A DNA stretch of 64,000 bases from an uncultured delta proteobacterium (lineage in GTDB: Bacteria > Desulfobacterota > Binatia > Binatales > Binataceae). The number at the start of each line of letters is the position of its first letter. Position 1 is the first letter of the stretch. A model generated the notes under the pieces. The model searched no databases. It was not told the DNA's origin and saw nothing but the letters and a program-made list of their open reading frames with translations. The stretch lies in contig CAWEEQ010000004.1 of NCBI GenBank assembly GCA_963808235.1, forward strand, positions 1,344,001 to 1,408,000, written 5' to 3'. The position numbers were made by a program, and so were the translations under genes. Below, piece by piece: positions 1 through 64,000 of the stretch.

Positions 1-1193
1 AGCGCTATGGCTTGCGCCTGCTGTCGCAAGGCCGGCGTCATGAACTGCTTTGCAGCATCGGAGTTTGGATCCAGGGTTCGCGCCCAAGTGTCGTAGAAGA
101 CGATTCGTGTGACCCGTTCCGGATGGCGTGCTGCATAAGCAATCGTCGCGGATCCTCCTGCGGAGATGCCGTAGAGGGCGAACCGCCGCAGCTTGAGCGC
201 ATCGACCACCGCCTCGAGGTCGCGCACCCGGGGTTCCAGCGAATAGTCTCGGAGGCCCCGCTCCGAGAGGCCGCATCCGCGTCCGTCGTATTGCACAATC
301 AGGTGATGCGGGCCCACTGATTCGAGAAAGTCGTTGCTATATGTCGGACTACCCACGCCACGTGTCAGATGTGTCCCCCATCCAAGTACGAGCACGACGG
401 GCGGACCATTGCCGCTGGTGCCATAGGCAATCCGCACTCCGTCGCTCGTCATGCAGTAACCGATCTTCTGATGGAGCCGGGTAGGGAGGATCCGCGGGAC
501 GTAGATGAGTAAGGCGGTAGCGATCTCGACGTAGAAGGTTGAATAGAGAAGGTACCCGACCAGGGCCGCGCCTACCGAGGCAAAGCTGAACGTGCGGATC
601 GACGGAAGGCGGGATGTCACCCGGCGCGCGAGGCCCGCGAACGCCGACCCCGCTGGCTTGCGGCCGCGACTCGACGATACGGTGGTGGCAAGGGTGTAGA
701 CGCGAACCGGGTGGCTTACGTTCTTGAGGCTCTTTTCGCCGAGATAAGTCGCCGCCATCCCGGGCTTGTTGCGAATCTCGTCGAAGACATGATCCGACAC
801 GCAGATTCCGCCCGGCGGCGCCAGCGCGTGGATCCGCGACGCCACGTTCACTCCGTCTCCGACTACGTTGTTGTTGGAGAACACAACGTCGCCGACGTGA
901 ATCCCAATCCGCAGCCGAAGCTCCGAGTCATCCACCAGCGCGGCCTGGAGTTCGTGCGCGCAATTGACCGCGTCCGTCGCGCTATGGAAGCTCGAGAGCG
1001 TGCCGTCGCCGATCTCGCCAAGCATCCGGCCGTTGAATTTCGGAAGGAGTAAGCGGAGCAATTCGCGATGCTCGTGCAGCGCGCGGATCGCCTTCGCCTC
1101 GTCGCGGCCCATGATGAGCGTGTAGCCCGCGATATCGCTGAACATGATCGCGGCAAGCTCGCGAGTCGAGTTTGAGTCGGCCAGGTTCCCCAT
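1..1193 (-). CDS. Class III adenylate/guanylate cyclase - TM helix - alpha/beta hydrolase fusion (runs off the window; absent from ORF track)
   Basis: Manual translation from ATG at 1193 gives MGNLADSNSTRELAAIMFSDIAGYT...GEIGDG...RIGIHVGDV...GDGVNVASRI (cyclase), then hydrophobic SVGAALVGYLLYSTFYVEIATALLIYV, then TSDGVRIAY...YDGRGCGLS...LYGISAGG...AARHPERV (hydrolase, GxSxG). No stop seen in the translated stretch. Confidence 0.85.
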   Translation of the reverse strand, partial: MGNLADSNSTRELAAIMFSDIAGYTLIMGRDEAKAIRALHEHRELLRLLLPKFNGRMLGEIGDGTLSSFHSATDAVNCAHELQAALVDDSELRLRIGIHVGDVVFSNNNVVGDGVNVASRIHALAPPGGICVSDHVFDEIRNKPGMAATYLGEKSLKNVSHPVRVYTLATTVSSSRGRKPAGSAFAGLARRVTSRLPSIRTFSFASVGAALVGYLLYSTFYVEIATALLIYVPRILPTRLHQKIGYCMTSDGVRIAYGTSGNGPPVVLVLGWGTHLTRGVGSPTYSNDFLESVGPHHLIVQYDGRGCGLSERGLRDYSLEPRVRDLEAVVDALKLRRFALYGISAGGSATIAYAARHPERVTRIVFYDTWARTLDPNSDAAKQFMTPALRQQAQAIA

Positions 1194-1399
1194 CTCGTTC
1201 CACCCCAGAGAACAATCCAAGGCGCCCCGAAACGCTGTCACTATACTCCGCGTACCGGCAGGCGATAAGCTGCGCTCATCGCCGCTCCAACGAGCGGTCG
1301 CCCGATTCGGTAGTGGGTTTCCTCGCCTTAACTCGCCGTGATATTTAATCTAATCCGGACGGGGCTTGCGCCTTCAGCTTCCGCTGTCGAGGAGGATGG

Positions 1400-2359
1400 A
1401 TGTTTTCATCGATCGAGGACGTTATCGAACGGTTCGCCAAGAACAACTATATCGCCAGCCGGCGAATCGCGACCGTCATCTACCTGGCCAGCGAGATGCG
1501 CAAGCCCATCCTGGTCGAAGGCCCCGCCGGCGTCGGCAAAACCGATCTCGCCAAGGTGCTCTCCGCGTCGCTCGGCTTCGACATGATTCGCCTGCAGTGT
1601 TACGAAGGCCTCGACGAGGGCAAGGCGCTCTACGAATGGGAGTACGCCAAGCAACTCCTCTACACGCAGATTCTCAAAGACAAGATCAGCGAAGTGCTGG
1701 TCGGCGCGAAGGGCCTTACTGAGGCGGTCGATCGAATCGCGGCCCAGGACGAAGTCTTCTTCTCCGAGCGCTTCGTGCTGCCGCGTCCGCTCCTGAAGGC
1801 AATCTCAAGCGAGCAGCCCTCGGTGCTGCTGATCGACGAGATCGACAAAGCCGACGCCGAGTTCGAAGCCTTCCTGCTCGAGCTGCTCTCTGATTTCCAG
1901 GTCACCGTGCCCGAACTCGGCACGCTCAAGGCCAAGCACATTCCGCTCGTCGTACTGACTTCCAACAACGCACGCGAAATGTCCGACGCGTTGAAGCGTC
2001 GATGCCTCCATCTCTACATCGACTTTCCCGATCGCGCCCAGGAACTTGCGATCGTCAAGCTCAAGGTGCCCGAGGCCGCTCAGAAGCTCGCCGAAGAAGT
2101 CGTCACCGTCGTGCAATCGCTGCGCAAGCTCGACTTGAAGAAGACCCCGGGCATCAGCGAGACGCTCGATTGGGTCAAGGCGCTGACGCTGCTCAATGTG
2201 CAGAGCCTCGATCAGGAACTCGTCACCGAAACGCTCGACACGATCGTGAAGTACGAAGGCGACGTCCGCAAAGCGCAGGAAGAACTCAAGGATTATGTGC
2301 GTCGGGTCCGCGCGCGCCGCGGCACCGAAGCCGGCAGCGACAAGGATTTGTTGAACTGA
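1400..2359 (+). CDS. MoxR-family AAA+ ATPase (CoxD-like)
   Basis: Walker A EGPAGVGKT, RLQCYEGLD, Walker B LLIDEIDK, SDALKRRC; GAGGAGG RBS. Confidence 0.93.
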   Translation: MFSSIEDVIERFAKNNYIASRRIATVIYLASEMRKPILVEGPAGVGKTDLAKVLSASLGFDMIRLQCYEGLDEGKALYEWEYAKQLLYTQILKDKISEVLVGAKGLTEAVDRIAAQDEVFFSERFVLPRPLLKAISSEQPSVLLIDEIDKADAEFEAFLLELLSDFQVTVPELGTLKAKHIPLVVLTSNNAREMSDALKRRCLHLYIDFPDRAQELAIVKLKVPEAAQKLAEEVVTVVQSLRKLDLKKTPGISETLDWVKALTLLNVQSLDQELVTETLDTIVKYEGDVRKAQEELKDYVRRVRARRGTEAGSDKDLLN

Positions 2360-2382
2360 TTACGGAGCGCAAGAAGGCGGTC

Positions 2383-2916
2383 ATGGTGATCTGGCGGAAG
2401 TTGAACCGCGGCGCAAAAATCGGTCTTTTGTCCGGCGTCGCGGCTTCCATCGTTGGAGCAGCGTGCATGGGATTGGCGGTCGGGGCAATGCTTGGTGGTG
2501 GCTTTGGTGAGAAACTCGATGGCGCCAACGGAGTCGCGGTGGGCGGCTTTCTCGGATTCATCCTCGTTGCGGGAATCATCATAGTCCTCAGTGCTTGCGT
2601 GGGAGCAGCGGCAGGGCATGCGCTACATCGGTTCGATATGGGGCGCCGGTTGAAACTGGGTGGAAGGTTGGGAGGCGTCTTGGGAGTCCTGGCCGTGACG
2701 CCTCTATCAATATATTTAGGGTCAGCCGCGTGGACGGCAGTCGACGGCAACTTGGGTAAAAGCTTGGTCGGCGCTCTTGTCACGTCGATCTTCTTGCTGC
2801 TCCCCTTTACGTTGGCCATGGACGCGATTCTGGTTGTCGGTTTTGGCGTCGGAGCAGCAATCGGTCAAGTGATATATCGTTTCTTTGATCCGAATCCGCA
2901 CGAATCTGTGGCATGA
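2383..2916 (+). CDS. Gly-rich multi-pass membrane protein, unknown function
   Basis: MVIWRKLNRGAKIGLLSG...; about 4 hydrophobic Gly-rich helices; lies between the MoxR and VWA genes. Confidence 0.6.
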   Translation: MVIWRKLNRGAKIGLLSGVAASIVGAACMGLAVGAMLGGGFGEKLDGANGVAVGGFLGFILVAGIIIVLSACVGAAAGHALHRFDMGRRLKLGGRLGGVLGVLAVTPLSIYLGSAAWTAVDGNLGKSLVGALVTSIFLLLPFTLAMDAILVVGFGVGAAIGQVIYRFFDPNPHESVA

Positions 2917-2961
2917 AAAAACTCTGAGCGACAACCGGCGGAGTAGGGCACAACAACTGTC

Positions 2962-4374
2962 ATGCAAGATAAGCTCGTAGAGTTTGCGAACCTGCTGCGC
3001 GAGAACGGCGTCCGCGTCTCGCTCGCCGAAACGCTCGACGCGTTCAGCGCCTCGCAAGTTACCGGGCTCACCGAACGCGACGCGTTCCGCTCGGCGTTGC
3101 GCTCCACGATGGTCAAGCGGGCCAGCGAATTGCCGGTTTTCGAAGAACTCTTCGACATCTATTTCTCCGGCCTCGGCGAGATCATCAAGCAGGCCAGCCA
3201 GGCTGTGCAGAACGCGCTCTCGATGTCGGACCAGGAATTTCAAAAGTTCCTGGACGAAGTCGAAAAGATGCTCAAGAAGCAGGGCAAGGACCTCTCCGAG
3301 CTCGCCAAGCAGCTTCTGCAAAACAACAGTGGCGAGATGGAACGCAAGATTCGCGAAGCCTCGCGCGCCGTCAAGCTTCAAGGGATCGAACGCACCATCG
3401 AGGAGAACTACTTCGCCCGCGCGCTCGCCCGCCAGCTCGGCCTCGACAAGATCGAAGCCGAGATCAAGGAGCTTCGCGAGCAGCTCGAGAAGATGGACAT
3501 CGGGTCCGAGCTCAAGGCCAAGATGGAGGAGTATCTCGAGCGCAGGCTGAAGGCGCTCGACGACATAATCCGCCGCTATGTCCGGATGGAACGCGAGAAG
3601 CGCGACATCAAGCAGAAGGAAGATCAGCGCCTCAATCAGATCGGTGAGAAGAGCTTCTATTACCTGACCGAAGAAGAGCTCAAGAAAATGAACGAGGCGG
3701 TCACCCGCCTCGCGCAGCGGCTCAAGAACGTGATCACCGTGCGCCGCAAGCGGGCCAAGAAGGGCCGCTTCGATATCAAGCGCACGCTGCGCCAGAACCT
3801 CGAATACGGCGGGGTGCCATTCAAGCTCCGCTTCGAGAAGCGCAAGCGGGAAAAGCCGCAGGTCGTGATCCTGTGCGACGTGTCGGATTCGGTGCGCAAC
3901 GCGTCACGGTTCATGCTCCAGTTCGTGTATTCGTTGCAGGACCTCTATTCGCGCGTGCGCAGCTTCATCTTCGTCGCCGATATCGGCGAAGTGACCGAAT
4001 GCTTTCGCAACAACGACTCCGCCGAAGCGCTCGACGTCGCGCTCAAGGGCGATATAATCAATGTGTACGCGCACTCGAACTTCGGCTATGCGTTCCGCAA
4101 TTTCGTTTCCGATCATATCGGCTCGGTCAACAAGCGCACGACTGTGATCGTGCTCGGCGATGCCCGCAACAACTACAATCTGCCGCATGACTGGTGCCTG
4201 CGTGAAATCCGCCAGCGCGCCAAAAAGGTCATCTGGCTTAATCCTGAAAGCCGCAATACCTGGGGCTTCGGCGACAGCGAGATGGATCGCTACGCGCCGC
4301 ATTGCGACGTGGTGGAAGAGTGCCGCAATCTCAACCAGCTTTATCGCGTGATCGATCGCCTGGTCGCAGGCTGA
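2962..4374 (+). CDS. VWA-domain protein (CoxE-like), partner of MoxR
   Basis: N-terminal FANLLRENGVRVS, central coiled coil, MIDAS DVSDS, LGDARNN, WLNPE, WGFGDSEM. Confidence 0.9.
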   Translation: MQDKLVEFANLLRENGVRVSLAETLDAFSASQVTGLTERDAFRSALRSTMVKRASELPVFEELFDIYFSGLGEIIKQASQAVQNALSMSDQEFQKFLDEVEKMLKKQGKDLSELAKQLLQNNSGEMERKIREASRAVKLQGIERTIEENYFARALARQLGLDKIEAEIKELREQLEKMDIGSELKAKMEEYLERRLKALDDIIRRYVRMEREKRDIKQKEDQRLNQIGEKSFYYLTEEELKKMNEAVTRLAQRLKNVITVRRKRAKKGRFDIKRTLRQNLEYGGVPFKLRFEKRKREKPQVVILCDVSDSVRNASRFMLQFVYSLQDLYSRVRSFIFVADIGEVTECFRNNDSAEALDVALKGDIINVYAHSNFGYAFRNFVSDHIGSVNKRTTVIVLGDARNNYNLPHDWCLREIRQRAKKVIWLNPESRNTWGFGDSEMDRYAPHCDVVEECRNLNQLYRVIDRLVAG

Positions 4375-4508
4375 TAAATTGGCTCCGCGCCGTTTGCCAG
4401 CCTGTTTGGTTGACCACGCGGCGTCTTTGGGCCAAGATATTTTCACGGGGAGTTGTTGGGGATTCGAGCGTTATTTTTCCGCTCCCGTTTGAGAAGAAGA
4501 GCTCGTCT

Positions 4509-5042
4509 ATGGCAGGACACAAAGAAGATTTCATTCTGATGATGGTTGGGGGGATTACTCTCGACCCGTCCACCAAGATGCCGATTGTGGTCCTGAAAGA
4601 TCCTGACAACAAACTCAATCTGCACATCTGGATCGGCCCGCTCGAGGCCACTGCGATGGCCACCGAGCTCGAGGCGATCAAACCGCAGCGCCCGATGACG
4701 CATGACCTGCTGCGCAACCTCCTGGTCGAGTTCGGCGCCACCGTCGAATCAGCCGAGATAACCGAACTTCGCGAGAGCACTTACTTCGCCCGCATTCAGG
4801 TTAAGACCCGCGAGGGCAAGAGCCTTGAAATAGATTCGCGCCCGAGCGACGCAATCGCGCTGGCGCTGCGCACCAAGTCGCCCATCTACGTGGCCAAGAA
4901 AGTGCTCGAGGCTTCCAGCGAGCTGCACGAGTCGCAGGGCGAACCACAGACTTCGGATCAGAACCTGGCCAGCGTCTCGCGCGACAAATGGTCCGAGATC
5001 CTCGAGCGGATGTCGCCCGAGGATTTCAAGTACAAGATGTAA
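4509..5042 (+). CDS. Bifunctional nuclease family protein (DUF151)
   Basis: IWIGPLEA, RPMTHDLL, IDSRPSDAIALALR. Confidence 0.92.
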   Translation: MAGHKEDFILMMVGGITLDPSTKMPIVVLKDPDNKLNLHIWIGPLEATAMATELEAIKPQRPMTHDLLRNLLVEFGATVESAEITELRESTYFARIQVKTREGKSLEIDSRPSDAIALALRTKSPIYVAKKVLEASSELHESQGEPQTSDQNLASVSRDKWSEILERMSPEDFKYKM

Positions 5043-5102
5043 GCGCGTGCGCGCTTGCGTTTTCGCTGATCCTCTGCCGGGCGGCGCCCGCTGGAGCCTT
5101 CG

Positions 5103-5840
5103 ATGCCGCCGAGTACCCATCGCCGCAAGATAACCCAGAAAGAACTCAAGGCGCCCGACGAGCTGACCACACTCATCGACAGCGCGCGCGAATTCCTGCT
5201 CGCCAACCTTACCCAGGTTCTGATTTCGGCCGGCGTAGTAGTGGCGATCGGCGCGATCGTGATCGGCGTCTATTACTACGAGCGCCATCAAGACGCCGCC
5301 GTGTCAGCGCAGTTCTACGCCGCAATCACAACCCTCAACGCCGGCCATAGCAAGGAAGCGGAGGCGCAGTTCAAGAAACTCGCCGACGAAGAGCCGGGAC
5401 GCCGCTTGGGACGCCTCGCGCGCTTCTACCTGGCGAGCAGTTACCTTGGCGATGGCGACCTGCCCAACGCGCGCGATGCGCTGGTCGCATTCATTGCCGA
5501 GGAACACGATCCGATCTTCTCGAGCCTCGCGCTGACGGACCTCGCCGTGGTTTACGAAAAAATGGGTGACTGGCGCAAAGCCGCGGGTTCTTACGAACTG
5601 GCGGCCGGCGTACCGGGACCGGAGCAGGCGAGGGCGGAGTTGGGCGTCGCCCGGATGCTTGCGAAGTCAGGCGACAAGAGCCAGGCGATTGCGGCGTATC
5701 GCGGGTTTCTGACCGCTCATCCGTACGCCGCGCAGCGGCAGGATGTGATGGAATCCCTCGCACTGCTCGGCGCGCCGGCGGAGCCGCCGTCTTCAGCGCC
5801 GGCGCGGATCTCCGGTCCGCTGCCGGTTCTCAAGCACTAA
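5103..5840 (+). CDS. YfgM-like membrane-anchored TPR protein
   Basis: KELKAPDE N-terminus, single TM helix, TPR-like helices. Confidence 0.7.
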   Translation: MPPSTHRRKITQKELKAPDELTTLIDSAREFLLANLTQVLISAGVVVAIGAIVIGVYYYERHQDAAVSAQFYAAITTLNAGHSKEAEAQFKKLADEEPGRRLGRLARFYLASSYLGDGDLPNARDALVAFIAEEHDPIFSSLALTDLAVVYEKMGDWRKAAGSYELAAGVPGPEQARAELGVARMLAKSGDKSQAIAAYRGFLTAHPYAAQRQDVMESLALLGAPAEPPSSAPARISGPLPVLKH

Positions 5841-5866
5841 GCCACTAAGCACGTCGCTCGCGACGT

Positions 5867-6865
5867 TCAGTGTTTCGCGGACGCCGACTTGTCCGCGAGT
5901 TCGGAGTTGATCACGAATTCCAGCACCTTGTTGTCCGGCAGTCCTATCACCGGAATTCCGTTGATGAAGAAAGTCGGCGTCGAGGTGACCTTGATCGAGT
6001 TACCGTCGGCCTGGTCCTGCTTCACGCGATCGGAGGCTTGCGGACTGTTCATGCATACCTTCAGCGACGGAGTGTCCAGCTTCAAGTTCGTCGCTTCCTT
6101 GTCAACTTGATCCTGAAGATTCTTCGGCGTGATCGATCCCTGGTTCGAGTAGAAGTAACGAGCGAATTCCCAGAACGCAGTCGGATTCTGCAGGCGCGCA
6201 CATTCGGCCGCCTCCGCCGCTTTGACCGCCCACGGATGCACGTTGAGAGGAAAGTTCTTGAAGACGACCTTTATCTTGTCCTTGTAGTTCGTGTTGGCGA
6301 GCGTCTCGAGGACGCTGAAGGCGCGCGCGCAGAAGGGGCACTCGAAATCGGCAAACTCCACGATCGTTACCGGCGCATCGGCAGGTCCGACCGATGCGTT
6401 GTCGTTAAGATGAATCTTGCTGAGATCCATCCGTCCCCACGGCTCCTGGCTGCTGTCCAACAACTGTCCGATAAGCAGCTTGCTGCCGCTCTTGTCGAAA
6501 AACAGCGCCGTGTTGATCATCTGGCCGCTCTCGAGAATGACGGTAAGCCCCCGCGCGTAAGGCAAACCCGCGATGGGGCTCTGAACCGCGGGACCAAACT
6601 TGATCAAATCGGGATTTGGAATCTTGAAGTGCTTCTGTAGATACAGCTTCATCGCCGCATCGCGCGCGGGATCCGCCGGGACGGGCGCGGTGCTCAGTGC
6701 GGCGGGCGCCGCGATCTGCGCGGCCGCACTAGTGAGGCCCGCAGCGATGACGATGGCGCCAAGCGAAAGGGCGAAGCCGGTGAGGGCGGCCGCCCGCCGG
6801 ATTCCAGCCAGACCCTTTAATGAGTTCGCATAAGAAGTATTATGTAAACTAGGAAGTGTATTCAT
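5867..6865 (-). CDS. DsbA-family thiol-disulfide oxidoreductase
   Basis: EFADFECPFC (CxxC), FPLNVHPWA, STPTFFING cis-Pro; N-terminal hydrophobic segment; start uncertain. Confidence 0.88.
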   Translation of the reverse strand: MNTLPSLHNTSYANSLKGLAGIRRAAALTGFALSLGAIVIAAGLTSAAAQIAAPAALSTAPVPADPARDAAMKLYLQKHFKIPNPDLIKFGPAVQSPIAGLPYARGLTVILESGQMINTALFFDKSGSKLLIGQLLDSSQEPWGRMDLSKIHLNDNASVGPADAPVTIVEFADFECPFCARAFSVLETLANTNYKDKIKVVFKNFPLNVHPWAVKAAEAAECARLQNPTAFWEFARYFYSNQGSITPKNLQDQVDKEATNLKLDTPSLKVCMNSPQASDRVKQDQADGNSIKVTSTPTFFINGIPVIGLPDNKVLEFVINSELADKSASAKH

Positions 6866-7031
6866 GAAATTGAGAAAGCTCCTGTCCTGCAAGGGGTTTC
6901 GTCGATTGCCTGCTGCTCGCACTTCTGCCGATCAGATTATGTGATGCTCTTCCGAGATGAAAAAGGCGGTCCTTAAAACGATCTTCATCATTGCTCTTCA
7001 GCGCTCCTCCAGATTTGCGGGACAGTTCTAG

Positions 7032-7676
7032 CTAATCTGGAACGGTCCGTACAGCACGCGGCGCTTTCTTATCGGCCGCGCGAGCGCGGCCCAGTGCACG
7101 CAGCGCGCTGCGCGCCACGAAGTTGCGGGGCTCGAGCTTGAGTACCTGCTCGTAGTACGCCAACGCGGTCGCCGGCCGGTCCATGCGCGCGGCGCATCGC
7201 GCCATCGCGATCAGAAGCTCGCTGCCACTGTCGGCGCCGAACTCACGCGCGCGTTTGAGCGCGATGAACGCGTCGGCAAATTTCTCCAGTTCCACAAGCG
7301 CGAGGCCGAGCCGCAGGAGTGCTACCGAATTGAGCGGGTCGAGCTGCACAGCATCACGATACATGAGCAGGGCGCCCCGCCGTGCGCCTTTCGCGTACAG
7401 GTCACTTGCCGCGGCGGCCATTCGCGCGCCCTCTTCGCTCCATCCGCGCGATTCGACTTCGACCGTGATCTCGTCGTGTGAGACTTCGGCTTTGATCAGC
7501 TTCAGCTTGGATCCCAGGTATTCGCGGAGCCGATCGAGCACTGCATCGCCGTTGGTTTCCGCCGATTCGAGGAAAGCGATTCCTATCGGATCGCCAATGT
7601 GATCTTCACGTCGGATCACGAGCGATCGTCGCTGGCGAATCGGCGCGCCGGCCGCTCTTCGCTCAGACTCGCTCAT
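7032..7676 (-). CDS. TPR-repeat protein
   Basis: TPR signatures (AVQLDPLNS, YEQVLKLEPRN). Confidence 0.7.
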   Translation of the reverse strand: MSESERRAAGAPIRQRRSLVIRREDHIGDPIGIAFLESAETNGDAVLDRLREYLGSKLKLIKAEVSHDEITVEVESRGWSEEGARMAAAASDLYAKGARRGALLMYRDAVQLDPLNSVALLRLGLALVELEKFADAFIALKRAREFGADSGSELLIAMARCAARMDRPATALAYYEQVLKLEPRNFVARSALRALGRARAADKKAPRAVRTVPD

Positions 7677-8820
7677 TGGGGTCGAATAATTTCCGGTATT
7701 CGTCGAGCGCGAAGCGATCCGTCATTCCAGCAATATAGTCCGCTACCGCGCGCGAGATGGGCTCGCCGTAGTGCTCGGCGCGCACCAGGACGTGCCCAGG
7801 CATCTGTCGCGGCTCGGTCATGTAAGTGTTGAAAAGCCGCTCGAGCACCCTGCCCGCCTTCTCGGTCATCCTGCTGACGCGGTAATGATGGTAGAGGCGC
7901 TCGCTCATGACGTGCTTGATCTCATCGACTTGCGGAGCCATCGCGGCGCTGAAACTTGCCAGCGCCCTGCCCGCCCGCCGGACGTCATCGACGCTCCCGA
8001 TATTGCGCTCGAGTTGCGCGGCGAGATTCATCATCAAGTCAGTGGACATCGCGTCGATCATCCGGATGACAGTCTGGTAGCGCAGGATGCGCATCTCGGC
8101 GCCGGGAAATGCGTCCCGCGCCGCCGCGTCCGAGGCTCTGAACAGCGCCGATTCGCTCAGTTGCTCGACGGTCAGCATCTGCGCCTTCAGGCCGTCATCG
8201 ACGTCGTGCGCCAGATAGGCGATTTCGTCCGCCAGGTCGACGATTTGCGCTTCGAGACAGGGATAGGTGGTCGGGTCGAACTCTTGCGCGGCGGGGCGAT
8301 CCTGGAAGTGCGAATGTTTGACGATTCCCTCACGCACTTCGAAGCTCAAATTGAGTCCGCGATAGTTCGGATAACGGATTTCAATCCAGTCGACTGTGCG
8401 CAGGCTCTGCGCGTTATGATCGAAGCCGCCGTACGGAGTCATCAGCTCGTTCAGCATGCGCTCGCCGGCGTGTCCGAAAGGCGTGTGTCCGAGATCGTGC
8501 GCAAGCGCGACCGCCTCCGCCAGTTCCTCGTTGAGGCCGAGCGCGCGGGCCACCGTGCGCGCGATTTGAGCGGCTTCGAGCGTATGGGTTAATCGAGTGC
8601 GGTAGTAGTCGCCCTCGTGATTTACAAAAACCTGGGTCTTGTATTCGAGCCGGCGAAACGCGGCCGAGTGAATTATGCGATCGCGGTCGCGCTGAAAGAC
8701 GGTGCGGATCGGATGCTCGGGTTCGGAAAAGCGACGGCCGCGGCTGGCCCGCGACGCCATCGCATATGGCGCCAGCGTGTGCGCCTCGATGCTCTCCAGC
8801 TCCTGCCTCGTCCGCAACAT
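7663..8820 (-). CDS. dgt: Deoxyguanosinetriphosphate triphosphohydrolase
   Basis: FQRDRDRIIHS, RTRLTHTLE, AHDLGH (HD), DYIAGMTDRFA. Confidence 0.95.
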   Translation of the reverse strand: MLRTRQELESIEAHTLAPYAMASRASRGRRFSEPEHPIRTVFQRDRDRIIHSAAFRRLEYKTQVFVNHEGDYYRTRLTHTLEAAQIARTVARALGLNEELAEAVALAHDLGHTPFGHAGERMLNELMTPYGGFDHNAQSLRTVDWIEIRYPNYRGLNLSFEVREGIVKHSHFQDRPAAQEFDPTTYPCLEAQIVDLADEIAYLAHDVDDGLKAQMLTVEQLSESALFRASDAAARDAFPGAEMRILRYQTVIRMIDAMSTDLMMNLAAQLERNIGSVDDVRRAGRALASFSAAMAPQVDEIKHVMSERLYHHYRVSRMTEKAGRVLERLFNTYMTEPRQMPGHVLVRAEHYGEPISRAVADYIAGMTDRFALDEYRKLFDPNERV

Positions 8821-8951
8821 CGTCGCCGTAATCCGCGCCCCCGGGCGCGGCGATTGCGATGGTACCACGTCAGGGGCGGGGTCCGAAGACCCTCTGCGAC
8901 ATCGCTCAACAGCAAATGGATGCAGCGACAAGCTGCTGCCCTGTATAGTCG

Positions 8952-9647
8952 ATGCTCGTGCGTGGAAGTCGACACCGTGGCGCCATCTCTCGAGTTACCT
9001 GGCTCGTCGCCATGAGCGCGCTTATGGCGGCCTGCTCTGCGTCGCAGCCCTCCGCACCACCCGCGCCGCTTCCGATCCAACCTTCTGCGCGACCGACTCC
9101 CGAAGTAGTTGGGTTGGCCTCGTGGTACGGACCTGGATTTGACGGCCGTCGGACTTCCACCGGCGCGATTTATAATCAGGAAGATCTTACCGCCGCCTCG
9201 AACCTGTTTCCGCTGGGGAGCCGCGTGATGGTCACGAATCTCGACAACGGGCGCTCAGTCGAAGTCGCCGTTATCGATCGCGGGCCGTTCAAGAAAGGGC
9301 GCAAGATCGATCTTTCGCACAAGGCCGCGACGATTATCGGGATGCTGGACAAGGGCACTGCGCCGGTTCGAATCGCGTTGCTAAGCGCTCCGCCCGGTGC
9401 GCCGGAGGTCGGAGCGGCGCCCCGCTACTTCGTCCAGGTCGGTTCGTTCTCGCGCAAAGATAACGCGGAGAATTTGCGCGACAAACTATCTGCATCCTAT
9501 CGCGATGTTCGCGTCGATCAGCTTGAAGCAGACCAACGCCGCTACTACCGTGTACGGATGGGCGCGTTTGCGACTCGCGACGAAGCAGAGTCGCGCGCCC
9601 GTGATTCTGCCCGCTTTGGGCTTCCAATAATTGTAGTGACTGAATGA
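8952..9647 (+). CDS. rlpA: Septal ring lytic transglycosylase RlpA with SPOR domain
   Basis: Lipobox LMAAC, GLASWYG, IDRGPF, IDLS; C-terminal VQVGSF...YRVRMG. Confidence 0.92.
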   Translation: MLVRGSRHRGAISRVTWLVAMSALMAACSASQPSAPPAPLPIQPSARPTPEVVGLASWYGPGFDGRRTSTGAIYNQEDLTAASNLFPLGSRVMVTNLDNGRSVEVAVIDRGPFKKGRKIDLSHKAATIIGMLDKGTAPVRIALLSAPPGAPEVGAAPRYFVQVGSFSRKDNAENLRDKLSASYRDVRVDQLEADQRRYYRVRMGAFATRDEAESRARDSARFGLPIIVVTE

Positions 9648-10990
9648 ATCTCAGTTCCGGCCGCATCGATACCACGCTACTACTCTGGCGGCTGACAGGC
9701 GCTATTGTTGCGGCGGTATTCTTCGCCGGATGTGCGTACAGTCTGCTAAGCGGCAACCGCGTAAATCAGAAACAATCCGACAAAATCGAGGCCGGCATCC
9801 AGGATCTTCGCCAGCTCCGCTTCACCAAGCCGGTTCCGCTGGTGGTGAAATCCCAAGACGAGGCCGGTGCAATGATGGAAGCCGATCTGATGCGCGACTA
9901 CACAGACAACGAGCTCAAGGTAGATGCGGTCGCGGGCGCGTTGACGGGTCTCTATCCGTCGGGGCTCGATCTCAAGGCCCAATCGCTCAGCCTGATGAAG
10001 AGCGAGGTGGCCGGGTTTTACGATCCGCACGGCAAGGAAATGGTTCTGGTCGAGGGCGGCGCGGACCTGGGCTTCTGGAATAACGCGACTCAATTCATGA
10101 TCCAGCGCGACGTGGTTGGCGAGATGCTGCTTGCGCACGAACTTACCCACGCGCTGCAAGATCAGAATTTCAACCTCGAATCGAGTCTCGACAAAGTCAA
10201 AGACGATGACGACCGCGCGCTCGCGCTCAAGTCGGTCGCTGAAGGTGACGCGACGCTGGCCGGCTTCGCTTACGCAGCCGGCGTAATGGATGACGCCACC
10301 GCCGAAATGCTCGTCGCCAATCTGAAGGACCTTCCCAAAATGCTTGCGGCGGAGGCGCCGAATACTCCACTGGGGCTGAGCGCCCCGCTTCTATTCCAGT
10401 ATTCCGAGGGCGTCCATTTCGTCGCCGAGGCCTATCGGCGCGGTGGATGGACTGCTGTCGACGCGCTCTATCGCAACCCACCCGAGTCGAGCCATGAGAT
10501 CCTGCATCCCGCGCTCTACTTCGACAATCGCGTGCCCCAGGCGCGGATCACGCTCACCGGCTACCAAAACATCATGGCCGGATGGAAGACCGTCGATGAG
10601 GACACGTTCGGCGAGCTGTTGTTGCGGGTGATCCTCGAGCGCAACCTGGGCGCACAGTCAACCGAGCTTGGGCTCGCGTCGCGATGGATCGCCGATCGAA
10701 TGATCGTGCTCGAGGAGAGCCGTGGCGTAAATGTGATCTGGATGCTCGCGTTCGGCGACAACCAGTCCGCCAGCCACTTCGCCGTCGTCTACGCAACCTT
10801 GCTCGACCGCCTGCTTGGTGACTCCACCCCGCATCGAATCGACTGTCGCGGGAAACTGGTGCTGGTCGTGATCGGAGAAGGCGCAAACTACTTCGATACG
10901 TTGGCGCCCGCGATCTGGAGTGCCAGCTCGATCGAGTCAGGCGGCGTGACCGCGCGTCTCGAGCCTGCCGCCGGATCCGCGGCCCGCTGA
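9644..10990 (+). CDS. Lipoprotein, putative zincin metallopeptidase
   Basis: Lipobox FFAGC, AGFYDP, AHELTHALQDQ (HExxH), EGDAT. Confidence 0.75.
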   Translation: MNLSSGRIDTTLLLWRLTGAIVAAVFFAGCAYSLLSGNRVNQKQSDKIEAGIQDLRQLRFTKPVPLVVKSQDEAGAMMEADLMRDYTDNELKVDAVAGALTGLYPSGLDLKAQSLSLMKSEVAGFYDPHGKEMVLVEGGADLGFWNNATQFMIQRDVVGEMLLAHELTHALQDQNFNLESSLDKVKDDDDRALALKSVAEGDATLAGFAYAAGVMDDATAEMLVANLKDLPKMLAAEAPNTPLGLSAPLLFQYSEGVHFVAEAYRRGGWTAVDALYRNPPESSHEILHPALYFDNRVPQARITLTGYQNIMAGWKTVDEDTFGELLLRVILERNLGAQSTELGLASRWIADRMIVLEESRGVNVIWMLAFGDNQSASHFAVVYATLLDRLLGDSTPHRIDCRGKLVLVVIGEGANYFDTLAPAIWSASSIESGGVTARLEPAAGSAAR

Positions 10991-10993
10991 GCG

Positions 10994-13115
10994 CTAGCCA
11001 ACGTCGCCGAGACTGAAGCCGAACTCCAGCATCTTCTTCAGAGCCACGCGCGCGCCAGCCGATTGTGCGCCCTGCAGCGATGGATCGCGGCGCAACCACT
11101 CGTCGGCCATCTTGCGCGCTCGTTCGATCGTACGAAGGTCCCGAATAAGGTGGACGAAGCGAAGCGGCAGTGCGCCAGTCTGTCGCGATCCCAGCAGGTC
11201 GCCCGGTCCGCGCAGCTTCAGGTCGGCGTCCGCGACCTCGGCGCCGGTAGTGCATCTGCGCATGAGCTCGAGGCGTTCCAGCGCCTTATCTTCCGCATCG
11301 CGCGACGCCACCAGGCAGCATCGCGACGGCCTTTCGCCGCGCCCCACTCTGCCCCGCAACTGATGCAGTTGCGCGAGCCCGTATCGCTCCGCACAATCCA
11401 CTACGATGACGGTCGCCTCGGGCACGTCGATTCCAACCTCTACCACCGTCGTGCAGACCAGGAGATCGATGCCTCCGTCGCGGAACGCGCGCATCACACG
11501 GTCTTTCTCCGCGCCGCTCATCCGGCCGTGCATCGTCCCGATTCTCGCGCCGCGCAAACTGCCCTTGGCCAGACGCGCAGCAGTCGCAGAAACCGATTTG
11601 GCTTCATCTTCTTCGCCGTCGATAAACGGGACGACGTAGTACGCTCGGCCGCCCGCGGCGATCTCTGCAGCGAGCCCGCTGTGCACATTGGGCAGATCTT
11701 CTTCAGCGTACACTTCAGTCGCGATCGGCGTGCGCCCCGGCGGAAGCTCGTCGAGAAACGACACGTCGAGGTTTGCGAACAGAGTCATCGCAAGGCTTCG
11801 TGGAATCGGAGTCGCGGTCATCATGAGCAGGTTCGCCCGCGGCCCCAGCGCTTTCAGCTTCGCGCGATCGAAAACGCCGAAGCGATGCTGCTCGTCGATT
11901 ATGCCAAGTGCGAGATCGCGGATTCGCACTTTCTCCTGGATTAGCGCATGCGTCCCGAAAACGACCGCGACCTCGCCATCTGGCGAGTCCGCGCAAAATG
12001 TCCGCGCGCTCTTTTCCGATGACTTTTCCAGTCAGCAACGCGCTCCGGACTCCAAGCTGCCGGCACCATCGATCGAAGCTCCGGAAATGTTGCTCCGCGA
12101 GCAGTTCGGTCGGAGCCATCATGGCCGCCTGATAGCCGCATTCTGTCGCGCGCAGCATCGCCCAGAACGCCACCAGGGTCTTGCCAGAGCCCACATCGCC
12201 CATCAGCATGCGATTCATCTGACCCGGGCGGGTGAGGTCGCCGTCGATTTCCTCTATCGCGCGAGATTGCGACGAAGTCAGTTGGAACGGAAGATCGTCG
12301 GTCAACCGGCGGCTTAGATTTCGCGTTGCGCCGAGCGCGATACCGGCACGGCGTGCAGCGCGTCGGCGTTCGATCGAAAGCGCCAACTCGAAAACGAACA
12401 ATTCATCGAAGGCAAGAGCGAGATGACCGGGCGAGTCTCCGTCCGATAGCGCATGGAAGTCCGCGTCCGGCGGCGGATCATGCAAATACGCAAGCGCATC
12501 GCGAAGCGAGGGAAGTTCTCCGCGAACCTCCTCGGGCACCGCATTTCGAATAGAGATGCTAGCTTCCGCGAGAACGCGCGCCACGATGCTGCCGAAGAGC
12601 CGTTGCCCGACGAGCGCCGGCAGCCGATAGACCGGCCGGATAGGTTTCGGATCTCCGTCCGCGAGCCGATGCACTTCCGGCTGGTGAATCTCGATTTGAT
12701 CTTCGCCTCCGGCGTCAGAGACCGCCGTGACGCGCCCGCGCACGAGCACGCGCTCTCCGCCAGGAAGATAACCACGCATGTATGCGGGCAGGTTGAACCA
12801 CACGAGCCGAATCCGCCGGCCCTTCGCGTCGAGCCATCCGCTGGCGAGCCTTCTCCAGCGCGAGCCGCGCATCGGCCGCTCGACGATCTTGCCGAGGTCG
12901 CCTTCGACGACCGCCATCACTCCCGGCCGCAGATCGTTGGACGGGGTGCGTTCGCGCCAATCCTGGTATCGAGCAGGGAGATGGAAGATCAGATCGTTTG
13001 CGGTGACGATGCCGCGCGCTTCCAGAGCCATCGCACGCTTCGGGCCGATTCCCGGGAGCTCGTCAATCCGACTCGTGATTTGAAACGGTTTCGCGCCGCG
13101 CTCTTCTTTGCCCAT
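10994..13115 (-). CDS. recG: ATP-dependent DNA helicase RecG (one +1 frameshift near 11981)
   Basis: GDVGSGKT, MAPTELLAEQH in the 5' frame; GTHALIQ, IDEQHRFG, TATPIPR, QLRGRVGRG in the 3' frame. Confidence 0.93.
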
Positions 13116-13137
13116 CGTCTGCGACGCGAGGCGCACG

Positions 13138-16100
13138 CTAGCCGCGATGGTAATCCTGCAGCGCGCGCACTTCGAACGGATGAGTTTTCAAGGCCTCGAT
13201 TCCCTGAACCGCCGCGTTCGCACCCGCCATCGTCGTGAAGTACGGCAGGCGAAGTTCGAGCGCGGTGCGCCGAATCGAGAATGAATCTTTCGTCCCGCTC
13301 GCGTCAGGCGTGTTAATCACCATGGCGATTCGACCCTGCTTCATCGCGTCGACGATGTGCGGGCTGCCTTGTAGAACCTTGTTGATGTGCTCGCACTCAA
13401 GACCGAGCTGCCGGATGTAGCTCGAAGTTCCTGAGGTCGCAATCAAGTCGAACCCCATCGCAACCAGCCCGCGTGCTATCGGTTCAAGTTGTGTCTTGTC
13501 CTCGTCGCGCACGCTGATGAAGACCAACCCGGTGTCGGGCAGATTGGACGACGCCGCCAGCGACGCCTTCGCAAACGCCATCGCGAAGTTGGTGTCGATA
13601 CCCATCACCTCGCCGGTCGATTTCATCTCCGGGCCCAGAATTGTGTCGACTCCGGGAAATCTGCCAAATGGGAAGACCGACTCCTTGACAGCAACGTGCG
13701 ACGGCACCCGCTCGGTAGTGAATCCAATTTCGCGGAGCTTCTTTCCTGCCATCACGAGCGCTGCGTACTTCGCCAGCGGAACGCCGATCGCCTTGCTGAC
13801 GAATGGTATGGTGCGCGATGCACGCGGATTAACCTCGAGGATGAAGACCTCGCCGGCGAAAATTGCATATTGGATATTGATCAGTCCGACCACGCCGAGT
13901 TCTCGCGCCAGCAGTTTGGTTTGCGCTATCAATTCATCCTGCAGCGCGCGACTAAGCGTGGTCGGCGGCAACGCGCATGCGCTGTCGCCGGAGTGAATCC
14001 CGGCATGTTCGACGTGCTCCATGATTCCTCCGACGACTACGATTTCGCCGTCGGAGATCGCATCAACATCCACTTCGATCGCGCCTTGCAGATAGCGATC
14101 GATCAACAATGGATGACGCTCGGAGGCTTGCAGAGCCTGCGTGACGTAGCGTCGAAGCTCTTCTTCATTTGGGATAACTTCCATCGCACGGCCGCCGAGA
14201 ACGTAGGAAGGCCGGATCAGCACCGGGTAGCCTACTTTCGCGGCGCCCGCCAAGGCTTGCTCGAGACCGCGCGCGAGGACTCCATGGGGCTGCTTGAGGC
14301 CCAGCCGCGAGACCATCTCATTGAACCGCTCCCGATCTTCGGCTCGGTCGATCGAGTCTGGACTGGTCCCCAGAATTGGAACTCCAGCGCGCGCCAGCGG
14401 CACCACCAGCTTGAGAGGAGTTTGTCCGCCGAACTGCACGATTACGCCCAGCGGCTTCTCGCGTTCCGCGATCGCGATCACATCTTCAAATGTAAGCGGC
14501 TCGAAGTAGAGACGATCCGAGATGTCGTAGTCGGTAGAGACAGTCTCGGGATTGCAGTTCACCATGATCGTCTCGAAACCCGCCTCTTTCAGCGCGAGGC
14601 TCGCATGCACGCAACAATAGTCGAACTCGATCCCCTGCCCTATCCGGTTCGGACCGCCGCCCAGAATGATCACCTTGTTGCGACTGGTCGGCGGCGCTTC
14701 ATCTTCGCCTTCGTAGGTCGAGTACAGATACGGCGTGAACGCTTCGAATTCCGCGCCACAGGTGTCTACGGATTTGAAGACTGGCAGCACCCCGATCTCG
14801 CGACGGGCATCGGCCGCCGTGGCTTCATCGATCGAGCGGAGCTCGGCGATTCGCCGATCGGAAAAACCCATCGCCTTGAACTCGCGAAAGTACCCCTCGC
14901 TAAGCGGCTCCGTCGCGACCCGATGCTCCACGGAAACGAGATCTGCCACCGCGTCGATAAACCAACGATCGATCTTGCTCAGCTCAAACACTTCCTCGGC
15001 GGTGAGACCGAGTCGCAGCGCGTCGGCCAGATAGTACAAACGATGACTGCTCGGGACCGCGACCTGTGCGCGGATCTCCGCGAGGGCCTGGGCTCGCGTC
15101 TGCTCTGAGAGCCCACTCTCGAGTCCGTAGGAGCCTATCTCGAGCGAACGCAGCGCCTTCTGCAGCGACTCCTTGAACGTCCTTCCAATCGCCATCGCCT
15201 CGCCGACCGACTTCATCTGCGGGCCCAGCACGTCGGCGGCGCCGCGAAACTTCTCGAATGTGAAGCGCGGAATCTTGGTGACTACATAGTCGATGGTCGG
15301 CTCAAAGCAGGCCGGCGTCATCCGTGTGATGTCATTCGGTATCTCATCGAGGCGGTAGCCAACGGCGAGGCGCGCGGCGATCTTCGCAATTGGAAATCCG
15401 GTCGCCTTCGACGCGAGCGCCGAACTTCGCGACACGCGCGGATTCATCTCGATTATGACCATCCGGCCGCTGGTCGGCTCGATAGCGAACTGAATATTTG
15501 ATCCACCTGTATCGACGCCGATTTCCCGGATGATCCGCAGCGCGGCGTCGCGCATTATTTGATATTCCTTGTCGGTGAGCGTCTGCGCCGGCGCGACCGT
15601 GATCGAGTCGCCAGTATGCACGCCCATCGGATCGAGGTTTTCGATCGAACAGATAATCACCACGTTGTCGGCACAGTCGCGCATCACTTCGAGCTCGAAT
15701 TCCTTCCATCCCTCGACCGATTGCTCGATCAGCACCTCGTGGCTGGGCGACTGTTCAAGACCGTACGCAACTTTGGCGCGGTAGTCGTCGAGTTCGCGGG
15801 CGATCGAACCGCCGGTACCGCCGAGTGTTCGCGAGGGTCGTATGATAACCGGCAGGCCCAACTCGGTCAGCGACCGCTCAGCGTCGGCGGCAGAGTGCGC
15901 AATTACCGAGCGCGGAACTTCGAGTCCGATTTTCAACATCGCTTGCTTGAACAGGTCGCGGTCCTCGGCTTTCTTGATCGCCGGCAGCTTTGCGCCTATC
16001 AGCTCGCAGTTGAATCGTTCGAGTACGCCCGATTCGGCAAGCTCGATCGCAAGATTCAACGCCGTCTGTCCGCCGACGGTCGGAAGCAATGCGTCCGGCC

Positions 16101-16344
16101 GTTCCCGCTCGATTATTTTGCTCAGCGCGGCAACTGTCATCGGCTCTATATAGGTGCGATCCGCCAGGTCCGGATCGGTCATGATCGTCGCCGGATTTGA
16201 GTTGACCAGGATGAGCTTCAGGCCCTCCTCGCGGAGTGCTTTCAACGCCTGCGTGCCCGAGTAGTCGAACTCGCACGCCTGCCCGATCACGATCGGCCCC
16301 GAGCCAATCAGCAGGACTGATTTTAAATCTTTACGAAGCGGCAA
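13138..16344 (-). CDS. carB: Carbamoyl-phosphate synthase large subunit
   Basis: [17 protein letters not shown], duplicated ATP-grasp domains, MGS domain. Confidence 0.98.
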
Positions 16345-16378
16345 CTTGAGAATCCAATTTATTTGTCAACTTGTGTTT

Positions 16379-17575
16379 TCATCGCGCGGCCGCGGCCTCG
16401 GCGGCGATAATTCGGTCCAGGCTATCTGCGCCATAGCGCGGGAATGCTGCGACCAGCTTCTTGAATCGGCCGAACAGATAGCTCGAATCGTGCGGACCCG
16501 GCGACGCCTCAGGATGGTACTGCACCGAAAAAAATGGCGCCCCGATTCCACGCAGTCCTTCGACGGTCTTGTCGTTCAGGTTCAAATGCGAAAGTTCCGC
16601 ACGGCCCTTGAGCGATTCGGAGTCGACCGCGAACCCGTGATTCTGCGAAGTTATCTCGACCCGCTGCGTCCGCAGATCCATCACCGGGTGATTCGCGCCA
16701 TGATGACCGAAGTCGAGCTTGTAGGTTTTGCCGCCCAGCGCCAGCCCGAGCAGTTGATGACCAAGGCAGATGCCGAACACGGGCTTCTTCCCAAGTACTC
16801 CCGCGATGGCTCTGTAAGCGTACGGCAGCGCGGCAGGATCCGCCGGACCATTTGACAGAAAAATCCCATCGGGATTGTTCGCGAGAATCTCCACCGCGGT
16901 TGATGCCGCGGGCATCACCTTTACCCGGAACCCGGTCGCCACGAGGCGGCGCAGGATGTTCAATTTGATCCCGTAGTCGAGCGCCACTACAAACGGCGCA
17001 TCGCGCATCGCTTCTCGACTCGCTCGAACGTGCCCGCGACCTAGTTCCCAATCTCCGAAATCCCAATCGTAGGCCTCGCGGCAGGTCACCTCTTTCACCA
17101 GGTCACGCCCGACCAGGCCTGGCGACGCCTTTGCCTTGCGCACAAGCGATTCCGGATTCAGATCGGTACTTGAGATCACCGCCTCCTGCGCGCCATGGGT
17201 ACGCAGATGACGAACCAGCGCGCGCGTATCTATACCCTCGATTCCGACGACCCGCGCCTGTTCAAGATACTTTCCAAGCGGCATTTCCGAGCGCCAGTTC
17301 GACGGCCGCTCCCAATATTCGCGGACGATGAAGCCCTCGACGTAAACGCGGCGCGACTCCGCATCTTCCGCGTTGACGCCGACATTGCCGATTTCCGGAT
17401 AGGTCATGCAGACCAATTGGCCCTTATAGGACGGGTCGGTCAGCACTTCCTGGTAACCGGTCATCGCGGTATTGAACACCGCTTCGCCGACGGTCTCGCC
17501 GATCGCGCCAAATGCGTGCCCGCGGAAAATCCTGCCGTCCGCCAACGCGAGTATCGCTTCAGTGCCTTTGCTCAT
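16379..17575 (-). CDS. carA: Carbamoyl-phosphate synthase small subunit
   Basis: [27 protein letters not shown]. Confidence 0.98.
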
Positions 17576-18942
17576 CGAACCGCGGAATCCTTCCTGCCGT
17601 CGAAAACAATTTCGCCGTTTACAATAGTGAGAACCGCCCTACCCTTCAGACGCATCCCGGTGAACGGCGTATTGCGGCTTTTCGACAGAAACTTTTCAGG
17701 AGTGACGGTCCATTCCAGGTTTTGATCGATAACCGTAATGTCCGCGATTGCACCGACCGCAAGTGTTCCCGCTTCGAGTCGAAGCAGAGCCGCCGGGTTG
17801 AGCGACATCATTTGGACCATACGGGACACGTCGATTGTCGATCGATGCACCAGGTCGAGCGCCAATCCGAGCGAAGTTTCGAGACCGACCACGCCGTTCG
17901 CGGCATGCCCAAAACTTTCGGCAACACTCTGCGCGAGCTTTACTGGCGCATGGCCCGGACCGAAATGCGCCGCCAGCTCGTCCATTCGCTTCGACTTGGG
18001 ATCGTGCGGCGCGTGATCGGACGCGATCATGTCGGCGGTTCCATCGCGTATCGCGGCGCGAACCGCCTCAACGTCTTCGCGGCTGCGAAGCGGTGGATTC
18101 ATTTTCGCGTTCGGTCCCCAGGTCAGTGCCGCGGATTCATCGAGGGCAAAATGATGCGGCGTCACTTCGCATGTAACCTGTGCTCCGTGCCGGCGCGCCG
18201 CTCGAATCAGATCGAACGACTCCGCGGTTGACACATGCGCAACATGAACCGTGGCGCCCGAGCCAATCGCGATCGCGAGGTCGCGCCGCACGCGCTCTGA
18301 TTCCGCGGAGTCGCTATAGCCGGTGACCCCAAGTTGGCTCGATATATCGCTCGCGTTCAGCGCACCGCCGCACGACAACGATCGATCCTCCTCATGCAGT
18401 GAGATCGCGTAGCCGAGTCGCTTGGTCGCATCGAAGGCCTGGGAAAGAATCATCGGATCGTCGATCGGAATGCCGTCGTCGGAAAACAGTCTGGCGCCTG
18501 CTTCGATCATGGCTGCGAAGTCTACCGGTTCAACGCCGCGAAGATCGCGCGTGACTGCCGATACCGGAATCAGCCGCGCGCAATGCGCACTCTTGGCGCG
18601 TTCGAGCATGTAGCGCGTCGTAGCGGGATTGTCGTTGACCGGCGACGTGTTGGCCATCGCTGCAACTGCCGTGAAACCACCGGCCGCAGCGGCTCTCAGT
18701 CCGGTCGCGATCGTCTCCTTTTCTGGAAACCCGGGGTCGCGCAAATGGACATGAGGGTCGATGAGTCCCGGAACTACCCAACAATCGCGCACATCTACAA
18801 TCGGAACGCCCTCAGGAGGTGTCAACGATCCTGCCGGTTCAACCGCTTCGATCTCGCCGTCGCGGACAAGCAGATCATACGCGCCTTCAACCGCGCTTCC
18901 CGGATCGATGACTCTTCCGCCTCTGAGCAGCATCGAGTTCAT
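17572..18942 (-). CDS. pyrC: Dihydroorotase (type I, long form)
   Basis: [36 protein letters not shown]. Confidence 0.95.
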
Positions 18943-20885
18943 TGCGCTGCTTCCGTTTCCTTGAGCGGTTCGACGATCGAATAAATCATCACCCGGTCGT
19001 GCGACATCGTTTTGCTATCGGCATCAGAGGGCGCGAGCCGGACCTGCACGCGCTCGGTGCGCGAGGTCGGGATATTCTTGCCAACGAAATTCGGCCGAAT
19101 CGGCACCGCGCGATGCCCGCGGTCGATCAATACGGCAAGCTTGACTGCCGCGGGACGTCCGCGCTGCCAAATCGTCGCCATCGCTCGCTGCACGGTCCAT
19201 CCGCTGTTAATCACGTCATCAACGAGGATTATGGTTCGATCTTCGACATCGAAATTGTCGGTGCCGTCGATCGGATGCACGGCTTCCAAGGGACTGTACA
19301 CGTCGAGGGCCGCGCAAGGCGGACGAATCCTGGTCTTGCGTTCGACGAGGTCGCGGAGCCTCAGCGCGAGGATCGCGCCACGGCTGATTACGCCGACGAT
19401 CGACACGCCGGTCATATCTGGCATCTCGGCGATCAGCTGATCGGCAATGGATTCGATTGCATGCGCGACCTCGTCGGACCGCATGATTTCGCGCTGCGGG
19501 CCGCGCTTGTAGGGCTCGTAGCCGCCTTCTTCGGCCTGCTTGACGCTCTCGAAAACCGCTAGCGAGCCTTCTTCGATCCATTGGCGGACGTAGCCTTGCA
19601 GGTTTTCGTCGAAGCGGTAGAAGCGATGAGAGCGCGCGTGGCCGACGTATTCGATCTTCAGTTCACGTTCACAGAAGTCGCACTTCAGCGCGAGTATGGT
19701 GGCGTCCGCGCTTCGCGCGAACCGGAAACGCGGGCGCAAGTACGCGCCTTCGAACCTGGTGACGCAGTTGGGATTTGCGCATCGCGGCGGCGCCCCGCTC
19801 TTGAAACGAATCGGCTCCGCCGTCGGCCGGCGCTGAATCCCTGCGCCAGCGCTCTTTTCGATAAGCCATGCGATCAGTGCCATGCGGACCGGGACCCCCG
19901 CGGCGGCTTGCTCGAAGTACACCGCGCGCGGATCGCTATCGAGTTCGTACGCGAGCTCGCCCGTGCGCGGCAGCGGATGCATCACGACCGCTTCCTGGGT
20001 GCGGCTGGTCTTGAGCGCGCGCGCGTCGAAGCGCACGTACTCGCCGCCATTCGCGTCCTTGCCGGTCATTCGCTCTTTCTGCAGACGCGTGACGTAAAAT
20101 GCGTCGAGCGCGGCCGGCGGTTCGACCGACGCAATGTTCCGCGTCGCGTCGCCACCGGTGAACAGCGCCATCTGATGCGGCGCGCTGGGCGTCAGGTAAA
20201 GCGCATCGAGTCCGCCCGCGAGCGTCTTGAGCTCGTCCATCGTCACCGTCGAGAAGTTGTAGTTGCGCTCCGCGGCGAGCCGCTCCAGCACGTAGTCGGG
20301 CACATCCATTCCCGCGGTCGGCACCGCGACGATATTCGCGCCGAATCGCGCCAGCGCATAAATCAGCGAATGAACCGTGCGGCCGAACTTCAAGTCCCCG
20401 CACAGCGCGACAGTCAGTCCCTTCAGATGCCCTTTCTTCCTGCGCAGGATGTACAGGTCGCAGAGCGTTTGCGTCGGATGCTCGCGGCTGCCGTCGCCGG
20501 CGTTCAGCACCGGGCACGCCGCGTAGTCCGCCGCAACTCGCGCACTGCCGTCGTGAGGATGGCGCAACACGATCAGGTCCGCATACCCGCTGACAACGCG
20601 GACCGTGTCGGCGAGGCTCTCGCCCTTGGCGGCCGAACTTGCGTGCATATCCGCCGAACTGATCACGGCGCCACCGAGGCGATGCATCGCGGATTCGAAA
20701 CTGAGGCGGGTCCGCGTCGAGGGCTCGTAAAATAGCGTCGCCATGATTAGTCCGCTGGCGGTCGTGATCTGTCCGCCACTGTCGAGCGATTCCGCAAAGC
20801 CGTCGGCGAGCGCGAACACGTGCTCGATCTCCGAGGTGTCCAGATCGTCGATCGAAACGACGTCGAATTTTTTAAGCCGTGACAT
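18939..20885 (-). CDS. pyrB: Aspartate carbamoyltransferase fused to PyrI zinc domain and PyrR-like PRTase domain
   Basis: FYEPSTRTRLSFE, HPTQTLCD, RLQKER, HPLPR (ATCase); RCANPNCVT...LKCDFCE (PyrI C-terminal Zn site); IILVDDVINSGWT, LIDRGHRAVPIRPNFVGKNI (PyrR fold). Confidence 0.93.
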   Translation of the reverse strand: MSRLKKFDVVSIDDLDTSEIEHVFALADGFAESLDSGGQITTASGLIMATLFYEPSTRTRLSFESAMHRLGGAVISSADMHASSAAKGESLADTVRVVSGYADLIVLRHPHDGSARVAADYAACPVLNAGDGSREHPTQTLCDLYILRRKKGHLKGLTVALCGDLKFGRTVHSLIYALARFGANIVAVPTAGMDVPDYVLERLAAERNYNFSTVTMDELKTLAGGLDALYLTPSAPHQMALFTGGDATRNIASVEPPAALDAFYVTRLQKERMTGKDANGGEYVRFDARALKTSRTQEAVVMHPLPRTGELAYELDSDPRAVYFEQAAAGVPVRMALIAWLIEKSAGAGIQRRPTAEPIRFKSGAPPRCANPNCVTRFEGAYLRPRFRFARSADATILALKCDFCERELKIEYVGHARSHRFYRFDENLQGYVRQWIEEGSLAVFESVKQAEEGGYEPYKRGPQREIMRSDEVAHAIESIADQLIAEMPDMTGVSIVGVISRGAILALRLRDLVERKTRIRPPCAALDVYSPLEAVHPIDGTDNFDVEDRTIILVDDVINSGWTVQRAMATIWQRGRPAAVKLAVLIDRGHRAVPIRPNFVGKNIPTSRTERVQVRLAPSDADSKTMSHDRVMIYSIVEPLKETEAAQ

Positions 20886-20925
20886 CAGGAATTTCGCCGC
20901 GTCGCGATCGCGAGCACGCGACGCT

Positions 20926-21468
20926 TCACTTTTCCTCTCCGATTACGACTGCGTCCGCGCCGTCAATCTCAACCAGGCGCACGTAGACGCGTTGCCCATC
21001 CGGCGCCTGAATATTTTTGCCCACGTAGTCGGCGCGAATCGGAAGCTCGCGCTCGCCGCGATCCACCAGCACCGCCAGCTGAACGGACTCCGCCCTGCCC
21101 AGGTCGGAGATCGCATCAAGCGCGGCGCGCACCGTCCGGCCGGTGTAAAGGACGTCGTCCACCAGCACGACTCGTTTGCCGTCGAGCGAAAACGGGATAT
21201 CGCGACCGATCAACCTCGGGTCGCCTGGCATTCCCTTTCCGTCGTCGCGGTATGACGAGATATCAAGCGTGCCGACCGGTACCGGCCGCTTGCCATTGGA
21301 ACGAAGCTCGGCGGCGATCCGCTCCGCCAGCTTCGCGCCGCGACGCACGATGCCGACCAGCACGACGTTGTCGGCGCCCCCGTTGCGCTCGGCGATCTCC
21401 ATTGCGATTCGCTTGATCGATCGTCCGAGCTGAGCCGAGTCCAGCGCAACGCTTCGCTGCGCGCTCAT
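20926..21468 (-). CDS. pyrR: Pyrimidine operon attenuation protein / uracil PRTase PyrR
   Basis: KRIAMEIAERN, LDISSYRDD, VDDVLYTGRT, ELPIRADYVGKN. Confidence 0.95.
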   Translation of the reverse strand: MSAQRSVALDSAQLGRSIKRIAMEIAERNGGADNVVLVGIVRRGAKLAERIAAELRSNGKRPVPVGTLDISSYRDDGKGMPGDPRLIGRDIPFSLDGKRVVLVDDVLYTGRTVRAALDAISDLGRAESVQLAVLVDRGERELPIRADYVGKNIQAPDGQRVYVRLVEIDGADAVVIGEEK

Positions 21469-21478
21469 CGCGACACCC

Positions 21479-21510
21479 AAAAAAAATCCCGGCTGCGAAT
21501 ACAGCCGGGT
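21479..21510 (-). terminator. Attenuator terminator of the pyr leader
   Basis: Minus strand CCCGGCTG-tattcg-CAGCCGGG followed by A and T8, ending 10 nt upstream of the pyrR ATG. Confidence 0.85.
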
Positions 21511-21537
21511 CGAAGACTACATAGTTTCATTGTCGTC

Positions 21538-21568
21538 CCTTTCCGCTATCTCAGTAGCGGGTTAAAGG
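21538..21568 (-). promoter_or_regulatory. PyrR binding loop (anti-antiterminator)
   Basis: Minus strand CCTTTAA-C-CCGCTA-CTGAGA-TAGCGG-AAAGG: UUUAA bulge, upper stem and CNGNGA hexaloop match the PyrR-binding consensus. Confidence 0.85.
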
Positions 21569-21615
21569 TGATCAATATGTACGATCGGATCGCTCGGCGG
21601 TCAAGGCTCCGACGG

Positions 21616-22149
21616 CTACGCGCCGCGCTTGCGCTCGATTTTTCTTAGCCGCTGATCCTGATCGCGGGTCTGAACCGTGATCCGATCGTCGAAACGATCG
21701 AACTTGCGCGCCAGGTTGGCCAGCGCTTTGTTGGTCTCCTTGAGCTCCGCGCCGAGTCTCTTCGCTGCCATCTCGGCCGAGGTAGCGATTTCGCGCTTGA
21801 GAGTCTTTGTCGTCTCGCCGCCAGTAGCCACCGCCTGCTGGCTGGTGGACTCGACAGCGCGTGCGGCTTCCTCGCGAAACTCGACGCGCGCCTTGCCCAG
21901 CGTCTCGCCCAGGCGAATCATCTCCGCGCCAAGGTCGTCGCGAGTCACCGCAATAGCCCTGCGATTTTCCGCGATTTGCTCTGACAGAAATCGAATCTGC
22001 CCGCCGACCTCTGCGAACTGACCAAAGATCTCGTCGCGCAGCGTATCCAGTCGTCCGCCGAAGCCGGATACCGCTTCGACCACCAGATCGAAGCGCGCGC
22101 CCAGTTCCTCGAGCATCGCGCCAAGCCTGTTCACCGCTTCGTCCGCCAC
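21616..22149 (-). CDS. Hypothetical coiled-coil protein
   Basis: 177-aa ORF with heptad, Glu/Ala/Arg-rich pattern; GGGGAG RBS; co-oriented after lepB. Confidence 0.65.
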   Translation of the reverse strand: MADEAVNRLGAMLEELGARFDLVVEAVSGFGGRLDTLRDEIFGQFAEVGGQIRFLSEQIAENRRAIAVTRDDLGAEMIRLGETLGKARVEFREEAARAVESTSQQAVATGGETTKTLKREIATSAEMAAKRLGAELKETNKALANLARKFDRFDDRITVQTRDQDQRLRKIERKRGA

Positions 22150-22168
22150 CTGGATCTCCCCCTTAAGG

Positions 22169-22921
22169 CTAGTGCACGAGCATTCCGACGCGATCCCATC
22201 TGATGTACTCGAACCATAGCAGCAACGGAGTCACCCAGGATGCGCCGTCGGCTTTCTCTTCATTCCACGGAAGGTAAATCACCGCCGCCCGGCCTTCGAC
22301 ATCGTTATGATCGACGAAGCCCCAGAAGCGGCTGTCGTAACTGCGATCGCGATTGTCGCCCATCATGAACAGCTTGCCTGCAGGCACCGTAACCGGACCG
22401 AAGTTATCGCGCGGCGAGACTGGCGACCGGTCCTGCGGCGCGGCCTCCATATGCGCGTGCGGGTCGTCCATCTTCTTGCCGTTCAGCCAGACCGTGCCGT
22501 CCTTCACTTGAATCGTGTCGCCAGCCACGCCGATTACGCGCTTGATAAAATCCTTGGTTCGATCGGGCGGGAAGACGAATACGACAACGTCGCCGCGATG
22601 CACTGGTTCGACGTTGAACAGATACCGCCCATAAGGGAGTCCCGGAATCTCGAGCCCGAAAATCGAGTCGGGCATCCTGAGCCCGTAGATGATCTTGTTG
22701 ACCAGGATGTGATCCCCGACCAGCAGCGTCGGCTCCATCGAGCCCGAGGGAATTTTGTACGCCTGGATGAAAAACGTGCGGATAAAAATCGCGAGCACGA
22801 GCGCGATCAGCATCGCCTCGGCATATTCGCGGGTTACCGACTTCTGACCTTCGGCGCTCGCCGAGCTCTCGCGCACCGGTTGCGCCGCCGCCTTTGATAT
22901 GTTTCGCGCTGGTTCGGCCAC
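22169..22921 (-). CDS. lepB: Signal peptidase I
   Basis: IPSGSMEPTL, FIKRVIG, MGDNRDRSYDSRFWG. Confidence 0.96.
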   Translation of the reverse strand: MAEPARNISKAAAQPVRESSASAEGQKSVTREYAEAMLIALVLAIFIRTFFIQAYKIPSGSMEPTLLVGDHILVNKIIYGLRMPDSIFGLEIPGLPYGRYLFNVEPVHRGDVVVFVFPPDRTKDFIKRVIGVAGDTIQVKDGTVWLNGKKMDDPHAHMEAAPQDRSPVSPRDNFGPVTVPAGKLFMMGDNRDRSYDSRFWGFVDHNDVEGRAAVIYLPWNEEKADGASWVTPLLLWFEYIRWDRVGMLVH

Positions 22922-22927
22922 TGCCGG

Positions 22928-24730
<1,803 letters not shown>

Positions 24731-24731
<1 letters not shown>

Positions 24732-24783
24732 TTCAACTCGGCGGTTCCGTCTTTCAACTCGGCAGTTCCGTCTTTGAACTCGG
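24731..24783. repeat. 21-bp tandem repeat, about 2.5 copies
   Basis: tttcaactcggcggttccgtc / tttcaactcggcagttccgtc / tttgaactcgg. Confidence 0.8.
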
Positions 24784-25716
24784 TTGGCCCCGTTGCTGCT
24801 TGAAAAACTTGAACGTCTCTTCGAGTCCCTCTTCGAGTTTCTTCTCCGGACGCCATCCGAGCACCTCGGCCGCACGTGCCGGCGAAATTACCGATCGCAT
24901 CTGTTCGCCCGGCTTCGCCGGCCCATACTCCGGATGAGTTGGGAAATCGGCGATCGCCGCGAGCGTGGAAAACAAATCGTTCACGTTGGTCTCGATTCCG
25001 GTGCCGACGTTGAGCGCTAGTCCCGACGCCTTCGACTTGAGCGCCGCAACGATCGCCGCGACCACGTCGCCAACGTAGACATAGTCGCGCGTCTGCTCGC
25101 CCGTGCCGTAGATCGTTACCGGCTTTCCATCCAAAATTCGTCCGCAGAAAATCGCCACCACACCGGCCTCGCCATGCGGATCCTGCCGCGGGCCGTAGAC
25201 ATTTCCGAAACGCAGCGACAGGTAATCGATCCCGTACTGGGCCTTGTAGAAAAACAGGTACGCTTCGGTCGCAAGCTTGGCGACTCCGTAGGGACTGACC
25301 GGGCGCGTCGGATCGTCTTCTTTGCAGGGAAGATTTTCCTGCTCGCCGTAAATAGCTCCTCCGCTCGATGAAAAAATCACCCGCCTGAGCCCATGGGCGC
25401 GCGCGCTTTCCATCAGGTTGAGAAATCCAATCACGTTTACCTGTGCGTCGAAGGCGGGATCCGCGACCGAGCGCCGCACGTCCATCTGCGCCGCAAGATG
25501 AACGATGATCTCCGGCTTCACCTTCGCAACCGCCGACGCAACTGCCGAGGCTGCGCGCAGATCGATCGGATAGGCCGTCGCCTTGGGATTGACCCGGTAG
25601 CGCTTGCCGGTCGAAAAATCGTCGAACAGGAAGACCTCGTCCGCTTTGGTCGCGACCAGCGCATCGATCAGGTGCGAGCCGATAAAGCCGGCCCCGCCGG
25701 TAACTAGAATTCTCAT
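24754..25716 (-). CDS. NAD-dependent epimerase/dehydratase (GalE-like)
   Basis: [13 protein letters not shown] (YxxxK), NVYGPRQ. Confidence 0.9.
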
Positions 25717-25729
25717 TGAGGTTCCCTTC

Positions 25730-27037
25730 CTATACCGGGTGCCGTCCGATCGAATAATAACGGAGGTCGAGCGCTTTCATCAGGTCTGGATCATACAGGT
25801 TCCGGCCGTCGAATATCACCGGCTCCTTCAGCTCCGCTTTTATCCGCTGGAAGTTCGGATGCCGGAACTCGTTCCATTCCGTCAGGATCAGCAGCGCGTC
25901 GGCGCCTTTGAGCGCTTCGTAGTTGGTTTTGTGATAGGTGACGCGGGTGCCGAAAAAAGCGCGCGCGTTGTCGAGCGCTTCCGGATCGTGCACCTGGCAC
26001 TTCGCGCCGGCCTGCAGGAGCTCTTCGATCACCACCAGCGACGGCGCCTCGCGCATGTCGTCGGTGCGCGGCTTGAACGCAAGCCCCCAAATCGCAAACG
26101 TGCGTCCGCTCAGGTTCTGTCCGAAATGCTGCTTCACGCGCGCGGGAATCAGCCGTTTCTGGCGCGCGTTGATCGCCTCCGCCGCGCGCAAAAGCGCAAA
26201 ATCAAGATTGTGTTCCGAACCGCTATGAATCAGCGCCTGCACGTCTTTCGGAAAACATGAACCGCCGTAGCCTACGCCCGGAAACAGAAACGACGAGCCG
26301 ATGCGCTTGTCGGTGCCGAGCCCGCGCCGCACCGAATTGATATCCGCGCCCACCGCTTCGCATAGATTCGCCATCTCGTTGATGAACGAGATCCGCATCG
26401 CGAGCATCGCGTTCGATGCGTACTTGGTCAGTTCCGCGGAGCTGGGATCCATCACCAGGATCGGATTGTCGGTGCGCACAAACGGATTGTGGATTTCCTT
26501 CATAATCGCGGTTGCCTGGTCGCTCCGGCTGCCGATTACCACGCGGTCCGGGCGCATGAAATCCTCGATCGCCGACCCTTCCTTGAGGAACTCCGGTACC
26601 GAGCATACGTCAGTGCGATGCTTGGCGAAGCGGCCCACGACCTCGCGAACGCGATCGTTGGTGCCAACCGGCACCGTGCTCTTGATCGCGACGATATGAT
26701 ATCCGGTGGTCGACTTCGCGATATCCTCGGCGGCCTTGAAGATCGCGCTCAGATCCGCCGCTCCCGACGCGGTCATCGGAGTGCCGACCGCGATGTAAGA
26801 AACCATCGATTGACCGACCGCTTCCGCGATGTCGGTGGTGAAGTGAAGCCGGCCTTCCTTCAGATTGCGCCGCACCAGCTCTTCGAGGCCCGGCTCGTAA
26901 ATTGGAATCTTGCCCTCGAGCAACTGCGCGATTCGCTTCGCATCGATATCGACGCAGAACACCTCGTTACCGCTCTCGGCGTAGCAAGTGCCGCTGACGA
27001 GCCCAACGTATCCGCTGCCTACTATTGCGATATTCAT
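25730..27037 (-). CDS. ugd: UDP-glucose 6-dehydrogenase
   Basis: GSGYVG, PEFLKEG, GYGGSCFPKD, AFKPRTDDMRE. Confidence 0.95.
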   Translation of the reverse strand: MNIAIVGSGYVGLVSGTCYAESGNEVFCVDIDAKRIAQLLEGKIPIYEPGLEELVRRNLKEGRLHFTTDIAEAVGQSMVSYIAVGTPMTASGAADLSAIFKAAEDIAKSTTGYHIVAIKSTVPVGTNDRVREVVGRFAKHRTDVCSVPEFLKEGSAIEDFMRPDRVVIGSRSDQATAIMKEIHNPFVRTDNPILVMDPSSAELTKYASNAMLAMRISFINEMANLCEAVGADINSVRRGLGTDKRIGSSFLFPGVGYGGSCFPKDVQALIHSGSEHNLDFALLRAAEAINARQKRLIPARVKQHFGQNLSGRTFAIWGLAFKPRTDDMREAPSLVVIEELLQAGAKCQVHDPEALDNARAFFGTRVTYHKTNYEALKGADALLILTEWNEFRHPNFQRIKAELKEPVIFDGRNLYDPDLMKALDLRYYSIGRHPV

Positions 27038-27053
27038 CGACCAGGCCCCCGAG

Positions 27054-27992
27054 CTAGAGCTCTTCCTTGATAACGTAAATCGGTTTTCCCTGGGATTCGT
27101 GATAGGTCCGCGCCAGCATCTCGCCGAGCAGTCCGAAAACCACAAATTGCACTCCGACCACCACCAGCAGAACTGCCAGCAGCAACGCGGGCCGATTCCC
27201 CAGTTCGCGTCCCAGCACGATTTTCTCGAACACCAGGATAAACGTCCATAGACTGCCGAGCCCGCCCAGCACGAATCCGATCAATCCGAAGACTTGTATC
27301 GGCGCGGTCGAATAACGGGAAAGAAACTTGACCGTGATCAGATCGAGCAAGGTGCGGACGATTCGCCACAGGCCATACTTGGAGATTCCCGCCCGCCGCG
27401 GACGAAAGCCCACTTCGACTTCCGCGATTCGTGCGCCCTGCTCCGCCGCAATCGCCGGAACGAAGCGATGCATCTCACCGTAAAGATTGAGGCTCTGCGC
27501 CAACACGCGGCGATACGCCTTGAACGTGCATCCATAGTCGTGAAGCTTAACCCCGGTCATCGTCGAGATAAGCCGGTTCGCCGCAATCGAAGGCATTCGG
27601 CGGCTGAAGCGCTCTTCCTGCCAGCGCTCGGTGCGCCATCCGCTGGCCAGGTCGTAGCCTTCGTCGAGCTTGGCCAGCAGGCGCGGGATATCGGCCGGAT
27701 CATTCTGCCCGTCGGCGTCCATCGCGATCACCACGTCGCCCTTGGCGTTCGCAAATCCGCACGCCAACGCGGCCGTCTGGCCCGAGTTGCGCGCGAGCCG
27801 AATCACGCGGACGTTTGGGTCGCGCGACTTTATCTCGCGCAACACCTCGAAGCTGCCGTCGGTGCTGCCGTCGTCCACGAATAGAAGTTCGTATGCTCGT
27901 CCCGTCGCTTGCATAGTGCTGGTCAACTCCACGTGCAGCGGGGCGACGCTATCCCGCTCGTTGAACAGCGGGATAACTACTGAGTAATCCAT
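27054..27992 (-). CDS. GT2 polyprenol-phosphate glycosyltransferase (ArnC/DPM-like)
   Basis: VDDGSTD, MDADGQNDP, two C-terminal TM helices. Confidence 0.9.
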   Translation of the reverse strand: MDYSVVIPLFNERDSVAPLHVELTSTMQATGRAYELLFVDDGSTDGSFEVLREIKSRDPNVRVIRLARNSGQTAALACGFANAKGDVVIAMDADGQNDPADIPRLLAKLDEGYDLASGWRTERWQEERFSRRMPSIAANRLISTMTGVKLHDYGCTFKAYRRVLAQSLNLYGEMHRFVPAIAAEQGARIAEVEVGFRPRRAGISKYGLWRIVRTLLDLITVKFLSRYSTAPIQVFGLIGFVLGGLGSLWTFILVFEKIVLGRELGNRPALLLAVLLVVVGVQFVVFGLLGEMLARTYHESQGKPIYVIKEEL

Positions 27993-28900
27993 CTCGAGTG
28001 ATGCGAGTCGATCAGATCGATGAAGGCGCGGTAGCGAGTGTCGATCTCCTCCCAGGTCAGATCGATCAGTCGCTCCAGCGAAAAACGCTCGACCACGAAC
28101 GACGCCATCACGCTCCCATATACCACCGCGGTGCGCAGCGAGGATTCCGTGATTCGTCCGTGCCGCGCGAGGAAGCCCATCATGCCGCCGGCAAACGTGT
28201 CGCCGGCGCCGGTCGGATCGACCACCTCTTCAAGGGGATACGCGGGCACCGCGAACATCCCCTCCTTGCTGAACTGGAGCACGCCATACTCGCCGCGCTT
28301 GATCAGGACCGTGGCCGGCCCCATTTTCAAAATCGCGCGCCCCGCCTTTACAAGGTTGTGCTCGCCCGTCAGCACCCGGGCCTCGCTGTCGCTGCAAAGC
28401 AGAATATGAATTCGCTTGAGCACCTTGGCCAACCCGGTGCGGGTGTTATCGATCCAATAGTCATATAAGTCGGCGGCTACTACCTTCGGACTAAGCATCT
28501 GGTCCAGTACGTGTTCCTGAAGATCAGGATCGCTTGGCGCCAGGTATAGATAGTCTGCACGGCGCTGGTCAGGCAGCAATTCGGGGGTGAAGCCTTCCAG
28601 CACGTTCAGCGAAAGCTTGACGGTGTCGCGCACGTTGAGGTCTTCGTGATAGCGCCCGTGCCATCGCGTGGTCTGCCCCTCGCGTTTGACTACTCCGCGC
28701 AGATCTATATTCCGGTCGGTGAACAACTTGGAATCTTCGGCCTTATAGTCGGTGCCAACCACCGCCACTATGCTGACCGGAGAAAAAAATCGTGCTGCTA
28801 TCGCGAAATAGCTGGCGCCGCCACCCATCACTTCTTCGACTTTTCCATTGGGCGTCTCGACCGTGTCGTAGGCCAGGAACCCAACCACCACAATACTCAT
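27977..28900 (-). CDS. PfkB-family carbohydrate/nucleoside kinase
   Basis: GGGASY, IKRGEYG, DPTGAGDTFAGG. Confidence 0.9.
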   Translation of the reverse strand: MSIVVVGFLAYDTVETPNGKVEEVMGGGASYFAIAARFFSPVSIVAVVGTDYKAEDSKLFTDRNIDLRGVVKREGQTTRWHGRYHEDLNVRDTVKLSLNVLEGFTPELLPDQRRADYLYLAPSDPDLQEHVLDQMLSPKVVAADLYDYWIDNTRTGLAKVLKRIHILLCSDSEARVLTGEHNLVKAGRAILKMGPATVLIKRGEYGVLQFSKEGMFAVPAYPLEEVVDPTGAGDTFAGGMMGFLARHGRITESSLRTAVVYGSVMASFVVERFSLERLIDLTWEEIDTRYRAFIDLIDSHHSRWITQ

Positions 28901-28925
28901 CTATCGTTCCCCCGGTTCCGCATCA

Positions 28926-29789
28926 CTATAGATATTTGCCCACCAGCGGCCGCAAGTCGTCGATCAAGCGCTGCGCGATCGCTTTGCGATCGGTAATGAT
29001 TGTGCCTTCGAGCGCATGCTCGCATCGGCAGGTGCGCGGCCGATTGCCCAGCGCATGCGCGAGGCGCGCGACGGCGCGCTGCGCCTTGTCTACGTTGAGT
29101 TTCATCACGCGCAGGATCTCGCCGATATCCACCGCCGCAACGGATTGATGCCAACAGTCGTAGTCTGTCACCAGGACCAGCGCCGCGTAACACATCTCGG
29201 CTTCGCGGGCGAGCCGCGCTTCCTGCATCGCGGTCATGCTGATCACGCTGGCGCCGAAGCTTCGGTAGAGATTGGACTCGGCGCGCGTCGAGAATTGCGG
29301 ACCCTCCATGCAGATGTAGATGCCGCCTTCATGAATCACCGCGCCGTCCTCGCGCGATGCTTTCGCCAAGTCGCTCGCGAGGTTTGCGCAAACCGGATCG
29401 GCAAGTGAAACGTGCACCACGATTCCGTCGCCGAAGAAAGTTTCGGGCCGCTTGAAGGTCCGATCGATAAACTGATCCGGAATCACCAGCTCGCCCGGAT
29501 GAATCTCCTCCTTCAAACTGCCGGCGGTGGAAACCGAAACGAGATGAGTCACGCCGAGCTGCTTCATCCCAAAAACATTTGCGCGAAAATTGATCTCGGA
29601 CGGCAGCAACCGATGGCCCCGGCCGTGCCGCGAGAGAAACACCACTTCGAGGTCGCCGATTCGCCCCTGGTAGAAAGGATCGGACGGTCGGCCGAACGGC
29701 GTCTCGAGTTCCATCATCTCGACCTTGTCGAGACCGTTCATCTGGTAGAAGCCGCTGCCTCCAATCACTCCAAGTACGTTTTGTGACAT
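28926..29789 (-). CDS. mtnP: S-methyl-5'-thioadenosine phosphorylase
   Basis: IGGSG, RHGRGH, EGPQFSTRAES, VTDYDCW. Confidence 0.93.
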   Translation of the reverse strand: MSQNVLGVIGGSGFYQMNGLDKVEMMELETPFGRPSDPFYQGRIGDLEVVFLSRHGRGHRLLPSEINFRANVFGMKQLGVTHLVSVSTAGSLKEEIHPGELVIPDQFIDRTFKRPETFFGDGIVVHVSLADPVCANLASDLAKASREDGAVIHEGGIYICMEGPQFSTRAESNLYRSFGASVISMTAMQEARLAREAEMCYAALVLVTDYDCWHQSVAAVDIGEILRVMKLNVDKAQRAVARLAHALGNRPRTCRCEHALEGTIITDRKAIAQRLIDDLRPLVGKYL

Positions 29790-29820
29790 TTGCTTTTAAG
29801 GTCTGAGCCGCGAATCGATG

Positions 29821-30885
29821 CTACGCGTGCTGTTCGGCGTAGAGCTGGCCGCATGCCGCCGCGATATCCAGTCCGCGGCTTTCGCGGATTGTAGCGGTCA
29901 AGTTACCGTTACGCAGCACCGCTTGAAAGGCCTCGACGCTGGCGCGTGGACTGGTCCGCAGCGGAGATCCTTCGAGCGGGTTGTAGAAGATCAGATTCAC
30001 CTTGGCCTTCATCGGAGCGAGCAGTTTGACGAGCCGGCGCGCGTCAGCGATCGAATCGTTCACCCCCGCAAGCATCACGTACTCGAACGTGATCCGCGCG
30101 CGGCGCTTGAGCGGCAGATTGCGGCATGCGTCGAGCAGAACTTCGAGCGGATAGCGCTTGTTGATCGGCGCGAGACGGTCGCGAAGCTCGTTAGTCGTCG
30201 CATGCAGCGACACCGCCAGGTTGACGGGGATCTCTGCGAGCAGACGTTCCATCATTGGAACCAGGCCGACCGTCGAGACGGTGATGCGGCGTGGCGAGAT
30301 GTGCATCCCCCACTCCGAAGTCATGATCGTGAGCGTGCGGATGAGGCGCGGATAATTCGCTAAAGGTTCGCCCATGCCCATAAATACGAAATTTGTGACG
30401 CTTGCCGTTTCTTGCCGGCGCGCAGCGTGGATCTGGGAGAGCATCTCGGCGGCGGTGAGATTGCGATGCAAGCCCATCCGGGCGGTCGCGCAGAACTCGC
30501 ACGCCAGCGCGCATCCGACCTGGCTCGACATGCAAAGCGTGACGCGATCGTCGCTGGGAATTATCACCGACTCGATCTCTTCGCCGTCGGCGAGCCGTAT
30601 AAGGAGTTTGCGGGTACCGTCGGTGGAACGGGAGACGAACGATTCCGCCTCGGCGGCGATCGTGAAGTTTTGCTTTAGATGTTTGCGGAGTGTCGATGGC
30701 AGATCGCGCATCTCGTCGAATGAGTCCGCGCCACGAGCGTGCAGCCAATGGAGAATCTGACGGGCGCGATACGGCGGCGCGCCCGCATCGGCGACGACTT
30801 GCTCGACTTCATCGAGCGTCATATCGCGGAGATTCGCGCTCGTTGATGGCGAATCTGCCGATGTTTCCTGCGATGTTTCCTGCAA
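29821..30885 (-). CDS. rlmN: 23S rRNA/tRNA m2A methyltransferase RlmN
   Basis: GCALACEFC radical-SAM motif, FMGMGEP, IAAACGQL; start uncertain. Confidence 0.95.
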   Translation of the reverse strand: MQETSQETSADSPSTSANLRDMTLDEVEQVVADAGAPPYRARQILHWLHARGADSFDEMRDLPSTLRKHLKQNFTIAAEAESFVSRSTDGTRKLLIRLADGEEIESVIIPSDDRVTLCMSSQVGCALACEFCATARMGLHRNLTAAEMLSQIHAARRQETASVTNFVFMGMGEPLANYPRLIRTLTIMTSEWGMHISPRRITVSTVGLVPMMERLLAEIPVNLAVSLHATTNELRDRLAPINKRYPLEVLLDACRNLPLKRRARITFEYVMLAGVNDSIADARRLVKLLAPMKAKVNLIFYNPLEGSPLRTSPRASVEAFQAVLRNGNLTATIRESRGLDIAAACGQLYAEQHA

Positions 30886-30895
30886 TGTTTCGTGG
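30860..30895. repeat. 12-bp tandem repeat x3 at the rlmN 5' end
   Basis: gatgtttcctgc gatgtttcctgc aatgtttcgtgg. Confidence 0.7.
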
Positions 30896-31096
30896 GTATC
30901 GTTCCACAGGGCGAGTATTGTAGTGGAAACGCGGGGCAGTGGGCAGGCTGAACAAGTTGGGACATCCCCAACGTGACACGGTAGATGGCCGAATTATTCT
31001 GGTTTATGTGACAGGCCGGATTCTAACTCCCGCTCAAAGCCCCTACAAACTGTAGTAAAACGATCTCAACGTGGATTCGTCGCGTTGCCGCTAGCG

Positions 31097-32035
31097 TTAC
31101 TTCTTTGCTTCTTGATGGCTGTCTCTATAGGACATCAAAAAGAATCCAGTTTGTTTCTGGTCGGGCGGAAATCCGAACTCCCAATGAAATTCCGTCCAAT
31201 ATGGCGATTGGGCCGGATCGCGATAGTGAACCACGCCACGCAATTCGATACGGATGCCATTAGGGAAGGGGTCTACAGCCGGATCGTAGACTTCCCCACT
31301 GAGTATGCGCATCGCGACCGTATATCCGATGTCGTCGTCGTTTGGGCTGATATTTTGCGTGTGCAATGGAACTACATAATTACTCGATCTCTGACCGGCC
31401 TCGATTACCCGATCTTGTATAGGCAAAAGCGTTTCATCTTCGGTGAAGGTCAGTCGCTCCGGAAAATTAAACGTCTGAGCTTTTCCCTTTATCTTGTCGA
31501 GGTAATTCACGATTCCGAGGCGCGCCCGTATCTCACCGATAAAGGCTGGGTTTCGTCCCCAATTTCTAAAGCTTACGACCGCTCCAATTTCTCGCTTGTC
31601 GGAACGGGCATGTACCCTATCCATCAAGTCGGGTTGGCTCGTATACAAGAAAGGCCGATCCAACGAGACGGCATGCTCTGCGGCCTCTGCGGCTTTCGCC
31701 GTGGCCTTTTTCATTTCGTCGGTAACGCCGACCAACTGCCAGTTGAACCACGCAATCAACCCAGTAGCGACAGCGCTGATCCCGACGAACAGCAGCATCA
31801 CCATAGAGTCGCCCTCGCTCTGATCGCTTTTGGTGTTGGAAGTTTTTGTGTCTGCTGGAGTGTGCGCCGGATTGGCAAATGCGAGTGGGGTTGGCTGTTG
31901 AGCGGCTGGCTGTTGTACGAATTCGCGTTGTTTATCCTGTTCGGCGCTTCGCGTGGGATTTGGTAACTCGGCGCTTCCGCTGACCAACGTCAATGCGATC
32001 AACATCGGCAGACAAGACATCACCAACCAGCGCAT
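31097..32035 (-). CDS. Passenger membrane-anchored hypothetical protein (true start may be near 31804)
   Basis: TM LLFVGISAVATGLIAWF, short coiled coil, DRPFL, beta-rich C-terminal domain. Confidence 0.55.
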   Translation of the reverse strand: MRWLVMSCLPMLIALTLVSGSAELPNPTRSAEQDKQREFVQQPAAQQPTPLAFANPAHTPADTKTSNTKSDQSEGDSMVMLLFVGISAVATGLIAWFNWQLVGVTDEMKKATAKAAEAAEHAVSLDRPFLYTSQPDLMDRVHARSDKREIGAVVSFRNWGRNPAFIGEIRARLGIVNYLDKIKGKAQTFNFPERLTFTEDETLLPIQDRVIEAGQRSSNYVVPLHTQNISPNDDDIGYTVAMRILSGEVYDPAVDPFPNGIRIELRGVVHYRDPAQSPYWTEFHWEFGFPPDQKQTGFFLMSYRDSHQEAKK

Positions 32036-32129
32036 CGAAGTTTACCTTTGCGCTCAATACTTCGGGCGCTTCAGCCTGGAGCCGTTTTATCAATTCAGCA
32101 TCGCGTTCTTTGTTCGTGCCTTTTCTCAT
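31932..32129 (-). CDS. Small basic passenger protein
   Basis: 65-aa ORF MRKGTNKERD...NFDALV...KRR inside the IS. Confidence 0.35.
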   Translation of the reverse strand: MRKGTNKERDAELIKRLQAEAPEVLSAKVNFDALVGDVLSADVDRIDVGQRKRRVTKSHAKRRTG

Positions 32130-32186
32130 CGATCCGCAGTATAACTCCCCGTGGCGGCAACGTCATCCATTCGGGGGGTCTGATCG

Positions 32187-32588
32187 ATGGAATCTAAATC
32201 GCGCGAACAGTTGGGCTTTATTCTGCTCGCCTTTTGTGGCGCGGTAATGGCTAACGTGATCATAAACGAGATGCCTTGGTATGTGCGCGCGGTCTCGGCA
32301 ATCCTTTGTTTGTTTGGATTCTGGTCAGGGGTGTGGCTGGTAGCCGCAACCAACAATGCAATTCCGTTAGGCTTGCGTTCAAAAGAATGGACCGAACAAA
32401 AGCTTGCCGACCTTCGAGATGAAAACAACGAAAGAGATCGTCGGCTGCTTACAGGCATCCCGCCAAGACCAGAACGAACATTGCAAGAACAGACGGAACG
32501 TGATCGCTTGTTGCGGGGTTTCGAAAAGAGACTGCATGATGGATCGCGGCTAGATCACGCGCGTTCGCGATTGAAGTGGAAGCGTTAG
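32187..32588 (+). CDS. Passenger two-TM hypothetical protein
   Basis: Two hydrophobic helices then a charged tail; GGGGG upstream of ATG. Confidence 0.55.
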   Translation: MESKSREQLGFILLAFCGAVMANVIINEMPWYVRAVSAILCLFGFWSGVWLVAATNNAIPLGLRSKEWTEQKLADLRDENNERDRRLLTGIPPRPERTLQEQTERDRLLRGFEKRLHDGSRLDHARSRLKWKR

Positions 32589-32644
32589 TTGCTCCGGCTT
32601 GCCGGCCTTTTGCTTTAGCTGAGACCGCCGCCAGCGTGGCGAAC

Positions 32645-33589
32645 TCAGCATCCTGCTATGATCGCATCGAAAATATCGGGGTTCTTACGATTGTTGAACC
32701 GGAACGAAAACTCATTCAGATAGAGCGGGAGATATTCGCGGCTGACGTGATGATAGTTGCCGATGATCCCGCGCTTGAGTAGCGACCAGAACGATTCAAT
32801 CGTGTTCGTGTGCACTGTGCCGACAACGTACTCTCCGGCGCTATGGCTAACAGTTTTATGCGGATAGCCGAGTTTGCGGAGATACTGATAACCGCCATGT
32901 TCATCGGTCGCCAGCAAGCGGAGTTTCTGAGGCTCCGCGACCGCTTGCTCAACAAATCGCTCGTAAGTTTCCGCACTGGTTTCCTCTAGCGATTGGCAGA
33001 CGATATTGCCCTTGCGGGAGATCGCGCCGATAACCGCCGTCTTGGATGCGTGAGCGCCTTTTTTGCCTAGCCGCTTGTTCCGATGCTTGTTCTGCTCTTT
33101 GCCGCCAATATAAGTCTCATCAACCTCGACTTCTCCCTCTAACGGCAGAACATCGCCCTGCATCGCGGCACGGATGCGCGTGCACATATACCATGCGGTT
33201 TCATACGAGCCGGTTCCGATCATCCGATGGATTTGAAGTGCGCTCATTCCCTTCTTGCTTGAGAACATCAGGAAGATCACCGTGAACCATTCACGCAACG
33301 GATAGTTCGTGTTCTCAAAGATCGTGCGCGTGATGACGCTGAACCGATAACCGTTTTGCTTGTTGCAGACCGATACCAAACCAGTCTGCTTGTCCACGGT
33401 CTCTTTGCCGCTCTTGCAGAGATAATGAAACGGTCTCGCCTTGAGCGTGTAGGCTTTCTCTCCGCATCGCGGGCACTTGACCACGCCATCCGGCCAGCGC
33501 TTCTTGGCGAGGAACGTGCGGCACGCTTCCTCATTCGGAAACCGCTGAAGTAGCTCGCGGAGCGTCAGTTGGTTTGCCGTCATATTCAT
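32645..33589 (-). CDS. IS1595-family (ISXO2-like) DDE transposase
   Basis: Zn ribbon CPRC, HTH SALQIHRMIG...AWYM, VEVDETYIGG, TDEHGGY, HTNTIESFW, YLNEFSFRFN. Confidence 0.95.
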   Translation of the reverse strand: MNMTANQLTLRELLQRFPNEEACRTFLAKKRWPDGVVKCPRCGEKAYTLKARPFHYLCKSGKETVDKQTGLVSVCNKQNGYRFSVITRTIFENTNYPLREWFTVIFLMFSSKKGMSALQIHRMIGTGSYETAWYMCTRIRAAMQGDVLPLEGEVEVDETYIGGKEQNKHRNKRLGKKGAHASKTAVIGAISRKGNIVCQSLEETSAETYERFVEQAVAEPQKLRLLATDEHGGYQYLRKLGYPHKTVSHSAGEYVVGTVHTNTIESFWSLLKRGIIGNYHHVSREYLPLYLNEFSFRFNNRKNPDIFDAIIAGC

Positions 33590-33596
33590 AACGAAT

Positions 33597-33625
33597 AATA
33601 TAGCAACGGCAAGGGTCGGTGTCAA
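33597..33625 (-). promoter_or_regulatory. Sigma70 promoter of the transposase, overlapping the terminal repeat
   Basis: TTGACA-17 bp-TATATT, followed 7 nt later by the ATG; no SD (leaderless-type). Confidence 0.7.
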
Positions 33626-33661
33626 GTAGCGGATAGTCCCCAACAAGTTCAGCACAAACAG

Positions 33662-34633
33662 ATGGCAAAAACTGTCTCGGGGGATCGGTTGAGTATTGAC
33701 GTTACCTACCGGATTGCGCGCGAGGACGATCTGTCCGCGATGCGGCTGGTGCAGAGCAAGTCGCTGTACGATCTGCTCGTGACTCGCGGCGGCAGCGACC
33801 CTTCGATTGTCCCGATCACCGACGAGCCGAGCACCGAGATGCGGCTCGTATTGCAGACCGATCCGAAGCTCGCGTGGATCGCGATCGAAGACAGACGCCC
33901 GATTGGGTTCAGCGTGGGATTCGTGCGTGACGAGTTGTGGTTCCTCGCGGACTTGTTCGTGCTTCCGGAGGCGCAAGGCAAGGGCGTCGGCGCCGAGCTG
34001 CTTAATCGATGCCTCGCGGGCGGGCTCCAGCGCGGCGCGCGCATCCGCGCGGTGGCGTCGAGCCATGACAATAGCGCACGCGTGCTCTATATCCGGGCCG
34101 GGATGGCTCCGCGCTTTCCGCTAATCACATTGCAAGGTCCAGCGCGCGGACTAATCGAGTTGCCGGCGGCGACCGCGAAAATCCGGCAGGTCGAACCATC
34201 GAAAGCATGGTTTCGCAAGCTTCGAGATCTCGATGAAACGATTTGGGGGCATCGGCGCGACGCGGAGCATCGGTTCTGGCTCGACGAATACAAGTTCACC
34301 TGCCTCGCGATTGTCGATGGGTCTCGCGTACTTGGCTACGCTTACTATTCGAGCGCGGCGAGTCGCCCGCCCTGGGACTGTGTGCCGCGCCGAATCGGCC
34401 CGGTCGCCGCGCGGAGTGCGCGAGTACAGCTCTCGTTACTGCGCGCGATCGGCGATGCGTTCGGTAGCGACGCCGACGACCGCGTCGAGATCGGAATTCC
34501 GGGAATCAATATGAGTGCGCTGACGGCGCTGCTTGGTGTGGGATTCAGGATCGATCACGTCGGGCAGTTCATGTCGTCACGAACGTTCGGTAGGTTCGAT
34601 CGGTACCTCCCGTCGGGAGGAACACTCTTATAG
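33662..34633 (+). CDS. GNAT acetyltransferase (two-domain)
   Basis: LFVLPEAQGKGVG acetyl-CoA motif, LYIRAG, C-terminal RIGPVAA. Confidence 0.85.
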   Translation: MAKTVSGDRLSIDVTYRIAREDDLSAMRLVQSKSLYDLLVTRGGSDPSIVPITDEPSTEMRLVLQTDPKLAWIAIEDRRPIGFSVGFVRDELWFLADLFVLPEAQGKGVGAELLNRCLAGGLQRGARIRAVASSHDNSARVLYIRAGMAPRFPLITLQGPARGLIELPAATAKIRQVEPSKAWFRKLRDLDETIWGHRRDAEHRFWLDEYKFTCLAIVDGSRVLGYAYYSSAASRPPWDCVPRRIGPVAARSARVQLSLLRAIGDAFGSDADDRVEIGIPGINMSALTALLGVGFRIDHVGQFMSSRTFGRFDRYLPSGGTLL

Positions 34634-34719
34634 CCGCCTATTTGTGTTGTTAGACGACCGCGGACGCTGTTCGGCGCTGGTTGCTGCCGCGAATACGGTT
34701 AGCTAGAAGCGAGCCTATC

Positions 34720-34812
34720 ATGCGATTTCGCGAAGCCACCCGATGCGACGTGACGGCCGTCGCTACTCTGCACGCTGAGAGCTGGCGGAATCACTATCGC
34801 GGGGCCTATCGG
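34720..34812 (+). pseudogene. Truncated GNAT N-terminus
   Basis: MRFREATRCDVTAVATLHAESWRNHYRGAY is a typical GNAT start, then similarity ends abruptly. Confidence 0.55.
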
Positions 34813-35170
34813 TCGACAAAAGAATACCTCATGACGAATTTGGCAAAAGGGAGCTTTCCGACGATTGCAGATTCAACCCTCTTTAGGGCAAGGAAGAGGG
34901 CGGCCGCCGCCTGAGCTACAGCGTTTTCGAAATCAGACGCGGCGAATGCAGCCTCCGCGTCAGTTAGCAACTGCTTTACTCTCGGATGCTTTACGAGGTC
35001 CACCAGCGACATTTTTTCGAAGTCGAGATCCCAAGCAAGTGAGGAGAGCTTGTGCAAAAAGTCTCTAGAATAGGTTCTGGTATCGCTCACCTCGATAACA
35101 TTGGGGTACCTAGCTTTGAGTTGTGCATCATGCGGAGTGATGAACGTGGAGCAGGTTGCCTCTGTCAGGA
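34806..35170 (-). pseudogene. Degraded hypothetical gene fragment, possibly HEPN-like
   Basis: Frameshifted LPDRGNLLHVH/xLR/DAQLKARYPNVIEVSDTRTYSRDFL...; less GC-rich than flanks. Confidence 0.35.
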
Positions 35171-35478
35171 AGAGACCTCATCCCATGAGATGCGAGAAGG
35201 CTATCAACTTGGTCAATTAGACCCGGAAATCCCTCTGCTGGTGTCTCGAAGGTCGAGGGCGCCAACTGGGGCCGCATCAAGCACCCCGACGCGGCCTCGA
35301 GGCTATGGGTGCAAGAGTTGGAGATGATGGACTAAATTGCGATATCTGGACGACGCAGTGTTGGTAAAGCTGCTTGGCAAACACGAGTTTGCGGCGAGTG
35401 ATCGGGTCAAGCGCGATAGCCACGGATGTTTGCTCTTTAACGTCGGCGCCGGCGCGGCCGGGAGTCCCCCACGACGAA

Positions 35479-35790
35479 TCAGTGTCCGCGCGCTTTTTTT
35501 ACTGCCTCGGCAATGCGCTCGACATCCGGCCAATTCCGTGGCCTCTCAAAACCAGGTATCCCATCGCCGTGGTTCGTTAAATGGAAAAGCCTTTCATCGT
35601 CTGAAAACGGAGGATCTACCTTCGGTCCGATCTCCGCGCCATGGCAAATTCTGCAATGCGAGGGAGCGCGCAACCGAAGCAATTCGTTTCGCTCAAGCTC
35701 TTGAAACTTGCTTTCGACGAGCGTCGTCAGCTTTTTCTCCAGATATGTGCGGAGCCTTTCGAACTCTTCATCGAACTGGTCAGCAGCCAT
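35479..35790 (-). CDS. Small hypothetical protein with possible Zn site
   Basis: GGGGAAG RBS; acidic N-terminal helix; CRIC...HLTNH. Confidence 0.5.
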   Translation of the reverse strand: MAADQFDEEFERLRTYLEKKLTTLVESKFQELERNELLRLRAPSHCRICHGAEIGPKVDPPFSDDERLFHLTNHGDGIPGFERPRNWPDVERIAEAVKKARGH

Positions 35791-35936
35791 GATTGTCTTC
35801 CCCTTGAATAGCTAGTTTATCGCCCTAACGCGGAATATCAAAGTGACGTTTGTGATGACGGTCAAAACTCTCACCTACCGGCCGCTTTGCAGCTGGCCGC
35901 CCTCTCTCGTGAAATAACGGGCGAGCTAAGAATGTT

Positions 35937-36357
35937 CTATGCCAGTAGGTCGCGGCGGGGGAAGAAGAACGCGATTTCCTGCGCGGCGGTTTCTGGGGCG
36001 TCGGAGCCGTGGGTGGAGTTTTGTTCTACGTCGAGGCCGAAGTCTTTGCGGATGGTGCCGAAGTCGGCTTTTTTTGGGTCGGTCGCGCCCATCAGTTGGC
36101 GCCATTTTAAGATTGCGCCTTCGGCTTGCAGCACTGCTACTACCACCGGGCCTGAGGTCATGTACTCGCAGAGGCCGCTGAAGAATGGCTTCGACTTTGT
36201 GGACGTCGTAGAAGCGCTCGGCGTCGGGGCGAGAGAGTTGCAGCTTGCGCATCGCGACTATTTTGAGGCCCGACGATTCGATGCGTTTCAGGATGTCGCC
36301 GGTTAGTCCGCGGCGGACTGCGTCGGGTTTTAGGATGGCGAGAGTTTGTTCGATCAA
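35937..36357 (-). CDS. ndk: Nucleoside diphosphate kinase (one +1 frameshift near 36197)
   Basis: [10 protein letters not shown] in the 5' frame; MTSGP, GTIRKDF, NSTHGSD in the 3' frame. Confidence 0.93.
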
Positions 36358-36424
36358 AGTTTATTCTCCCGTATCAGTGGTCGGCTCCGCGTGCCCTAAG
36401 CGGAGTTGAAGGGTTTTGCGCCGA

Positions 36425-36468
36425 GAAAGATCCGGGGTCCCTCGGCTACGCTCGGGATGACACAAAAA
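36425..36468. repeat. REP-like hairpin, copy 1
   Basis: gaaagatccggggtccctcggctacgctcgggatgacacaaaaa; near-identical copy at 37443. Confidence 0.75.
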
Positions 36469-36511
36469 CCAGAGCTGGACGGGGTGCTCGCGAGGGTATG
36501 TTCCATCGTGA

Positions 36512-37390
36512 TTACTTCTTGCCTTCGAGCACGGATTTCATCGTGGAGCCGAGATCGGCGGGGCTCATTGCGACTGTGATGCCGGCGGCTTTCAGAGCGG
36601 CGATTTTGTCGGAGGCGGTGCCGCGGCCGCCGGAGATGATTGCGCCCGCGTGGCCCATCCGGCGGCCTTTCGGGGCGGTCTGTCCGGCAATAAACGCGAC
36701 TACAGGTTTCTTAAAGTGTTGCTTTATGTATTCGGCGGCCTCTTCTTCGGCGGTGCCGCCGATCTCGCCTATCATTATAACTGCGCGGGTTTTCGGATCG
36801 TCGTTGAAAAGTTTCAGCGAGTCGATGTGGCTGGTGCCGACGATCGGATCGCCGCCGATTCCGATGCAGCTCGATTGGCCGATGCCGAGTTGGGTGAGCT
36901 GATACACGGCTTCGTAGGTGAGGGTGCCGGAGCGCGAGACGACGCCTACGTCGCCCTGTTTGTGGATGTAGCCGGGCATGATGCCGATTTTGCATTCGCC
37001 GGGCGTGATGATGCCGGGGCAGTTGGGGCCGATGAGGCGCGATTTCGAGCCGGCCATGTACGCTTTCACTTTGACCATGTCGAGGACGGGGACGCCCTCG
37101 GTGATGCAGATGACGAGTTCGATGCCGGCGGAGACCGCTTCGAGAATCGCGTCGGCGGCGAATGCCGGCGGCACGTAAATCACGGTCGCGTCGCATCCGG
37201 TGGATTCGCGGGCATCTTCGACAGTGTTGAAAATCGGGATGCCTTCGAAGTCGGTGCCGCCTTTGCCGGGGACGACGCCGCCGACCATTTGGGTGCCGTA
37301 TTCCTTGCACGCGCGAGTGTGCAGCTGGCCGACCGCGCCGGTGATTCCCTGGGTTAGCACGCGGGTGTTTTTGTTTACTAGGATGCTCAT
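36512..37390 (-). CDS. sucD: Succinyl-CoA synthetase alpha subunit
   Basis: [23 protein letters not shown]. Confidence 0.98.
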
Positions 37391-37442
37391 TGGAAAATCA
37401 CGCGTCGATGGTTAGTGGATGGTGTGGTGTTGTGAGCGTCGT

Positions 37443-37650
37443 GAAAGATCCGGGTTCCTTCACTTCGTTCAGGATGACACAAAAAGGGGCGCGGGTGTTT
37501 TTGTTCACTAGGATGATCATCGAGACTTCATCCTTGCCCGTTCTCCGGAAATCACAGGCAGGGACGCCTGTGCCACTGGATCAACCCGGAATTTTGATCT
37601 TGGACCCTCACCCGCGCCGTTGGCGCGGCCTCTCCCTGTCAGGGAGAGGC
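37443..37650. repeat. Cluster of REP-like hairpins plus duplicated sucD start
   Basis: REP copy 2 at 37443-37485; 37490-37520 repeats 37360-37390; cacaggc-agggac-gcctgtg at 37553-37572; ccctcacccgcgcc...cctctccctgtcagggagagg at 37605-37650. Confidence 0.75.
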
Positions 37651-37697
37651 GAGGAATCGCCGAGATTTGATTTTCGTTCTTTAACATCCAACACCTG

Positions 37698-38861
37698 CTA
37701 GGCTCCGATTTCTTTTACTATTCGGTGGGCGGCGTCGGCCATGTTGGTGGCTGTGATCACCTTGATGCCGGAGTCGGCGAGGATTTTCTTGCCCTCGGTG
37801 ACGTTGGTGCCTTCCATCCGTACTACCAGCGGGACGTTGAGCTTCACCTGTTTTGCGGCCTCGACGACGCCTTGCGCGAGCACGTCGCATCGCATGATGC
37901 CGCCGAAGATGTTGATCAGCACGCCTTTGACGCGCTTGTCGGCGAGCAGGATGCGGAACGCGGCGGCGACTTTCTCGGTGCTCGCGCCGCCGCCGACGTC
38001 GAGGAAGTTGGCCGGCTCGGCGCCATAGATTTTCACGATGTCCATCGTGGCCATCGCGAGTCCCGCGCCATTGACCATGCATCCGATGTTGCCGTCGAGG
38101 TGCACGTAGCTGAGATCGAACTTCGCGGCCTCGGTCTCGGCGGGATCTTCCTCGTTGGGGTCGCGCAGCTCGCGGATGTCAGCGTGACGGATGAGGCCGT
38201 TGTCGTCGAACGACATTTTCGCGTCGAGGCAGATCACACGGCCGTCGGTGGTGACGACCAGCGGATTGATTTCTATCAGCGATGCGTCGGTCTCGATGAA
38301 GGCCTTGTAGATCGACGCGAGCATCGTAGCGAACTGTCCGACCTGCTTGTCCTTGAGCCCGAGTGCGAACGCGATCTTGCGCGCCTGGAATCCCGCGACG
38401 CCGAGCAATGGATTGATGAACTCGGTGAGAATCTTCTGCGGCGTCTTGGCGGCGACTTCTTCGATGTCCATGCCGCCTTCGGTGCTCGCGATCACGGCGA
38501 CCGAGCCGGCCTTTCGATCGACGAGCATCCCGAGGTACAGCTCGCGCGCGATTTGGCTCGCCTCCTCGACGTACATGTGACGGACGACGCGGCCCTCGGG
38601 GCCGGTCTGATGCGTCACGAGCGGCTTGCCGAGCAAGTTTGCGGCGAAGTCGCGCGCTTCGTCGGCGCTCGAGAGGAGTTTCACACCGCCGGCTTTGCCA
38701 CGTCCGCCCGCATGGATCTGCACTTTGACGACGGCTTTCGGTTGGCCCAGCGCTTTGAATGCGGACGCGACTTCGTCGGGGGTCGACGCGGGCTGTCCTT
38801 TGGGGACGGGGACGCCGAAGCGGGCGAGGATTTGTTTGGCTTGGTATTCGTGGATGTTCAT
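37698..38861 (-). CDS. sucC: Succinyl-CoA synthetase beta subunit
   Basis: [34 protein letters not shown]. Confidence 0.98.
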
Positions 38862-38938
38862 TCGGTTACCTTAAGAGGTGCATTCGGCGAGATGCAAATT
38901 CGATGGGCTCCGTGCACACCTCGAGCATTCACGTTCGC

Positions 38939-39271
38939 TCACGTCGCCAATAACTTTCCGACCGTTGCCGACACGGCGCGTTGGTCCGTTCGAGATAGGC
39001 TACCCGTTTTGTGCAGAATGAGCCGATTGTCCAGAGTAAAGAGTTTCATGCGAACTTTTGACGAGGCTTGCAGGCCCGCCTGTCCAGCGTCGATCGCGAC
39101 ATCCATCGGCCATGGAGCGTTGCTGGCGCTAGTTATCATTGCCAAGACCGTGTGACCGCTCTCATCACTAAAACTCTCTGAAGAAAGAGCCAGCGCCGGT
39201 CGACGCTTGCTCGCTCGCCGGTCAGTGAAGGGAAAAGGCACAACTACAACGTCGAAGGGTTTACAGGTCAC
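38939..39271 (-). CDS. PemK/MazF-family toxin
   Basis: VVVPFPFTD...KRRPAL...AMITS. Confidence 0.9.
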   Translation of the reverse strand: MTCKPFDVVVVPFPFTDRRASKRRPALALSSESFSDESGHTVLAMITSASNAPWPMDVAIDAGQAGLQASSKVRMKLFTLDNRLILHKTGSLSRTDQRAVSATVGKLLAT

Positions 39272-39521
39272 GATAGGCGCGATCGTCGTTTTTCGAGTTC
39301 CACTCCGACAAGGTCTTCTCCAATGCCAAGAGGAACTCGAGATCGAGGGGCTCCGCTTTGCGGATACGGACTGTACCGGCTTTCGGCTCTTCGAATATCA
39401 CGGTATCGCCTGGTTTCAGATGCAAGCGTTTGCGAACGGACAATGGAACCGTGGCCTGACCTTTAGTCGTAAGCCGGCTGGTAGCGATTGCTTGAACGGC
39501 TGCACGCTTTGAACGAGCCAT
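39261..39521 (-). CDS. AbrB/MazE-family antitoxin
   Basis: SRLTTKGQATVP..VRKRL.LKPGD; overlaps the toxin start. Confidence 0.9.
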   Translation of the reverse strand: MARSKRAAVQAIATSRLTTKGQATVPLSVRKRLHLKPGDTVIFEEPKAGTVRIRKAEPLDLEFLLALEKTLSEWNSKNDDRAYRDL

Positions 39522-39539
39522 AATTAGTCAATCCCAAGA

Positions 39540-39565
39540 AGTAATACCTTACTACCATTATTACT
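39540..39565. promoter_or_regulatory. Putative TA autoregulatory operator
   Basis: Inverted repeat AGTAATA-N12-TATTACT 18 bp upstream of the antitoxin. Confidence 0.55.
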
Positions 39566-39595
39566 GCATCGAGTCTGAACCGGCAATATCGTCAT

Positions 39596-40345
39596 TTACG
39601 CGCTGCGGCGGAACATGCGGAATAGTTTTTTGATTGGATCGTAAAACTCGTCGGCTACGCGCTCCTTCAATGGGATGATCGCGTTATCGGTGATGTGAAT
39701 GTCTTCGGGGCATACGTTGGTGCAGCACTTGGTGATGTTGCAGTAGCCGATGCCGTAATCGTTCTTCAGCGCGGCGACGCGGTTGCCGGTGTCGAGCGGA
39801 TGCATCTCGAGCGCGGCGGTGAAGACCAGCAGGCGCGGGCCGATGAACTCGTCTTCGAGCTCATGGTCGCGCAACACGTGGCATACGTCCTGGCACAGGA
39901 AGCATTCGATGCACTTGCGGAATTCCTGGACGCGCTCGATGTCCTCCTGCTGGATGCGCCAACTGCCGTCGGGAGCGTCTGGCTTGCGCGGCGCGAACTT
40001 CGGAATTTTTTTCTTGGTGTCGAAGTTCCACTTGACCTTGGTGACGAGATCCTTGATGCGCGGAAAAGTATGCATCGGCTCGATGCTGATCGGCTCGCCG
40101 ACCGGCAGCGTGTCCATCCGGGTCATGCACATCAGGCGCGGATGGCCGTTGATTTCCGCGGAGCATGAGCCGCACTTGCCGGCCTTGCAATTCCATCGCA
40201 CGGCGAGATCGTTCGCTTGCTCGGCCTGGATCTGATGCACGACGTCGAGCACGACCATCCCTTCATCGACGCGGGCCTTGTACTCCTTGAAGTCGCCGCC
40301 AGTGGCGTCGCCGCGCCAGATGAGGAAGGTTGCGTCGGTGCTCAC
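39596..40345 (-). CDS. sdhB: Succinate dehydrogenase/fumarate reductase Fe-S subunit
   Basis: CKAGKCGSC, CIECFLCQDVC, CNITKCCTNVCP; GTG start overlapping the sdhA stop. Confidence 0.93.
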   Translation of the reverse strand: MSTDATFLIWRGDATGGDFKEYKARVDEGMVVLDVVHQIQAEQANDLAVRWNCKAGKCGSCSAEINGHPRLMCMTRMDTLPVGEPISIEPMHTFPRIKDLVTKVKWNFDTKKKIPKFAPRKPDAPDGSWRIQQEDIERVQEFRKCIECFLCQDVCHVLRDHELEDEFIGPRLLVFTAALEMHPLDTGNRVAALKNDYGIGYCNITKCCTNVCPEDIHITDNAIIPLKERVADEFYDPIKKLFRMFRRSA

Positions 40346-42155
40346 TTGTTTTCCTCGATGATCTGTTTCAACTCGGGCGGCATTTCCTTGATCGTGTCGC
40401 GGCGAATGTTCATCCCGCCGTCGCTTTTCGTCGTGATGACATTTACTTTTGCGAACTCGTCGCTCTTGTCCGGGAAGTCGTCGCGGAAATGTCCGCCGCG
40501 GCTTTCCTTGCGTTCGATCGCGCATCGCGCGATGCACTCGGAGACCATCAGCAAGTTGCGCAAATCGAGCGCAGTGTGCCAGCCGTTGTTGTACATGCGG
40601 TTGCCGTCGACGCGGACATGCTCGGCGCGGCGCTTGTATTCCTCGATCTTCGCGAGCGCCTCGACCATCTCGTTTTCGCGGCGCGCGATACCGACCAGGT
40701 TCTGCATCGTGTCCTGCAGCTCGAACTGAATCGCGTAGGGTGCCTCGGTCTTGTCGGTGTGAGGTTCGAACGGGCGCAGCGAGAGTTTGAGCGCGTCGTC
40801 AACCTGGCGCGGGTTGATTTTGCCGAAGTCGTGCTCCTTGGCGAACATCGCGGCAAATGCTCCGGCGCGTTGGCCGAAGACCAGCAAATCAGAGAGCGAG
40901 TTGCCGCCGAGGCGATTTGCGCCGTGCAATCCCGCAGCTGCCTCGCCGGCGGCATAGAGGCCGGGCGTCGTCGAGCTTTGGGTGTCACCATCGACGCGAA
41001 TCCCGCCCATCACGTAGTGCGTAGTCGGTCCGATTTCCATCGGGACCTTGGTGATGTCGACATTCGCGAGCTTGATGAACTGGTGATACATCGAGGGCAG
41101 CTTGCGCTTGATGTGCTCCTCGGCGTTCGGGAGCTTCTCCTTGATCCACGCGATGTCGAGGAAGACGCCACCGTGCGGGCTGCCCCGACCTTCGCGAACT
41201 TCGCGGACGATCATGCGGGCGACGTGATCGCGAGTCAGCAGCTCGGGCGGACGACGCGCACTTTTGTCGCCCTGGGTGTAGCGCCAGCCTTCTTCCTCGT
41301 TGTCGGCGGTCGAACTTTTGTAGGCGTCGGGGATCTCGCCGAACAGGAAACGCTCCCCTTTGCTGTTGCGCAGGACACCGCCCTCTCCGCGCACTCCTTC
41401 GGTGACCAGGATTCCGGCGACGCTCAGCGGCCAGATCATGCCGGTCGGATGGAACTGGACGAACTCCATGTCCATCAGCTCGGCACCGGCGTTGTATGCC
41501 AGCGCCTGGCCGTCGCCGGTGTACTCCCAACTGTTGGAAGTGATCTTGTAGGCGCGGCCGATTCCGCCGGTCGCGATGACGACGGCTTTCGCGCGCCACA
41601 GGTAGAAGAAGCCGCGCTCGCGATCGTAGCCGAACGCGCCGGCGATTCGGCCGTCGTCGACGAGCAGCGAGACGACGGTGGTTTCCATGTAAACGTCGAG
41701 GCCGCGATGAATCCCGTTGTCCTGGAGCACGCGGATCATCTCGAGGCCGGTGCGGTCGCCGACGTGCGCCAGGCGTGGATAACGATGGCCGCCGAAGTTG
41801 CGCTGGAGGATTTTGCCGTCCTTGGTGCGATCGAACGCGGCGCCCCACTCCTCGAGTTCGTGCACTCGTGCGGGGGCTTCCTTGGCGTGCAGCTCGGCCA
41901 TCCGCCAGTTGTTCACATACTGGCCGCCGCGCATCGTGTCGGCAAAATGAACTTTCCAATTGTCGCGATCGTCGACGTTGCCCATCGCCGCCGCGACTCC
42001 GCCCTCGGCCATCACGGTGTGAGCCTTGCCGAGAAGCGATTTGCAGATCAGCGCGACCTTCGCACCGCCGGCGGACGCCTCGATCGCGGCGCGCAGTCCG
42101 GCGCCGCCGGCACCGATCACCAGCACATCGTGTTGCCGCTCTTCGTATTCAGCCA

Positions 42156-42156
<1 letters not shown>
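40342..42156 (-). CDS. sdhA: Succinate dehydrogenase/fumarate reductase flavoprotein
   Basis: GAGGAG, AHTVMAEGG, QFHPT, HYVMGG, HGANRLGGNSL. Confidence 0.95.
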
Positions 42157-43948
<1,792 letters not shown>

Positions 43949-44433
43949 CTAATAACTGTATTGTTGTCTATGAGCAATACTTAAGTGCGTGAAACGGAAG
44001 GGACCTCCAGCCGGGGCCCCGAGACGTGCGATCAATAGCAACGTTTGGTGATGTTGTGAAGCAAGCCGCAGCGATTTGGTCCGCGTCCTCGCCTCCAGTC
44101 GCAACGGAAGGATACCGTGCCGGTCGTGAATCTCCGAAAATGTGAATCGTGAAATAAATGCCTACCGTCTTGATCACAATTTCAGCGGGCTGAGCGAAAA
44201 TTCAGCTACTGAAATATTTCTGACCACGGACGGACCAGATCTTGCTCTAGCACAAGTCGCTTTCTGGGGCGGGTCGTGTGTGGGGGGTGCAAGAGTTTCA
44301 TTCATAGGTAGGGCGATTCGCTCGCAGCGATGAGTCTTACGCAAAGGTCGCAGTGCGTTCGTAAACTGCGAGGCAATTTTCCGCGTCACGTGCCAGCCAC
44401 GAAGGGCGCGCATCGGACTGTTGGAGCCTTACG

Positions 44434-46671
44434 ATGAAACCCAGAGCCACTAGTGCTGCAGCTATTTTGTCTTCGCGGTCCTTTCTATTAGTCCTGCTCA
44501 CTCTCGGACTAGCGGTCGCCGGCGGATCGGGAGCTTACCGAGCGGCCACGACACCGGCGGCGTTACCGCTGCAAATCAATGTGCTGTCGAACCGCGCCGA
44601 CTTGATCTCCGGCGGCGACGCGCTGGTCCAGATTGTCATTCCCACCGGGGTCAGTCCGTCATCGGTGGAGGTCACGCTCGGAGGCAAGAACATAACGAGC
44701 GAATTTGCGGTGCGTCCCAACGCCCTCTACGAGGGGCTGGTCACCGGCCTGGTGAACGGAGCGAATGCTCTGAAGGCGACGGCGACCGGCGCAGGATCGG
44801 CGGCAATCACAATCACCAACCATCCAAATGGCGGACCGATTTTCTCCGGCCCGCAAATTCAACCCTGGCCGTGCCTGGCCGGGGCCACCGATGCACAATG
44901 CAATCAGGCGGTCACCTATCAGTACGAGTACGTACAGGCTGGGACAGATCAATTTCAGTCGTATGATCCGAATAACCCGCCGACGCCGGGGACTATAGCT
45001 ACGACTACAACGGATCAAGGCAACACGGTGCCTTTTATCGTTCGAGTAGAGACTGGCGCTCAGGATCGCGGGCAGTATTCAGTCGCGGTACTCTTCGATC
45101 CAACTCAGGGCTGGCAGCCGTGGGCTCCGCAGAAAGCGTGGAACGGCAAGACCTACGTCACCGGAGGATCGGGATGCGGAGAGCATCACGGTGAAACCAC
45201 TCCACCAAGCGTGTTGGACAACGATGCGCTTGGCCGCGGCTTCATGGTGTGGTCGACGGCGCTCGATCACAATACGCAGAACTGCAACCTGGTGGTTCAA
45301 GCAGAGTCCCTGATGATGGCCAAGGAGCACATCATCGAGACCTACGGACCTATCCGCTACACAATCGGCAGTGGATGTTCCGGCGGTTCGATTTATCAGC
45401 AGCAAGCGGCGAACGACTATCCGGGAATTTTCGACGGAATCCTTCCCAACTGCAGCTTCACCGATTCCTGGTCGACTTCGATTGAGGTCGTGGATTGCAG
45501 GCTGATGGTGGACTACTTCGATAATCCCACTACTAAGTGGGGCACGGGCATCGCCTGGACTTCGACCCAGGAAGCGGCAGTCGAAGGAGAACCGGGACCC
45601 AACATTTGCGAAGCGTGGATCAATGTCTACGGTTTCGATGAGGGCGGCAACCCGCGAGAAGTCACTACGGGACCAGGGCTCTACGACGTCGAGGACTTCC
45701 AAAGTTGCAACGTGCCCGCGGCTGAGGCCTACGATCCGCAGACGAACCCCAAAGGTATCCGATGCGATCTCGCGGACTATTTCATAGACGAACTCGGTAA
45801 GCGGCCCAAGGACGGATTCGCCAACCGGCCGGCCGACAACGTCGGCGTACAGTACGGTTTGAACGCTCTTATGTCAGGCGAGATCACGCCGGCGCAATTC
45901 GTCGATCTGAATGTAAAACTCGGCAGCCGGGATATCGACTACAACCCGGTTCCCGGACGCACCCCAGCCGATCCCCCGGCGATACCCATTGCTTATCGCG
46001 GCGGCCTCTTCAACGAGGGGAACAACATGATCATCCCGATCATCGATTTGCGCGGGCATGATGTCGAGGAGATTCATACCGACTATCACAGCTATGAGAT
46101 GCGCGCGCGGCTGGATCGATCCCACGGCAATCACGACAACCAGGTCATCTGGACCGGCCCTGCTCCGCTGGCCGGCGATACCACGTTCGCTTCGATGGTG
46201 GCGGGATCATTTTCGTCGCCATTTGCTTCCCAGGCGCTGACGGTCATGGACGATTGGCTGTCCGCGATCGAGGCGGACAAGACCAATGTGCCGCTCGCGC
46301 AAAAGGTCGTGAACGACAAGCCCGCCGCGGCGCATGACGCGTGCTTCGATGGGACCGGCACCGAAATTACTGACCAGACCGTATGCCAGGCTCTGTATCC
46401 GTTCTACGCAGAGCCGCGGATTGCCGCGGGAGAGCCGTTCACCGGCGACATCCTCAAGTGCCAGTTGAAGGCGCTGGACATGGCAGACTATTTCCCGGTC
46501 CAGTTTACCGACGCTGAATGGACGCAGCTCGAAGATACCTTCCCGACGGGAGTGTGCGACTACAGCAAGCCGGGCGTAAATCAGCAGCCGACGATTCCCT
46601 GGATGAGCTACGCCGCCGGACCCGGTGGAAAGCCTTTGCCGCCGGCGCCGGTATCGGCGCCGCTGAAGTAG
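44434..46671 (+). CDS. Secreted DUF6351 / tannase-like alpha/beta hydrolase
   Basis: Signal peptide, LSNRADLISGGDALV, GSGCSGGS nucleophile, FPTGVCDYSKPG. Confidence 0.8.
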   Translation: MKPRATSAAAILSSRSFLLVLLTLGLAVAGGSGAYRAATTPAALPLQINVLSNRADLISGGDALVQIVIPTGVSPSSVEVTLGGKNITSEFAVRPNALYEGLVTGLVNGANALKATATGAGSAAITITNHPNGGPIFSGPQIQPWPCLAGATDAQCNQAVTYQYEYVQAGTDQFQSYDPNNPPTPGTIATTTTDQGNTVPFIVRVETGAQDRGQYSVAVLFDPTQGWQPWAPQKAWNGKTYVTGGSGCGEHHGETTPPSVLDNDALGRGFMVWSTALDHNTQNCNLVVQAESLMMAKEHIIETYGPIRYTIGSGCSGGSIYQQQAANDYPGIFDGILPNCSFTDSWSTSIEVVDCRLMVDYFDNPTTKWGTGIAWTSTQEAAVEGEPGPNICEAWINVYGFDEGGNPREVTTGPGLYDVEDFQSCNVPAAEAYDPQTNPKGIRCDLADYFIDELGKRPKDGFANRPADNVGVQYGLNALMSGEITPAQFVDLNVKLGSRDIDYNPVPGRTPADPPAIPIAYRGGLFNEGNNMIIPIIDLRGHDVEEIHTDYHSYEMRARLDRSHGNHDNQVIWTGPAPLAGDTTFASMVAGSFSSPFASQALTVMDDWLSAIEADKTNVPLAQKVVNDKPAAAHDACFDGTGTEITDQTVCQALYPFYAEPRIAAGEPFTGDILKCQLKALDMADYFPVQFTDAEWTQLEDTFPTGVCDYSKPGVNQQPTIPWMSYAAGPGGKPLPPAPVSAPLK

Positions 46672-46696
46672 GAGAGTCTGGCGACGCGCTACAGGT

Positions 46697-46754
46697 GCGA
46701 CGCAGCGCTTGCGACGGCTCGCGAGTTGGGAATGCGCGCTCGAGGAGCGCATCA
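46697..46754 (+). pseudogene. Remnant C-terminus of a wHTH-STAND paralog (direct repeat of 50963-51022)
   Basis: gcgacgcagcgcttgcgacggctcgcgagttgggaatgcgcgctcgaggagcgcatca versus gcgacacagcgctggcgacggctcgcgaactagggatgtgcgcgctcgaggagcggatca. Confidence 0.7.
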
Positions 46755-46802
46755 CCGCCGAGATAGCGCAGATGAAGCCGGACCTACACTAGGCGCGATC
46801 GA

Positions 46803-47090
46803 TCAAGCGCCGCGGGTCGGCGCGAACAGGTTCAGCGCTGAGGGCGAGATGCGCGATTCGCCCAATTCAATAATCACGTCCGCCGGCAGGTTCAGCCTCC
46901 GCGCCGCGTCGCGGATCGCCTCGGGATTGGGCGCCTCGTAGAGGCAGTAGGTCTTCTTCTTGTCTGCGCTCAGGAACGAGTAGATCCAGTCGATTCCGAC
47001 CTCGGAATTGACTTGGCAGACAGCAGTGGCGGCCTCGCGATTCACGTTCAGTTGGTCGGCAAAATTTCTCTCGATCAGATAGAGGGGCAT
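46803..47090 (-). CDS. DUF4242 (SCO4226-like) small protein
   Basis: MPLYLIERNF...WIYSFLSADKKKTYCLYEAPNPEAIR...LPAD; AAGGAG RBS. Confidence 0.88.
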   Translation of the reverse strand: MPLYLIERNFADQLNVNREAATAVCQVNSEVGIDWIYSFLSADKKKTYCLYEAPNPEAIRDAARRLNLPADVIIELGESRISPSALNLFAPTRGA

Positions 47091-47189
47091 TATGGTCTCC
47101 TTATTTTGTCTGCACCGCAGGGCTCGGGCGCAACGATTGGCAGCAACCGCGAGCACTGGCGCTGCTCGCGGTCGCCGCTTACCGATCAC

Positions 47190-47735
47190 TTACTTCACGT
47201 CTACTTCCATGCGCATCCAGGGATGTATGCAGCATTGGAAGAGATGCTTTCCCTTCGACAGGCCAGTGATATCCAGATGACTGCCTTGAAGAATTCGGGT
47301 CTTGGCGACGGCGACGGTGGAGAAACCACCGGCACATTCCGGGATAGCGGTGGTCGCGCTGCCAACGTTGAGCGGCGGTACGAATCCGTTACCGAACGCT
47401 TTCACTTCGGTGAAGGTGTGCGGCTCACCACCCTGGTCAACCACGGAAAGGATGTCGCCATTGTGGATCGTCACCTGGTCGGGTTCGAAGTCCCAACCCG
47501 GATCGGGGGTTCCAGCCTCCGCCCCGGCAAATAGATCAGACAAGGTAGTAAACGCTCCAAGCGTGACGTTCTTGCAAAAGTCGGGGCCCACCGCCGCGTT
47601 GAACGTGGTCGGATCGCATTCGTCCAATGCCACGACCTGGGCGAGGCCTGGCGAGCCTGGCTGCGCGCCCGCGTGTGTCGCGCCGGCTAAAATCGCCCAT
47701 CCCGCTATCAAAGTAAGTACCGCTACCTTTTTCAT
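47190..47735 (-). CDS. Secreted cupredoxin-like protein
   Basis: Signal peptide; EPHTFT and CCIHPWM type-1 copper ligands; extra Cys pair CDP...FC. Confidence 0.8.
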   Translation of the reverse strand: MKKVAVLTLIAGWAILAGATHAGAQPGSPGLAQVVALDECDPTTFNAAVGPDFCKNVTLGAFTTLSDLFAGAEAGTPDPGWDFEPDQVTIHNGDILSVVDQGGEPHTFTEVKAFGNGFVPPLNVGSATTAIPECAGGFSTVAVAKTRILQGSHLDITGLSKGKHLFQCCIHPWMRMEVDVK

Positions 47736-47820
47736 TACCGCTTCCTCCTGGTGATCATGATCTAGTGATCATGATGCCGCCATGTTCGAGCAGTCCGGCG
47801 GGTTAGCCAATGGACCAGGG

Positions 47821-47850
47821 CTGAATATCTCCTGAACTCTCTCTGAACTC
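47821..47850. promoter_or_regulatory. Three direct repeats with 11-bp period (putative wHTH operator)
   Basis: CTGAA at 47821, 47832 and 47843 (ctgaatatctc ctgaactctct ctgaactc). Confidence 0.55.
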
Positions 47851-47910
47851 GTCGAAGCAAAGCGGCTATACGCTCACCCACAACCCAAGTAGAATCCGCG
47901 ATCGCGACAA

Positions 47911-50900
47911 ATGTCTGAAGGTCTCTTCCAGTTTGAGGATTTTGTGCTGGACCGCGGCGCTTACGAGCTGCGCCGGGGCGGCGTGGCCGTTGCGCTCCAG
48001 CGGATTCCGCTCGAGCTGCTATGCCTGCTGATCGAGCGCCGTGGAAATCTCGTGACGCGCGAGGAAATTATCGAGCGTGTCTGGGGCAAAGGAGTCTTCG
48101 TCGATAGCGAGACCAGCATCAACACCGCGGTGCGAAAGCTCAGGCGAGCTTTGAAAGACGACCCCGAGTCGCCGCGATTCGTCGCTACCGTCCCCTCCAG
48201 GGGCTACCGCTTTGTCGGAGAGATTCGCGGACCGAAGATAAGCAGGTCGGAGCAAGTTCGAGCACGGACTCCGGGTGTGATGGTGGGACGCGAGCGCGAG
48301 CTGGCTTCGATCATGAGCGGACTCGAAGATGCGGCTTCCGGGCGCGGGCGCCTGTTCCTTATTTCCGGCGAACCCGGCGTGGGCAAGACGCGGTTGGCGG
48401 ATGAGGTTGCCGCCGCGGCTGACGCGAAGCGAATGGCGATTCTGGTCGGGCATTGCTCCGAGCACGACGAAGCCGTCGCTTATCTCCCGTTCGTGGAAAT
48501 CCTCGAGAACTTCGTCGATCGCATACGAGACCTCGATAGTCTGCGCGCTGCGCTGGGCGACCAGGGGCCGGAGCTGGCGCGTTTGCTGCCCAAGCTCAAG
48601 AGCATCCTGCCCGAGCTTCCGCCGCCGCTCGATTTGCCGCCGGCACAAGCGCGGAGGCACCTGTTCAATTGCGTTTTCGACTTCATCGCGCGAATCGCTT
48701 CGACCCAACCCGCGCTGATGATCCTCGAGGACCTTCACTGGGCCGACGATTCGACCTTGTCGCTGCTCGATCACCTGACCCAGCGACTTTCCGATCTGCC
48801 GCTGATGGTGATCGGCACCTATCGTGACGCTGAGCTCAATGTAAGTCGCGGTCTGGCCAAGACGCTGGAAGATTTACTGCGCGGGCGGCTTGCGAATGGG
48901 GTGAGGCTCAAAGGTCTACCGCGTGATGAAGTGGCCGCGATGCTGAGTAGCCTCAGCGGAAAGTCGCCGCCTGCCGCCGTGGTTGGCGAGATATTCGCCG
49001 AGACCGAAGGCAACCCGTTCTTCGTCGAGGAACTGTTCAGGCATCTTGAGGAGGAGAATCGACTGTACGATTCGTCGGGACAATTTCGCGCCGAGCTCCA
49101 GATTGCCGAGTTGGACGCGCCGCCGACTGTGCGGCTGGTCGTCGCGCGGCGTCTCGCACGGCTGAGCGACCCGACGCAGAAGGTGCTCGCGACGGCGGCG
49201 GTGATCGGGCGCGTTTTCAGTTTTGAAATTCTTCAAGCTTCGAACGAGGCTGACACAGGTTCAATTCTCGAGTGCGTCGAGGAAGCCGAAAAAGCCGGGC
49301 TCGTATTCTCGGTCGCGGAAAGTCCCAAGGCCCGGTTTGCGTTCTCCCACGAGCTCACTCGCCAGGCGGTGCTCGCTGGCGTGTCGGCCGCGCGGCGCCA
49401 GCGGCTTCATCTCGAAGTGGCCGAAGCGATCGAGCGAACCTATTCCACGGCGTCGGAATCGAAATCCGGCGAGAGTCTGGACGACCACGTCGCTGAGCTG
49501 GCGCATCACTATGTGCAGGGCGCCAACAACCCGCAGGCAGTGAAATATCTCCATCTCGCGGGCCAGCAGGCGGCGCGCCGTTGGGCGCATCTGGAAGCGA
49601 TCAGCCACCTTAAGAAGGGGCTCGAACTTCTCGGGTCCCCACCGGCCCCGCCTGAGCGGAGTCGGCCCGCGGACGAAGCTCAACGGTACTCGCTCCTGTT
49701 CCTGCTTGGACAAGCGCAATGGCATGCGGGCGAATTTATTGAGGCGGGAGAAACGCTTCTTGGTGCAGCCAACGTGGCCCAAGTGCTGGGGTCAACCGAG
49801 AGCCTGGTCAGGACGGCCGTGAAACTCGTACGTATGACGTGCAGCGTCGGTCTTCCCGTACCGGGAACGGGTGACCTGCTCGAGGATGCGCTGCAGAGAC
49901 TCGGAACGGAGGACAGCCCCCTCAAAGCGAGGACGCTGGCCGGCCTGGCATACTACCTGGGGGTCACCGGCGAGCGGAAAAAACTGATGGTGTACGCGCC
50001 GCAAGCGGTTGCGATGGCCCGAAGCTTTGGCGATCCGGATCTGGTCGCCTACAGCCTGCTCGGAATGATGTTCGCCCTCTCGGGGCCGGAGCACGCTGAA
50101 GCGCGGCTCGCGCTCACAACAGAAATGCTCGACCTTGCCACGACTGCGAATAACCCGGAGTTGCATGCCGACGGAACCTTTCATCGCGGGTATTGCCTGC
50201 TCGAGTTGGGAGATGTGGCGGCGTCCGACCGGGAATTGGACGCATGGAAACGATGGTCGGAAGAGACCAATCAATCTTTTTATCTCTCCGTTGCCATAAC
50301 GTATCAGGCCATGCGGGCATTGATGCACGGCCGGTTCGAAGACAGCGAGCGCCTGGCTCAGCAAGCGCTGACGACGGGACAGAGTTTGCAACTGGAAACC
50401 ACTGCCGGCGTCTTTGGGCTCCAGATGTTTGCGCTGCGCCGCGAGCAGGGCGGGCTCAGGCAAATCGAGCCCATGGTCCGGCTTTTTCTCCAGCAACATT
50501 CTGCCGCGGCCGCATGGCGCCCCGGCCTGGCGGTGATCTACGCCGAACTTGGGCGAACGACGGAGGCGCGAGCGGAATTCGAGACCCTGGCGATGCATGA
50601 CTTTGCCGACCTACCCCGCGATGCGATGTGGATGGGAACCATGTCTTACCTCGCTGACGTCTGCACCTTCCTGAAGGACAGCGGCCGGGCAGAAACGTTG
50701 TACAAGATTCTGCTGCCGTTCGCCGGGCGCAATGTAGTCATGAGCGACGGCGCGGCCTGCTACGGCGCCCTCTCTCGATACCTCGGCGCGTTAGCAACCA
50801 CGCTCGAGCAGTGGGATGAAGCGACGCGCCATTTTGAAGACGCACTCGCGATGAACACGCGCATGGACACGCCCGTCTGGCTCGCGCATACGCAAGCTCA

Positions 50901-51036
50901 GTACGCCGCGCTGCTCCTTGCTCGCAATCGGGCGGGCGACCGGAAGAAGGCGGGGGTGCTGCGCGACACAGCGCTGGCGACGGCTCGCGAACTAGGGATG
51001 TGCGCGCTCGAGGAGCGGATCATTCTCTCCGCGTGA
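47911..51036 (+). CDS. OmpR-type wHTH + STAND AAA ATPase + TPR transcriptional regulator
   Basis: LVTREEI...VRKLRRAL.D...TVPSRGYRF; VGRERE, GEPGVGKT, LEDLHWAD, GNPFF; TPR C-terminus. Confidence 0.9.
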   Translation: MSEGLFQFEDFVLDRGAYELRRGGVAVALQRIPLELLCLLIERRGNLVTREEIIERVWGKGVFVDSETSINTAVRKLRRALKDDPESPRFVATVPSRGYRFVGEIRGPKISRSEQVRARTPGVMVGRERELASIMSGLEDAASGRGRLFLISGEPGVGKTRLADEVAAAADAKRMAILVGHCSEHDEAVAYLPFVEILENFVDRIRDLDSLRAALGDQGPELARLLPKLKSILPELPPPLDLPPAQARRHLFNCVFDFIARIASTQPALMILEDLHWADDSTLSLLDHLTQRLSDLPLMVIGTYRDAELNVSRGLAKTLEDLLRGRLANGVRLKGLPRDEVAAMLSSLSGKSPPAAVVGEIFAETEGNPFFVEELFRHLEEENRLYDSSGQFRAELQIAELDAPPTVRLVVARRLARLSDPTQKVLATAAVIGRVFSFEILQASNEADTGSILECVEEAEKAGLVFSVAESPKARFAFSHELTRQAVLAGVSAARRQRLHLEVAEAIERTYSTASESKSGESLDDHVAELAHHYVQGANNPQAVKYLHLAGQQAARRWAHLEAISHLKKGLELLGSPPAPPERSRPADEAQRYSLLFLLGQAQWHAGEFIEAGETLLGAANVAQVLGSTESLVRTAVKLVRMTCSVGLPVPGTGDLLEDALQRLGTEDSPLKARTLAGLAYYLGVTGERKKLMVYAPQAVAMARSFGDPDLVAYSLLGMMFALSGPEHAEARLALTTEMLDLATTANNPELHADGTFHRGYCLLELGDVAASDRELDAWKRWSEETNQSFYLSVAITYQAMRALMHGRFEDSERLAQQALTTGQSLQLETTAGVFGLQMFALRREQGGLRQIEPMVRLFLQQHSAAAAWRPGLAVIYAELGRTTEARAEFETLAMHDFADLPRDAMWMGTMSYLADVCTFLKDSGRAETLYKILLPFAGRNVVMSDGAACYGALSRYLGALATTLEQWDEATRHFEDALAMNTRMDTPVWLAHTQAQYAALLLARNRAGDRKKAGVLRDTALATARELGMCALEERIILSA

Positions 51037-51058
51037 TGCGAGCTGATGGTTTCCGCAG

Positions 51059-52333
51059 TCATGCGTAGCGGAGCCAGCGGGCGATCTCGCGGATCGACGG
51101 GCGCTTGCCGTGCATCAGGATGCCGACCCGGTAGATACGCCCGCAGATGAGCATCGCCGCGCCGATGGTAGCGAGCAGGACGATCAGTGAAAGCGCGACT
51201 TGCCACACCGGCGGATCGTGCACGGCCATTCGCTCGAACATAAGGATCGGCGCGCAGAACGGAAATATCGACGCAATCACGGCGACTGCCGAGTCGGACG
51301 AAGTCGCCACCGGCAGTATCAGCGCTGACGACGCGATCAGGGGCAGGATGATCACGAAGTTCCACTGCTGCGCGTCGTCGATCGAATTGAAGATCGCGCC
51401 GACGCCGGCGAAGATCGCGCTATAGAGCAGGTAGCCGAGCAAATAAAAGATGATGAAGGAAATGATTATCGACGGGCCGACGTCGAGCACGTTGATCGCG
51501 GCGCGGACATACATGCTGCGCGAGGCGGTGAATGCCGCCAGTCCGAGCCACACGCCAATCTGGGTCAGGCCAACACTGCCGGTGCCGATAATTTTCCCGG
51601 TCATCAGTTCCTGCGCGGTCGTCGAACAGAGCAGCACTTCGGTGATGCGCGAGGTTTTTTCCTCCATCACCGATCGCATCACCATGACGCCGTAAGTAAG
51701 AAGCGAAAAGCACATCACGAAGAGCAACACGAAGACTACCGCCGCGCCGCGCACCGCGTTGAAGACGGAGAACGAGTTGGCGGGTTTGACCGTGGTCACA
51801 TCGACCCGCTGCAGGGTCGTGGCAACGTCGTCGGCCGAGGTGCCGCGACTCACCATCTGCTCGGCCGCGAAGGCGTACGAGAGCGCGGCTGCGAGACGAT
51901 TTTGCAGAATGAAATCGCCCATCCGATTGGTAGTGAGAACCACGTGGCGGCTCGTGCGCGCGGGACCGTCAAGCCAGACGTAGCCGTCGATCTCCGATGC
52001 AGCGGCCTGCTTCGCAAGCTGTTGATGCGCGGCCTCGTTGGCCGGCGAAACGATCGAGACGACGTAGCGGCCGCGGGCGGAGCGCATCAGTTCGCCGCGG
52101 GCCAGGTCCGCGAGCGCACGGTTGTCGCACGCGATCGCAAGGCGCACCGGCTGCGAGTTGTATCGCATCATGCCGTTTACCGTCGATCCGGCGATCAACG
52201 CGGGCAGCGTCAAGATCGTGAGCATCAGCACCGGAGTTGCAAAGGTCGAAAGCAGGAACGAGCGGGTCCGCACCCGCGCGCCGTACTCGCGCTTGGCTAC
52301 GATCCAGACGTTGCGGAGCCGGAACTCAGTCAT
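51059..52333 (-). CDS. ABC-2 permease (NatB-like)
   Basis: VAKREY, EEKTSRITEVLL, GKIIG, multiple TM helices. Confidence 0.9.
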   Translation of the reverse strand: MTEFRLRNVWIVAKREYGARVRTRSFLLSTFATPVLMLTILTLPALIAGSTVNGMMRYNSQPVRLAIACDNRALADLARGELMRSARGRYVVSIVSPANEAAHQQLAKQAAASEIDGYVWLDGPARTSRHVVLTTNRMGDFILQNRLAAALSYAFAAEQMVSRGTSADDVATTLQRVDVTTVKPANSFSVFNAVRGAAVVFVLLFVMCFSLLTYGVMVMRSVMEEKTSRITEVLLCSTTAQELMTGKIIGTGSVGLTQIGVWLGLAAFTASRSMYVRAAINVLDVGPSIIISFIIFYLLGYLLYSAIFAGVGAIFNSIDDAQQWNFVIILPLIASSALILPVATSSDSAVAVIASIFPFCAPILMFERMAVHDPPVWQVALSLIVLLATIGAAMLICGRIYRVGILMHGKRPSIREIARWLRYA

Positions 52334-53231
52334 CGTTCCTCACGATTCGATCGATGAAGATCTGTTCGAGCGAGGGCTCCATCACCTGGAACCTTTTCAC
52401 GTGCAGCACCTTCATCGCGGCTTGCAGCAGCGCTTGCGAATCGGCGCCGGGTTTCAGGCGCAACTCAGCGTGGTTGCCGTAGTCGTTCAATGATTCGATC
52501 AGCGGATTTGCGGCCAGGCAGCGGCCGTCGCCGTCGTAGTCGATTTGCACGAACCGCCGCCCGTATCCGGATTTGATTTCGTTGAGGCTTCCCTGCAGCA
52601 CCGACTTGCCGCGATCGATAAGCAGGATCGAGTCGCACAGCTTCTCCACCTGGTCCATCCGATGGGTCGAAAAGAGGATCGTCTTGCCCGCGCCACGAAG
52701 TTCCATGAGGACGTCTTTGAGCTGCATCGAGTTTACCGGATCGAGTCCCGCGAACGGCTCGTCCATCACGATCAGCTCTGGATCGTGCAGCAGCGCCGCG
52801 ATGAACTGGATCTTCTGCTGCATCCCCTTCGAGAGTTCCTCGACCCGGCGCTCAAGCCAGTCAACGGTTTCGAGCCGCTCGCTCCACGCGCGAATTCGCT
52901 CGAGCGCGGTGGTGACCGAAAGCCCGGCAAGTCGCGCGAGGAAAATCAGGTTGTTGCGCACCGTCATCCGGCGGTAGAGACCGCGCTCTTCGGGAAGGTA
53001 GCCGACGCGATGCAATATCTGCCGGCTGAGCGGCGCATCGAAAAGGCGGACGACGCCGGAGTCCGGTACCGTGATCCCGATCATCATTCGGATGGTGCTG
53101 GTCTTGCCCGCGCCGTTAGGCCCGAGCAGGCCAAAAATCTGTCCCGATGAAATCCCGAACGAAAGATCGTCAACGGCTACGAAGCCACCATACGATTTCC
53201 GGACTCGAGTCAGTTCGACCGTCTGCGCCAT
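52326..53231 (-). CDS. ABC transporter ATP-binding subunit (NatA-like)
   Basis: GPNGAGKT, LSKGMQQK, MDEPF. Confidence 0.93.
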   Translation of the reverse strand: MAQTVELTRVRKSYGGFVAVDDLSFGISSGQIFGLLGPNGAGKTSTIRMMIGITVPDSGVVRLFDAPLSRQILHRVGYLPEERGLYRRMTVRNNLIFLARLAGLSVTTALERIRAWSERLETVDWLERRVEELSKGMQQKIQFIAALLHDPELIVMDEPFAGLDPVNSMQLKDVLMELRGAGKTILFSTHRMDQVEKLCDSILLIDRGKSVLQGSLNEIKSGYGRRFVQIDYDGDGRCLAANPLIESLNDYGNHAELRLKPGADSQALLQAAMKVLHVKRFQVMEPSLEQIFIDRIVRNDD

Positions 53232-53284
53232 CAAACGTTGGCTGCGACCGACGACCGGATACGGCGCGGCATCACTACGCCCTG

Positions 53285-54115
53285 CTAATGCGCCCATACC
53301 ATCCTGGGGTTTTGCTCCCACGGATAAACGTGAACCATCCAACCGAACACCTGCGGATAAAATCGCCCGTTCACCGCGTCGCAGTCGGCCTTGGTCGCGA
53401 TCGATCCGTTGAAGCCGAACTTCGTCCAATCTGCGGTCTTCATGTCGGTGCCGCGGGCGGGGAAGCAAAGATTGATATGCCGATGCCATCGCGCGACGCT
53501 CAGCGGCACTCGTTCGTTGAGCTGATCCGCGCTCGCGTTCTTGCGATCGGTGTACATCGCGCCAATAAGCTTGTAACCGCCGTCGGGCGTGCGCTCGTAG
53601 AGCAGCGAGGTCGGCTCGTCGGGATTGAAAGTGAACGCGGCCTTGAGGGCGTTCCAATTCCTGGTGAAATGAACGACCTTCTGATTCTTGATTTCAGGAT
53701 GAAACGGCTTGAAGCCCTCGGCCTCCGCGGCGTGATAATCCTTGTACTTGCCGAGCGCGCGCTGAAGGTCGCTCACGATGCTCGCGGCGCGCGCCTTGTC
53801 CGCGGCGGTCTCCGGCCGGAGCGCCGTGTACGCCATGTGCTTCGACATGTTCTTCATGCCTTGACCCATGTGCATATCGTGATCCATCTCGGGTCCGCCG
53901 GACATCGCCTCCATCTCGCCTTCTTTCATGTTGCCCGGATCGGGAGGGACGGTTGCCGACGTCGGTGACTTTTCGCTATCTCCCATGCTTGCGCCGCCCA
54001 TATCCATGCCCTTCATATCGTCGCCTTTCATGTTTTGCGCGAAAGCGATCGAGGCTATCGAGAGCGTCAGCGCGCATGCGACTGCGAGTCTCACGGCCAG
54101 CGATTGAGTCTTCAT
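53285..54115 (-). CDS. Secreted Met/His-rich hypothetical protein
   Basis: Signal peptide ending AFA; MKGDDMKGMDM...MDHDMHM; PTSLLY, WHRH..LC, C...GWMVHV. Confidence 0.75.
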   Translation of the reverse strand: MKTQSLAVRLAVACALTLSIASIAFAQNMKGDDMKGMDMGGASMGDSEKSPTSATVPPDPGNMKEGEMEAMSGGPEMDHDMHMGQGMKNMSKHMAYTALRPETAADKARAASIVSDLQRALGKYKDYHAAEAEGFKPFHPEIKNQKVVHFTRNWNALKAAFTFNPDEPTSLLYERTPDGGYKLIGAMYTDRKNASADQLNERVPLSVARWHRHINLCFPARGTDMKTADWTKFGFNGSIATKADCDAVNGRFYPQVFGWMVHVYPWEQNPRMVWAH

Positions 54116-54269
54116 GAGGGCGTATTCCCCGAGGGTGAGTGTAGACTTTGGAGAGCCTCTCGCCAACGGCCTTGCAGTCTCATAACTAACGTAGTCCGCT
54201 GCCCACCTTTCACCGCTTACCTGGAACTGGTGCGAGCGCTCCGTTGTGATAGACGTAGCGCGGAGTCAT

Positions 54270-55580
54270 ATGGCAAACAAAAAAGTTGTCGTGGTTGGAG
54301 CGGGAATGGCGGGCCTGGCCGCGGCGTTTCGACTACGTCAAGGTGGCGCGCAAGTCACCGTGCTCGAATCGAGCGGGCGCGTCGGCGGCAGGATCTCCAC
54401 CGACTCGCGCGACGGCTACCTGATTGAGCGTGGCGCGCAGCTCATCACCAGCACCTATCGCAACGCGCTCGGCCTGGTGAAGGAACTCGGCATCGAGTCG
54501 CAACTGAAGCCGACCAGCCCATGGGTGGCGATCGTCAAAGACGGCATCCCGCGCCGCCTGCCCTCGGGCGCGAGGTTTCCACTCTACGCGGTGAGCACCG
54601 GACTGGTCAGCATCCCGGACCTGCTGCGCTTCATCTGGCATACGACGAAATTGCGCTGGCCACCGGTCGATAACTACGCGGCGTGGGCGGATTACGACGA
54701 TGAAGACACGGCGCGATGGTGCGCGCCGCGCTTCGGCCATGCAGCCGACTACCTGGTCGAACCGCTGGTCGCCGGCGGACTGCTCTGCAAAGTCGAGGAG
54801 ACTTCGCGCGCGATGACGCTCGCAACTCTCGCGTTGACCGACAACGGTCGCAGCAAGGAGATGACGCTCAGCCGCGGACTCGGCTCGCTGCCGGAGGCGA
54901 TGGCCACGAAGGTCGAGGTCAAGCTGGAGGCTCCGGTACAATCCGTGGAAGTCGATAACGATGGAGTCAGCGTGCGGCTCTCGGGCGAGCGTCTGCGCGC
55001 CGACTACGTGGTCCTCGCGACGACGGCGCCGATCGCGTCGCGCCTGTACTCCGGAGGCAACGAAGTCGAGCGGCGACTGATGGCGACTGAGTACTCATCG
55101 ACGATCAAGATAGGACTCGCGACCAGCCGTCATTGGCGCGATGAGCCGGCACTGAAGGACGTGTGGGGATTTCTGATCCCACGTCCCGATCGCAAGATGG
55201 TGGTTTCGGCCACGCTGGAATCCGCCAAGGGTGTCGAGCGAGTGCCGGACGGCGAGTTGATCAACCTGTTCATCGACTCTGATAGCGCAGACGCGATGAT
55301 GAATTCCTCCGACGACGAAATTCTCGCCGCGGTACTGCCCGACATCGAGCGATTCTTCCATGGCGCGACCAACACCAAGCGCTTCGCGGAAATCGTGCGA
55401 TTGCCCACTGCGCTGCCTAAATCTCCAGTCGGACGCAGCAAGGATCTCGCCGAGTATCGGCGGTCGGAGCATCGACGGTTGTTTCTGGCCGGCGACTACA
55501 TGGGGATGCCGCACTTCGAGTCGGCGATCGAGACGGGGATGTGGGCGGCGGATCGAATCCTCGGCGCCGCGCACGACTGA
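54270..55580 (+). CDS. FAD-dependent oxidoreductase (HemY/amine oxidase family)
   Basis: GAGMAG, VGGRI, LFLAGDY, ESAIETG. Confidence 0.82.
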   Translation: MANKKVVVVGAGMAGLAAAFRLRQGGAQVTVLESSGRVGGRISTDSRDGYLIERGAQLITSTYRNALGLVKELGIESQLKPTSPWVAIVKDGIPRRLPSGARFPLYAVSTGLVSIPDLLRFIWHTTKLRWPPVDNYAAWADYDDEDTARWCAPRFGHAADYLVEPLVAGGLLCKVEETSRAMTLATLALTDNGRSKEMTLSRGLGSLPEAMATKVEVKLEAPVQSVEVDNDGVSVRLSGERLRADYVVLATTAPIASRLYSGGNEVERRLMATEYSSTIKIGLATSRHWRDEPALKDVWGFLIPRPDRKMVVSATLESAKGVERVPDGELINLFIDSDSADAMMNSSDDEILAAVLPDIERFFHGATNTKRFAEIVRLPTALPKSPVGRSKDLAEYRRSEHRRLFLAGDYMGMPHFESAIETGMWAADRILGAAHD

Positions 55581-55587
55581 AGCCGAC

Positions 55588-56311
55588 ATGCGGTTCATAC
55601 CGGTATTATTCGCGTCGTTCACCCTGGTCTCGACCGGGCTTGGCGGTCTCGCGGCGATTCGATTGCGCGACCGGCTTCATCTGCTGCTGGGCTTCAGTTC
55701 GGGCGCGGTGCTGGCGGTGGCGCTATTCGATATATTGCCCGAGATTTTTTCGTTCGATCGCGGCGCCTCGTACATGCCGCTGGTCGCGGTCGGGTTCCTC
55801 TTCTTTTTCGCGCTCGAGCGCTACACGGCTCTTCACGGCGCCCGCGAACATCTGCACGAGCAGGAAGCTCATGAGCAGGAGCTTGGCGCGATCTCTGCCG
55901 CCGGTCTCGCGATGCATAGTTTTCTCGACGGGGTCGCGATCGGAATTGGATTTCAGACTAGCTCCGCGATGGGACTGCTGATCGCGCTCGGCGTTATCGC
56001 GCACGATTTCAGCGATGGCCTCAACACGGTGACAGTCGTACTGGCGCATCAGAATCCACTGCGGCGCGCGGTCTTCTGGCTGGTGATCGATATGCTGACG
56101 CCGGTTCTCGGCGCCGCGACTACTCTGGCATTCACACTGAGAGGCGGATTGCTACCGTGCCTGCTCGCATTCTTCGCGGGCTCGTTTCTTTATATCGGCG
56201 CCTCGGATCTGCTGCCGGAAGCGCGCGAGCACGACTCGCCATTGGTCGCCGCTCGCCACCTGCCTCGGGATGCTGATGATCTATCTGATCACCCGATTCC
56301 TGCGTACCTAA
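55588..56311 (+). CDS. ZIP-family metal transporter (+1 frameshift near 56250)
   Basis: HSFLDG, HDFSDG, His-rich loop, LLPEA; last TM helix restored by removing one C. Confidence 0.88.
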
Positions 56312-56331
56312 CAGGCTAACAGGCCAGTCGA

Positions 56332-57579
56332 TCACATATTCTCGACGATCGCTTTCCCGAACTCCGAGCATTTGAGCAGCTTCGCGCCGGTCATCAGCCG
56401 CTCGAAGTCGTAGGTCACCGTCTTGTTCGCGATTGTCTTTTCGAGTCCGCGGATGATGCCGTCGGCAACCTCCTGCCATCCCATGTGCTCGAACATCAGC
56501 ACGCCCGAAAGAATCACCGAGCCCGGGTTCACCTTGTCCTGATTGGCGTACTTGGGCGCGGTGCCGTGCGTCGCTTCGAAGATCGCGTGACCGGTCAGGT
56601 AGTTGATGTTGGCTCCAGGAGCGATTCCGATTCCACCGACCTGCGCCGCCAGCGCGTCGGAAATATAGTCGCCGTTCAGGTTCATGGTCGCGACCACGTC
56701 GAATTCATCGGGACGAGTGAGGATTTGCTGCAGCGTGATATCCGCGATCGCATCCTTGACCAGCAACTCGCCGGCGGGCGGCTTGCCGTTGCAATCGTCC
56801 CATCCCACCGCCTTGCCCTTGTACTCGCGGCGGACGAGTTCATAGCCCCAATCGCGGAACGCGCCCTCCGTGTACTTCATGATGTTGCCCTTATGGACCA
56901 TCGTGACGCTCTTGCGCTTGTGGGCGATCGCATATTCCAGCGCGGCGCGAATCAGGCGCTCCGAGCCTTCGCGCGAGATCGGCTTGATTCCGATCCCCGA
57001 AGTATTGGGGAAGCGGATTTTTTTCACGCCCATCTCGTCCTGCAAAAATTTGATTAGCTTCTTCGCTTCGGGCGATTCCGCCGGCCATTCGATTCCCGCG
57101 TAAATGTCCTCGGTGTTCTCGCGGAAGATCACGACGTCGAGTTTCTCGGGATGCTTGACCGGACTCGGCACGCCGGTGAAATAGCGCACCGGGCGAAGGC
57201 ATACGTAGAGGTCGAGCATCTGGCGCAGCGCGACGTTGAGCGAGCGGATCCCGCCGCCGATCGGAGTCGTGAGCGGTCCCTTGATCCCGACCAGGAACTC
57301 GCGGAACGCCTCGACGGTTTCATCGGGCAGCCACGTCTTCCACTGCGTGAAGGGCTTCTCGCCCGCGAACACTTCCATCCACGCGATCTTGCGCTTGCCG
57401 CCGTAAATTTTCTTGACCGCGTTGTCGAAGACGTACTGCGACGCGCGCCAGATATCGGGGCCGGTGCCATCGCCTTCGATAAACGGAATTATCGGCTGGT
57501 CAGGAACATTCAACTTGTGGCCGGCGCCAAGAGTGATCTTTTTGCCGTCGCTCGGAACCTTGATGTGCTCGTATGCCAT
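56332..57579 (-). CDS. icd: NADP-dependent isocitrate dehydrogenase
   Basis: [40 protein letters not shown]. Confidence 0.98.
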
Positions 57580-57812
57580 CGGTGTAGCTATTCGCCCCTA
57601 ATCGGTTTGTGTGATCGAGCGGGAAATTCAGGTGCGCACCATGGCGCCCCACCCCGCTCGCTTTGTGCAGCTATCATATAGCAATGGATTCGTGATGCCA
57701 GTATCGAAGATCGCTGCCAACTTCGTTCACGGTTGCGGGCCGATCGCGCTATAGTCTGTCGGCGAATTGATTTTCACGAATCGAGGCCGCGAGCTTCAAG
57801 CGGAGCATCACG

Positions 57813-59027
57813 ATGGACTTCACCTACACCCCGGAACAGGACAAATTTCGCGCCGAGCTGCGCGGATGGCTCGAAGAGAATTCTGCCGAAGCATTCGGGC
57901 GCAAGGGCGAGGGCCTCGGCGGCTCGACTGCGAGCCTGCTCGACGTTCGCGACGACGGCCGCTGGAATCAGCTCCTCGATTACCATCGGCGCCTCTACAA
58001 AGCCGGGTACATCGCGATGCACTGGCCCAAGGAATGGGGCGGCGGCGGCGCGAACATGATCGATCAATCGATTTACCAGGACGAAGTGTTGCGGCTCGGA
58101 CTCCCGCTCTACGGCGCCAATCAACTCGCGATCGATCGTATCGGCCCGACCATCATGCATCTCGGCACCGAGGCGCAGAAAAAGCGTCATCTCGCCCCGA
58201 TGCTCACCGGTGAACAGATTTGGTGCCAGGGTTATTCGGAGCCGGGCGCGGGCTCCGATCTCGCGGGCCTGAATACGCGCGCGGTGCTCGACGGCGACAC
58301 CTTCGTCGTCAACGGTCAAAAAGTGTGGACGAGTTTGGCGCATCGCGCCGATTGGCAAGTGCTGCTGGTCCGCACCGATCCGAGCGCCCCCAAGCACAAG
58401 GGGATTTCCTACCTGCTCGTCGATATGCACAGTCCGGGAATCACCGTGCGTCCGCTCGTGCAGATAACCGGCGACGCCGGCTTCAACGAAGTCTTTTACG
58501 ACAACGTGCGCGTGCCCAAGGAAAACCTGGTCGGCGATCTGAACGCGGGATGGCAGGTATCGATCGCGACCCTGATGTACGAGCGCGTCTCCGGCGGTAC
58601 CCGCCATCCGGTGGAGCGCACGATCGGCGAGCTGGTCGACCTCGCGAAGAAAGTCGATTTCGAGGGGAGGCCCGCGCGCGCGCATCCGTACGTCCGCCAA
58701 AAACTCGCGCAGTTCGCGACCGAGGCGCGATGCTTAAGACTCAGCCGCTACCGCTCGCTCTCGGCGCAGCTCAAAGGCAAAGTGCCCGGCGCGGAAAGCT
58801 CGTTCGGCAAGCTATTCGCGACGGAGCTCAATCTCCGAGTCGCGATGTTCGCCGACGAGATGCTCGGCGCGTTCGCCGGCGTTGAGTCTGGCAGTCCTGG
58901 CGCAGTCGAAGGCGGCCGCTGGATGCATCGCACGCTCGCGGCGCGCGGCCTCACTATCGCCGCGGGCTCGAGCGAGATTCAGCACAACATCATCGGCGAG
59001 CGCGTCCTGAAGTTGCCGAAGGGCTAG
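57813..59027 (+). CDS. Acyl-CoA dehydrogenase
   Basis: WCQGYSEPGAGSDLA, NGQKVWTS, FNEVF, AGSSEIQ. Confidence 0.93.
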   Translation: MDFTYTPEQDKFRAELRGWLEENSAEAFGRKGEGLGGSTASLLDVRDDGRWNQLLDYHRRLYKAGYIAMHWPKEWGGGGANMIDQSIYQDEVLRLGLPLYGANQLAIDRIGPTIMHLGTEAQKKRHLAPMLTGEQIWCQGYSEPGAGSDLAGLNTRAVLDGDTFVVNGQKVWTSLAHRADWQVLLVRTDPSAPKHKGISYLLVDMHSPGITVRPLVQITGDAGFNEVFYDNVRVPKENLVGDLNAGWQVSIATLMYERVSGGTRHPVERTIGELVDLAKKVDFEGRPARAHPYVRQKLAQFATEARCLRLSRYRSLSAQLKGKVPGAESSFGKLFATELNLRVAMFADEMLGAFAGVESGSPGAVEGGRWMHRTLAARGLTIAAGSSEIQHNIIGERVLKLPKG

Positions 59028-59515
59028 TGCGCCGAATCGAGCAGCTTCTGCAGATTGCTTGCGTCGCCACGATCGCTCGCGGTCTCACCGGCGCGATCGT
59101 AGAGGACGTTCCCTGCGCTATCGATCACCGCGATCGTCGGGATGTATCCATGATAGTAGCGCGCGATCAATCCGCGCTGTGCGAGTGACGGGCTTCTCAA
59201 ATCCACGACAACAAAGTGAATCTTGTCCTTGTATTGCGGATAGAGATGCACCAGCCGCTCCGCTTCGCGCGCAGTGTTCCAGCAGTTCGCGGTCCCGAAG
59301 AAAATAACCGTCGCGTGACCGCTCGCAAGAGAACCATCGGAAAGATTCTCCCCTACGATAGGAAAATTGGAACTCGAATCGTCGGTGAATGAAAGATCTG
59401 GTGCGAGCTTAAGGTCGGCGGCGGACCGCCGAGATTGCGCTGCGAGAGCGATACCGAACACCAGCGCGGCCACGATAGAAACCGCAAATGCGAGCGGCTT
59501 GATATTTCGCTTCAT
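59024..59515 (-). CDS. Secreted thioredoxin-fold protein (CxxT)
   Basis: Signal peptide; FGTANCWNT; HFVVVD; YIPT cis-Pro. Confidence 0.7.
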   Translation of the reverse strand: MKRNIKPLAFAVSIVAALVFGIALAAQSRRSAADLKLAPDLSFTDDSSSNFPIVGENLSDGSLASGHATVIFFGTANCWNTAREAERLVHLYPQYKDKIHFVVVDLRSPSLAQRGLIARYYHGYIPTIAVIDSAGNVLYDRAGETASDRGDASNLQKLLDSAH

Positions 59516-59578
59516 ATCACATTAACAAACCGGCGGGGTTATATGTTCCGAGGTGCCGCGCTTCTGGAGCGAGCTCGA

Positions 59579-60136
59579 ATGACGACGCGAAATAACATTA
59601 CCACGAATTCTTCTTACGGACCGGGCGGCGACGGCGCCGAAATCGGGTATTCGATCGTCGACTCGACGCTAGGCCGCCTGATTGTCGCGGGCACCCGTCA
59701 CGGACTCTGCTTCGCGGCGATGGGCGACTCGGATCGCGCGATGGTCTCCGAACTTCGTGCCGACTATCCGAAAGCCTCGATTCGCCGCGACGACTCTCTC
59801 GCAGGCCCATGGGCGCGTGCGATCGCGAAGTATCTCGCGGGACTCTCGCCGATGCCGACGCTGCCGCTCGATATTCGCGGCACTCCGTTTCAATTGTCAG
59901 TATGGGAGCAACTCCGCGCGATACCACGCGGCGAAACGCGCTCCTACTCCGAAATCGCGCGACGAATTGGACGCCCGCGCGCGATTCGCGCCGTCGGGAC
60001 CGCGAACGGCGCAAATCCCGTCTCGATCGTCATCCCATGCCATCGCGCGCTCCGCGCCTCGGGACATCTCGGCGGCTACCGATGGGGCCTCGAACGTAAG
60101 CGCCGCCTGCTGGAACTCGAAGCGACGCGCCAATAG
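59579..60136 (+). CDS. ogt: Methylated-DNA-protein-cysteine methyltransferase
   Basis: GTPFQ..VW, RAVG.A, IPCHR, GGYRWG. Confidence 0.92.
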   Translation: MTTRNNITTNSSYGPGGDGAEIGYSIVDSTLGRLIVAGTRHGLCFAAMGDSDRAMVSELRADYPKASIRRDDSLAGPWARAIAKYLAGLSPMPTLPLDIRGTPFQLSVWEQLRAIPRGETRSYSEIARRIGRPRAIRAVGTANGANPVSIVIPCHRALRASGHLGGYRWGLERKRRLLELEATRQ

Positions 60137-60199
60137 TCCGTGCTGGCTTTTGCGACGAGCGGTTGCCTATCATTTTGCCGCACGCAGTGGAGGCTCGTC

Positions 60200-61450
60200 A
60201 TGAAGCTCGGCGAGATCGATCTAACCGATCTGGACATGTTTGTCCGCGGCGAACAGTACGAAGCATGGCGCGTACTGCGCGCCGAAGCGCCCGTCTTCTG
60301 GCATGAGCGCACGCTGGGCGCCGGCTTCTGGTCGATCGCGCGCTACGACGACGCGCTCAACGTCTATCACACTCCCGAGACCTACAGTTCCGAGCGAGGC
60401 ATATCGCTGGTCTTCAGCGCCGCCGGCGCCAGCGAGGAACAATCCGGGTTCGGCCAGATGATGATCATGACCGACCCGCCGCGTCACGGGAAAATCCGCT
60501 CGCTGATCAACCGGCGCCTGACGCCACGCGCAGTCAACGAATTCGAACCGCACATCCGTCAGATCTCTTCAGATGTAATCGACGAGGTGATCGAAAAGGG
60601 GGAATGCGATTTCGTCGTGGACATCGCCGGCAAGCTTCCGACCGCCGTTATCTGCGACATGATGGGCATCCCGCGCGAATACTGGGACGTGATGTTCGCG
60701 CTCGGAAATCAATCGATTGGCACCGCCGACCCCGAGTATCAGCAAGGCCGCACAGCCGCAGAAACCGGGATGGCCGCCGAGGCGCAAATCTTCAGCTACT
60801 TCTCGAAGTGGATCGACGAGCGGCGCAAAAATCCCGGCGACGATCTGATCAGCGCGTTCGTCCACGGCGACGTTGACGGTGCAAGCCTCAACGACCTCGA
60901 AGTCCTCTTCAACTGCTTCCTGCTGATCATCGGCGGCCAGGAAACCACTCGCAACGCCACCTCCGGCGGAATCCTCGCGCTGGTCGAAAACCCCGCAGAG
61001 CGCACGAAGCTCAGGAACGATCCGTCGATGCTGACGGTCGCGATGGAAGAATTTCTACGCTGGACGAGCCCCGTCACTCACATCATGCGTACCGCGACGA
61101 AGGATACCGAGATCCGCGGCCAGCGGATTCGCGCTGGCGACAAGGTCGTCATCTGGAATGCGTCGGCGAATCGCGACGAGTCGATGTTTCCCCGTCCCGA
61201 CGTCTTCGACATCGCGCGGATGCCCAATGATCATCTCGCCTTCGGCCACGGCGAGCATTTTTGCATCGGCGCAAACCTCGCGCGCCTCGAGCTGCGCGTG
61301 ATGATCGAAGAAGTGATGCGCCGAATGCCGGATCTCGAGCTCGCCGGCCCGGTCGAGCGTCTGCGCTCCAACTTCGTCGCTGGCATCAAGCACATGCCGG
61401 TGAGATTTTCGGCAAACCGCGTCGCCGCCGCGACCACCGCTCGAACTTAG
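60200..61450 (+). CDS. Cytochrome P450 (CYP125/142-like)
   Basis: TDPPRH, GGQETT, EEFLR, FGHGEHFCIG. Confidence 0.95.
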   Translation: MKLGEIDLTDLDMFVRGEQYEAWRVLRAEAPVFWHERTLGAGFWSIARYDDALNVYHTPETYSSERGISLVFSAAGASEEQSGFGQMMIMTDPPRHGKIRSLINRRLTPRAVNEFEPHIRQISSDVIDEVIEKGECDFVVDIAGKLPTAVICDMMGIPREYWDVMFALGNQSIGTADPEYQQGRTAAETGMAAEAQIFSYFSKWIDERRKNPGDDLISAFVHGDVDGASLNDLEVLFNCFLLIIGGQETTRNATSGGILALVENPAERTKLRNDPSMLTVAMEEFLRWTSPVTHIMRTATKDTEIRGQRIRAGDKVVIWNASANRDESMFPRPDVFDIARMPNDHLAFGHGEHFCIGANLARLELRVMIEEVMRRMPDLELAGPVERLRSNFVAGIKHMPVRFSANRVAAATTART

Positions 61451-61462
61451 TCGCGCTACTCT

Positions 61463-62995
61463 TCAGTCCGCTGCTGCGTGTGCGATCGGCTCGGCCGGTT
61501 GCGCGATACGCTCGACAGCTCGCACCCGTGCCTTCTGATGATAGAGTGAGAGGTCCGCAAGGCGAGTTTCCCACCAATAGCGGATCGTGCTGCCTGACCA
61601 GTTATTTGTGATCCGCCCATCTTCGGTCTTGTACCAGCTCTTGCCGGTCGCGGCCCACACCGTCCGCTTAAGCTCCCGCTGCACGCGAGCGTCAAAGGAC
61701 TCCATCACGTCGCGGCTGAGATCGATCGACGCTAGCCCGCGCGAATCCATCTGCTCCAGGCATCCGAGAATGTAATTGGTCTGGCACTCGATCATGAAAA
61801 TGATCGAGTTGTGCCCGAGATTGGTATTCGGCCCGTACATCAGGAACAGGTTCGGAAACCCCGCAACCGTGATCCCGAGATAAGCCCGCGCCGCGCCATG
61901 CCACTCATCATTGAGAGATCGTCCGCCGACGCCTTTGATCTCCATCGGCGCCAGGAACGAGGTGGATTGGAAGCCGGTCGCCAGGATGATCACGTCGGCA
62001 GGAACGGCGCGCCCGTCTTTGGTGACGATCGCGTTTTCGGTCACGTGATCGATTCCACTCAACACCAATTCCACGTTCTCGCGGTTGAGCGCGGGAAAGT
62101 AATCGTCCGAGATCAGCATCCGCTTACCGCCGAACGGGTAGTCCGGCATCAGCGACTCCTGAAGCTTGGGATCCTTGACGGTCGTGCGCATGTAGTCCTC
62201 GGCCATCTTCTGCGTGCGAGTCACGAAAAACTTCACGCGCCGGAAGATCGGCCAATTGATCTCATGCAGACTATAGATGAACCATCGATACGCGAGCGCA
62301 AGCCCGCGATGGCGCGCGAAGCGCTCCTTCTCGGCTTCGGTGTATGCGCGATCTCCGCGCGGCACCATCCAGTTGGCGCTGCGCTGAAAGATACTGAGCT
62401 TGCGAACCTTCGGCGCGATCACCGGAACGAACTGGATCGCGCTCGCGGCGTTGCCGACCACCGCAACGTTACGATCAGTCAGGTCAACGTCGTGACGCCA
62501 TCGCGCGGAATGGAACGACACACCCTTGAAGTTCTCGAGGCCTTCGATTTTCGGAATCGCAGGACGATTGAGCTGCCCGGTCCCGCTCACCAGCACGTCG
62601 GCGACGATTTCCTCGCCAGCCGCTGTCTTCAACCGCCAAACGCTCTCGTCCGCATCCCACCGCGCACCCGCGATCTCGGTGTTGAAGCGGATGTGCCGCG
62701 CGAGATCGTACTTGCGCGCACAACTCTCCATGTACTCGAGGATTTCCGATTGTGGCGCCCACTTCCGCGACCAGTCGGTCTTCTGCTCGAACGAGAAGCA
62801 ATACGAAAACGCGGGTACGTCGCAGCATGCGCCCGGATAAGTGTTCTCGCGCCAGGTGCCGCCGATGCGCCCCGCTTTCTCGAAAATCGTGAAACTGTCG
62901 ACCCCGCGCTTCTTGAGTTGAATAGCGAGGCACAGCCCCGCGAACCCGGAGCCGATAATCGCGATACGCCGTGAACCGTCAGCGGACTTAATCAT
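61463..62995 (-). CDS. Baeyer-Villiger / flavin monooxygenase
   Basis: GSGFAG, GGTW..N.YPG, FKGVSFHSARW, ATGF. Confidence 0.93.
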   Translation of the reverse strand: MIKSADGSRRIAIIGSGFAGLCLAIQLKKRGVDSFTIFEKAGRIGGTWRENTYPGACCDVPAFSYCFSFEQKTDWSRKWAPQSEILEYMESCARKYDLARHIRFNTEIAGARWDADESVWRLKTAAGEEIVADVLVSGTGQLNRPAIPKIEGLENFKGVSFHSARWRHDVDLTDRNVAVVGNAASAIQFVPVIAPKVRKLSIFQRSANWMVPRGDRAYTEAEKERFARHRGLALAYRWFIYSLHEINWPIFRRVKFFVTRTQKMAEDYMRTTVKDPKLQESLMPDYPFGGKRMLISDDYFPALNRENVELVLSGIDHVTENAIVTKDGRAVPADVIILATGFQSTSFLAPMEIKGVGGRSLNDEWHGAARAYLGITVAGFPNLFLMYGPNTNLGHNSIIFMIECQTNYILGCLEQMDSRGLASIDLSRDVMESFDARVQRELKRTVWAATGKSWYKTEDGRITNNWSGSTIRYWWETRLADLSLYHQKARVRAVERIAQPAEPIAHAAAD

Positions 62996-63039
62996 AGAAA
63001 TACTATTAGTGGGGATCGCTGCGGATTACCAAACCAGCG

Positions 63040-63753
63040 TCACGAGATTCCTTGTATCGGCGAAGCCCATCGCGAGAATACCTCATCCGCGATTCTCTCC
63101 AGCGCCGGCGCGAACTCCGATGCGTCCGCGATCATCTTGTCGGGCGCGATCTTCTCCCGCTCCAAATCCTTCGCGAACGCCTCCGCCATCGCGCCGACTC
63201 CATCTCCAGTCACTTCGAAATGAAACTGGAAGCCCCACACCTTGTCGCCGTAACGAAATGCCTGGCATGGCGTTTTCTCCGACGACGCGAGCGATACCGC
63301 GCCCTTCGGCAACTCAAAAATGTCGCCATGCCAATGAAACGGCGTCAGCGTCTCCGGCAAATCGCAGCATAGACGATCCTGCTTCGCAGCGGCCGCGAGG
63401 CGAATCCGATGCCATCCGATTTCCTTCCCATTCGGATTGCGCTCGACCTTTGCGTCCAGCGCAGCCGCCACAATCTGCGCGCCCAGGCATACGCCGAGCA
63501 CCGGCAGATTTCGCGTGATCGCATCGTTGATCAGCGCCATCTCCTCGCGCAGCCACGGATAACGCTCGGTCTGATAAACGCCCATCGGCCCGCCCATCAC
63601 GATCAAACCGCCCGCCCCCTTCATGTCGTGCGGCACCGCTTGACCCTTATCGACCCGCACGTATTGCCATGCGAGCGCCGCACCCTCGAGCGCGTCGGCA
63701 ATCGTGCCGAGATTTTCCACCGCGTGATGCTGCAGCACATAAACTTTCGCCAT
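63040..63753 (-). CDS. Type 1 glutamine amidotransferase
   Basis: MGGPM, GVCLGAQ, WHGD, QFHFE. Confidence 0.92.
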   Translation of the reverse strand: MAKVYVLQHHAVENLGTIADALEGAALAWQYVRVDKGQAVPHDMKGAGGLIVMGGPMGVYQTERYPWLREEMALINDAITRNLPVLGVCLGAQIVAAALDAKVERNPNGKEIGWHRIRLAAAAKQDRLCCDLPETLTPFHWHGDIFELPKGAVSLASSEKTPCQAFRYGDKVWGFQFHFEVTGDGVGAMAEAFAKDLEREKIAPDKMIADASEFAPALERIADEVFSRWASPIQGIS

Positions 63754-64000
63754 TTGAGTGTCCCTTCAGAGACAGGATAGCTCACAAATGTGGTCTGGCA
63801 ACCATTTTACGATCGATCCGTCATCGATGCGCTGGCAATTTTCTCAGATTCATGGTTTGTCGTGACAGGGATTCATGTACAGAGTCGCTGCTACGATTTC
63901 TTGCGGCGTGATTGTGCTAAGTCTGGCAGGGTGCACTACGGTCCATCGTTCCCTGGCGCCCCAGAATATTCCGCCGACCGCGGCGGGCGATACTGATAAG

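Follow-up and report, generated by a model that had tools for sequence, protein, structure and literature searches.

The window analysed here is a stretch of 64,000 nucleotides from an uncultured soil delta proteobacterium of the class Binatia. Its pyrimidine genes lie on the complement strand and are given below in the order in which they would be read.

21488..21509, complement strand: hairpin resembling a terminator, with a T run after it, just ahead of pyrR; the stem has nine pairs, of which seven are G-C, and ATTTTTTTT comes next (a consensus match only)
20926..21480, complement strand: canonical stand-alone pyrR (P0002), directly upstream of the fused gene; 213.4 bits with NF003549 against a cut-off of 138
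18939..20885, complement strand: three-part ATCase (P0001), whole ORF of 648 aa plus stop, frame uninterrupted
17572..18942, complement strand: pyrC (dihydroorotase), whose ATG overlaps the pyrB stop (ATGA)
16379-17575, complement strand: carA, downstream in the same orientation
13138-16344, complement strand: carB, downstream in the same orientation

The gene order pyrC-carA-carB is repeated in relatives, and all 14 of the relatives' loci examined have a pyrR upstream of the fused gene, as does the window. The locus L055 carries the fusion, and the 5 kb upstream of it contain no pyrR. The stand-alone PyrR of the window keeps the strings KRIAMEIAERN, YRDD and VDDVLYTGRT, while a search for the Rfam PyrR site gave no match at E ≤ 1. 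An apparent frameshift is seen in lepA, which also lies in the window.

In the genome from which the window comes (G000, 92.95% complete), OTCace_N occurs at two loci only and the second is argF, adjoining argD; the fused protein is the sole ATCase of this organism. The PyrI N-terminal domain (PF01948) was not matched inside the fused protein by the Pfam scan or anywhere in this genome, although the same search matched 7 of 14 control genomes, and it was likewise not matched in five further carrier genomes (G496, G497, G665, G202 and G308). The first-pass annotation, made from the sequence alone, had recognised no PyrI N-terminal nucleotide domain, and this now extends to all six genomes checked. 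No upp was found above the Pfam cut-off in the window's own genome, where the sole PF14681 match is the canonical pyrR.

Parts of the fused chain

The chain divides into the following parts, with identities taken from alignment A1.

19851..20885, complement strand: catalytic chain, residues 1-345; OTCace_N plus OTCace, E. coli/archaeal type
19788..19850, complement strand: variable tether, residues 346-366; mean pairwise identity 0.18, pLDDT about 70-78 per 10-residue block
19650..19787, complement strand: putative PyrI_C-type zinc domain (PF02748), residues 367-412; Cys 369, 374, 402 and 405
19491..19649, complement strand: conserved connector, residues 413-465; C-terminal end FxSxxQAEExGYxPYKxGPQR
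19026..19490, complement strand: PyrR-derived type I PRTase-fold domain, residues 466-620, by phmmer and Foldseek against PyrR
18942..19025, complement strand: C-terminal tail, residues 621-648, partly of low confidence

The Pfam/NCBIfam scan and the conservation in relatives bear out the uninterrupted 648-aa frame with three-part architecture that had been proposed. The proposed placement of the zinc domain at about 19790-19670 and of the PRTase domain at about 19490-19040 fits the codons of C369 (19779-19781), C405 (19671-19673) and residue 465 (about 19491-19493), and all the quoted strings were found: CANPNC...CDFC, AIESIADQLIAE and VDDVINSGWT, with KRIAMEIAERN in the neighbouring PyrR.

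The catalytic chain passes the Pfam cut-offs for OTCace_N (PF02729, residues 8-148, E 7e-44, 149.9 bits against 29.9) and for OTCace (PF00185, two stretches, the best at 260-341 with E 4e-18 and 66.3 bits against 29.4) and those of two NCBIfam ATCase equivalogs (TIGR00670, 288 bits against 236.95; NF002032, 270.9 against 263). Its closest solved structures are the ATCases of M. jannaschii (E 2.5e-77) and P. abyssi (E 1.3e-76), and Foldseek gave target-normalised TM scores of 0.84-0.87 against solved ATCases. Invariant in 32 of 32 alignment rows are S56-R60 (STRTR), K87, R108, H109, H136-Q139 (HPTQ), R169, R267, Q269 and H303-R307 (HPLPR); STRTR, HPTQ, RxQxER, HPLP and the 80s-loop Lys presumably bind carbamoyl phosphate and aspartate, as they do in the E. 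coli enzyme. With domain cut-offs passed and binding motifs invariant, the intact E. coli/archaeal-type ATCase annotated at about residues 1-345 stands. Sister families that lack the fusion have a pyrB of another type.

Homology also agrees with the annotation of a four-Cys zinc domain of the PyrI C-terminal type: PF02748 matches residues 368-412 at 28.6 bits against a cut-off of 23.4, and C369, C374, C402 and C405 are invariant in all 32 rows. A single-sequence search aligned this putative zinc domain weakly (E 0.2-0.4) to the PyrI C-terminal domains of M. jannaschii and E. coli. Within its own genome, PyrI_C is confined to this ORF.

The region between the zinc and PyrR domains had been called a linker, a description that has to be given up. 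The variable tether is the stretch at 346-366, and after the zinc domain comes a conserved connector at 413-465 that is predicted to be folded. The mean pairwise identity is 0.64 for the catalytic domain, 0.59 for the connector and 0.50 for the PRTase domain, which places the connector second in conservation; G415, W436, F445 and A451 are invariant in A1, and E452, E453, Y456, P458, Y459 and G462-R465 are nearly so (≥90%). AlphaFold predicts three short strands, a helix at 427-439, a strand and a helix. The connector had no Pfam match at E ≤ 10 and no Atlas match and thus belongs to no known family. In the C-terminal tail, the pLDDT falls below 50 at 621-627 and 639-648, with a strand predicted at 631-636.

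The PyrR-derived domain and its proposed role

The Pfam model Pribosyltran matches residues 472-600 at 41.5 bits against a cut-off of 26.3. Solved PyrRs are found with E values of 3.5e-28 to 1.3e-24 by phmmer and of about 1e-17 by Foldseek, with target-normalised TM scores of 0.80-0.91, and the domain is 33% identical to the neighbouring stand-alone PyrR. NCBIfam PyrR models match residues 464-625, all under their own cut-offs; the best is NF003549 with 129.3 bits against 138, and the remaining equivalogs score 127.3 against 230, 119 against 218, 86.8 against 268 and 82.9 against 140. In a tree, the 34 fused domains fall on one side of a branch and the 27 canonical PyrRs on the other (SH-aLRT 98.3), and as judged from this phylogeny the fused PyrR-type domain has a single origin.

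Parts of the PyrR ligand site are strongly conserved and others are not. All 32 rows have D556, D557, V558, G562, T564, R592 and K603, and 30-31 of them retain the hood motif DRGH (588-591). The PRPP/ribose-5-phosphate loop reads VDDVINSGWT here versus the canonical VDDVLYTGRT, with the Arg position of PyrR occupied by W in 22 rows, R in 9 and M in 1. The loop is therefore altered, as the first-pass annotation had it, but its core is intact in all 32 rows. The pyrophosphate-loop Arg, R502, is kept in 13 of the 32 rows (H in 7, K in 6, A in 2, T in 1). Where PyrR has the flexible catalytic loop YRDD, the window protein has YSPLEAVHPIDG, and the consensus of the fused group lacks the loop as well. 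The loss of YRDD is a feature of the window's lineage and not of the family, since P0150 keeps YRDD and P0132 and L055 have FRDD; TRG/GRT motifs are also kept in some family members, including these three.

The residues T18, R19, H22 and R27 of B. subtilis PyrR, which like T17, R18, H21 and R26 of the B. caldolyticus protein belong to the basic RNA-binding site of the N-terminal helix, correspond to E478, S479, D482 and E487 here; the B. caldolyticus residues likewise align with E, S, D and E. D or E stands at position 487 in 30 of the 32 rows and at position 482 in 22. The loss of the basic RNA-binding helix that had been suggested for the window protein thus appears to extend across the family, where the aligned residues are mostly acidic or neutral.

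A homodimer is predicted for residues 411-641 with a score of 0.49, compared to 0.00 for the best of three controls; of the proteins solved as same-chain pairs, 20 of 30 attain the mark for this score, as against 1 of 23 known as single chains. At least 84% of contacts agree between the runs, the partner pLDDT is at least 79, and the predicted interface comprises residues 554, 563, 565-567, 569-570, 573, 579-583 and 593-599. Both fold and pairing are model predictions, and since solved PyrR dimers exist, the homodimer result may reflect likeness to or memory of these structures and not independent support. W563, at the place of the former PRPP-loop Arg, falls within this interface, so the pocket may be altered or occluded.

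On balance, we consider it probable that the sole ATCase of this organism is a five-part chain in which pairs of PRTase domains bridge the catalytic trimers and a phosphoribosyl ligand shifts activity, the PyrR-derived domain most likely being a nucleotide-sensing and bridging regulatory module. By homology to PyrI, we infer that the zinc domain docks on the catalytic chain, and the tether between them would be flexible. The PRTase domains would pair in the PyrR manner, and three such pairs would link two catalytic trimers to form a hexamer, taking the part that the PyrI dimers have in the E. coli enzyme. A phosphoribosyl ligand in the PRTase pocket (UMP/UTP versus GMP/PRPP, by analogy with PyrR) would then shift the activity of the enzyme. 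Such a sensor would have given up its RNA-binding residues and, in the window's lineage, the flexible loop, while keeping the ribose-5-phosphate loop and hood motifs. The retention of the PRPP-loop core and of the hood speaks for ligand sensing; the variable R502, the mostly Trp-substituted PRPP-loop Arg and the PyrR equivalog scores under cut-off count against it.

Those same substitutions could point to a domain that has stopped binding ligands and only dimerises, holding two catalytic trimers together as a mechanical substitute for the PyrI dimer with no effector. The predicted homodimer, with the caveat on memory of solved PyrR dimers, the position of W563 in its interface and the unconserved pyrophosphate-loop Arg are in keeping with this, but we think it unlikely: D556, D557, V558, G562, T564, DRGHR and K603 show little or no variation even at 32-40% overall identity, which seems excessive for a scaffold, even if some of these residues are perhaps structural.

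PyrR proteins possess UPRTase activity, and with this precedent the C-terminal domain could instead be an active uracil (or other) phosphoribosyltransferase that joins de novo synthesis and salvage in one chain and does not regulate ATCase. The core motifs of a type I PRTase are kept, P0150, P0132 and L055 keep YRDD/FRDD and TRG/GRT, and the lack of upp in the window's own genome leaves room for a catalytic role. Still, the flexible loop is replaced in the window protein and most of the family, R502 varies, and Trp stands in for the PRPP-loop Arg in 22 of 32 rows. The adjoining canonical PyrR has all the motifs and could provide the activity, and it is not obvious why a salvage enzyme should be set apart from the ATCase by a zinc domain and a conserved connector. 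We regard a bifunctional enzyme as improbable.

Far less probable is a link to attenuation, in which the tethered domain binds the pyr leader RNA or pairs with the PyrR encoded upstream so that the enzyme level feeds back on attenuation. The canonical pyrR directly upstream in the window and in 14 of 14 loci examined, the terminator-like hairpin ahead of it, and the retention of R592, K603 and mostly R/K597, residues also implicated in RNA binding by PyrR, would fit. However, the residues aligned with the basic helix are acidic or neutral, and the fusion of L055 lacks an upstream pyrR. The pyrR-pyrB order also occurs in sister families without the fusion, indicating that the adjacency is inherited.

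Distribution and two-part relatives

The C-terminal module was matched (E ≤ 1e-35) in 93 of 301 sampled genomes of the class, the window's own included, and 90 of these matches sit in open frames of at least 624 aa. The cross-genome search proposed with the first-pass annotation thus recovered the architecture in 92 of the 300 other genomes, mostly in long open frames. By family, again leaving out the window's own genome, it is present in 49/49 genomes of f1 (46/46 when the unpublished G408, G282 and G403 are set aside), 21/25 of f86, 1/1 of f87, 18/19 of f89 and 3/3 of f95, while the module was found in none of the 203 genomes of the other 15 families. Identity across the C-terminal half drops as low as 38% among the matches, and two or three further fusion cases were seen in 251 genomes of another phylum. 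The three-part ATCase is real and under selection.

That assembly or gene calling has merely joined separate genes is next to impossible and is refuted for the window. The 385-aa gene calls P0274 and P0275 end after the catalytic domain, two genomes of the genus have frameshifts and lepA in the window likewise looks frameshifted, but the frameshifts of L016 and L028 lie at different places inside the catalytic domain, none at a domain border, the tail of P0274 is an out-of-frame reading of the intact L019 gene, the frames of relatives are long and open, and short-read metagenome contigs span the domain junctions with 0 gaps. In four metagenome runs, one of which may be the source sample of the window itself, no letter was left out or put in. 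A natural split form may exist in some strains.

Two-part ATCases of 447-476 aa, made up of PyrB, PyrI_C and the connector with no PRTase domain, occur in MAGs that carry the labels Chloroflexota, Dehalococcoidia and Planctomycetota. One of them, P0351, has 48% identity to the window protein over residues 5-460. They share its zinc domain and its connector, ending FxSxxxAxxxG(F/Y), and the operon pyrR-pyrB-pyrC-carA-carB is also found in L054; they differ in being without any effector-type domain, whereas the window protein has the PyrR-like one. We found no paper on these proteins. They terminate exactly at the start of the PyrR domain, so this domain looks either appended to the two-part scaffold or lost from it, and since they do without it, the PRTase domain is accessory and not indispensable to this type of ATCase. 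The first-pass annotation had suggested that a PyrR domain replaced the PyrI effector domain. The PyrI domain is indeed not found in the six genomes checked, but going by these relatives, a direct swap of the PyrI N-terminal domain for PyrR is probably not the history.

It is also conceivable, though rather doubtful, that PyrR-type proteins are the regulatory subunits of a whole undescribed class of ATCases, the two-part connector recruiting the free PyrR encoded upstream in trans and the three-part enzyme being the covalent version. If so, one nucleotide sensor fold would govern transcription attenuation as well as the enzyme of the first committed step, through UMP/UTP versus GMP/PRPP.

Comparison with known systems

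ATCase is the textbook allosteric enzyme, with decades of work on its regulatory chain. An enzyme that keeps the zinc docking domain and carries another nucleotide-binding fold at the effector's place would be a natural domain-swap experiment, for which the two-part relatives form a built-in comparison. If the regulatory reading is correct, the family, which is frequent in a widely distributed group of uncultured soil bacteria, would reveal to what extent the T/R switch depends on sensor identity, and by what route an RNA-binding regulator becomes the sensor domain of an enzyme. In agreement with the earlier impression that the architecture is not known from the literature, we found no description of it, including in passages of the review PMC4581275.

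With the PyrRs of Bacillus, Thermus and Mycobacterium, the fused domain shares fold and sequence family, the hood motif DRGHRxxPI...VGKNxP, the DDV..(S/T)GxT loop and, by prediction, the homodimer. It differs in being tethered and not free-standing, in scoring under every NCBIfam PyrR cut-off, in the acidic residues at the place of the basic N-terminal helix, in the PRPP-loop change from Arg to Trp and the YRDD loop replaced in the window's lineage, and in forming a clade separate from the 27 canonical PyrRs sampled.

The PyrB-PyrI protein of Thermotoga maritima also has catalytic and regulatory parts on a single polypeptide, and this fusion contains the whole of PyrI. The window protein lacks the PyrI N-terminal domain and scores 81.2 bits with the corresponding model NF009916 against a cut-off of 800, in a match limited to residues 49-205 of the catalytic part. 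The T. maritima enzyme is reported to be allosteric (Chen et al. 1998, as cited in PMC4581275), and that review mentions that regulatory dimers may be fused.

Compared to the class B ATCases of E. coli and archaea, the window protein has the same type of catalytic chain, with M. jannaschii, P. abyssi and E. coli as its best solved relatives, and also has the four-Cys PyrI_C zinc domain. The differences are that the six carrier genomes checked gave no match to the nucleotide-binding N-terminal domain of PyrI, that the zinc domain is fused straight onto the C terminus of the catalytic chain, and that it is followed by a 50-aa connector and a PyrR-fold domain. By analogy, the logic proposed here would nevertheless be that of class B, with paired effector-binding domains bridging two catalytic trimers.

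Domain make-up of the fused enzyme

The fused pyrB gene encodes a real and conserved member of the aspartate transcarbamoylase (ATCase) catalytic family. The first-pass annotation had proposed that one open frame joins PyrB, the zinc domain of PyrI and a PyrR-like phosphoribosyltransferase (PRTase) domain; Pfam and NCBIfam scans found all of these parts, and the sequence strings it had quoted are all present at the places named.

Fused pyrB and its Pfam domains
18939-20885, minus strand: fused pyrB, one uninterrupted open frame of 648 aa
residues 8-148: OTCace_N
residues 260-341: OTCace, the better of two matching stretches
residues 368-412: PyrI_C (28.6 bits against a cut-off of 23.4)
residues 472-600: Pribosyltran

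The OTCace match is divided because of an insertion around residues 232-260. In NCBIfam the protein passes the ATCase equivalogs, and PyrR models match residues 464-625, all below cut-off. The catalytic chain (residues 1-345) is nearest to archaeal ATCases and the Escherichia coli ATCase (E values of 2.5e-77 to about 4e-63; target-normalised TM scores of 0.77-0.87 in Foldseek), with the Bacillus subtilis ATCase a far weaker match at 2.6e-33. None of its substrate-binding motifs varies across 32 aligned full-length proteins, which extend down to 41% identity, and the four cysteines of the zinc domain are likewise invariant. Structure searching gave no confirmation of the zinc-domain fold, since PyrI chains were absent from the top Foldseek rows for the C-terminal model, which held PyrR and HGPRT chains only.

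What had been described as a linker is really two elements, a variable tether (residues 346-366; mean pairwise identity of 0.18) and a conserved connector (residues 413-465). At an identity of 0.59, the connector is second only to the catalytic domain (0.64) among the parts of the protein, and AlphaFold predicts it to be folded (mean pLDDT of 79.7, pTM of 0.68). The connector ends in FxSxxQAEExGYxPYK, which we took to resemble an Ada-type zinc-binding motif; this idea was dropped when Pfam returned no family at E ≤ 10 for residues 409-463 and the Atlas no usable match for residues 360-465.

Distribution and integrity of the fused gene

The architecture recurs across genomes, nearly always in one long open frame. 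With the C-terminal 303 residues as the query and a threshold of E ≤ 1e-35, a sample of 301 genomes of the organism's class gave a match in 93, the window's own genome counted. Five families of the class carry it: f1 (49/49, or 46/46 without the unpublished genomes G408, G282 and G403), f86 (21/25), f87 (1/1), f89 (18/19) and f95 (3/3); the C-terminal module was found in none of 203 genomes from the other 15 families. Open frames of at least 624 aa hold 90 of the 93 matches. The three exceptions are a locus that ends at a contig end (L005) and two that are frameshifted inside the catalytic domain, near residues 117-143 (L016) and near residue 280 (L028), in assemblies of few contigs. In soil metagenomes, short contigs extend without gaps across the catalytic/zinc junction and the connector/PRTase junction; the window's own sample may be among these sequencing runs, and gene parts left uncovered carry no meaning.

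Two 385-aa gene calls, P0274 and P0275, had the appearance of a split form, which we rejected: the tail of P0274 equals an out-of-frame reading of the intact gene at locus L019, and both are therefore frame-shifted copies, through either a true shift or a sequencing error. Like L016 and L028, they come from assemblies whose contigs are very long. A search over all lengths gave no stand-alone zinc-connector-PRTase chain; the short matches P0123 and P0129 are fragments that open with the catalytic domain's last helix.

In 201 genomes of the wider phylum, none of the matches listed outside the class starts before query residue 89, and these are ordinary PyrR. Against 5.8 billion proteins the C-terminal part had 788 matches; among the 120 listed, those of full length share all four Pfam domains, and the sources are named Candidatus Binatus, Binataceae or "Deltaproteobacteria". 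Outside the class, a metagenome-assembled genome labelled Candidatus Sulfotelmatobacter (L055) encodes a fused protein of 654 aa, and genome G665 has a 670-aa frame, which in the PRTase domain shares 99% identity with protein P0132. These two, and possibly a third (G728, an open frame of 311 aa matching query residues 5-301), are the fusions among 251 genomes of a second phylum, a tally in which the unpublished genomes G713, G714, G531 and G540 have PyrR-like matches only. P0150, a further member of low G+C content, has 658 aa and a C-terminal part that is 32% identical.

Operon setting and origin

On the minus strand, the fused gene belongs to an operon-like row with the order pyrR, fused pyrB, pyrC, carA, carB, and canonical pyrR is directly upstream of it in all 14 relatives' loci examined.

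Features flanking the fused gene
18939-18942, minus strand: pyrB stop and pyrC ATG, overlapping as ATGA
20926-21480, minus strand: canonical pyrR (NF003549, 213.4 bits), upstream of fused pyrB
21488-21509, minus strand: strong terminator-like hairpin of 9 pairs followed by a T run, 8 nt upstream of the pyrR frame

The ATGA overlap suggests translational coupling of pyrB and pyrC. The hairpin may act as an attenuator or may terminate the gene at 21616-22149. The pyrR leader has a folding z of -2.2, and the Rfam PyrR binding site was not found at E ≤ 1 in 12000-23000. A search with an 11-nt PyrR loop consensus, allowing up to 3 mismatches, was uninformative: it matched 145 times where chance alone would give about 188, and never in the pyrR leader. 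Further upstream, the 177-aa frame at 21616-22149 (minus strand) is rich in Ala, Glu and Arg, and lepA (EF4; 22928-24875, minus strand) is read as two overlapping frames, 23991-24875 and 22928-24022. This looks like a frameshift, which may be an assembly indel in the four-contig genome or the mark of a pseudogene.

The window's own genome (4.59 Mb, 4 contigs, 92.95% complete) has PyrI_C in this open frame only. Its sole other carbamoyltransferase is argF, beside argD, which makes the fused pyrB the only ATCase. Five sister-family genomes that lack the fusion (G209, G110, G076, G038 and G143; loci L049-L053) gave no PyrI_C. Their pyrB is of another, B. subtilis-like type, which can be aligned over the N-terminal half only, with about 40% identity, and in G076, G110, G143 and G038 its neighbour on the contig is a pyrR match. 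In the fusion lineages the old operon slot is thus occupied by a class-B-type gene, in what looks like a replacement.

Long contigs also encode shorter proteins, 447-476 aa in length (P0351, P0365, P0370, P0384 and P0368; labelled Chloroflexota, Planctomycetota or Dehalococcoidia), that have OTCace_N, OTCace and PyrI_C and no PRTase domain. P0351 is 48% identical to residues 5-460 of the window protein and, as the sole query for related loci, returned three. Zinc domain and connector can be aligned between the two forms, and the two-part form stops at a G(F/Y)xP motif, where the PyrR-like domain begins. In L054, a Dehalococcoidia locus, the order is pyrR, pyrB-zinc-connector (464 aa), pyrC, carA, carB; the PyrI N-terminal domain was not found in this small genome of unestablished completeness.

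Two-part ATCase in L054
809-2203, plus strand: pyrB-zinc-connector gene

Since the two-part forms end where the PyrR domain starts and have no PyrI N-terminal domain, the PyrR domain looks to have been added to, or lost from, this scaffold, which judging from these sequences would already have been without the PyrI effector domain. In a tree from a quick search without bootstraps, with three rows of odd composition, the fused domains (n = 34) lie on one side of a branch (SH-aLRT of 98.3) and canonical PyrRs (n = 27, including upstream neighbours and four from the second phylum) on the other. This fits a fused domain that arose once, not several times by recent duplication of the neighbouring gene.

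The PRTase domain as a candidate effector domain

The PRTase domain is of PyrR type both by sequence (E value of 3.5e-28) and by fold (target-normalised TM scores of 0.80-0.91 in Foldseek), and is 33% identical to the neighbouring PyrR. Relative to 23 canonical PyrRs, the fused group keeps D556, D557, V558, G562, T564, DRGHR and K603. The losses read by the first-pass annotation hold in part. The R..R.AhEI.E.n signature of the N-terminal helix, whose residues we take to bind RNA, is gone, as it had stated; E478, S479, D482 and E487 align with it in the window protein. The YRDD loop is lost in the fused group, but the distant members L055, P0132 and P0150 retain YRDD or FRDD as well as GRT and are thereby closer to PyrR. 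The PRPP loop is altered, mostly from GRT to GWT, although its D556, D557, V558, G562 and T564 are kept. We presume that these loops bind PRPP and pyrophosphate, as in PyrR.

The absence of a PyrI N-terminal domain, also noted in that annotation, extends to the window's own genome at its 92.95% completeness. The most likely mechanism, a plausible one by analogy, is that the PRTase domain serves as a nucleotide sensor. The zinc domain would dock on the catalytic chain, as its homology suggests, and the PRTase domains, should they also dimerise within the whole enzyme, could join two trimers through three dimers in the manner of PyrI. A homodimer was predicted for residues 411-641, with a score of 0.49 against 0.00 for the best of three controls. 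Among proteins of solved structure, 20 of 30 one-chain pairs reached the mark, as did 1 of 23 single chains. At least 84% of contacts are shared between runs, the partner's pLDDT is at least 79, and the interface comprises W563, residues 565-573 and 579-583, and the hood loop 593-599; this pass may come from likeness to already solved PyrR dimers. The conserved ribose-phosphate site would be the effector site. PyrR binds UMP/UTP, GMP/GTP and PRPP, and the same ligands would apply here purely on that precedent.

Three observations count against a sensor: Arg502 of the pyrophosphate loop is variable (Arg in 13 of 32 rows), the tryptophan of the PRPP loop sits at the predicted interface, and enzymes of the same type exist without the PRTase domain. 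Given the conserved ribose-phosphate residues, we consider it unlikely that the PyrR-derived domain is a pure scaffold. That it is an active PRTase, a reading favoured by a genome without upp (nothing over the Pfam cut-off for PF14681 except canonical pyrR), seems quite improbable with Arg502 so variable. A link of the fused domain to RNA or to free PyrR is very improbable given the missing helix signature.

As far as we have seen, the architecture is undescribed: the first-pass annotation did not know it from the literature, and our literature search, which covered the full text of papers, found no description. A 2015 transcarbamylase review (PMC4581275) distinguishes three prokaryotic quaternary types, namely, enzymes associated with dihydroorotase, enzymes with regulatory dimers that are either separate or fused, and trimers alone, and contains neither "phosphoribosyl" nor "PyrR." The window protein falls short of the model for Thermotoga-type PyrB-PyrI fusions, scoring 81.2 bits where the cut-off is 800. 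From class B ATCases, with which it shares PyrI_C, it differs in missing the PyrI N-terminal domain that defines them. Its last domain fails the PyrR equivalog cut-offs and is missing the RNA-binding signature but nevertheless belongs to the PyrR fold family.
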